Shown in pieces: positions 1 to 36,335 of a stretch of DNA of 36,335 nt. The DNA is taken from assembly GCA_029934085.1 (NCBI GenBank), contig JAOZMY010000003.1, forward strand, positions 1 through 36,335. The letters are read 5' to 3'. Both the position numbers and the translations under genes were made by a program. Numbering within the stretch: position 1 is the stretch's first letter; every line of letters starts with the position of its first letter. The notes under the pieces are model-generated. The model saw only the letters and a list, made by a program, of their open reading frames with translations. It made no database searches and had not been told where the DNA came from. The DNA comes from a bacterium (GTDB lineage: Bacteria > Desulfobacterota > S145-22).

Positions 1-17
1 AAAAAGAGATGTTCCAT
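1..17 (-). CDS. 5' end of a gene running off the left edge (MEHLF...)
   Basis: ATG at 17-15, AAGGA SD about 5 nt upstream and a sigma70-like promoter at 46-73. Only 5 codons are visible, so the product cannot be assigned. Confidence 0.4.
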
Positions 18-45
18 ATCGTTCCTTTTTTAGAATTTTGCAGAA

Positions 46-73
46 ATTATACTTTAATAGGCGGAAATGTAAA
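46..73 (-). promoter_or_regulatory. sigma70-type promoter for the edge gene
   Basis: Minus strand TTTACA-16 nt-TATAAT. Confidence 0.5.
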
Positions 74-92
74 GGGAAACCAGGGGGCAGGA

Positions 93-1415
93 TTACTTTT
101 TTTTCTTGGCTGTGCGCAGGCTCTTCCAGTGCTCGAGGCGTTTCCGAATCTTCTCCTCGTAGCCTGCTTTTTTGGGGCGGTAGAAGGATTTTTTCGCAAG
201 GCCTTCCGGGAGATAGGTTTGATCCACGACACCGTCGGGGTCATCGTGGGGGTAGAGGTATTCCTTCCCGTATCCCAGGGCCTTCATCAAGCGGGTCGGG
301 GCGTTTCTCAGGTGAAAAGGGACAGGAAGGGCGCCGGTTGTCTGGATTTCACGGAGAACTTCTCCGTAGGCCTTGTAGATGGCGTTGCTCTTTGGGGCAC
401 AGGCCAGATAGATAGCGGCCTGCGCAAGGGCCAGTTCTCCCTCTGGGGAACCGAGGAAACGGTAGGATTCCATCGCCTGGGTGGCGATGAGCAGGGCCAT
501 GGGGTCGGCATTCCCGATGTCCTCCGTGGCGAAGCGGATCATGCGGCGGGCGATGTAGAGGGGATCCTCTCCAGCGGCCAGCATTCGCGCAAGCCAGTAA
601 AGGGCCGCATCGGGGTCGCTTCCGCGAAGGCTTTTGTGGAGGGCGGAGATGAGGTTGTAGTGTTCCTCCCCTGCCTTGTCGTATAGAAGGGTTTCGCGGC
701 GGATGGCCTCTTTCGCAGCCTCCGTGTCGATCACGCGGTTCCCCTCTTCATCAGGAGGGGTGGACAGAACCAGGCCTTCCAGCAGATTCAGGGCGATCCG
801 CGCGTCCCCGTCACAAATCTCGCTGATATGAGTCAAAATGGTGTCGTCAACGTGGGGTTGATACGCCGCCAGGCCTCTTTCTTCGTCAGAGAGGGCCCGT
901 TCGAGGAGTTGCTTGATCTGCTCGGGCTTGAGCGGCTTCAGTACAACGATCTTGGCTCGAGATCTCAAAGGAGGGATGACCTCAAAGGAGGGATTTTCCG
1001 TCGTCGCGCCGATGAGGATAAAGGTTCCATCCTCCACGTAAGGGAGAAAGGCGTCTTGCTGGGATTTAGAGAAACGATGGATCTCGTCCACGAAGAGGAG
1101 GGTCTTCTTTTTTTGTGACGCCCAGAGATCCTTCGCCTCTTTTGCCGCGTTGCGGATGTCTTTCACTCCTGAGAATACCGCGCTCAGGGTGATGAAATGA
1201 CCCTTGAGATGCTCCACGATGAGAAAGGCGAGAGTCGTTTTCCCGCTCCCCGGGGGTCCCCAAAGGATCATGGAGCGGATTTGACCCGCCGTGAGCTGTT
1301 TCCGGAAGGCGGCATTGGGGGCAAGGATATGTTCCTGACCGACCATTTCCGAAAAAGAGCGTGGCCGCATCCGCTCTGCAAGGGGGATGTGCTCAAGGGG
1401 GGATTCGGGGGTCAT
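93..1415 (-). CDS. rarA: Replication-associated recombination protein A (AAA+ ATPase, MgsA/RarA)
   Basis: PLAERMRP N-terminus, Walker A GPPGSGKT, Walker B FVDEIHRF, ATTENPSFE, and SALHKSLRGSDPDAALYWLARM. Start moved to ATG 1415 (MTPES...) so it does not overlap pgsA. Confidence 0.95.
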   Translation of the reverse strand: MTPESPLEHIPLAERMRPRSFSEMVGQEHILAPNAAFRKQLTAGQIRSMILWGPPGSGKTTLAFLIVEHLKGHFITLSAVFSGVKDIRNAAKEAKDLWASQKKKTLLFVDEIHRFSKSQQDAFLPYVEDGTFILIGATTENPSFEVIPPLRSRAKIVVLKPLKPEQIKQLLERALSDEERGLAAYQPHVDDTILTHISEICDGDARIALNLLEGLVLSTPPDEEGNRVIDTEAAKEAIRRETLLYDKAGEEHYNLISALHKSLRGSDPDAALYWLARMLAAGEDPLYIARRMIRFATEDIGNADPMALLIATQAMESYRFLGSPEGELALAQAAIYLACAPKSNAIYKAYGEVLREIQTTGALPVPFHLRNAPTRLMKALGYGKEYLYPHDDPDGVVDQTYLPEGLAKKSFYRPKKAGYEEKIRKRLEHWKSLRTAKKKK

Positions 1416-1423
1416 GATGGAGA

Positions 1424-2002
1424 TCAGGGTTCGGGATTTTGAGAAAGGGCCTCTTTGAAGAAGCGGACGAAGTAGTCGGCGCCGGACCAGACCGTCATGA
1501 TAAGGGCGATCCAAAGGAAGATCATGCCCAGCCGTTCGATGGGAAGGGAGAGGTAGTCGTAGTGGAGGATGAGGAGATTCGTAGCGATGGATTGGCTCAG
1601 GGCCTTATATTTCCCGAGCCGACTGGCCGAGATGATGATATTTTCCGTGGCCGCGATCCCTCTAAGGCCGGTCACGGCGATCTCTCGGCCGATGATGATC
1701 GTCACGATCCAGGTTGGCGCGCGGTTCAGGCCGATGAGCATGATCAGGGCGGAGGTTAGCAGGAGCTTGTCCGCCAGAGGATCGAGAAAACGCCCCAGGC
1801 GGGTGACGATTTTCATCCGTCGCGCGAGGTATCCGTCCACGATGTCCGTTAAGGAAGCGAGTAGGTAAAGAAGGGCCGCGAAGAAGCTGGGTAGTTTTGC
1901 GGGAAAGAAGAGGAGAACCACGATCACGGGGATGACGGCGATCCTCGCGAGTGTGAGGCGATTGGCAAGGTTCCAAAGTTTTTCAGGTGGATACGTTTTC
2001 AA
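1424..2002 (-). CDS. pgsA: CDP-diacylglycerol--glycerol-3-phosphate 3-phosphatidyltransferase
   Basis: NLANRLTLAR and CDP-alcohol phosphotransferase motif DIVDGYLARR...GRFLDPLADK; hydrophobic. Confidence 0.93.
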   Translation of the reverse strand: MKTYPPEKLWNLANRLTLARIAVIPVIVVLLFFPAKLPSFFAALLYLLASLTDIVDGYLARRMKIVTRLGRFLDPLADKLLLTSALIMLIGLNRAPTWIVTIIIGREIAVTGLRGIAATENIIISASRLGKYKALSQSIATNLLILHYDYLSLPIERLGMIFLWIALIMTVWSGADYFVRFFKEALSQNPEP

Positions 2003-2007
2003 GGGAT

Positions 2008-2622
2008 CTACCGATACATCCGGTAATAGGTCAGGACTTTCTTGATATAGTCTTTCGTCTCTCTGTAGGGGGGGACCTTCCCATACTGGTCCACGCGGTT
2101 TGGGCCGGCGTTATAGGCGGCGAGGGAAAGGGAAAGATCACCGTTGAACTTCTTAAGGAGCATTTTGAGATATTGTACACCGGCCCGGATATTCTCTTCA
2201 GGATCGAAGACGTCTTGAACGGAGAGGTCTCGGGCCGTTTCAGGCATAAGTTGCATCAACCCCTGAGCCCCCTTCTTGGATACGGCGTAGGGGTTGAAAT
2301 CGGACTCTGCGTGGATGACCGCCTTGATAAGGGCCTTGCTTACCCCGTATTTTTTTGCATATCTGTTGATGAGGGGCTCATACTTGGCGGGGTTCCTCGT
2401 ATAGGCCCGGAGCACGGTCCTGGCGCTGGACTCTCTATCCCGTATGTACAGTTTGTATTTGTTACTGGTTGGAACGTTGGTGAAGTGATAGACTCCGTTG
2501 GCGTCTACCATGACGTAGATCCCAGAAAGGACCGGGAGGGGCAAGAAAACCATGATTGCGAAGAGGCCGGCACAAGCCAATCCTTTTATCCTGTTCGTTT
2601 TGATATCTTTACCTTTACCCAT
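2008..2622 (-). CDS. Lytic transglycosylase (SLT domain) with N-terminal DUF4124-like segment and signal/anchor
   Basis: AVIHAESDFNPYAVSKKGAQGLMQLMP, AAYNAGP, PPYRET; IYVMVDANGVYHFTNVP resembles DUF4124. Confidence 0.9.
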   Translation of the reverse strand: MGKGKDIKTNRIKGLACAGLFAIMVFLPLPVLSGIYVMVDANGVYHFTNVPTSNKYKLYIRDRESSARTVLRAYTRNPAKYEPLINRYAKKYGVSKALIKAVIHAESDFNPYAVSKKGAQGLMQLMPETARDLSVQDVFDPEENIRAGVQYLKMLLKKFNGDLSLSLAAYNAGPNRVDQYGKVPPYRETKDYIKKVLTYYRMYR

Positions 2623-2662
2623 TTTTTGTTTGGAAACAAGGTCAAAATTCTATTTTGCAACA

Positions 2663-2690
2663 AATATACGCAATTAAACGCTTTTGTCAA
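2663..2690 (-). promoter_or_regulatory. sigma70-type promoter of the slt-pgsA-rarA operon
   Basis: Minus strand TTGACA-16 nt-TATATT. Confidence 0.55.
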
Positions 2691-2713
2691 TATGGGATGG
2701 TCATGATTTTGTG

Positions 2714-2731
2714 CCAAATCAAGCGATTTGG
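2714..2731. promoter_or_regulatory. Inverted repeat, candidate operator between divergent promoters
   Basis: CCAAATC-aagc-GATTTGG, perfect 7-bp arms. Confidence 0.35.
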
Positions 2732-2738
2732 ACTTTGA

Positions 2739-2767
2739 TTGAAAAATCTTTCACTTTATTTTATCAT
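2739..2767 (+). promoter_or_regulatory. sigma70-type promoter of the kinase genes
   Basis: TTGAAA-17 nt-TATCAT. Confidence 0.4.
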
Positions 2768-2812
2768 AATGTGCGAATTGGTGTAATCATTAGAGGTATA
2801 AAGGGATTTTAA

Positions 2813-4300
2813 ATGTCTTCAGGGTCATTTTGGGTGCTCGTTCAGACGCCCGTCAAGCGTGAAGCCCAGGAGAATGCCTTCCACTTCGACAAGCGAGACA
2901 TGGCGTTAGGCCTATTTGGGGATGGGACGTTTGTCGATGGCGACGAGACGTTTCTGAGCCTTTTGGGGAAACCTTCCTATCCCGTGAAACTTGAAGAGGT
3001 CTTTAACCCCGAACATACGAAGATGCTGTTGCAGGTTTTTTCTGAACCTGCGTCGCCGGCCCTGTATTTCGAAGTGGAAAGGCGGGGTGAGAGGTACACG
3101 GTGTCTACCTTTCGGTCTACAACCGACAAGGATCGATATTTTTGGTTGGTGGTGGACAAAACGAGCCATCCGACGGGAAAACCAATCGTGGGATTCGAAC
3201 AACGCTATCGTCGCCTGTTCGAAAACCTCAAAGATGCCGTGTTTGCCAGTACCGTCGAGGGGAGATTTATCGATATCAATCCTGCCGGCGTGGAGATGCT
3301 GGGCTATAGCTCGAAGGAAGAGGTGTTGAAATTAAACATCCTGACGGATTTATACTACTATCCCGAGGATCGTTTGAAATACCAGGAAATCATCGCGAGG
3401 CAGGGGTATGTGAGGGATTATGAGGTTGTGTTCAAGAAGAAAGACAAGACCCCTCTCTTTGTCTCCATGTCGAATATCGCCGTTTATGATGAGGAGCGAA
3501 AGGTCCTGGGATATGAGGGAATCTTCCGAGACCTAACCCGTCAGAAGCAGATCGAGGAAGAGCTCAAGCGCAAGAATGCACAGTTGGAATCGTATGTGTA
3601 TACCGTCTCCCACGACTTAAAGTCCCCCGTCATTGCCATACAGGGCTTTTCCCGTCTTTTGATGAGACGCTATCGAGACGTGCTGGACAAGAAAGGCGTG
3701 GAACTTTTAGAACGGATTATGGGAATTTCTAAGCGAATAGAGAAGATGATTATGGATCTTCTTGCCTATTCAAAGGCAGAGAAAGATGCCGTGGGAGAGT
3801 TTGAATTTATCGATACGTATCAGGTCGTCCAGTCCATCATTGAGGAGTTGAAGTTGAAATGGGAGGGACATCCTGTTACATTTAATGTGAGTGAGGGGCT
3901 GCCGGAGATTCTTTTTCACCCCGGGAGCTTCAGGCAGATCATGTCGAACCTTATCGACAATGCCATCAAATATAGTCGGCAGTCGCCCTCATCGGTTGTG
4001 ACCATCGACTGTTGGATTGAGGACGGTTCTGTGGTATTTTCGGTAAAGGACAATGGCATCGGCATTGACCCAACCCTGCAAGATAAGATATTTGATGTCT
4101 TTGAAAGGGGAGAAGCTCCGGAGGAGATTGAAGGAACAGGAATCGGATTGAGCATCATCAAGCGGATTATTGAAACCCATCATGGGAAGATCTGGCTTGA
4201 TTCGGAGAAAGGTAAAGGGACAACCTTCTACGTGCGGTTGCCGGTTCGCACGTTGAAGAGGAAAGAGACCGCTTCCCACCGAGATGGTGCGCTTATGTGA
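2813..4300 (+). CDS. Cytoplasmic PAS-domain sensor histidine kinase
   Basis: PAS/PAC (YRRLFENLKDAVF...EGIFRDLT), H-box VSHDLKSP, N-box NLIDNAIKY, G1 VKDNGIGI, G2 GTGIGLSI. Confidence 0.93.
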   Translation: MSSGSFWVLVQTPVKREAQENAFHFDKRDMALGLFGDGTFVDGDETFLSLLGKPSYPVKLEEVFNPEHTKMLLQVFSEPASPALYFEVERRGERYTVSTFRSTTDKDRYFWLVVDKTSHPTGKPIVGFEQRYRRLFENLKDAVFASTVEGRFIDINPAGVEMLGYSSKEEVLKLNILTDLYYYPEDRLKYQEIIARQGYVRDYEVVFKKKDKTPLFVSMSNIAVYDEERKVLGYEGIFRDLTRQKQIEEELKRKNAQLESYVYTVSHDLKSPVIAIQGFSRLLMRRYRDVLDKKGVELLERIMGISKRIEKMIMDLLAYSKAEKDAVGEFEFIDTYQVVQSIIEELKLKWEGHPVTFNVSEGLPEILFHPGSFRQIMSNLIDNAIKYSRQSPSSVVTIDCWIEDGSVVFSVKDNGIGIDPTLQDKIFDVFERGEAPEEIEGTGIGLSIIKRIIETHHGKIWLDSEKGKGTTFYVRLPVRTLKRKETASHRDGALM

Positions 4301-4321
4301 GGTTGTCCGGTTGAGAGGGTT

Positions 4322-6283
4322 GTGGAAAGTCGCATAAAAATTTTTAGGAACTACCTGCGGGCCCTGATCCAGGCGGTTTTTCCGTCTGAACCTTGGTTTA
4401 TTCTCCTCTTTTCTCAAATAGGCGTCAGAGAGACCCATAGGATTTTCCTGTCGTTTCCTTTTGAAGAGAACTTTTTGACCGACAAGATGACAACGTATCT
4501 CCTCCCGAAACTCCCTAAGGATATGTCAGCCCCCGTGTATCGTCGGGATCTCGTTCCTGATTTTTCTGTTTCCTCGGTCAACGTGAAATACGATATCACG
4601 GCGCCCATCTCCTACAATGGTCGCCAGATAGGCCTTTTCTGGGTGGGAACCTATGACTGGAACGGTTTCATGACGCTTCAGAGGAAGACGGTTATCCACC
4701 TTGCCGCACTTATCGGGTTTATGCTGGGGGTCTTTGCGCAGTCGGAGATGCAGGAACAGGATCTCATCGCATCAGAGATACGTTTCCGGGATTTGGTTCG
4801 CCATCTGGATGATGCCGTCTTTGTGGCGGAGAACGATCGCCTTGTCTATGTCAATCCCTCCTTGAGCGCGCTTTTTGCCTCCCCGGAGTCGGAAATCCTC
4901 GGGAAGTCCCTTCAGGAATGGATATATCCTGATGATGTGGAGGCTTTTAAACTCAGGTGGAAGCGTCTGCTGTATGGCGAGCCCTTTCCCCAGGACTATG
5001 AGATCAGGTTCAGGAACAAAGAGGGGGAAACTCGACAATGTCTCCTGACCCTTCGTAGGATGCCCTCTACGAAAGAGCCCGTTATCTTAGGGACCCTAAA
5101 GGACGTTACGGGGCTTAAGAATATCTGGAACGGTCTGTACGAGGCGAAGAAGAAGGAGGCCATTGGGACCCTGGCGGGAGGTATGGCCCACGATTTTAAC
5201 AATATCTTGGGAAGCATCCTTGGGTACGCCTCCCTGATCAAGCGTGAGGTCTCCACGGGCGAGAAACTCTATCACTATGCGGATGGTATCGAACAGTCTT
5301 CCAACCGGGCCGCCAAGCTGATTCAGCAGCTTTTGGGATTTTCCTTCAAAGGACGATACAAGGAAATCCCCTTTGTGTTACAGGGAACCCTCCAGGATCT
5401 AAAGGAAATCCTCGAAAACATGGTGGATCCGTCCATAGAGATTGTCCTTCAAATGGCGCGGGAGCCCCTGATGATCCTTGGGGATATGGATCAGGTTCAC
5501 CAATCGCTGTTGAATGTTTGTTTGAACGCCAAGGATGCCATGCCGGAAGGGGGTGTCCTCAAACTCGGCCTCTCAAAACGGTGGATCCCTGCGGCAAAGA
5601 CCTCTTTGAACCAGAAGCTGTTCCCTGGTGTCTATGCCCAGGTAACCATTGAAGACACGGGATGCGGCATGCATAAGGGGGTCTTGGAAAAGATATTCGA
5701 TCCCTTTTTTACGACCAAAGAGGTGGGCAACGGTGTCGGTCTGGGCCTGTCCATGACATATGGGATTGTCAAGAGTCACGGTGGATTCATTGAGGTGGAG
5801 AGCACTCCCGGGAAGGGGAGCCTTTTCAAGATTTGTTTCCCCCTTTACGAGGGGGCGTCCGAGTTACCTGAGGATCAGGACTTTGATCCCGCCTTTTTAG
5901 GGAAGGGGGAATGGATTCTTGTGGTGGATGACGATGAAGAGTTCCGAAATAGGTTGAGAGAGATCCTGGCGAGCCATGGGTATCATGTGCGTCTCGCAGA
6001 AAATGGGGAAGAGGCCGTCAGGCTCTATAGAGAGGCCTTTCCCTTTACCACCTTTCATCTCGTTCTCCTCGATATGTCCATGCCTGTCATGGGTGGGGAG
6101 GAGACCTTTTGGGAGCTCAAGCGAATTGACCCCGATGTGACGGTGGTCTTGATGACCGGGTTTGCCTTGGACGGGGATGTGCGAGACCTCCTTCAGTCAG
6201 GGGTCCCCGGTTATATCCAAAAACCCTTCAAGACAAGCAGCCTTCTGAGGGCGGTTCGGACGACGCTGGATCTAAACGGATAA
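4322..6283 (+). CDS. Hybrid sensor kinase (GAF-like/PAS-HisKA-HATPase-receiver; CckA-like)
   Basis: [13 protein letters not shown]-box, [21 protein letters not shown], and a C-terminal receiver (ILVVDDD...LLDMSMP...KPF). GTG start with GAGAGG upstream. Confidence 0.9.
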
Positions 6284-6829
6284 ACGTTTTACCCTTTCCG
6301 CCGCCTTTTTGCCTTCCTCTATCCCGATACTCAGCGCTTTTTTGTTCAGATCCGCGCTCCAGGGGGGAACCCGTTTCAAAACGGCCTCTGTGAGGGAGGA
6401 GACCTTTACGATCTTGGAGATCTCTGCGATGGCCCCGATGGCGATGATATTAGCCACAAAGGCCTTTCCCAGTTCTTCCTTAGCCAGTCGTGTGAAAGGG
6501 ATCTGATAGGCCTGGTTCGTGGGAACCTGGTGGACCAGAGAGCTATCCACGATGAGGAGCCCATCTTTTTTCAGGTCGAGATAGTATTCATCACACGATT
6601 TCTGGTTCATGCAGAGGAGAAGGTCGAGACGATTGGCCTTAGGGTAGTAGATGGTCTCGTCGCTGATGATGACCTCGGATTTGCTCGCGCCGCCTCGGGC
6701 CTCGGGACCGTAACTCTGTGTCTGGACAACATTTTTCCCGTCGTAAATCCCGGCGGCCTCCGCGAGGATGATTCCAATGAGGATCAGTCCCTGGCCACCT
6801 GAACCGGATAATCTTACTTCGTAACGCAT
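6272..6829 (-). CDS. korC: 2-oxoacid:ferredoxin oxidoreductase gamma subunit
   Basis: GSGGQG and QSYGPEARGG motifs; operon context. Confidence 0.9.
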   Translation of the reverse strand: MRYEVRLSGSGGQGLILIGIILAEAAGIYDGKNVVQTQSYGPEARGGASKSEVIISDETIYYPKANRLDLLLCMNQKSCDEYYLDLKKDGLLIVDSSLVHQVPTNQAYQIPFTRLAKEELGKAFVANIIAIGAIAEISKIVKVSSLTEAVLKRVPPWSADLNKKALSIGIEEGKKAAERVKRLSV

Positions 6830-6841
6830 CTGTTTTCTCCT

Positions 6842-7672
6842 TTACGCCAGTCCCTTGGCTCTTTCTCTTACCTTTTCGTATTCTTCCTCGTAAACGGGCA
6901 GGTCTTTGTCGACGAGGATCCCCGTGATGATTTTATCCTTCAACTCTTCGGGAGACATCTTGGCGGCCTTTTCAACTGGGATGGAGTTGTCCCGCTGCCA
7001 TTTCAACATGTCGACGGCCGATCCCAACTTGTTCTGGCGTCCATACTGGACATGGCAGTGCGTGACAACCTCCACGACGCTGAAGCCCTTTTTGAGGATC
7101 GCCTTTTCGATGAGATTGTCCAGCAGCTTGGCGTTGTATACCGTTTGCCTGCCGACAAAGACGGCCCCCGCAGTTACGGCCAACTCGGAAATCTTGAAAG
7201 CCTGCTCGATACTGTTGTAAACGGCCGTGGAGGCCCGCATTCCATAGGGTGTGGTAGGGGAGTATTGTCCACCCGTCATCCCGTAGATACTGTTATTGAG
7301 GATGATGGCTGTGATATCGATGTTCCGGCGGGCGGCATGGATAAAATGATTCCCCCCGATCGCCATGCTGTCACCGTCTCCCATGATGGTGATCACGTTG
7401 AGCGATGGTTTTGCCAGCTTGACGCCCGTAGCGTAGGTCAAGGCGCGGCCATGAGTGGTATGAAGGGTGTTGAAATCCACGTAAACGGGGAGCCGGCCGG
7501 AACACCCGATCCCGGAAACGAGAACGATATCATCTTTTGAAAGTCCCGTCTTGTCGATGGCGCGGATGAGCGATCCCAGCAGGATCCCGTTGCCGCAGCC
7601 TGGACACCAGACGTGCGGGAATTTCTTGTCGTGTCGAAGATAGTTATGAATGAGTCTCGTATACTCAGGCAT
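6842..7672 (-). CDS. korB: 2-oxoacid:ferredoxin oxidoreductase beta subunit (TPP-binding)
   Basis: WCPGCG, SGIGCS, HTTHGR, GDGD...NNSIYGMTGGQ. ATG overlaps the korA stop (TGATG). Confidence 0.93.
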   Translation of the reverse strand: MPEYTRLIHNYLRHDKKFPHVWCPGCGNGILLGSLIRAIDKTGLSKDDIVLVSGIGCSGRLPVYVDFNTLHTTHGRALTYATGVKLAKPSLNVITIMGDGDSMAIGGNHFIHAARRNIDITAIILNNSIYGMTGGQYSPTTPYGMRASTAVYNSIEQAFKISELAVTAGAVFVGRQTVYNAKLLDNLIEKAILKKGFSVVEVVTHCHVQYGRQNKLGSAVDMLKWQRDNSIPVEKAAKMSPEELKDKIITGILVDKDLPVYEEEYEKVRERAKGLA

Positions 7673-8811
7673 CAATAGACCTCCTTGAGTTTTCGTAAGA
7701 TGTCATCCGGTGTAATGACCTGTCCATCCACGCGGTTGAGGGTGATAATCCGGGCATAGCCTTGGTCCACGCGTTTTACCTCACGGGAGTATTGCCCCAT
7801 ATTCATTTCAGGAATGATAACGGCGCGGACGTTTTTGAGGATCTCTTCAACCGCCCCCCGCATGAAGGGCCAGATGGTGATGGGGCGAAAAACCCCAACC
7901 TTTTGACCTTTCTCGCGGGCGAGGATCGCGGCCTGCTTCGCGGATCGTGCCACGGAGCCATAAGAAATAATGGCGACCTCGGCATCGTCCATCAGGAAAT
8001 ATTCCCCCTCCTGAATATAGGGGAGTCCTTTGTCGATTTTCCTGTGAAGTCTGTGTATGAAGGCGTCCACTTCGTCCGGCCTCGATGTGGGGAAGCCCCG
8101 AACGTCATGAACCAAACCGGTAACATGGTAGCGATATCCGTCACCAAAAGCGGACATGGGGGGAACCCCGATGCTGTTATCTTCATAGGGGATATACCAG
8201 TCCGGAGGGACGTTGGGCCGGACGCGCTCGATGATTTCAAGGGACTCCGCGGGAGGTAGTGTGATCTTTTCGCGCATGTGGGCGATGACTTCGTCCGTGG
8301 TCAAAATTACGGGGACACGGTAGCGCTCCGAGAGGTTGAAGGCCTTGATGGTGGCGTAAAAGCACTCCTCGACGGAATGGGGGCAGAGAACGATAATGGG
8401 GTGGTCTCCGTGGGTGCCCCAGCGGGACTGCATGATATCTCCCTGGGCCGGATTCGTTGGGAGACCGGTGCTGGGACCGCCCCGCATGATGTTGACCACC
8501 ACACAGGGAACCTCTGTGATACAGGCGAATCCAATGTTTTCCTGCATGAGGGAAAATCCAGGCCCGCTTGTCGCCGTCATCGATTTGACGCCTGTGAGGG
8601 AGGCCCCGATAATAGCGCCCATGCTTCCGATTTCATCTTCCATCTGGACGAAGGTTCCGTCCACCATGGGCATTTTCACGGACATCCCTTCCGCGATTTC
8701 CGTGGCGGGCGTGATGGGGTAGCCTGCGAAAAAACGGCATCCGGCGGCGATTGCCCCTTCGACGATGGCTTCGTTTCCTTGAAGAAGAAGTGGTTGGTTT
8801 GTATTACCCAT
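7672..8811 (-). CDS. korA: 2-oxoacid:ferredoxin oxidoreductase alpha subunit
   Basis: GNEA, FFAGYPITP, QMEDE, TSGPGFSLM, RGGPSTGLPT. Start at ATG 8811 after an AGGAGG SD. Confidence 0.93.
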   Translation of the reverse strand: MGNTNQPLLLQGNEAIVEGAIAAGCRFFAGYPITPATEIAEGMSVKMPMVDGTFVQMEDEIGSMGAIIGASLTGVKSMTATSGPGFSLMQENIGFACITEVPCVVVNIMRGGPSTGLPTNPAQGDIMQSRWGTHGDHPIIVLCPHSVEECFYATIKAFNLSERYRVPVILTTDEVIAHMREKITLPPAESLEIIERVRPNVPPDWYIPYEDNSIGVPPMSAFGDGYRYHVTGLVHDVRGFPTSRPDEVDAFIHRLHRKIDKGLPYIQEGEYFLMDDAEVAIISYGSVARSAKQAAILAREKGQKVGVFRPITIWPFMRGAVEEILKNVRAVIIPEMNMGQYSREVKRVDQGYARIITLNRVDGQVITPDDILRKLKEVY

Positions 8812-9094
8812 GGGCGGATCCTCCTTTCCCTGCATTCAGGCGATCTTCCGTGATGACCGTAATGGCGAAATCCGGACATCTCAATTCGCACTGCATGCAG
8901 GCTATGCAGGCTTCGAGGTTCTTGGCATACGCATGCCCCTCTTCGTCCTGTGCCAGGACCCCTTTCGGGCAGAAGGCCACGCAGATACCGCAGCCCTTGC
9001 ACCACGCCTTGTAGACATCGATCGCGACGGTTTTCCGGCGTTTGGTCGTCTTTGTGGTTTTTCCTTCTTTGGCTTGTTTGGCTACTTTTGCCAT
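8804..9094 (-). CDS. korD: 2-oxoacid:ferredoxin oxidoreductase delta subunit (2x[4Fe-4S] ferredoxin)
   Basis: CKGCGICVAFCP and CIACMQCELRCPDFAI; first gene of the kor operon. Confidence 0.9.
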   Translation of the reverse strand: MAKVAKQAKEGKTTKTTKRRKTVAIDVYKAWCKGCGICVAFCPKGVLAQDEEGHAYAKNLEACIACMQCELRCPDFAITVITEDRLNAGKGGSAHG

Positions 9095-9345
9095 TGATTC
9101 CCCCTATGTGGTGTATATTTTCCAGGGTTGAGGATCCCCCAAGGTGGCGGTGATATTCGCCTTTTTGGAAAGGCCCTCTGATGTCTTAGTGAGATACATG
9201 ATAATGTTTTAAAGGGACAACAACATCGTGGTTCTGTTGGATCGGGTGATGCTGTATAAGGCCGGGGACAGATTCCTCCTGATTTCCCATAACTTATCGG
9301 CCTCGGTTTGGTTTCTTGCCTGAAAAGAGGTCGATAGCGGCCGTT

Positions 9346-9374
9346 TTTATGGCACATTTTCCGGGTGTTGTCAA
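9346..9374 (-). promoter_or_regulatory. sigma70-type promoter upstream of korD
   Basis: Minus strand TTGACA-17 nt (ending TGc)-CATAAA. Confidence 0.5.
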
Positions 9375-9518
9375 GTTGCGCCCCCATTATAGGCTTAGAA
9401 ACCACCTTTATTGTTTCGGTAAAGACCTTTTGGAGAGATTATTGGGGCCTTTAGGGGGCGTGCGTGTTGTTTTTCCACCATTGTCTAATGTATATTAAAG
9501 AACAGGAGGAGACAGGAA

Positions 9519-10205
9519 GTGATCCCGATTAGAGATGATAATCCGACTGAACTGACGCCTTACGTGACGATTACCCTGATCGCGTTGAATGTGATAGTCT
9601 TTATCTATCAACTTGCCCTTGGGCCTCAGGGAAACCAGGCGCTCGTTTTAAGGATGGGGATCATCCCGTATGAATTTACTCATGCCGTCGATATTCCCCC
9701 CTACGTGTCTCATCCGCTTATTTTCAATCTGTTCGCCGCCATGTTCATGCATGGAGGGATCTTTCACCTTTTGGGGAATATGCTCTATCTTTGGATCTTT
9801 GGGAACAACGTGGAAGATGCCATGGGGCACGTCCGTTTTATCATCTTTTATCTCCTCACGGGGGTCATGGCGAGCGCGGTCCATATCATCCTGATGCCCA
9901 ATACCACGGTGCCCATGATCGGGGCCAGCGGGGCTATTTCAGGGGTTCTCGGGGCCTATTTTGTTCTGTATCCCTGGGCGAGGGTCCATACCCTCATCTT
10001 CCTCTTCTTTTTCGTGACGGTTATCCAGGTCCCCGCGATGGTCATTTTGGGGTTCTGGTTTGTGTTTCAACTTCTCAGCGTGTTCAGCAAGAGCAACGTG
10101 GCCTGGTTTGCCCACATCGGCGGATTCTTGTCAGGGATGTTCCTCGTCCGCTTCTTCCTGAGAAAGAGGTTCCGTTTCCACGGTTCCGTCTTCAGGAAGG
10201 TGTGA
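9519..10205 (+). CDS. Rhomboid family intramembrane serine protease
   Basis: MIPIRDDNP N-terminus, HGGIFHLLGNM, catalytic GASGA and AHIGG; GTG start with AGGAGG SD. Confidence 0.93.
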   Translation: MIPIRDDNPTELTPYVTITLIALNVIVFIYQLALGPQGNQALVLRMGIIPYEFTHAVDIPPYVSHPLIFNLFAAMFMHGGIFHLLGNMLYLWIFGNNVEDAMGHVRFIIFYLLTGVMASAVHIILMPNTTVPMIGASGAISGVLGAYFVLYPWARVHTLIFLFFFVTVIQVPAMVILGFWFVFQLLSVFSKSNVAWFAHIGGFLSGMFLVRFFLRKRFRFHGSVFRKV

Positions 10206-11564
10206 GGCGGGGGATTCCTGACCCCATCGTTTTAGATCGTCCAATTTTTCCTTCGTGATTTCGGTTCCCCCGCAGGGAAGAAGAACATTGTTGTGGGTTA
10301 AAGGTTCTTCCGTTAACGGATAGGGCGAGATCCTGACGGCCTCTTCCCAGAGTGATGTTCCAGGGATGGGGGAGTATTCCGCGAGCGAGGGACGGACACC
10401 CCGCTCCAGGACGGCGGCCACACTGGCCTTCACCTCCTCGAAGGTCTGGCCAGGGAGGCCGACGAGGAGATAGACCTTGATGTCTTCATGCGTGAAACCT
10501 GCGTTGAAGAGGTGGGAGAGTGCGTGATCGAATTCTTTCAACGTGACCTTGGAACCCAGGCGGCGTTGCATTTCCGGGTGAATCGTCTCAAGGCTGAGCC
10601 GAAGGGTATGGAACCCGCTTGCCTTCATGAGTTCCGCGATTTCCCGGGTGATCAGGCGGACGTGGATACCGTTGGGGGTGTGGAACCGGAGGGAGAGCCC
10701 TTGATTCAAGAGGTTTTTAAGGAGGGGAATGAATCTCGTGGGAGCGTTGACCAACAGGGCGTCGTCGTAGAAGGCAAAATCTTGGACCCCAAACAAATGG
10801 TGTAACCTGGTGATGTCGTCTGCGAGTCGATCGATCGGTTGTTCAATAAACCGTGGATTGAGGAGGTTGGAGGCGCAGTAAGGGCAACGGAATGGACATC
10901 CGTGACTCGAGCGTATGCAAAGGAAATGCTGGGTGTTGTATCCCTCCCAATAAGGCAATCCTCGCATTTCGCTGGCCTGTGGGGTAGAAGCGATTGGGTT
11001 TCCTAAGAGATCGAAGACTTCCTTCAGATGTAAAGGTGTAAAAGGGCCTTCAATGACCCGGTCGGGCTGGCACACTGAACGGGCATGTCCTGGGAGGAGG
11101 GTGGCGTAGACCCCTCCAAGCCAGATAGGGGTGTCCGGGAAGTGTTCCCTTAAGTGTTCAATGACCGTTTTAACCCCTGGGTACCAGTAGGTCATGATAG
11201 AGGTAACAAAGATAAGATCAGGCTTGGGCAGGGTTTCAAGGTGTTGGCGCAGGTCTTCCGGGGAAATTCCGTAGCGGCAATACCTTCGGGGAACCGCGTC
11301 GAGGACCTTCGGTTTCTTAATCGGTGTTCGTCTGAGCTTTCCCGCACCGAAGGGGGATGTTTTGGGATGAAACGGTGTCAAGAGGGAAAAGTTTTCCGCA
11401 TCCACGCAGTCGACGAGAGAGACTCGGAATCCGGCATCTCTCAGCATCCCCCCGATCTCGAGGAGCCCCAGGGGGCGTGACCAGAGGTTGTAGGCGGCGA
11501 AATCGTAGATCCAAGGGTTGACGAGGAGGATATGCGGACGGTCGGATTGTTTCACGTGAAACAA
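10131..11564 (-). CDS. Cobalamin-binding-domain radical SAM protein
   Basis: N-terminal B12-binding-like region (ILLVNPWIYDF...PLGLL...GGVYATL), CxxxCxxC motif GCPFRCPYC, FYDDAL, PIPGT. Start is TTG 11564 or GTG 11555, both inside the extended parS palindrome. Confidence 0.88.
   Translation of the reverse strand: MFHVKQSDRPHILLVNPWIYDFAAYNLWSRPLGLLEIGGMLRDAGFRVSLVDCVDAENFSLLTPFHPKTSPFGAGKLRRTPIKKPKVLDAVPRRYCRYGISPEDLRQHLETLPKPDLIFVTSIMTYWYPGVKTVIEHLREHFPDTPIWLGGVYATLLPGHARSVCQPDRVIEGPFTPLHLKEVFDLLGNPIASTPQASEMRGLPYWEGYNTQHFLCIRSSHGCPFRCPYCASNLLNPRFIEQPIDRLADDITRLHHLFGVQDFAFYDDALLVNAPTRFIPLLKNLLNQGLSLRFHTPNGIHVRLITREIAELMKASGFHTLRLSLETIHPEMQRRLGSKVTLKEFDHALSHLFNAGFTHEDIKVYLLVGLPGQTFEEVKASVAAVLERGVRPSLAEYSPIPGTSLWEEAVRISPYPLTEEPLTHNNVLLPCGGTEITKEKLDDLKRWGQESPASHLPEDGTVETEPLSQEEADEEHP
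11548..11563. other. parS: parS centromere-like site (ParB binding)
   Basis: Exact TGTTTCACGTGAAACA, the canonical parS consensus; extends to a 20-bp perfect palindrome at 11546-11565. Confidence 0.92.
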
Positions 11565-11567
11565 TTT

Positions 11568-12980
11568 CTATTTTCCGACGCAGAAATTGTGGAAGATTTG
11601 GGAGAGGATATCGTCGTCTGGGGTTTTGCCCGTGATGGATTCGAGGGCACGTTTGGCCTCCCAGAGGTCCTGAGAGAGGAAGACCTCTTCCAGATTCTGT
11701 TTTATCCCCGCATCAAAGCGTGACAAGGCGTCTTTAGCCGTTTCAAGGAGTTGAAAGTGCCGTTGATTGATAGGAATGAGGGATTGTATATCCTGGTTGA
11801 ATTCATTGGCATGGATCTTTTCTACGAGGAGGTGGGTTAACTTTTCCCAGTTCAGGCCCGTTTTTGCAGAGATTTCCACGATGGGGACTGATCCTGAAAG
11901 GTATTCTTCCACTTCTTGAAGGGAAACCTTGCGGGGTAGATCGTATTTATTGAGGGCGATGATGGTTTTTCCCTTTTCTGCATCTCTAAGCAGGGATATT
12001 TCCTCTTCGTCAAGGGGCCTGGCGGCGTCGATTACCAGGAGAACGATGTCCGCCTGGCGTTTTTTGTGGAGAGATTGGGCGGTGCCTATTTTTTCAACGG
12101 GATCTTGGGATTCCCGCAGTCCCGCCGTATCCACGATACGGAAAGGGATCCCCTGGATAAGGGTTCCTTCCTCGATAAAGTCGCGTGTGGTTCCCGGGAA
12201 TTCGGTGACGATGGCGCGTTCCTTCCCTAAAAAGCGGTTGAGGATGCTCGACTTCCCCACGTTGGGAGTTCCCACAATGACCACCTCGAACCCTTCTCGA
12301 ATCATCTGGCAGGTGGTGAACCCCTCCATGAGCCGGTCGAGCGCGTGAAAGAGACTGGGAGCCGATTTTTCCCATAGGGCTGACCAGGTCGGGGTAAAAT
12401 CCATGCCCAAATCTTCTGAGAAGTCCAGGTCTGCCTCCATATAGGTAAGAATCTGATTGATCTCCTTGAGAAGGGGTTCGATCGCCTCACGGATCCCCCC
12501 GTGGAGCTGTTTCTGGGCCATTTTAAGGGAGGCCTCGGACTGGGCCTGAATAACTTCAATGACCCCCTCCGCCTCAGTTAAATCGATCCGACCGTTCAGG
12601 AAGGCCCGGAGGGTGAATTCTCCCGGTCCCGCCAGTCTGGCCCCATGTTTTAAGAGGAGCTTCAGGATTCGTTCGAGGACAACCCGCCCGCTGTGGCACT
12701 GAATTTCTGCCATGTCCTCCCGCGTGTAGGTGTGCGGCGCGAACATGAGGACGGTGAAGACTTCGTCGATAATCTCGTGTGACTCGGGATCCACCACATC
12801 TCCAAGGACCATCTCCCTGTGTTTGAGGGAGGCGGCAGGAGACTTGGGTGAGAAGATTTCTCTGGTAATAATATGGGCTTTAAGGCCCGAGAGCCTGATG
12901 ACCCCAATACCCCCCATGCCGACCGGCGTGCTGATGGCGGCGATGGTTTGGGTGAGGTCCAACCCTTCAAAAAGGGTCAT
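11568..12980 (-). CDS. mnmE: tRNA U34 modification GTPase MnmE/TrmE
   Basis: TIAAISTP, GEFTLRAFLNGRIDL, G1 GTPNVGKSS, PGTTRD, DTAGLR, NKYD, C-terminal FCVGK. Confidence 0.97.
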   Translation of the reverse strand: MTLFEGLDLTQTIAAISTPVGMGGIGVIRLSGLKAHIITREIFSPKSPAASLKHREMVLGDVVDPESHEIIDEVFTVLMFAPHTYTREDMAEIQCHSGRVVLERILKLLLKHGARLAGPGEFTLRAFLNGRIDLTEAEGVIEVIQAQSEASLKMAQKQLHGGIREAIEPLLKEINQILTYMEADLDFSEDLGMDFTPTWSALWEKSAPSLFHALDRLMEGFTTCQMIREGFEVVIVGTPNVGKSSILNRFLGKERAIVTEFPGTTRDFIEEGTLIQGIPFRIVDTAGLRESQDPVEKIGTAQSLHKKRQADIVLLVIDAARPLDEEEISLLRDAEKGKTIIALNKYDLPRKVSLQEVEEYLSGSVPIVEISAKTGLNWEKLTHLLVEKIHANEFNQDIQSLIPINQRHFQLLETAKDALSRFDAGIKQNLEEVFLSQDLWEAKRALESITGKTPDDDILSQIFHNFCVGK

Positions 12981-12995
12981 GGAGAAGACTCTCCT

Positions 12996-13667
12996 TTAGT
13001 TCGGTCCGTCCTGCGTGGCGTGCTTGGAAGGGATGATAACCACCCGCTTGAGGAGGCCGTTCCCGGTACTCTTTGTCTGGATCTCTTTGTCTTCTTTCAG
13101 GGCCATATGGACGGTTTTTCGATCCTTGGCGCTGAGAGGGACCAGAGAGACGGGCTTCCGGGTCTTCTTGGCCTTTTCGCTCAACCTCATAGCGAGCTGT
13201 GTCAAGTTTTCCTCCCGCTTCTTTCGATAGTTTTCGGTGTCTACGTGGATATTGCAGTTTCCGGAAAACTTGCGGTTCGTGATCTTATTGACGAGGTGCT
13301 GGAAGGCGTCCAGGGTCGCCCCATGTTTGCCGATCAAGAGACCGGATCCGTCCCCAATGATTTCCAGGTACACATGAATGACGTCGTCTTCCGTAAGCAT
13401 CTTGTCCTTGACTTCCACCACGGCGTCAACACCCATGTATTCGAGGATTGTGCTTAAAGCCTTTTTAGCGGTATCAGCGACCGCCTCGGGGGTTTTGACC
13501 ATGGCGCGGATCTTGACCTTCTTCCCCATGCCGATACCGATGAAACTCCGATCTGTTTCTTCCAGGACCTCGTAAACGAGGTCTTCCTTGGCGACACCTA
13601 ATTCGTTGGAGGCTTTTTCGAGGGCGTTTTCTACAGATTTTCCTTCTTTTTCGATTACATCAGTCAT
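12996..13667 (-). CDS. jag: Jag/EloR RNA-binding protein (Jag_N-KH-R3H)
   Basis: KH GLLIGKHGATLDAFQ and R3H DRKTVHMAL; conserved position between yidC and mnmE. Confidence 0.93.
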   Translation of the reverse strand: MTDVIEKEGKSVENALEKASNELGVAKEDLVYEVLEETDRSFIGIGMGKKVKIRAMVKTPEAVADTAKKALSTILEYMGVDAVVEVKDKMLTEDDVIHVYLEIIGDGSGLLIGKHGATLDAFQHLVNKITNRKFSGNCNIHVDTENYRKKREENLTQLAMRLSEKAKKTRKPVSLVPLSAKDRKTVHMALKEDKEIQTKSTGNGLLKRVVIIPSKHATQDGPN

Positions 13668-13673
13668 TTGTTC

Positions 13674-15302
13674 CTATCTCCCGTGAGCCAGCTTACGATT
13701 TGTATAGAACTGTTGTCCAATGGAAAGAACGTTATTCACCAACCAATAGATGACCAATCCCGAAGGGAAGTTGAGAAACATGAAGGTAAAGACGATGGGC
13801 ATGATGAGCATCATCTTTGCCATCTTGGGATCCCCCGTCGAGGGGGTCATCTTTTGCTGAATCAGCATGGTCAACCCCATGATAATGGGGGTGATGTAAT
13901 AGGGGTCCTTGGCGGAAAGGTCCTGGATCCACCAGAAAAAGGGCGCGTGTCGAAGCTCGACGGAGTCGAGCAAGGCCTTGTACAGGGCGAAGAAGACGGG
14001 GATCTGTAAGAGCATGGGCAGGCATCCCCCGAGGGGATTCACTTTGTGCTGTTTATAGAGGCGCATCATCTCCTGGTTCAGGCGTTCTTTGTCATCTTTG
14101 TATTTTTCCCTCAGCTTTTGCATGAGGGGCTGAATCTTCTGCATATCGGCCATCGATTTGTAGCTTTTGTGGGTCAATGGCCAGAAGATAATCTTGATGA
14201 GAATGGTCAACAGGATAATGTCGATGCCGTAGTTATGGGTGTATTTGTTGGTGAAATTCAGAAACTGCATGAGGGGGCGGGCGATGATTCCAAACCACCC
14301 ATAATCAATGGCCTTTTCCGCGTCTTTCCCGAACTGCTTCAGGTTGGCGAGGAGTTTGGGACCATTGTAGAGCCTGAATTTGAAGTGTTGGGTCTGGCCG
14401 GGATCGATGACAACCGCCGTGGCCGTGATATCGGCGTCCAGGGCGTTGGCCTTGTTGAGGAGGACTACCTGGTTGAAGGCATTGCTTTCCGGTGCGGCCA
14501 GGGTGACGAAGTATTTCTCGCTCAAGGCGACCCAGCCAATCTTTCCTTCGACCGTTACGGGCTCTTTGATTTTCTTCAGCTTTTTCCGGTAGACGCTGCT
14601 CCCTTTCAGGATATCCGCGCTGTAATCCTGCTGCCCGTATTTACTCTTTTCCTTTATCTTGGAGGGCTTGTTGATGAGGGATAGGATTGTGTTCCCCACC
14701 AGCTTTTCCTCCGTACTGTTTTCGATGATCCACTCCAGATCCGCTTCATATTTATCGGGATAGAAGGTGTAGCGCTTGGAAAAGCGGATGCCATCCTTGA
14801 TCCCCGTGAAGGTGAGCTGGGCGGGGGAGTCCCCCTTGTGGAGGGTAATGGTTTCCACGTTGGCCTTCATGGGGATGGCGTCGGTAACAGCTTTGCTGGT
14901 GCGATAAAAGGTTCCTTTGTAGGGAAGCTCCGGAATCGTGGCCCGAATTAGTTCAATCGGTTTCCCCTTGGGCCCCATGACATCCTTGTACTTGTTCAGT
15001 TTCCAAGAGACCAATCGTCCGCCGAGTGGTGTGAAAACCGCATGATAGAGAGGGGTTTGAATCGTGATGAGCCGGAGGTTCTTGAGATCCACATTGACCG
15101 TTTCCGTGGCCTGAACAGCAGGTTTGGCAGGTTTGACCTCGGCTTTGGAGGGTGGTTTTGAAGCAGCCTTTTCTTGTTTGACCGCTTGTTGCTTGGCTTG
15201 TTTCGGTTTTACCTGCTTCGGTTTGGGGGGTGGGAAGATCTGGTTATAGAGTAGTAAGACAATGAATGTTAGAGCGATAAAAATAATCAATCGTTTTTCC
15301 AC
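13674..15302 (-). CDS. yidC: Membrane protein insertase YidC
   Basis: IDYGWF, NYGIDIILLT, NPLGGCLPMLLQIPVF, WIQDLSAKDPYY, PSGLVIYW. Confidence 0.97.
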   Translation of the reverse strand: MEKRLIIFIALTFIVLLLYNQIFPPPKPKQVKPKQAKQQAVKQEKAASKPPSKAEVKPAKPAVQATETVNVDLKNLRLITIQTPLYHAVFTPLGGRLVSWKLNKYKDVMGPKGKPIELIRATIPELPYKGTFYRTSKAVTDAIPMKANVETITLHKGDSPAQLTFTGIKDGIRFSKRYTFYPDKYEADLEWIIENSTEEKLVGNTILSLINKPSKIKEKSKYGQQDYSADILKGSSVYRKKLKKIKEPVTVEGKIGWVALSEKYFVTLAAPESNAFNQVVLLNKANALDADITATAVVIDPGQTQHFKFRLYNGPKLLANLKQFGKDAEKAIDYGWFGIIARPLMQFLNFTNKYTHNYGIDIILLTILIKIIFWPLTHKSYKSMADMQKIQPLMQKLREKYKDDKERLNQEMMRLYKQHKVNPLGGCLPMLLQIPVFFALYKALLDSVELRHAPFFWWIQDLSAKDPYYITPIIMGLTMLIQQKMTPSTGDPKMAKMMLIMPIVFTFMFLNFPSGLVIYWLVNNVLSIGQQFYTNRKLAHGR

Positions 15303-15322
15303 GTGTGTCCCTCATCATGAAT

Positions 15323-15535
15323 TTATGGAACGGGGTCATACCCGCCTGGATGGAATGGGTGACAGCGCAGGACCCGGCGGATTGCGAGGTATCCCCCATG
15401 AAACAGTCCGTGGCGCTGAATGGCTTCTTTGGCATACTGGGAACAGGTCGGCGTGTACCTGCAGGAAGGCGGCAGGAAGGGCGAAATGAGCTCGTGATAG
15501 AGTGTGAGTCCCCAGATGACAATCTTTTTAATCAT
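15323..15535 (-). CDS. yidD: Membrane protein insertion efficiency factor YidD
   Basis: ISP...[10 protein letters not shown]...[14 protein letters not shown]. Confidence 0.95.
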
Positions 15536-15912
15536 TTGGTTGGGCCGGTTCTCCCGCGGGAATGACGCGTCAGTTTATGGACGGCGTCCGTGAAGTGTTT
15601 TTCCGCTTCCTGAAAGGTCGGTTTTATGGGGCGTCTTTTGCGGATGATGATCACATCCCTCGGGGGGTGGATCAGGGTTTTGTTCTTTCGAAAGGCTTCT
15701 CGAAGGACCCGCTTAACCCGATTTCTGAAAACGGCGTTGCCGTCTTTTCGTGTCACGACGATACCCAGACGGCTGTAGGGTAGAGAGGTTGGTTTGAAAA
15801 CAAATTGATATCCGGGGGTGTGTACGACCACATCCTCGGAATGCCGTTTCGTGAAATCCGACCTCTTGGTGATGCGTTCCTTTTTTTTAAAGGTTTCTCG
15901 ATGGATCATCAT
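15532..15912 (-). CDS. rnpA: Ribonuclease P protein component
   Basis: [25 protein letters not shown] (RNR motif); position after rpmH. Start at 15912 or 15909. Confidence 0.92.
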
Positions 15913-15916
15913 GGAA

Positions 15917-16051
15917 TTAGACGGCGAGACGTTTTCTCCCCTTTGCCCGGCGACGGTTGATCACGGCGCGCCCAGACCGGGTCCGCATCCTGACGAGAAA
16001 CCCATGGGTTCTTTTTCTCTTTGTGTTGCTCGGTTGATACGTGCGTTTCAT
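15917..16051 (-). CDS. rpmH: 50S ribosomal protein L34 (absent from the ORF track)
   Basis: Hand translation [44 protein letters not shown]; AGGAGG SD. Confidence 0.97.
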
Positions 16052-16075
16052 CGATTTCCTCCTTTTTAGCGAGCG

Positions 16076-16105
16076 AAGTTAATCATATCTACGGAAAAGT
16101 GTCAA
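16076..16105 (-). promoter_or_regulatory. Probable rpmH promoter just after the topA stop
   Basis: Minus strand TTGACA followed at 17-18 nt by TGaTTAACTT. Confidence 0.45.
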
Positions 16106-16106
16106 G

Positions 16107-18383
16107 TTATGTGGATGTGCCGGTGTTTTCTTCCGTTTCAAGGGGCGCGCGAAATCCACATTCCTTCACGGGGCAGCATTTGTAAACCTTGCCCCCAATC
16201 TTTTTGACAATTAGGTAAGGGCTATGACAATCTGGGCATTCCTCGGCGATGGGGCGGCTCCATAGGGAGAACTTGCAGGTGGGATATCTGCTGCAACTGT
16301 AGAAGGTTCGGCCCCGTTTGCTCCGGCGTTCCACCAGCTCCCCCTTGTGACATTCCGGACAGGGAACACCCGTGGTCTGGCGTTTCTTGAGGGGCTTGGT
16401 GTTCTTGCATTCAGGGAAACCAGAACACGCGAGGAACGGCCCGTAACGCCCCCGTTTAATGACCATGGGGCGACCACACTTCTCGCATTTCTCGTCGGTT
16501 TCCTGGGGTGGTTCCTTCTCCTTTCCCTCCATGGGACGGCGGTAACGGCACTCCGGGAAACCGGAGCAAGCGATAAATTTCCCATACTTTCCGTAGCGGA
16601 TGACCAGTGGTTTCCCGCACTCGGGGCAGGTTTCATCCGTCTTTTCCGTCAGGATATCGGAGCGTTTCAGTTCCTCTTCTTTTTTCTTCACCAGGGGATA
16701 AAAGTCTTCCCAGAATGTGCGGACCATCGGTTTCCACGCCATCTTCCCCTGAGCGATCTGGTCCAGCTGCTCCTCCATCCGGGCGGTGAACTGGGTGTCC
16801 ACATAGTGAGAAAAGTGGGTAACCAAAAGATCACTCACAATCATCCCAATCTCCTGAGGCACGAAGGCCTTGCGGATCAGGCGGGCGTAATCCCGGTTCC
16901 GAAGGGTCTGGAGGACCGTCGCGTAGGTGGAAGGTCGCCCGATCCCGTAACTCTCCAGGGTCTTGATGAGGGAGGCCTCCGTGTAGCGGGGCGGGGGTTG
17001 TGTGAAGTGTTGAATTGGCTTTATCTCCTCCAGGGCAAGGGCCTCTCCCTCCTCAAGGGGTGGAAGCAGGGTTTCCTTCGCCGTTTCGTTTAAGACCCTT
17101 AGATATCCTGGGAAGACGAGAACACTACCCGTAGCCTTAAATTGGGCTGTTTTGTCCTGTGAGTCGATGAGAACCGTTTGGGTGTCCCACTCCGCGGGGG
17201 CCATCTGGGAGGCGATGGTTCGGTTCCAGATGAGCCGGTAGAGGTCGAGGAGCTGGGGGGAAAGCACCGATTTGAGCTGCTCCGGCGTGCGCCTCAAGTC
17301 TGTGGGGCGGATTGCCTCATGGGCCTCCTGGGCGTTTTTTACCTTATTCTTATAAACGCGTGCCCTCGGGAGGGCATAGGGTTCCCCAAAGTGTTCGAGG
17401 ATAATCTGTTTTGCCTCGTGCAGGGCCTGTTTTGCCAGATGAACGCTGTCGGTTCGCATGTAGGTGATGAGCCCCACGGGCCCTTGCCCGATGTCGATCC
17501 CCTCGTAGAGCTGTTGGGCCAAGCGCATGGTTCGAGACGGAGAGAGATTCAGCTTGCGGGACGCCTCCTGCTGAAGGGTGCTGGTGATGAAGGGCGGCGG
17601 CGGGGTCTTCCGGCTGCTTTTGTGAGTAATGGCGCTGACCGTGTATCCCTTCTCCTTCAAGAGGGAGACCATCTCTTCGGCCTTTTCCCCTTTCTTGATG
17701 TCGAATTTCTTCAGCTTCGTACTGTCATAAACCACAAGTTCGGCCTCGAACGGTGTTTTTTCCTTCTGCCCGGAAAACTTGGCCTGGATCGACCAGTATT
17801 CCTTTGGCGTAAAGGCCTGGATCTCCTTTTCCCGATCACAGATGAGGCGGAGGGCTACCGACTGGACACGACCTGCGGAGAGTCCCGTGCGCACCTTCTT
17901 CCACAACAGGGGGCTGAGTGTAAATCCGTAGAGATAGTCAAGGACGACCCTCGCCTGCTGTGCGTCCACCAGGGGGATCAGGATGTCCCTGGGCTCTTTG
18001 ATGGCCGATTGAATCGCCTCTTTTGTAATCTCATGGAACACGATCCTGTGGATGGCGAGTTCCCTCTTTTTCCCGTTCCCATTCAGGCCTAAGGCCTTCA
18101 GGAGGTGGTAAGAGATGGCCTCGCCCTCCCGGTCCATGTCGCTGGCGAGATAGAGGGTGTTAACACCGGAGATGGCCTTTTTGATCCGGTCGATGTGTTT
18201 CTTCTTTTCAGGAATTACCTCGTATTTCGGCTCAAAATCATTGCTTACGTCCACCGATCCCTGTTTACTGGGTAAGGCCCGGACGTGGCCGTATGTGGCG
18301 AGGATCTTGAAATCTTTACCGAGGAAACGGCCGAGCGTCTTGGCCTTTGTGGGGGATTCCACGACCACCAGGGCTTTTTTCAT
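16107..18383 (-). CDS. topA: DNA topoisomerase I with C-terminal zinc ribbons
   Basis: VVVESPTKAK, DMDREGE, SAGRVQS, LITYMRTDS, AHEAIRP, GIGRPSTY, repeated C4 zinc ribbons. Confidence 0.97.
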   Translation of the reverse strand: MKKALVVVESPTKAKTLGRFLGKDFKILATYGHVRALPSKQGSVDVSNDFEPKYEVIPEKKKHIDRIKKAISGVNTLYLASDMDREGEAISYHLLKALGLNGNGKKRELAIHRIVFHEITKEAIQSAIKEPRDILIPLVDAQQARVVLDYLYGFTLSPLLWKKVRTGLSAGRVQSVALRLICDREKEIQAFTPKEYWSIQAKFSGQKEKTPFEAELVVYDSTKLKKFDIKKGEKAEEMVSLLKEKGYTVSAITHKSSRKTPPPPFITSTLQQEASRKLNLSPSRTMRLAQQLYEGIDIGQGPVGLITYMRTDSVHLAKQALHEAKQIILEHFGEPYALPRARVYKNKVKNAQEAHEAIRPTDLRRTPEQLKSVLSPQLLDLYRLIWNRTIASQMAPAEWDTQTVLIDSQDKTAQFKATGSVLVFPGYLRVLNETAKETLLPPLEEGEALALEEIKPIQHFTQPPPRYTEASLIKTLESYGIGRPSTYATVLQTLRNRDYARLIRKAFVPQEIGMIVSDLLVTHFSHYVDTQFTARMEEQLDQIAQGKMAWKPMVRTFWEDFYPLVKKKEEELKRSDILTEKTDETCPECGKPLVIRYGKYGKFIACSGFPECRYRRPMEGKEKEPPQETDEKCEKCGRPMVIKRGRYGPFLACSGFPECKNTKPLKKRQTTGVPCPECHKGELVERRSKRGRTFYSCSRYPTCKFSLWSRPIAEECPDCHSPYLIVKKIGGKVYKCCPVKECGFRAPLETEENTGTST

Positions 18384-19540
18384 CTGTTTTCTCCTAAGGG
18401 TATCTCTTTACGCGCGAAACATTGACCCGGAAGCCGGACGATCAGCCCGGTGATTTCCATGGAGAGGAGAGTGGGAAGTGCGTCTTTGGGGTCTGTTTCA
18501 CTGATTTGACAGAGTTGGTCAATTTGAACGGGTTCGCTACCGAGGTGTTGATATAGACGGGCGGCCAGTCCTTTCAACTTGGGTTGTGACGGGGCGGGGG
18601 GTGTTTCCCCGGAATGAACCGGCAGGGCCAATTCTTCCAGGATATCGTTCACATCTTCCACCAATTTGGCTCCCTGCTTGATCAGGGCGTGGCATCCCCG
18701 GCTGAGGGGGGACTCGGGCGGACCGGGCAGGGCGAAGACCTCTCGTCCTTGTTCCAGGGCCAGGCGGGCCGTGATGAGAGATCCGCTCCGCTTCGTGGCC
18801 TGAACAACGACCACGCCCCGTGAAAGGCCGCTGATGATCCGGTTCCGCCGCGGGAAATTTCTCGGTTCAGGGGGGCGCTGACAGGGAAACTCAGAGAACA
18901 CGCAGCCCCGTGAGGCGATTTCATCGGCCAAGTCCTTGTTTTCCGCTGGGTAAAAGTGGTTGAATCCGGAACCCAGCACGCCGATGGTTCGGCCACCGGC
19001 TTCGAGGGCGCCCTGATGGGCCGCGGTATCGATCCCGCGAGCCAGACCGCTTACGATCGTGATGCCCCGTCGCGCCAAACTGGCGGCGAGAGTCTTCGCC
19101 AGGCTTTTTCCTCGGTAATCGGCCTGGCGGGAACCCACAATGGCGATCGCGGTTTGATCCTCGGGAAGATAGGAGCCCTTTATGTAAAGAATGGAGGGAG
19201 GGGCGTAAATGTCCCTTAAAGGATGAGGATATTCAGGATCGTCATGGGTGACAATCCGAAGCTGTTGACTCTCGGCGGCCTCACGTTCCGCCCGGACGAC
19301 CGCGGGGAAATCGATCTGGGATATTCGCTTTGCTACCTTTGGACGCACACCCGCTGTCTGGATCAGGTCCTCACGGCTTGGAAAGGTACCATGCCTTTCA
19401 AAAAGGGTCTTTATAGCCTCCAACTGTGCGGGTTGGAGGCCGTCGATAGAATTCAAGGCGATGAGAATCTCTTTCCAGGTCATATTTCGATAGGTGATAG
19501 GTGATAGGTTAGAGGCGAGAGGGTTTTCCCTAGAGGGCAA
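18380..19540 (-). CDS. dprA: DNA-processing protein DprA (Smf)
   Basis: AIVGSR, IVSGLARGIDTAAH, NFPRRNRIISGLS, SGSLITA, ALEQGREVFALPG. Start is TTG 19540 (GAGGT SD 6 nt upstream) or ATG 19483. The stop overlaps the topA ATG. Confidence 0.95.
   Translation of the reverse strand: MPSRENPLASNLSPITYRNMTWKEILIALNSIDGLQPAQLEAIKTLFERHGTFPSREDLIQTAGVRPKVAKRISQIDFPAVVRAEREAAESQQLRIVTHDDPEYPHPLRDIYAPPSILYIKGSYLPEDQTAIAIVGSRQADYRGKSLAKTLAASLARRGITIVSGLARGIDTAAHQGALEAGGRTIGVLGSGFNHFYPAENKDLADEIASRGCVFSEFPCQRPPEPRNFPRRNRIISGLSRGVVVVQATKRSGSLITARLALEQGREVFALPGPPESPLSRGCHALIKQGAKLVEDVNDILEELALPVHSGETPPAPSQPKLKGLAARLYQHLGSEPVQIDQLCQISETDPKDALPTLLSMEITGLIVRLPGQCFARKEIPLGENR
19489..19509. repeat. Heptanucleotide tandem repeat (GATAGGT)x3
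   Basis: Three perfect units read directly at the 5' end of dprA. Confidence 0.85.
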
Positions 19541-19653
19541 GGTTGGACCTCAAGCGAAACCTTTATCCTTATGTTTTTTTGAAGGCTCTTCCCATGCCAT
19601 CCGCTTGTGGCCATTGTCGTGTTTCCCCTCTATTTTTAGAAAACAGGTGTAAA

Positions 19654-20187
19654 TCACGAATTTGGGGACTTGTCAATGCCCTTTTTACCCTTCGGCGCGG
19701 TTTTTCCAGGTGCTTTCCCGCTTTTAGGCTTGTAGCCTTGGGCCTTCAACTCCTTGAAAACCTGGATGATCCAACCCATAGCCCACTTTTTCCCCCTCTC
19801 CGCCGAGGCCGCCACCATGCGCTCCTTGGCGGCAAGGTAATGTTGACCGGCGGGGGTTTTGTAGAAGGCTACGAGCTGTTTCAGGTCTTCGAGAGAGAGG
19901 TTTTCCGCGTAAATGGTGACGAAGGAATCGAGAAGTTCCCGCACATCAATGCGTTTGTCGAGTTTCTTCCAATATTCAGCCGGTGCGTCCGGGAAGGATT
20001 CCTTCAAGGCCTTGATGATGCGGGCCTTCATCTCATTGGCCAGTTTGGCTCCGTTGGTCAGCTTCATCAGCTTGAGGATCTCGGTCCTCTTTTCCGGCGA
20101 CACGGTCGTTTGCGCCATTGCCGGGAGAAGGGTGCAAAAGACAAAAGCCGCGATTACAGGCAAAAAAATGAACCATTTCCTTTTCAT
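19654..20187 (-). CDS. Exported DUF2059-family protein
   Basis: Signal peptide (AMA-Q), IYAENLSLEDLKQLVAFYKTPAGQ motif, Lys-rich tail. Confidence 0.8.
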   Translation of the reverse strand: MKRKWFIFLPVIAAFVFCTLLPAMAQTTVSPEKRTEILKLMKLTNGAKLANEMKARIIKALKESFPDAPAEYWKKLDKRIDVRELLDSFVTIYAENLSLEDLKQLVAFYKTPAGQHYLAAKERMVAASAERGKKWAMGWIIQVFKELKAQGYKPKSGKAPGKTAPKGKKGIDKSPNS

Positions 20188-20227
20188 GATGACTCCATTC
20201 GGTTACAGGGTGAACGATTGTTTTTTG

Positions 20228-20256
20228 CTTATGCCATGTTTTTTTGGGTGGGTCAA
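20228..20256 (-). promoter_or_regulatory. sigma70-type promoter of the DUF2059 gene
   Basis: Minus strand TTGACC-17 nt (ending TGg)-CATAAG. Confidence 0.4.
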
Positions 20257-20491
20257 TATCAGCTCTAAGCACTGGATGGTAAGGTTCTCGAACGGAAGAG
20301 ACTCCACGTCGTTTAGGATTTACAGGGTCACCCCATAACTTGACGTGCTGGCAGGGCTTTTGTTGGCCTTGGAGGTTTTTTATTGCGAGTAAGCCTCTAT
20401 GTAGGTTTGGTTATCCTATAATGGGCAGTGTCGAGAATTTTTTGCAAATGGATCCTTGTTTTCAGATGAGCGCGGATCGGGTTATTGTTGT

Positions 20492-20519
20492 TTGACAAAT
20501 TGAGTAATTGTAATATTCT
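20492..20519 (+). promoter_or_regulatory. sigma70-type promoter upstream of the OmpA-family gene
   Basis: TTGACA-16 nt-TATTCT in AT-rich DNA. Confidence 0.45.
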
Positions 20520-20742
20520 TTATATAGAGAAAAATTTTGATTTTATGAAAGTTCCTATTAGTTTAGTTTGCCGAGCAGAGGGAGCTTTTATGAGGCAGAA
20601 AGGTAATGTCTTTCTTCCTAAAAGAGATTTTCCTACTTTTTATTGTTTCTATAGAAAAAGACTACGCGTTTTTTAAGAGGGGCAGGCAACTCGTCCGGGA
20701 ATTGCCTGTTTATGCATTTTGTAACCTTTTGGGAGAAATGTC

Positions 20743-21579
20743 ATGAAAAAACAAAAAGGGAGAATTTTATTTGCAGGGTGTTTTATCCTTTTGCTTGTCG
20801 GTGTTGCACATCCACAGAGTGATGCAAAAAACTGCAAGGACCATCCCTTGTTTACAAGGATGCCAAACTTCTGCCTCAAAGGATGCGAGTTCAAGGAATT
20901 TGGCAAGGTGGATTTCGTAAATGAGAAGGGTAATGATATTGAGGTTGAGGGGAAGGTTTACCGAGCAGATTATTGGTTAAAAGAGGGGTTCAGATCTCCA
21001 GGTGAGCTCAAGATCTTGAGGAATTTTTCAAATGCCATCAAGGAGATCGGGGGCATGGTGGTGAAAGAGGAGAGAGGCAATGTTTATCTGAAGCTAAAAA
21101 AATCGGGGAAGGTTTTTTGGGTAATCGTTGATACGAGCAATTCCGGGGAACACTATGAACTTACCATTGTGGAAAAGGCGGACATGGCCCAGGAGGTTGT
21201 CGCGGATGCCAATAGTCTTATGGACAAGATTCTAATGACAGGCCACGCCTCGGTTTACGGGATCTATTTCGATTTCAACAAGACTGAGATAAAACCCGAG
21301 TCAAGCAAGGCTCTCAAAGAGATTGGAAAACTCCTTCGACAGAACCCGGGGCTAAAACTCTATGTTGTAGGGCACACCGATAATGTAGGGAAGTTTGCCT
21401 ACAACATGAAGCTTTCCAGGGCGCGGGCGGAGGCCGTGGTTCGCACGTTGGTGGATACTTACCATGTTGCCTCTCAGAGGCTTGCCCCTTATGGCGTGGG
21501 GCCGCTCGCACCTGTTGCGTCCAACAAATCGGAGGAAGGACGCGCAAAGAACAGGCGAGTAGAACTAGTTGAAAAATAG
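20743..21579 (+). CDS. Exported OmpA/MotB C-terminal (peptidoglycan-binding) domain protein
   Basis: Signal peptide, KDHPLFTRMP N-domain, IYFDFNK...VVGHTDNVG...LSRARAEAV...GRAKNRRVELV. Confidence 0.9.
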   Translation: MKKQKGRILFAGCFILLLVGVAHPQSDAKNCKDHPLFTRMPNFCLKGCEFKEFGKVDFVNEKGNDIEVEGKVYRADYWLKEGFRSPGELKILRNFSNAIKEIGGMVVKEERGNVYLKLKKSGKVFWVIVDTSNSGEHYELTIVEKADMAQEVVADANSLMDKILMTGHASVYGIYFDFNKTEIKPESSKALKEIGKLLRQNPGLKLYVVGHTDNVGKFAYNMKLSRARAEAVVRTLVDTYHVASQRLAPYGVGPLAPVASNKSEEGRAKNRRVELVEK

Positions 21580-21592
21580 AAGGAGAATCGCC

Positions 21593-22141
21593 ATGAGAAA
21601 AAAGATGTGTGTCTGTTTAGTATTTCTCGTTGCGATTGGTTTTTCAACGGTCGGTTACCCCGAACAGAAAAGGGCCACCTGTTTTCTCCAAGTAATGTAT
21701 TATTGGAAACTTCTCCCGAATTGTGGGACATTGGACGTGAATTCGTGTCGGGTTCCATTCCATGTGTCCGGCAATAAAATCGTCGGAGAGTACGAGGTGG
21801 GGAAAGACGAGATTCCCCCGAAGGACTTAGTGCCTCACCCTATAGGTCCTTTGCAGCATATCGATTTCTCATTCGTTTGTGGTGCCTGCAAGGTGTCGGG
21901 AATGCTGTTTATCAATAAGGTATGGGGACGGGTTGAGAAAGTTGGCGCAAAAAAGATGTTGCACTTTTATATTCAACGAACCCGGAGTGTTTGCAAGGTT
22001 GACTGTCCGGGGACACAGCAGGATTTTGATTGTTCGGTACAAGAGCCCGTGCTTGATGAATTTGTGATGCCCTTTAAAGATGGTGCTATCTTGACCAGAG
22101 GGACACGGGTGGTTTTAAAATACGCTCTCTTTCTCAAGTAA
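21593..22141 (+). CDS. Hypothetical exported Cys-rich protein
   Basis: ATG 21593 after an AAGGAG SD, N-terminal signal-like segment, 8 Cys in the mature region; no family recognised. Confidence 0.7.
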   Translation: MRKKMCVCLVFLVAIGFSTVGYPEQKRATCFLQVMYYWKLLPNCGTLDVNSCRVPFHVSGNKIVGEYEVGKDEIPPKDLVPHPIGPLQHIDFSFVCGACKVSGMLFINKVWGRVEKVGAKKMLHFYIQRTRSVCKVDCPGTQQDFDCSVQEPVLDEFVMPFKDGAILTRGTRVVLKYALFLK

Positions 22142-22321
22142 TAAGTTACTGCAAAAAGGCTGACAGGGTTGCATTTTTTCACGTGAGCATATAAAAATAA
22201 AAGACATCTGAAGGACGAACCTTGGTAGATTGGTAAGCGAGTAACCCAGTAAAATTTTTTGGATGCGCCGGATGTGTATAATCGTCCGGAACCGTTAACC
22301 TTTTAACAAGGGAGGTTGGCT

Positions 22322-22603
22322 ATGGGTGGATCCAACGAAAACGGGGACTATGGTATTACCGTCTTTAAACCCGGTACCCCAAAGAGTGCAAAGACAAGGG
22401 GAATATTTTTCTTCATTGTCTTTTGCGTAATCATTCTCGTGCAGGCCTTCTATTGGGTTTTTGCCAACAAGGTTCTGCCTATCGTCCTGGGCATGCCCTT
22501 TGGCATGTTCTTTATTGTCCTTTTCATCGCTATTGAGTTTGTGGCTTTGGTGATCCTCTATTTCCTTGAATCGAGTGAAGACTCGGAAGGAGGGAGTATC
22601 TAA
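22322..22603 (+). CDS. Small 2-TM symporter accessory protein (DUF3311-like)
   Basis: GGGAGG SD, ANKVLPIVLGMPF motif; stop overlaps the symporter ATG (TAATG). Confidence 0.75.
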   Translation: MGGSNENGDYGITVFKPGTPKSAKTRGIFFFIVFCVIILVQAFYWVFANKVLPIVLGMPFGMFFIVLFIAIEFVALVILYFLESSEDSEGGSI

Positions 22604-24060
22604 TGTCCTGGATCGTCGTGATTGTTATTATGTTTATCTATCTGTTCTTCGTCCTGTTTCTCGGGACGTTTGCCGGCCGTGGTCGTGAGAATTCCGTCGT
22701 GGAGTATATCGCAGCCAGCCGAAACCTGGGGTTTCTCGTCATGTATTTCCTGCTCGGAGGGGCCATCTTCAGCGCCTTCGCCTATCTGGGTGGGCCGGGA
22801 TGGGCCTATTCCAAGGGAGCCGCTTCGTTTTACATCCTCGGATACTGTGCGCTCGGACTGGTTCCGTGGTGGCTGTGGGGACCCCGGGCCCTGCGGGCGG
22901 GAAAGAAATTCAACTATGTGACACAGGCCGAACTCTTCGCCGACAGATTCCAGTCCAAGACGCTGTCGGTTATTATCGCCATCGTATCGATTCTGGCCTT
23001 CATCCAGTATATCACCCTTCAAATGAAAGGCTGTGCCTATATCTTCCAGATTGGCTCGGGCGGCCGCATCCCCTTCTGGGCGGGAGCCTTGATCGCCTAC
23101 GCCGTGGTGGTGATCTACGTCTTCTTCGGCGGGGTCAGGGGTGTGGCATGGACCAATGTTTTCCAAGGTGCCTTCATGATTACCATCGCGTGGGTTTTGG
23201 GGCTCTACTTCGCTTTCAAGCTCTACGGCGGACCCGGCAACATGTTCATGAAGATCTACCAGGCCAACCCGACCCATCTCTTGGTAGGCCCGGGTACGAA
23301 GATGAGTTTCGCTGCCTACAGCAGCGCGCTGCTGGTTTCGGTCCTGGGGTTCGCCATGTGGCCCCACCTCTTCATGAAGGCCTACACAGCGGAGAGTGAG
23401 AAGGTATTGAAGAAGACGATTGTCATGTATCCGACCTTCGCCATCTTCCTGGTTCCCGTGCTCTTCATCGGCTTCGCCGGTTTCCTGCAGGTAACGCCGG
23501 ACAAGCTGGGGGCGCCCGACCGGATTCTGCCGTGGATGTTCATGCACATGCACTTCCCCTCAGTCATCGTGGGACTGGTTCTCGCCGCCGCTCTGGCCGC
23601 GGCCATGTCCACACAGGACACCATCACCCACGCGGCCGGTTCCATCTTCGCCCAGGACTTCATGCAACCGCTTCGGAAAGAGAAGCTGTCGGATAAGGAG
23701 GAGTTCGGCTGGATCCGGATCTCCGTGGTGGTCTTTGGGGCCGTGTCGTATTTCGTGGCCATTTTCGGTGGTCAGACCCTCGTTTCCCTCCTGTTGGGGG
23801 CTTATGGATCCATTGTCCAGTTCCTTCCCTTGGCGGTGGCTACCTTCTTCTGGCCCAGGGCCACGAAGGCGGGAGCCATTGCCGGGCTTCTCGTGGGGGT
23901 GTTTTACAATTACGGGATCGTTCTCCATTATATCCCAAAATTGTGGGGGATTCACGCGGGTATTCAGGGGCTTGTCCTGAACTTCATCGTGATGATCGTG
24001 GTTTCTCTGTTGACGAAACCGATGGACAAGGAACACGTCCGCAAATTTGCTGAACTGTAA
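22603..24060 (+). CDS. Sodium:solute symporter (SSS family)
   Basis: EYIAASRNLG, FSAFAYLGGPG, GGVRGVAWTNVFQG, LAAAMST; about 13 TM segments. Confidence 0.92.
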   Translation: MSWIVVIVIMFIYLFFVLFLGTFAGRGRENSVVEYIAASRNLGFLVMYFLLGGAIFSAFAYLGGPGWAYSKGAASFYILGYCALGLVPWWLWGPRALRAGKKFNYVTQAELFADRFQSKTLSVIIAIVSILAFIQYITLQMKGCAYIFQIGSGGRIPFWAGALIAYAVVVIYVFFGGVRGVAWTNVFQGAFMITIAWVLGLYFAFKLYGGPGNMFMKIYQANPTHLLVGPGTKMSFAAYSSALLVSVLGFAMWPHLFMKAYTAESEKVLKKTIVMYPTFAIFLVPVLFIGFAGFLQVTPDKLGAPDRILPWMFMHMHFPSVIVGLVLAAALAAAMSTQDTITHAAGSIFAQDFMQPLRKEKLSDKEEFGWIRISVVVFGAVSYFVAIFGGQTLVSLLLGAYGSIVQFLPLAVATFFWPRATKAGAIAGLLVGVFYNYGIVLHYIPKLWGIHAGIQGLVLNFIVMIVVSLLTKPMDKEHVRKFAEL

Positions 24061-24073
24061 GAGTGATTCGAAC

Positions 24074-24116
24074 AGGGTCCGGACGGTAGCCTTATCGGCC
24101 GGGCCCTCTTATTTTT
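24074..24116 (+). terminator. Probable intrinsic terminator after the symporter
   Basis: AGGGTCCGGACGGTA-gcct-TATCGGCCGGGCCCT stem followed by CTTATTTTT. Confidence 0.55.
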
Positions 24117-24175
24117 AACCATTAACGCGTGCAGGGACATCCCATCGCAAGGACGATGCCCCGGGAGTTGACCTG

Positions 24176-25336
24176 ATGGAATTTAGCAAAATCGTTAAGG
24201 AACACGAGGACCTCATCATCCATTTTCGCCGTGATCTCCATAAGATACCGGAGGTAGCCTACACGGAGGAGAAGACCTCGGCGTATATCGCGAACTATTT
24301 GGAGAAAGAGGGATTTGAGGTAACCAAGGGAATTGCGAAAACAGGGGTCGTAGCGTTGCTGCCTCTTTCGGGTCCCGGAAAGACGCTTTTGGTTCGCTCC
24401 GATATCGACGCCCTTCCCGTCGAGGAAGAGACGGGACTTCCCTTCGCCTCGGAGCATCCCGGGGTGATGCACGCCTGCGGGCACGATGCCCATATGGCCA
24501 TGGTCCTGGGAGCCGCAACGATTCTCAAAAAGATCGGGAAGGACTTAAAGGGGAATATAAAGTTTGTCTTTCAGCCCGCGGAAGAGGGTCCCGGCGGGGC
24601 AAAACCTATGATTGAAGAGGGGGTCATGGAGAATCCTCACGTGGATTACGCCGTAGGATGCCATCTCTGGCCGGCAATTCCAGAAGGGACCGTGGGGGTG
24701 AGGGCCGGAAGGCTCCTGGCCGCGATGGATCGCTTTGACCTTAAGATCCTTGGAAAAGGGGGACATGGCGCCATGCCGCACCTCTGCGTGGATGCCCTCG
24801 AGGTGGGAACCCAGGTGGTGGGAGCCCTTCAGCGTATTGTCAGCCGTCAGATGAATCCCCTGACGCCCACGGTGGTAACGGTAGGGAGTTTCCACGCGGG
24901 GACAACTTTCAATATCATTCCCGGTGTTGCGGAGATGTGCGGGACCACACGGACCTTTGACCGGGACGTCTGGCAATCCTGGCCTGAGCGGATGGAGAAA
25001 ATTATCCGAGGCGTCTGTGAGTCCATGGGAGCGGGTTACGAATTGAAGTATTCCCAAGGCTATCCACCGCTGGTCAACGACGAGTGGATGACAGAGGTTG
25101 TTCGGAGGTGCGCGGTGGATACGGTTGGGGAGGAAAAGGTCGTGGAGCCCGAACCGACGATGGGGGGAGAGGATATGGCCTTCTTTTTAGAGAAGGCGAA
25201 GGGCTGTTTCTACTTTCTTGGCGTGGGCCGGGAAGGGGGGTTCCCACTCCACAATTCGAAGTTTACCTTCAATGAACAGGTTTTGCTCACCGGCGTGGAG
25301 ATGTATTGTCGCATAGCGTTTCACTTGCTTAGTTAG
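24176..25336 (+). CDS. M20D family amidohydrolase (hippurate/N-acyl-amino acid hydrolase-like)
   Basis: RRDLHKIPE, RSDIDALP, MHACGHDAH, FQPAEE, GGHGAMPH, GGEDMA, PLHN. Confidence 0.93.
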   Translation: MEFSKIVKEHEDLIIHFRRDLHKIPEVAYTEEKTSAYIANYLEKEGFEVTKGIAKTGVVALLPLSGPGKTLLVRSDIDALPVEEETGLPFASEHPGVMHACGHDAHMAMVLGAATILKKIGKDLKGNIKFVFQPAEEGPGGAKPMIEEGVMENPHVDYAVGCHLWPAIPEGTVGVRAGRLLAAMDRFDLKILGKGGHGAMPHLCVDALEVGTQVVGALQRIVSRQMNPLTPTVVTVGSFHAGTTFNIIPGVAEMCGTTRTFDRDVWQSWPERMEKIIRGVCESMGAGYELKYSQGYPPLVNDEWMTEVVRRCAVDTVGEEKVVEPEPTMGGEDMAFFLEKAKGCFYFLGVGREGGFPLHNSKFTFNEQVLLTGVEMYCRIAFHLLS

Positions 25337-25463
25337 GCCGGAGTGAGTTTAGACTATAAAATCCTTTCTGCGATTTTTTCTTCTTTTAGGCGAAAGAGGC
25401 GTGGTGTAATTTATCGTATCGTGATAAATATTCCATAAATTCAATGTAAGAGTGGTGGGAGAG

Positions 25464-26180
25464 ATGTTTGTGAGATACGGGATTCGTGCATTATTTTTGG
25501 TGGTCATTTCTTTTTTCATGGTGACTTCTTCGCTCGCGCAGGGCCTGAAAAAGGCGCTACCTTCTAAGGTGGAAACCTCTGAGGAGGTGTTTCGCTGGAG
25601 TTTTGAGGATATCCCCATCGGTCACCTCCCGACGGGTTGGAAGATCGAGGCCACGGGCCGTGGAAGCCCCCTTGCCACCTGGCAAGTGATTAAGGATTCA
25701 ACCGCACCTTCAGGCAAACAGGTTCTGGCCCTCGTCCGGGTCAATCATCATTCGGGGGGCACCTTCAACCTCTGTTGGACGGACAAGGTCTCTTTCCTCG
25801 ATGGGGCGATTGAGGTGGCCTTCAAGGCTGTAAGCGGCAAGATTGATGAGGGCGGCGGGATCATGTGGCGGGTGCGGGATAGAAACAATTATTATGTGGC
25901 ACGCTTCAATCCCCTGGAAGACAACTTTCGGATCTATACTGTGAAGGGTGGCAGGCGCAGGATGATCGGTACCGCTCGAGCTTCCCTTCCCGCTGGGACC
26001 TGGCATACGATGAAGATCGTCGTGACAGGGGAGCGTTACGCGTGTTTTTTGGACGGCAAGAAATATCTCGAGGGGCGGGACGCACACTTCAAAAAGGCCG
26101 GCGGAGTAGGGCTCTGGACGAAGGCGGATGCCGTTACCTCGTTTGACGACTTCAAAGTCGCTTTGGGAGACAAAAAGTGA
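25464..26180 (+). CDS. Exported DUF1080/concanavalin-like beta-sandwich protein
   Basis: Signal peptide, GGGIMWR...NNYYVAR, WHTMKI, GGVGLWTKADAVTSFDDF; ATG 25464 after GGGAG. Confidence 0.7.
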   Translation: MFVRYGIRALFLVVISFFMVTSSLAQGLKKALPSKVETSEEVFRWSFEDIPIGHLPTGWKIEATGRGSPLATWQVIKDSTAPSGKQVLALVRVNHHSGGTFNLCWTDKVSFLDGAIEVAFKAVSGKIDEGGGIMWRVRDRNNYYVARFNPLEDNFRIYTVKGGRRRMIGTARASLPAGTWHTMKIVVTGERYACFLDGKKYLEGRDAHFKKAGGVGLWTKADAVTSFDDFKVALGDKK

Positions 26181-27229
26181 TGGAGTGCCGGGGACGGGGT
26201 TTTTCGAGAAAGGCAGCCCTTATATTTCTTGTGAGCATTTCTTTGGGGATTCTCACCGTTTCCTGCGACTCGCCGAAAAGGGATGCGAAGGCGAAGACGG
26301 TCGTGGTTTATGTCTCGGAAGATCAGGTCTTTTCCGAACCGATTCTCAAAGATTTCGAAAAGGGCACGGGTATCAGGGTGAAGGCGGTCTATGACACGGA
26401 GGAGACCAAAGGCACGGGCGTCATGAACCGCCTCATTGCCGAGAAGGATAATCCCCAAGCCGATGTCTACTGGGCAAACGAACCTATCCGGGCGGAGGTT
26501 CTGAAGCAAAAGGGGATTTCGGTCCCGTATGTGTCCCCCAACGCGAAAGGTATCCCGGAGATCTTCAAGGATCCCAAGGGATACTGGACGGGTTTTTCCG
26601 CCCGCGCCCGCGTTTTCGTTGTTCACAAAGGCTTCAAACCGAAGCCCCGTTCTATCCGCGCCTATGTCGATCCTCGCTTCAGGGGGAAGACGGTCATTGC
26701 CAATCCCCTCTTCGGCACGACCACGACTCATATTGCCGCCCTGTTTACCCTGTGGGGTGAAGATCGGGCGAAGGCCTTTATGGAAGCGATGAAGCTAAAT
26801 AAAGTCAAGCTTTCCACCAGCAACGGAGAGAGCGCTGACCTGGTGGCGTCCGGGGAATTTGTCTTCGGTCTCGTGGACAGTGACGACGCGGCCAACCGCA
26901 TCCGGCAGGGTCGACCCATCGAGATAGTCTATCCCGACCAGGGAGAGAACGGAATCGGTTGCCTGATCGTGCCCAATGCCGTTATGCTGATTAAAGGGGC
27001 CCCACATCCCGATAACGGGAAGAAGCTTATCGACTTTTTGCTCTCGAAGGAAACGGAGCGGAAGTTGGCCATAGCCGCCTGCGCCCAGATTCCTCTGCAT
27101 TCGGCCGTGGAAACGCCTTCGGAAGTCAAACGTATCGAGCAGATCAAAGCAATGGCCATTTCCTATGCCAAAGTTGCCCGCAAACTTCAGGAAATCCAGC
27201 CCTTTCTGAAGCAGTGGGTTGGGTATTAG
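26180..27229 (+). CDS. ABC transporter substrate-binding lipoprotein, Fe(III)/thiamine (FbpA/AfuA-like) family
   Basis: Lipobox-like LTVSC, VVVYVSEDQ, RLIAEKDNPQADVYW, DSDD, IVYPDQ. Confidence 0.85.
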   Translation: MECRGRGFSRKAALIFLVSISLGILTVSCDSPKRDAKAKTVVVYVSEDQVFSEPILKDFEKGTGIRVKAVYDTEETKGTGVMNRLIAEKDNPQADVYWANEPIRAEVLKQKGISVPYVSPNAKGIPEIFKDPKGYWTGFSARARVFVVHKGFKPKPRSIRAYVDPRFRGKTVIANPLFGTTTTHIAALFTLWGEDRAKAFMEAMKLNKVKLSTSNGESADLVASGEFVFGLVDSDDAANRIRQGRPIEIVYPDQGENGIGCLIVPNAVMLIKGAPHPDNGKKLIDFLLSKETERKLAIAACAQIPLHSAVETPSEVKRIEQIKAMAISYAKVARKLQEIQPFLKQWVGY

Positions 27230-27253
27230 ATAAGGCCCGGCGAATAGTGCGTA

Positions 27254-28855
27254 ATGGCCAAACGTGTCATCCTATTTCTGGCTGTTTTCATCTTAATCAT
27301 CGTTGGTTTTCTGCCCCTTGTCGTGATGCTCGTTCGAAGCATCATGGTCGAGGGGCATGTGAGTCTCGCCGCTTACCGGGAGTTACTGAACTCGGGGAGG
27401 GAATGGCGGCTCCTTGGTCACAGCTTTGCCCTCTCTTTTTTGACAGCTATGTTTGCCACACTCGTGGGGTTGCCGTTGGGGATCCTCTTCGGGAGGACAG
27501 ACATGCCGTTTCGGAGACTCTTCCCCGTGCTTTTTACATTTCCCCTGTTGATTCCCCCTTATGTCACGGCCGTTTCCTGGGTTAGCCTCCTCGGAAGAGA
27601 TGGATTTTTATCCCGGACTTTAACCCCGGATGCGGCGAAAGTCGTTTCTGCTTGGCTCTTCGGCTTGCCCGGCTGCGTGATGGTGCTCTTTTCAGCTTTT
27701 CTTCCCATCATTATCCTGTTGACTATGGCGTATTTGAAAACTATCGACCCGTCCGTTGAGGAGGCGGGGAGGCTTGTTTTCGGATGGCCCCAAGTTCTTA
27801 TGAAGATTACCCTGCCCCTTCTCCTCCCGGGAATCCTCTTTGCCACCCTCCTGGTGTTTCTGCTCACGCTGGGGGAATACGGGGTTCCGTCCTTCCTCCG
27901 GTACCACGTGTTTGCCGTGGAGAGTTTTACCCAATTCTCGGCCTTCTACGACTTCAATGCCGCCACGGCGGCCGCTACGCCCCTTCTGGGAGTTACCTTC
28001 TTCGCTCTTGTTTTGGAAAGGTTCTTCCTTCATGAAAAAACACTTCACATAGAACCCGGGCCCGGGAGCAAATACGCCTTGGTGATAAGGCTGGGGGCCA
28101 TGGGGAAGTGGTTTGCGGCGCTGACGGGATTGCTCTGTCTCCTCGTGGTTGTCTTACCCTTCTTGGTTCTTCTTCTCCGTTCCCTCTCCATAAATGTCTA
28201 TAAAGAGGCCTTCTTACGGGCGGGAGACAGTCTCCTGCGGAGTATCCTCTATGCCGCCATTGGCGCTTCGGCCTTGATAATACTTGGTTTTTTCCTTGGA
28301 TACCTGGTTCAAACCCGCGCGTTTCGTTTCTGGCGTGCCATCGATTCCCTGACCATCTTCCTCTTCGCCCTCTCCGGGGCGGTGATGGGGATCGGGTTAA
28401 TCAGCCTGTGGAATCGTCCGATCACCAATTTCGTCTACGGAACCCCCATCATCATTATTCTGGGCTACCTCGCCCGGTATATCGTTATCCCTCACCGTGT
28501 GACCGTCTCGATCCTGGGCCAGATCCCCCCTTCCATGGAAGAGGCCGCTAAGGTGGCTGGGGCGAGTTGGCTTCAGCGTGTGGGTCTGGTCGTGATCCCC
28601 TTGGCGAAGCGGGGACTCGTGGCGGGATGGTTGATAAGCTATATCTTCTGCCTTCGTGACATGGGGATCACCATGTTGGTCTATCCCCCAGGGCATGATA
28701 CCTTCCCCGTCCGTATCTTTACCCTCATGGCCAACGGTTCCCCGGAACTTATCGCCGCCCTTTGTGTCCTCATGGCCGGGATCACACTCGTACCGCTCGG
28801 CGTTGGCGGCATGCTTTATAAGTTAAAAGGGATAAGCCTTACCAGAATCGGATAA
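27254..28855 (+). CDS. Fe(III)-type ABC transporter permease (duplicated; FbpB-like)
   Basis: Two EAA loops (DPSVEEAGRLV and PPSMEEAAKVAGAS); about 12 TM segments. Confidence 0.88.
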   Translation: MAKRVILFLAVFILIIVGFLPLVVMLVRSIMVEGHVSLAAYRELLNSGREWRLLGHSFALSFLTAMFATLVGLPLGILFGRTDMPFRRLFPVLFTFPLLIPPYVTAVSWVSLLGRDGFLSRTLTPDAAKVVSAWLFGLPGCVMVLFSAFLPIIILLTMAYLKTIDPSVEEAGRLVFGWPQVLMKITLPLLLPGILFATLLVFLLTLGEYGVPSFLRYHVFAVESFTQFSAFYDFNAATAAATPLLGVTFFALVLERFFLHEKTLHIEPGPGSKYALVIRLGAMGKWFAALTGLLCLLVVVLPFLVLLLRSLSINVYKEAFLRAGDSLLRSILYAAIGASALIILGFFLGYLVQTRAFRFWRAIDSLTIFLFALSGAVMGIGLISLWNRPITNFVYGTPIIIILGYLARYIVIPHRVTVSILGQIPPSMEEAAKVAGASWLQRVGLVVIPLAKRGLVAGWLISYIFCLRDMGITMLVYPPGHDTFPVRIFTLMANGSPELIAALCVLMAGITLVPLGVGGMLYKLKGISLTRIG

Positions 28856-28895
28856 GATAAAGGGCCAAGGTTCTTTGGAGGGGCCTCTGGAGGTG

Positions 28896-30029
28896 TTAAG
28901 ATATTGGTTGTTTAAAGGTGCGGATCCGCCGATAAGAGGCCTCAATACGAGGGACGGAGATTTTTCCCTGTTTGACGAGAGTCCTGATGATGGAGATAGC
29001 CCGGGGAATGGCTGTTTTGTCGAAAATGGTGTTGTTCGCGACAATCAGGATATCGACGCCGGCATCGATGGCGAGACGGATAGCTTGTTCGAATCCGTAG
29101 TATTTCCGGATGGCCCCCATCTGCATGTCGTCGGAGATGATGACACCGTCGTACCCCAGCTTTTCCCGGAGGAGTCCCGTGATTACCCTTTTCGAGAGCG
29201 TGGCAGGGTATTTATCATCCAGGTTCGCGTTGAAGACGTGGGCGGTCATAATGGCGTCGGCCATTCCGGCCCCGATGATGTTTTTATAAGGTTCTAACTC
29301 CACGGGCGACCAGGTTTTGGTCACATCAACGAACCCCAGGTGGGAGTCTGTGCTTGAGCTTCCATGCCCGGGGAAGTGTTTGAGCGTGCAGCGAATCCCC
29401 TCCGTGTGATGGGCCCGGATGAAGGCCAGGGCCATACGGGTTACCACCTGCGGATCGGCGGAAAAGCTTCGTTCCAGCTTCCCGATGACGGGGTTGTCAG
29501 GGTTGATGTTGAGATCCACGACGGGGGCGAAGTTCAGGGTGATACCAACCGACTTTAGAGTTTGCGCAATGCCAAGGGCCCGTTGGTACGTGTAGGTGAT
29601 GTCATTTTTCTTTCCCAAGGCCTGGGCTGAGACAGTTGGCGGGAAGCCGTATCTCTGTTTCAACCGTGTGATCTTGCCTCCTTCCTCGTCAATGGCGATG
29701 GTCAGTGGAGTGGGAGAGATTTTTTGAAGCTGGATACCGAGTGTTTTTACCTGGGAAGGAGATTGAATGTTGCGTCGAGGCGTGTGGGTAGGGACATCGT
29801 AATCGTAGAGAACCACTCCCCCAAGATGACGCTTTTGGATGTCTTGCCCGATGGGCGTATCGGGCGTAATCGTGAACCCCCGGAATCCCCCGATGACCAT
29901 CTGTCCGATCATTTCGTCCAGGGAGATAGGATCCGTGGTTTTCGAGGAGCCAGGTGTGGGGGAGAGCATACCGGCGCCAAGCGCGGTAGCCACCAGTTTC
30001 AGGAAGGAGCGCCGGTTCAGGGAATCCAT
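28896..30029 (-). CDS. Tat-exported GH3 beta-N-acetylhexosaminidase (NagZ-like)
   Basis: Tat motif NRRSFLK, IDEEGG, NFAPVVD, KHFPGHG...DSH, SDDMQM. Confidence 0.9.
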   Translation of the reverse strand: MDSLNRRSFLKLVATALGAGMLSPTPGSSKTTDPISLDEMIGQMVIGGFRGFTITPDTPIGQDIQKRHLGGVVLYDYDVPTHTPRRNIQSPSQVKTLGIQLQKISPTPLTIAIDEEGGKITRLKQRYGFPPTVSAQALGKKNDITYTYQRALGIAQTLKSVGITLNFAPVVDLNINPDNPVIGKLERSFSADPQVVTRMALAFIRAHHTEGIRCTLKHFPGHGSSSTDSHLGFVDVTKTWSPVELEPYKNIIGAGMADAIMTAHVFNANLDDKYPATLSKRVITGLLREKLGYDGVIISDDMQMGAIRKYYGFEQAIRLAIDAGVDILIVANNTIFDKTAIPRAISIIRTLVKQGKISVPRIEASYRRIRTFKQPIS

Positions 30030-30032
30030 GTG

Positions 30033-31220
30033 CTAATCGACCTGGCAGAGAAGGCCCTTCAGATAGGCCGACTCGGGAAAAGACAAGAGGACGGGATGGT
30101 CGGGGCCTTGGGAAAGGCGGTGAAGGACCTGGACCTTACGACGAGCGTCCTTGGCCGCCCAGGAGAGAATCCGCTCGAAGGTAGCCGCGTCTATACCGCC
30201 AGAGCATGAAAAGGTGGCGAGGATACCGCCGGGGTTTAGGAGTTTCAGGGCGAGGAGGTTGATGTCCTTGTAACCCCGTGTGGCCTTGTCTCGCTGGGCC
30301 TTGGTCGCGGCCAGTTTCGGGGGGTCAAGGATAATCATATCGAAGTATCGTCCCGTGTCGCGGAATTTCCGGAGGACTTGGAAGACGTTTCCACGAATTG
30401 GTTCGTCGGGGAGATGGGATAATTTGTTTAGAGAAAGGTTCTGCCGTCCCCGATCCAGTGCGTCCTGGGAGGTGTCCACGCGAATCAGGGCGGCGGCGCC
30501 TTGACCCGCGGTGTAGACGGAAAAGGCGCCTGTGTAGGAAAAGGCGTCCATGACCTCTTTTCCCTCCGCGTAACGAGCCACGGCTGCCCGGTTTTCCCGT
30601 TGGTCGAGGTAGAAGCCCGTCTTCTGTCCCTTTGCGAGATCCACATTGAAAAGATATCCGTTTTCCATAATTTCGATGGAATCCGGAGTTGGGCTGCCGG
30701 TGAGGTGGGCTGTTTGAATGGGGAGGCCCTCCCGTTGACGGACATCGCTGTCGTTCTTTTCTAAGATCCCCTTGATCGGGAGCCTCTCCATCAGGTATTC
30801 GGCGATCTGGATCTTGAGGCGGTCCATGCCGGGATTCAAGGTCTGGAGGACGAGGAAATCATTGAAGCGGTCCACGATAAGGCCTGGGAGACCATCGGAT
30901 TCGGAATAGACGAGGCGATAGGCGTTTGTGGAAGGGTCTTTTTCCAGGAGTTCACGGGAAAAGATGGCCTTTTCTAACGCCTCTTTCCAGAAATCGGGTA
31001 ACACGGGCGCATTCCCCCAGGAAACGAGACGGACAGGAATGGGGGAGATAGGATTGTAGAACCCCCACCCCTGTGTATTCCCCTTGTGGTCAACGACCCG
31101 GACAAGATCACCTCTCCTGGGCTGTCCCCTCACCCCCTTGACGGCTCCCGAAAGGACCCACGGATGTCGAATGGTCAGGGATTTTTCCTTCCCCTCTTTG
31201 AGAACGACCGCTTCTTTCAT
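30033..31220 (-). CDS. rlmI: 23S rRNA m5C1962 methyltransferase RlmI family
   Basis: PUA-like RHPWV, ESDGLPGLIVDRF, GQKTGFYLDQRENR, FSYTGAFS, ILDPP, FSCS; alternative start 31232. Confidence 0.88.
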   Translation of the reverse strand: MKEAVVLKEGKEKSLTIRHPWVLSGAVKGVRGQPRRGDLVRVVDHKGNTQGWGFYNPISPIPVRLVSWGNAPVLPDFWKEALEKAIFSRELLEKDPSTNAYRLVYSESDGLPGLIVDRFNDFLVLQTLNPGMDRLKIQIAEYLMERLPIKGILEKNDSDVRQREGLPIQTAHLTGSPTPDSIEIMENGYLFNVDLAKGQKTGFYLDQRENRAAVARYAEGKEVMDAFSYTGAFSVYTAGQGAAALIRVDTSQDALDRGRQNLSLNKLSHLPDEPIRGNVFQVLRKFRDTGRYFDMIILDPPKLAATKAQRDKATRGYKDINLLALKLLNPGGILATFSCSGGIDAATFERILSWAAKDARRKVQVLHRLSQGPDHPVLLSFPESAYLKGLLCQVD

Positions 31221-31288
31221 AAAATTTATCATACCATATCACCCATATCAGGACAAAAGTAGATCCCCCTTTCCCGCCTTTTTGTCGC

Positions 31289-31341
31289 TTGACAGCACGA
31301 TAATATGATGATAGGTATGATGTATTAAACATAATATGTTT
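31289..31341 (+). promoter_or_regulatory. TRAP-rdh operon promoter with palindromic operator
   Basis: TTGACA at 31289-31294. Overlapping palindromes ATGT-attaa-ACAT (31320-31332) and AAACATA-a-TATGTTT (31327-31341) lie just downstream. Confidence 0.5.
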
Positions 31342-31411
31342 GTGAGTCGGGAGAAAGTTTAGGAGAGAACGGCAACATTTTCATGGGGTATGTCCCAAAG
31401 GAGGGAGGAAG

Positions 31412-32434
31412 ATGAAGAAGCATTTTTACGCAGTATTGGTAGGAATTCTGGTCGCGGCTTTCTTTTTGGGTGCGACGAACCAGACATGCCGGGCGGAGAA
31501 GGTCATTGAGTTGAAGCTGGCCCATTTCATGTCCACGATGCATGTCCAGCATCGGAAGGCCTTCGTTCCCTTTGCGGAGAAGGTGGCGAAGTTGACGAAT
31601 GGCCGTGTCAAGATCAAGATCTATCCGGGAGGGACCTTGGGGAATCCCAAGACGATGGTGGACGCCATTCGAACGGGTATTACCGATATCGGTTTTGTCT
31701 TACCTGAATATGTTCCCGGTCGATTCAAGCGTAGTAGCGTCTTTGAGCTCCCCTTCATCTTTCACAGTGCCACCCACGTGACCAAGGTAACGTATGCTAT
31801 TTACAAGGATTACCTCGCCCCCGATTATAAAGACTTCAAGGTCCTCTGGTTCCTCTCGGCACCGTTGACCCAGTTGATGACGGTGAAGAAGCCGGTGAAA
31901 TCCCTCGCCGACATGAAGGGGCTTCGGATCCGTTCCGCCAGCGCTACGGAAACGGAGGGGTTGAAGCTCCTGGGAGCAAATCCCATCGGAATGCCTATTT
32001 CGGAGGTGTCTATTTCCCTTCAGAAGGGTGTGATCGAGGGGGTCTTCACCCCGTTTGCTGCCCTCAAGGCCCACAAGCTCATCGATATCGTGAAGTATAT
32101 GACGGAGTTTAATTACAACGGTGCCTTGATGTGCGTCTTGATGAACAAGAAGAAGTGGAACTCCCTTCCCGATTTTGCAAAGAAGGCCATCGACCAGGTG
32201 GCGAACAAGGACTTTGGAATCATGGCGGCCAAGGCCTTCGATGAGGAAGACGCGGAGAACGTGGCGGCGGGTAAGGCCAAAGGGATTAAGGTCTTTAAGC
32301 TTTCGGAGACGGACAAAGAGGTTATGCGCAAGAAGCTGAGCCATATCTGGGAGAAGTGGGTCAAGAAGAATGCTGGCCGATTCCCCGCCCAGAAGATTCT
32401 GGATGCCACCCTCGCCGCGGCCAAGGCAAATTAG
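31412..32434 (+). CDS. dctP: TRAP transporter substrate-binding protein
   Basis: GGAGG SD, signal peptide, TNGRVKIKIYPGGTLG, FELPF, DMKGLRIR (conserved carboxylate-binding Arg), SLQKGVIEG, MNKKKWNSLP. Confidence 0.93.
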   Translation: MKKHFYAVLVGILVAAFFLGATNQTCRAEKVIELKLAHFMSTMHVQHRKAFVPFAEKVAKLTNGRVKIKIYPGGTLGNPKTMVDAIRTGITDIGFVLPEYVPGRFKRSSVFELPFIFHSATHVTKVTYAIYKDYLAPDYKDFKVLWFLSAPLTQLMTVKKPVKSLADMKGLRIRSASATETEGLKLLGANPIGMPISEVSISLQKGVIEGVFTPFAALKAHKLIDIVKYMTEFNYNGALMCVLMNKKKWNSLPDFAKKAIDQVANKDFGIMAAKAFDEEDAENVAAGKAKGIKVFKLSETDKEVMRKKLSHIWEKWVKKNAGRFPAQKILDATLAAAKAN

Positions 32435-32449
32435 AGAACTATTTTGATC

Positions 32450-32482
32450 GGGGCTGATGTCTCCGCGGGAGGCACCAGCCCT
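32450..32482 (+). other. Intercistronic stem-loop between dctP and dctQ
   Basis: GGGGCTG-A-TGTCTCC-gcg-GGAGGCA-C-CAGCCCT with no U-tract. Confidence 0.55.
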
Positions 32483-32511
32483 CGGTTTGAATCTTTCCGG
32501 GAGACGAGAGT

Positions 32512-33018
32512 ATGAAAAAACTTGTCTCGAAGTTCGAGAAGGGCCTCTATTTTTTCACCCGGCAGGTGGATCGTATCTCTTGGGGGGTCTTATTCTTCCT
32601 GATGCTTATGACCGTGTGCCAGGTCTTTCTGAGAAAACTCACGAATCATGCCATTCTCGGAACGGTGGAGTTGACCGAGCTGGCGATGGCCTTTATCGTT
32701 TTCTGCTCGCTGGCCGAGTGCCAGGTCCATGAGGGACATATCAAGGTGGACCTCGTCCTGAGCCGATTCAGCCCCCGTGTTCAGTCCTTTTTCGATATCC
32801 TGACCCAGGGAGCCTCTTTCGTGATCTTCAGCCTCATGACCATCGCCTTGTTTCGTCAGGCCGAGGAACTGAAGAGCGCGGGAGAGGTAACGGTCGATTT
32901 GGCCATTCCCATGTATCCTTTTGTCTATGTGGCGGCCTTTGGATGCGTGCTCCTGGCCCTTGTTCTCTTGGCCAAGGCCCTTCGGGCCCTAATCAACTTC
33001 CTCGAGGTGCAACCGTGA
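32512..33018 (+). CDS. dctQ: TRAP transporter small permease
   Basis: 4 TM segments, QVFLR...GTVELTE...GHIKVD. Confidence 0.92.
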   Translation: MKKLVSKFEKGLYFFTRQVDRISWGVLFFLMLMTVCQVFLRKLTNHAILGTVELTELAMAFIVFCSLAECQVHEGHIKVDLVLSRFSPRVQSFFDILTQGASFVIFSLMTIALFRQAEELKSAGEVTVDLAIPMYPFVYVAAFGCVLLALVLLAKALRALINFLEVQP

Positions 33019-34319
33019 GTCCCGAGGTCATCGGTCTCTTAGGCCTGCTGGTTCTCTTTATCCTCCTGGCCATGCGGATGCAGATAGGGTTTGCCATGGC
33101 CCTGGTAGGATTTGTTGGATTCATCATTCTCAACAATTTCCAGGCGGCCATGGGGGTCCTGGGGCTTGAACCCTTCAAGATCACGGCGGATTATACTTTG
33201 AGTGTGATCCCCCTCTTTCTGCTCATGGGGGAATTTGCCAACGAGTCCCGCATGGGGGCCGAACTCTACGACATGCTGTATAAGTGGATCGGGTTTCTCC
33301 CCGGCGGGTTGGCCATGGCCACGGTGGGGGCGTGCGCTTTCTTTGCGGCGATTACGGGATCTTCACTCGCCACAGCGGCCATGTTCGGGATGATCGCCTA
33401 TCCGGAGATGAGAAATTTGAACTACGCGGAGACCCTCGCGACGGGGTGCATCGCCGCGGGAGGCACCTTGGGGATCTTGATTCCGCCAAGCTCCGTCCTG
33501 ATTATCTACGGTATCCTGACGGAACAGAGTATCGCGCGCCTCTTTATTGCCGGGATGCTGCCGGGTATCCTCCTCGCACTCATCTTCATGGGAACCATCT
33601 TCGTGATTACCAAACGCAGACCTGAACTGGGGGCCCCTGGTCCCAGGTTTACCATCAAAGAGAAGGTAACCTCCCTGAAGGCCACGTGGGGAATCATTCT
33701 CCTATTCATCCTGGTCATCGGCGGCCTCTATACCGGGTGGTTTACCCCTACGGAGGCCGCGGGTGTGGGGGCCTTTGGCGCCTTTGTCCTGGCCCTGCTG
33801 AAACGAAGTATGGGTTGGAAGACCCTGGTGGCTTCTCTGAAGGGAACCGTCCGCTCGACGGCCTTTATCTTTGGGATTCTTATCGGCGCCATGGTCTTTC
33901 AGTATTTCATGACCCTGAGTCAAATCCCGGAGAAACTGGCCTCATGGATCGTCATGATAGGGGTGGGCCGTTACGTGGTGGTTTCCGCCATCATCCTGGC
34001 CTTCATGGTAATGGGCTGTTTCATGGAGGGGCTGTCCATCATGTTTCTGGCGGTTCCCATCGTTTATCCCATCGTAATCCGGTTGGGTTTTGATCCCATC
34101 TGGTTTGGGGTCATCATTACCCTTACCATGGAAATGAGCCTGATCACCCCGCCCGTGGGGGTCAATGTTTTTGTCCTGCACGGAGTGGTGAAAGATGTTC
34201 CCATGTACACGATCTTTCGCGGCATCCTTCCCTTTTGGATCGCCATGATCATTTGCATCATTATTCTTATTGTCTTCCCGCAAATCGCGCTGTTCCTTCC
34301 AAACACGATGATGGGTTAG
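33015..34319 (+). CDS. dctM: TRAP transporter large permease
   Basis: GTG 33015 overlaps the dctQ stop; IPLFLLMG, GGTLGILIPPS, FTPTEAA, DPIWFGV, ITPPVGVN. Confidence 0.95.
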   Translation: MSPEVIGLLGLLVLFILLAMRMQIGFAMALVGFVGFIILNNFQAAMGVLGLEPFKITADYTLSVIPLFLLMGEFANESRMGAELYDMLYKWIGFLPGGLAMATVGACAFFAAITGSSLATAAMFGMIAYPEMRNLNYAETLATGCIAAGGTLGILIPPSSVLIIYGILTEQSIARLFIAGMLPGILLALIFMGTIFVITKRRPELGAPGPRFTIKEKVTSLKATWGIILLFILVIGGLYTGWFTPTEAAGVGAFGAFVLALLKRSMGWKTLVASLKGTVRSTAFIFGILIGAMVFQYFMTLSQIPEKLASWIVMIGVGRYVVVSAIILAFMVMGCFMEGLSIMFLAVPIVYPIVIRLGFDPIWFGVIITLTMEMSLITPPVGVNVFVLHGVVKDVPMYTIFRGILPFWIAMIICIIILIVFPQIALFLPNTMMG

Positions 34320-34328
34320 GAGTTTGAT

Positions 34329-35774
34329 ATGACGAGGATACTTCTTTTTCTGGACGCCCTGTTCTTCATCGGCGCCGTCTATTTCACCTTTGAATCGGTC
34401 AGGGAAAGGGAATACCAGGCCCCGAAGATAGGGGTGGGATTAAGTCTTTTCGCCCTCCTCTTGGCGGGGTTTATCCTGTGGGTGCCTCCTTTGAGACCAT
34501 TTATAGCAGTCTTTTTCGGTGTTGGGGTTGCGGCCTTGATCGTCTTTGCGGTGCCGACGCCGCCGGATCCCAGGATCTTGCAGGGCGCCCAAGGACATAT
34601 CGTTGAGGAGGCTATTCGCCACGATGAAAGGGATGTTTCCTTCGCCCGCGTGAGAGGCGTTCCCCCAGGAACCCCTTACTACAAGCGGTATTACAGCATG
34701 CATCCCGAAAGGGAGGAACCGGATGCTATCCGGCGGGAGAAGGGCCTTTTGGGGGAGCCCGGACGGGTAGATAAACGCTACCGTCCCAATGTGGCCATGA
34801 TGGAGGCCTCCTTTGATATGCCCAACTTTCTTGGGCTCTATGCGGAGGCAGCGCCGTCGCCTGAAAACCCACCTTATGAAGCCGATCCTAAAAAGGCCAC
34901 GGAGATCGTGAAAAATCTTGCTCTGACCCTTGGAGCGGACATGGTGGGGATTTGTAAGGTAAATCCCAACTGGGTCTATTCCCACCGCGGTGAAATCTTC
35001 TACGATCGGTGGGAGGATTGGGGGAAAGAGATCGATCCGGAGGAACTTCCCCCCTATGCCGTGGTCATGTTGACGGAGATGCGGGAGGATCACGTCTGTG
35101 CGGCACCTCACACCCCCACGGTGGCGGAGAGCGCCCGGAACTATGGCCGCGGGTCCTATCTGAGCACGGTGCTTGCCTGGTGGTTTGCCCATATGGGCTA
35201 TCGTGGCGTTGCCCAGAACTCCCGGCATTACGATATCGCCCTTCCGCCTCTGGCGGTGGACGCCGGCCTGGGGGAAGTTGGGCGGCTTGGGTATCTCATC
35301 GCCCCCAAGTTCGGGGCGCGGGTGCGAATCTTTGCCGTGTTGACCGACATGCCGCTCGTGCCGGACAAACCCATCTCCATCGGGGTAGACGAATTCTGTA
35401 AATGGTGTAAGAAGTGCGCGGAATCGTGTCCATCCAGATCTATCCTGATGGAGGACAAGGTGGTCTATAATGGGGCGTTGAAGTGGAAGCTGGACGCGGA
35501 CAGCTGTTTCGATTACTGGACTAAGGTGGGAACCGACTGCTCCATCTGTATGGCGGTCTGTCCCTACAGCCGTCCCAACACTCCTTTGCACCGCATCGTG
35601 CGGTGGTACGTGGCGCGATCCCGCCTGGCGCAGAAATACTTTCCGCTGGTAGATAATTTTCTTTATGGGAGAAAGTGGCGTCCAAAGCCGGTGCCTTCCT
35701 GGCTCGACTATCCCAAAGGGAAAGACGTGGTCAAGGAGGAGTATGGATTGGGCAGGGTAAACGATTTTGGATAA
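34329..35774 (+). CDS. Reductive dehalogenase-family (RdhA/QueG superfamily) corrinoid Fe-S protein with three N-terminal TM helices
   Basis: LGADMVGIC, WVYSH, LAVDAGLGEVGRLGYLIAPKFGARVR, LTDMPLVPDKP, and two Fe-S motifs FCKWCKKCAESCP and CFDYW...DCSICMAVCP. Hydrophobic N-terminal 75 aa, no RRxFLK, AGGAG SD. Confidence 0.85.
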   Translation: MTRILLFLDALFFIGAVYFTFESVREREYQAPKIGVGLSLFALLLAGFILWVPPLRPFIAVFFGVGVAALIVFAVPTPPDPRILQGAQGHIVEEAIRHDERDVSFARVRGVPPGTPYYKRYYSMHPEREEPDAIRREKGLLGEPGRVDKRYRPNVAMMEASFDMPNFLGLYAEAAPSPENPPYEADPKKATEIVKNLALTLGADMVGICKVNPNWVYSHRGEIFYDRWEDWGKEIDPEELPPYAVVMLTEMREDHVCAAPHTPTVAESARNYGRGSYLSTVLAWWFAHMGYRGVAQNSRHYDIALPPLAVDAGLGEVGRLGYLIAPKFGARVRIFAVLTDMPLVPDKPISIGVDEFCKWCKKCAESCPSRSILMEDKVVYNGALKWKLDADSCFDYWTKVGTDCSICMAVCPYSRPNTPLHRIVRWYVARSRLAQKYFPLVDNFLYGRKWRPKPVPSWLDYPKGKDVVKEEYGLGRVNDFG

Positions 35775-35800
35775 TGTGCGATTATGCGGTATAATGACCG
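35767..35800 (+). promoter_or_regulatory. Promoter of the GntR gene with overlapping palindromes
   Basis: TTGGAT-17 nt-TATAAT; ATAAT-gtgcg-ATTAT (35771-35785) and CGGT-ataatg-ACCG (35787-35800). Confidence 0.55.
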
Positions 35801-35824
35801 TTAGAAAGAAGGGAGAAAAAAACG

Positions 35825-36335
35825 ATGTCTTTCCAGCCATTGGAGAAAAAGAGGTATTCTGAGCAGGTCGCACACGAGATAGAATCAAAAATCCTTAATA
35901 ATGAGCTGAGGTTAGGGGAACGTCTCCTTTCAGAGGTTGACCTGGCAAAGGAATTTCGTGTCAGCCGGACCGTCATTCGAGAGGCCCTGCGCCTGCTGGA
36001 AGGGCGAGGCTTCGTCAAGATAAAACGGGGGCCCAAGGGGGGCATCTTCGCAAACGACGGTTTCCACAAACCCATGAGTGAGGCGCTTGGGCGCCTGGTT
36101 GATTCTGGGAAGGTTTCTGCAGAGGATATTTTTGAGATTCGCCTCCTTATCGAGCCCTATGTGGCGGCGGAGGCGGCCAGACGTGCCACAAAAGAGGACA
36201 TTGAAGAACTCCAAGCCCTCATCAATCTTTGCAAAGATCATATGGAGGACAGCGAGTATCTCCAGAGGGTTCGAGGGAAATTCCATGTCCAACTCGCCCA
36301 GGCCACGGGAAACCCCGTGTTGCTCATCATGATGA
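35825..36335 (+). CDS. GntR/FadR-family transcriptional regulator (wHTH + FCD), truncated by the window edge; not in the ORF track
   Basis: Hand translation MSFQPLEKKRYSEQVAHEIESKILNNELRLGERLLSEVDLAKEFRVSRTVIREALRLLEGRGFVKIKRGPKGGIF...EIRLLIEP...FHVQLAQATGNPVL; GGGAG SD. Confidence 0.93.
   Translation, partial: MSFQPLEKKRYSEQVAHEIESKILNNELRLGERLLSEVDLAKEFRVSRTVIREALRLLEGRGFVKIKRGPKGGIFANDGFHKPMSEALGRLVDSGKVSAEDIFEIRLLIEPYVAAEAARRATKEDIEELQALINLCKDHMEDSEYLQRVRGKFHVQLAQATGNPVLLIMM

What the first reader, a model, noticed from the sequence alone, without database searches (positions are those of the whole stretch)
31289..36335. TRAP importer + membrane-anchored reductive dehalogenase + FadR/GntR regulator: candidate 'import-then-dehalogenate' system
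Seen: dctP-dctQ-dctM-rdhA-like are tightly packed on one strand. dctQ and dctM overlap, and the dctM stop TAG is part of the rdh SD (TAGGAG, 9 nt gap). A GntR/FadR gene follows. Known: respiratory RdhAs are Tat-exported, anchored by RdhB, and need no importer. TRAP DctPs with the conserved Arg (here GLRIR) bind organic anions, and a TRAP system (FcbT1-3) accompanies hydrolytic 4-chlorobenzoate dehalogenation in Comamonas. Inference: this is a reductive, anaerobic counterpart that imports a halogenated carboxylate (e.g. halo-hydroxybenzoate or a marine bromo/iodo-organic acid), dehalogenates it at the inner membrane face, and is controlled by a carboxylate-sensing FCD regulator. I know of no characterised operon with this composition.
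Basis: partly seen in the sequence, partly recalled or inferred. Interest (0 to 1): 0.85.

Follow-up and report, generated by a model that had tools for sequence, protein, structure and literature searches.

The report
Acid importer coupled to membrane-anchored dehalogenase
A sediment bacterium keeps an organic-acid uptake system, a self-anchored vitamin-B12 "reductive dehalogenase" and a sensor-regulator in one conserved gene block, which gives the first practical handle on what this abundant but never-tested enzyme class acts on.

Summary
In detail: dctP, dctQ, dctM, an RdhA-family gene and a GntR/FCD gene lie packed on the + strand (31412-36335 and beyond). The RdhA belongs to the already published "hybrid/transmembrane RdhA" class: three N-terminal helices, an EXE loop, no Tat signal and no rdhB. 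The enzyme type is therefore not new. What I found in no paper searched is the linkage. An orthologous TRAP system lies directly upstream of rdhA in 33 of 160 fetched loci, and all of them fall in one RdhA subclade (26 of 39 evaluable non-redundant rows). No TRAP was found beside 31 evaluable distant TM-RdhAs. All three congeners I fetched have the same arrangement. RdhA, DctM and DctP distances co-vary. Charge bias and the missing Tat signal put the catalytic domain in the cytoplasm. The nearest solved relatives of DctP bind aromatic acids. The genome also encodes the Had and Oah steps of the benzoyl-CoA pathway. [quoted passage not shown] is therefore the best reading (about 0.5). No halogenated substrate, activity, co-transcription or electron donor has been shown. 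BhbA of Comamonas, with a transporter binding-protein gene next to it, is a precedent. Verdict: a new variant of a known kind, of moderate to high interest.

The parts
   Evidence: (9 of 12 matches each; consensus scan only)
31327..31341 (.). perfect palindrome AAACAT-AAT-ATGTTT between the promoter-like hexamers and dctP; a candidate GntR operator, not conserved in other loci
   Evidence: L015 and L021 share a different motif (GTCAGAC core), so the operator assignment is unproven
31412..32434 (+). dctP, periplasmic TRAP solute-binding protein (340 aa) with an invariant Arg174
32512..33018 (+). dctQ, small TRAP membrane subunit (168 aa)
   Evidence: PF04290, 1.4e-26
33015..34319 (+). dctM, large TRAP permease (434 aa from GTG 33015; GTGA overlap with the dctQ stop)
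   Evidence: orthologues are 433-435 aa
34329..35774 (+). rdhA of the hybrid/TM class. Model helices are 2-25, 31-51 and 53-73. The EXE motif is E26/E28. The catalytic domain carries Y272, R333 and W397, and the Fe-S motifs are C357-C360-C363-C367-P368 and C404-C407-C411-P412.
35768..35795 (+). promoter-like site (TGGATA-16-TATAAT, 10 of 12) at the rdhA stop, in front of gntR
   Evidence: consensus match only
35825..36335 (+). gntR (FadR-type wHTH + FCD), first 170 codons; the gene continues beyond the window across a scaffold gap

Best explanation
This is a five-gene unit, dctP-dctQ-dctM-rdhA-gntR.

Proposed mechanism. DctP captures an aromatic carboxylate in the periplasm, and DctQM imports it. 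The RdhA-family enzyme is held in the membrane by its own fused RdhB-like three-helix anchor, with its cobamide/2x[4Fe-4S] catalytic domain on the cytoplasmic side. It reduces the imported acid there, most probably by removing a halogen. The GntR/FCD protein senses the acid or its product and controls the unit. In this organism the dehalogenated product most likely enters CoA-dependent anaerobic aromatic degradation (benzoyl-CoA pathway), so the role is catabolic or detoxifying and need not be respiratory.

What is shown: gene order, family membership, conservation and co-variation of the TRAP-rdhA linkage, lack of a Tat signal, and charge bias.

What is inferred: cytoplasmic orientation, an aromatic-acid ligand, a halogenated substrate, one shared substrate for the transporter and the enzyme, regulation by GntR, and the fate of the product. 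The electron donor is unknown.
For: Linkage.
- 33 of 160 fetched TM-RdhA loci have an orthologous dctM (68-90% identical) directly upstream on the same strand. 28 of the 160 have too little upstream DNA to judge.
- In the tree of 85 non-redundant rows, all 26 such rows lie in one 43-row clade (SH-aLRT 81, inside a 46-row clade at 96). That is 26 of 39 evaluable rows there.
- The estimated dctM-rdhA gap is 44 nt or less in 26 of 33 loci.
- All 3 congeners fetched have dctPQM directly upstream of rdhA.
- In neighbour clustering over the 80 genome loci, DctP, DctM and DctQ are the only families recurring in 7 or more loci, apart from an ABC ATPase.

Specificity of the linkage.
- The window genome's other TRAP paralogues are at most 45% (DctM) and 37% (DctP) identical.
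- Of the next-nearest TRAPs in the same phylum (DctM 50-55%), 0 of 5 evaluable have an RdhA behind them.
- Three loci from two distinct contigs have a different TRAP subfamily upstream (DctM about 46%), and two have a TRAP downstream. This suggests the association arose independently more than once.

Co-variation. Spearman correlation of pairwise identities is 0.74 for RdhA-DctM and 0.70 for RdhA-DctP, as high as DctM-DctP (0.70). None of 999 Mantel permutations reached these values; 17 loci were used.

Regulator. gntR follows rdhA on the same strand in 14 of 30 evaluable TRAP-linked loci and in 0 of 78 evaluable unlinked ones.

Topology. Across 37 homologues the mean K+R count is 0.16 in the N-tail, 3.5 in loop 1-2, 0.86 in loop 2-3 and 7.2 in the 35 residues after helix 3. 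A Tat motif occurs in 0 of 37.

Enzyme. It passes the TIGR02486 cut-off. Catalytic Tyr and Arg align with PceA Y246 and R305. The AF2 model (pLDDT 88.5) matches NpRdhA and PceA at E about 1e-21 to 1e-20.

Ligand class. The DctP model (pLDDT 92.8) is closest to 4n6d. Next come entries titled 'TRAP solute binding protein specific for aromatic acid ligands' and TarP with coumarate, cinnamate, ferulate, caffeate or 4-hydroxyphenylacetate.

Metabolic context. Had (476 bits, cut-off 339) and Oah/BamA (566 bits, cut-off 464) are adjacent on contig C72, and CobS is present.

Precedent. A TTT binding-protein gene lies directly upstream of bhbA on pBHB.
Against: - 13 of 39 evaluable members of the same subclade have no TRAP upstream, and their neighbours are heterogeneous.
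- 0 of 31 evaluable distant TM-RdhAs have one. The coupling is therefore a subclade trait, not a property of the class.
- No member of the TM-RdhA class has ever been shown to dehalogenate (PMC6797604, PMC10624902: passages read).
- The operon holds no CoA ligase, no redox partner and no halide exporter.
- At the two positions where NpRdhA binds the phenolic hydroxyl (K488, R552) this protein has R333 and W397, as in PceA. An ortho-halophenolic acid is therefore not specifically indicated.
- Published topology predictions for the class are mixed between cytoplasmic and exoplasmic (PMC6797604, Table 1), and PMC12219181 calls the class 'respiratory'.
- DctP is only 24-33% identical to the solved aromatic-acid binders.
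- Co-variation can arise from shared descent alone.
Confidence: 0.5

Rival explanations
1. The architecture is the same but the role is respiratory, analogous to NarGHI with NarK. The imported halo-aromatic acid is a terminal electron acceptor. The fused RdhB-like anchor with its EXE glutamates oxidises a membrane quinol and passes electrons to the inward-facing cobamide site, and the dehalogenated acid is excreted.
For: The EXE pair is kept in 36 of 37 homologues. The N-terminal 90 residues give a weak match to PceB of the PceA2B2 complex that includes an identical EREYQA stretch (E 0.22, not significant alone). PMC10624902 (passages read) proposes that the fused forms are structurally related to PceA2B2, where PceA and PceB form the menaquinol site. 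PMC12219181 names the class 'transmembrane respiratory'. UbiE/MenG (238 bits, over cut-off) and one UbiA-family prenyltransferase are present. No redox partner gene lies in the operon.
Against: MqnA/D (PF02621) and MenA (TIGR00751) were not found in this 94%-complete genome, so quinone synthesis is unsettled. Quinol oxidation at the cytoplasmic face would release its protons inside. The genome encodes Had and Oah for using the de-halogenated ring. No hydrogenase, formate dehydrogenase or RdhC-type gene lies in the unit.
Confidence: 0.2
2. The enzyme is a cobamide/Fe-S reductase of the RdhA family that acts on an imported aromatic acid without a halogen (another reductive elimination or reduction). 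'Dehalogenase' would then be a family name only.
For: The class is biochemically untested (PMC6797604, PMC10624902). The superfamily includes a non-dehalogenating enzyme, QueG. The nearest solved DctP relatives bind ordinary lignin-type aromatic acids. The genome holds many aryl-CoA-ligase-like genes and six HcrA-like molybdenum enzyme genes, consistent with general aromatic-acid degradation.
Against: The protein passes the curated RDH cut-off and fails QueG's. It keeps the Tyr/Arg pair used for dehalogenation by PceA. Its fold is as close to two proven dehalogenases as they rank to each other in the search.
Confidence: 0.15
3. The adjacency has no shared substrate. The TRAP system imports an unrelated nutrient, and rdhA merely rides in the same cassette or shares a regulator.
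For: A third of the subclade lacks the TRAP. gntR is missing from 16 of 30 evaluable linked loci. Flanking genes differ between loci.
Against: The linkage is kept down to 53-56% RdhA identity, with gaps of 10-44 nt in 26 of 33 loci. Only this TRAP subfamily is linked. Other TRAP subfamilies were recruited next to other TM-RdhAs (L048/L149, L043, L169). Other notes of this scan report TRAP genes beside other non-exported RdhAs (unchecked leads).
Confidence: 0.1

Closest known systems
Hybrid / N-terminal-transmembrane RdhA class (Atashgahi 2019, PMC6797604; called 'transmembrane respiratory RdhA' in PMC12219181)
   Same: About 480 aa, three N-terminal helices, an EXE loop, no Tat signal, no rdhB and two Fe-S motifs. 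The strain NaphS2 protein listed in that paper is 51% identical and falls in the sister clade.
   Different: Those papers do not mention transporters in their main text. 'TRAP' and 'transporter' occur 0 times in PMC6797604, and 'transporter' occurs 0 times in PMC12219181. Here a subclade is tied to a dedicated TRAP system. Table S11 of PMC12219181 could not be seen because supplements are closed.
PceA2B2 menaquinol:organohalide oxidoreductase (PDB 8Q4H, PMC10624902)
   Same: The catalytic fold matches (Foldseek E 3e-20). The Tyr/Arg/Trp active-site positions are PceA-like. There is an anchor with EXE glutamates, and a weak PceB match includes EREYQA.
   Different: PceA is Tat-exported and faces the periplasm with a separate PceB. 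Here the anchor is fused, there is no Tat signal, the enzyme is predicted to face the cytoplasm, and an importer is attached.
Catabolic RdhAs BhbA (Comamonas sp. 7D-2, pBHB) and NpRdhA (4RAS, 6ZXU-6ZY1)
   Same: They are not exported and act on a halogenated hydroxybenzoate inside the cell. bhbA has a periplasmic binding-protein gene of a tripartite transporter directly upstream. Sequence similarity to this protein is equal to PceA's.
   Different: BhbA and NpRdhA are soluble, about 700-1070 aa, oxygen-tolerant, and have a duplicated cobalamin domain and often a fused NAD(P)H reductase (PMC10463259, passages read). The binding protein there is of the TTT family, not TRAP. That this gene is the published BhbB and is needed in vivo is recalled from Chen et al. 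2013, which is not held.
TarPQM-type aromatic-acid TRAP transporters and the 'marine metagenome' aromatic-acid binding proteins (7NR2, 7NTD, 7NQG; 5I5P, 5I7I, 5IGA, 5IZZ)
   Same: They have the DctP fold (TM-score about 0.8) and rank directly after 4N6D. The conserved Arg is aligned.
   Different: Identity is only 24-30%. None is reported next to an RdhA. The ligand of this DctP is unknown.
FcbT1T2T3 TRAP system with hydrolytic 4-chlorobenzoate dehalogenation
   Same: It pairs TRAP import of a halo-aromatic acid with intracellular dehalogenation.
   Different: It uses hydrolytic, CoA-dependent chemistry in an aerobe and has no cobamide enzyme.

Membership tests
Reductive dehalogenase catalytic subunit, RdhA (TIGR02486 / PF13486) | Profile score above the curated cut-off | tested here: met
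   TIGR02486 scores 187.5 bits against a cut-off of 160.35. PF13486 scores only 20.9 against 24.3.
Reductive dehalogenase catalytic subunit, RdhA (TIGR02486 / PF13486) | Two Fe-S motifs, CxxCxxCxxxCP and CxxCxxxCP | tested here: met
   C357/C360/C363/C367-P368 and C404/C407/C411-P412 are invariant in 37 sequences.
Reductive dehalogenase catalytic subunit, RdhA (TIGR02486 / PF13486) | Catalytic Tyr with a partner Arg/Lys | tested here: met
   Y272 aligns with PceA Y246 and NpRdhA Y426. R333 aligns with PceA R305 and NpRdhA K488. Both are invariant.
Reductive dehalogenase catalytic subunit, RdhA (TIGR02486 / PF13486) | Bound cobamide and halide-releasing activity | not testable with these tools
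   Only fold likeness to NpRdhA and PceA is available.
Hybrid / TM-RdhA class (Atashgahi 2019) | No Tat signal; N-terminal transmembrane helices in its place | tested here: met
   A Tat motif occurs in 0 of 37. Hydropathy peaks and model helices are at 2-25, 31-51 and 53-73.
Hybrid / TM-RdhA class (Atashgahi 2019) | EXE motif in the loop after helix 1 | tested here: met
   E26 and E28 are present in 36 of 37.
Hybrid / TM-RdhA class (Atashgahi 2019) | No adjacent rdhB | tested here: met
   The neighbours are dctM and gntR.
Respiratory RdhA/RdhB (PceAB type) | Tat-exported RdhA with a separate RdhB anchor | tested here: not met
Catabolic cytosolic RdhA (NpRdhA/BhbA) | [quoted passage not shown] | tested here: not met
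   The protein is 481 aa with a membrane anchor. Only one strong domain matches NpRdhA, and R333 and W397 occupy those positions.
Epoxyqueuosine reductase QueG | TIGR00276 above cut-off | tested here: not met
   37.2 bits against 200. PDB E 2.6e-8 against 1.7e-45 for RdhAs.
TRAP transporter (DctPQM) | All three components present, with the conserved Arg in the binding protein | tested here: met
   PF03480, PF04290 and PF06808 match. R174 is invariant and aligns to Arg in 4n6d and 5i5p. That this Arg binds the carboxylate is family knowledge (SiaP R147), not tested here.
GntR family, FadR subfamily | N-terminal wHTH plus an all-helical FCD domain | tested here: met
   PF00392 and PF07729 match. 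The FCD is cut by the window end and scaffold gap; the full domain (1-121 of 125) is seen in the congener orthologue.

The most novel reading that the evidence does not exclude
This subclade of self-anchored RdhAs is an inverted respiratory dehalogenase. A PceAB-like quinol:organohalide oxidoreductase has been turned to face the cytoplasm and is fed its acceptor by a dedicated TRAP importer, in the way NarK feeds NarGHI. Natural brominated or iodinated aromatic acids of marine sediments would then be respired from the inside. If so, part of the most abundant RdhA type in sediments acts on imported organic-acid organohalides and not on the hydrophobic pollutants used in standard assays.
Probability: 0.2. 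Interest if true: 0.8.

Novelty: new variant of a known kind. Interest (0 to 1): 0.58.

Why it matters
TM-RdhAs are reported as the most numerous RdhA type in marine cold-seep sediments (1963 of 3993 sequences; PMC12219181, passage read). Yet their substrates, orientation and role were posed as open questions in 2019 (PMC6797604), and their activity was still described as unassessed in 2023 (PMC10624902). A conserved, co-varying importer gives three things. It is an independent argument that the active site faces the cytoplasm. It narrows the substrate search to (aromatic) carboxylates. It also offers an easy experimental entry: DctP is a small soluble periplasmic protein that can be screened for ligands before anyone tackles the oxygen-sensitive membrane enzyme.

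Tried and rejected
- Expression: no RNA holder was listed for the stretch, so co-transcription could not be examined. Read laying was not used, because DNA contigs would only show presence.
- Operator: the palindrome at 31327-31341 is not conserved upstream of dctP in L015 and L021, which share another motif. The repeat finder found nothing at its settings. No operator is claimed.
- Clade-specific residues: ten positions separate TRAP-linked from unlinked RdhAs (for example H255, S350, T418).
- Quinone status: inconclusive.
- Literature:
  - The search 'BhbA/BhbB' returned beta-hydroxybutyrate papers.
  - The PDB-code search returned noise.
  - 'dehalogenase' + 'DctP' returned mostly dCTP papers.
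  - The TRAP mentions in PMC4959651 and PMC9888536 are unrelated to RdhA.
  - The 'hybrid' mentions in PMC12908670 and PMC12090745 refer to hybrid assemblies.
  - Chen et al. 2013 is not held.
- Other catabolic RdhA plasmid loci (Ruegeria, Nitratireductor, Jannaschia) show no TRAP next to the gene in the incomplete PLSDB tables.
- 18 of the 120 best DctP homologues share an exact 'longest contig' length with one of the 120 best RdhA homologues. I did not verify that these are the same contigs, so this is a hint only.

Full report
**What is in the sequence.**
- Five genes lie head to tail on the + strand: dctP 31412-32434, dctQ 32512-33018, dctM, an RdhA-family gene 34329-35774, and a GntR/FCD regulator gene from 35825.
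- The ORF finder starts dctM at ATG 32943. The Pfam match begins at residue 35 of that ORF, orthologues are 433-435 aa, and a GTG at 33015 overlaps the dctQ stop as GTGA. I therefore place dctM at 33015-34319.
- The window ends inside gntR. The contig (55,582 bp) has a 100-N scaffold gap directly after base 36335, flanked by a 55-nt duplicated overlap. The 220-aa ORF I first listed is therefore an artefact. The orthologue in a congener is 231 aa with a complete FCD domain.
- Upstream, on the other strand, lie a PUA/SAM methyltransferase and a GH3 hydrolase. Downstream lie yqeY, mutS2, dnaG and rpoD. The rest of the window holds yidC, mnmE, topA and dprA. The unit therefore sits in a housekeeping region, not in an obvious island.

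**What the enzyme is.**
- The 481-aa protein passes the curated RDH model (187.5 bits, cut-off 160.35) and fails QueG's (37 bits, cut-off 200).
- Against solved structures it is equally close to the catabolic NpRdhA (E 1.7e-45) and the respiratory PceA (1.8e-45), and far from QueG (2.6e-8).
- An AlphaFold model built on 37 homologues (pLDDT 88.5, pTM 0.88) gives the same ranking by fold.
- From the printed alignments, Y272, R333 and W397 correspond to PceA Y246, R305 and W376. NpRdhA has Y426, K488 and R552 at those positions.
- Both Fe-S motifs are invariant.
- The N-terminus has three hydrophobic helices. None of 37 homologues has a Tat motif, and 36 of 37 have the E-x-E pair in the first loop.
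- These features define the "hybrid" RdhAs described from genomes in 2019 (PMC6797604, passages and Table 1 read) and called "transmembrane respiratory" in a 2025 cold-seep survey (PMC12219181, passages read). The strain NaphS2 protein listed in the 2019 paper is 51% identical to this one.
- The enzyme type is therefore known. It is also untested: both PMC6797604 and the PceA2B2 structure paper (PMC10624902) say its activity and role remain to be assessed.

**Is the TRAP linkage conserved?**
- I fetched 80 loci from species-representative genomes and 80 from metagenome contigs that encode relatives of the RdhA. I searched them with the window's DctP, DctQ, DctM and GntR.
- The 160 loci sort as follows:

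| Category | Loci |
|---|---|
| Orthologous dctM (68-90% identical) directly upstream on the same strand | 33 |
| Different TRAP subfamily upstream (DctM about 46%; two of these are the same contig) | 3 |
| TRAP downstream | 2 |
| No TRAP upstream | 94 |
| Under 400 bp upstream, cannot be judged | 28 |

- I built a tree of 85 rows. Before the tree I dropped 13 rows: five TRAP-linked, two unlinked and six unjudgeable. They had a stop in my merged match range or were under 380 aa. I also removed 10 near-duplicates, and rows under 48% identity were left out except for three outgroup rows.
- In that tree, all 26 TRAP-linked rows fall in one clade of 43 (SH-aLRT 81, nested in a 46-row clade at 96). 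Thirteen rows in that clade lack the TRAP and four cannot be judged. The sister group of 32 rows, which includes NaphS2, has none of the orthologous TRAPs.
- Among 38 more distant loci (Bacteroidota, Chloroflexota, Zixibacteria and others by record title), 0 of 31 evaluable have a TRAP.
- In the window's own family, 5 of 8 other genomes hold an orthologue of at least 75% identity. I fetched three of these and all three have dctPQM directly upstream.
- Clustering of all neighbours in the 80 genome loci found DctP (10 loci), DctM (9) and DctQ (7) as the top recurrent families. The next were an ABC ATPase (7), a molybdopterin oxidoreductase (6) and the GntR (4).

**Is it this transporter in particular?**
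- The genome has about ten TRAP systems. The others are at most 45% (DctM) or 37% (DctP) identical to this one.
- In a sample of 401 genomes of the same phylum, DctM above 55% identity occurs only in the window's family, in 6 genomes including its own. In all 6 it is next to the rdhA.
- I fetched nine of the next-best TRAPs (50-55%). Five have enough downstream DNA, and none has an RdhA.
- Pairwise identities of RdhA track those of DctM (rho 0.74) and DctP (0.70) as closely as the two transporter parts track each other (0.70). None of 999 permutations reached these values; 17 loci were used. Shared descent alone can produce this, so it shows co-inheritance as a unit, not function.
- The estimated dctM-rdhA gap is 10-44 nt in 26 of 33 loci and 101-235 nt in seven.
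- The regulator gene follows rdhA in 14 of 30 evaluable linked loci and in 0 of 78 evaluable unlinked ones. PMC12219181 already noted GntR-family neighbours for this class.

**Which side of the membrane?**
- Across 37 homologues, lysine plus arginine average 0.16 in the N-terminal tail and 0.86 in the second loop. They average 3.5 in the EXE loop and 7.2 in the first 35 residues after helix 3.
- By the positive-inside rule the N-terminus is outside, and the EXE loop and catalytic domain are inside.
- A domain that must receive a cobamide and two Fe-S clusters and has no Tat signal would also be expected to stay in the cytoplasm (established knowledge of Tat export; inference here).
- This remains a prediction. 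Table 1 of PMC6797604 lists both orientations among close relatives.
- A charged carboxylate cannot reach an inward-facing site without a carrier. The conserved importer is therefore an independent argument for the inward orientation.
- The EXE loop and the catalytic domain lie on the same side, as PceB's glutamates and PceA do. The N-terminal 90 residues give a weak match to PceB that includes an identical EREYQA stretch (E 0.22, not significant alone).

**What might be imported?**
- DctP has a signal-peptide-like N-terminus and an invariant Arg174 that aligns to an Arg in its closest solved relatives.
- Its model (pLDDT 92.8) is closest to 4N6D, a Desulfovibrio salexigens protein. Next come four entries titled [quoted passage not shown]. 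After those come TarP proteins solved with coumarate, cinnamate, ferulate, caffeate or 4-hydroxyphenylacetate. Identity is only 24-33%, so this indicates a ligand class, not a ligand.
- The genome encodes adjacent Had and Oah/BamA genes, both above their equivalog cut-offs, next to a glutaryl-CoA-dehydrogenase-like gene. It also has about ten aryl-CoA-ligase-like genes, six HcrA-like molybdenum enzyme genes (none over the equivalog cut-offs) and CobS.
- No dsrA was found.
- This fits an anaerobic degrader of aromatic acids, which makes a catabolic fate for the product plausible.
- Quinone synthesis is unsettled. MqnA/D and MenA were not found, but UbiE/MenG and one UbiA-family gene are present. 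The genome is 94% complete.

**Comparison with what is known.**
- The closest family is the hybrid/TM-RdhA class, of which this protein is a member.
- The closest working analogy is BhbA of Comamonas sp. 7D-2. On plasmid pBHB the gene directly upstream of bhbA is annotated as a tripartite tricarboxylate transporter binding protein. I recall, but could not read, that the original paper showed this neighbour to be needed for dehalogenation in vivo.
- Importing and then dehalogenating is therefore not without precedent. It has been seen for soluble, oxygen-tolerant catabolic RdhAs, not for the membrane-anchored anaerobic class.
- I found no paper linking TRAP genes to RdhAs. Three searches gave nothing relevant: "reductive dehalogenase" + "TRAP transporter" (3 papers), + "tripartite ATP-independent" (6 papers), and "dehalogenase" + "DctP" (45 papers, 15 listed) (passages checked). 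The two class papers do not mention transporters in their main text. Table S11 of PMC12219181, which lists neighbours, could not be opened.
- Earlier notes of this scan had filed other TM-RdhAs as ordinary members of the known class. They had also seen TRAP genes beside other non-exported RdhAs in other genomes. I treated these as leads only.

**Verdict.** The linkage is real, specific and conserved in a subclade, and an inward-facing enzyme fed by an aromatic-acid importer is the best reading. Halogenation of the substrate, enzyme activity, co-transcription, the electron donor, and the choice between a catabolic and a respiratory role remain open.

Noticed in passing
contig beyond the window: G000:C57 36336-36435 (L009 5337-5436): A 100-N scaffold gap starts one base after the window end and is flanked by a 55-nt direct duplication. 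This looks like an unresolved overlap of two contig ends. It splits gntR and creates a false 220-aa ORF.
   Followed up: yes
G000:C164 8664-9887 (-) and G000:C100 2922-4112 (-): The same genome holds two further RdhA-family genes (407 and 396 aa, both over the TIGR02486 cut-off). They have no hydrophobic N-terminus and no TRAP neighbour. Their neighbours include a low-molecular-weight phosphatase, a serpin and a ketopantoate-reductase-like gene.
   Followed up: partly
L016, L038, L051 (Desulfofustis-type loci), about 1.8-4.9 kb and 9.4-10.1 kb: In this sub-branch an ABC transporter (Peripla_BP_4 binding protein, permease, ATPase) lies directly upstream of dctPQM-rdhA. A nitroreductase-family gene lies convergent just downstream, and there is no gntR.
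   Followed up: partly
L051 8001-9406; L130 659-2063: The rdhA match is split into two frames in these two TRAP-linked loci. This may be a frameshift, a pseudogene or an assembly error.
   Followed up: no
L094 3-392 and L096 409-2200: A second, different TRAP system (DctM 47-51% identical) lies immediately upstream of the orthologous dctPQM-rdhA.
   Followed up: no
L156 8560-9666; L169 4069-4887; L170 2366-3208: Additional RdhA-like genes (28-33% identical) lie within 2 kb of the TM-rdhA. In L169 and L170 a GntR gene lies between them.
   Followed up: no
L035 / L124, 2.9-7.9 kb: In one unlinked branch of the same subclade, the rdhA follows three paralogous Nuo/Mrp antiporter-like membrane subunit genes (PF00361).
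   Followed up: partly
window 31327-31341: A perfect 6-3-6 palindrome, AAACATAATATGTTT, lies between the promoter-like hexamers and dctP. L015 and L021 carry a shared GTCAGAC-centred motif at the equivalent place instead.
   Followed up: partly
window 10131-11564 (-): A B12-binding radical SAM protein gene lies next to mnmE and yidC.
   Followed up: no
window 2813-4300 and 4322-6283 (+): Two adjacent PAS-domain histidine kinase genes are present; the second is a hybrid with a receiver domain.
   Followed up: no
G000:C72 5663-10050: A glutaryl-CoA-dehydrogenase-like gene, an SDR gene, Had (TIGR03201) and Oah/BamA (TIGR03200) lie in a row, forming a lower benzoyl-CoA pathway cluster. A hybrid-cluster protein gene lies at 17-1681.
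   Followed up: partly
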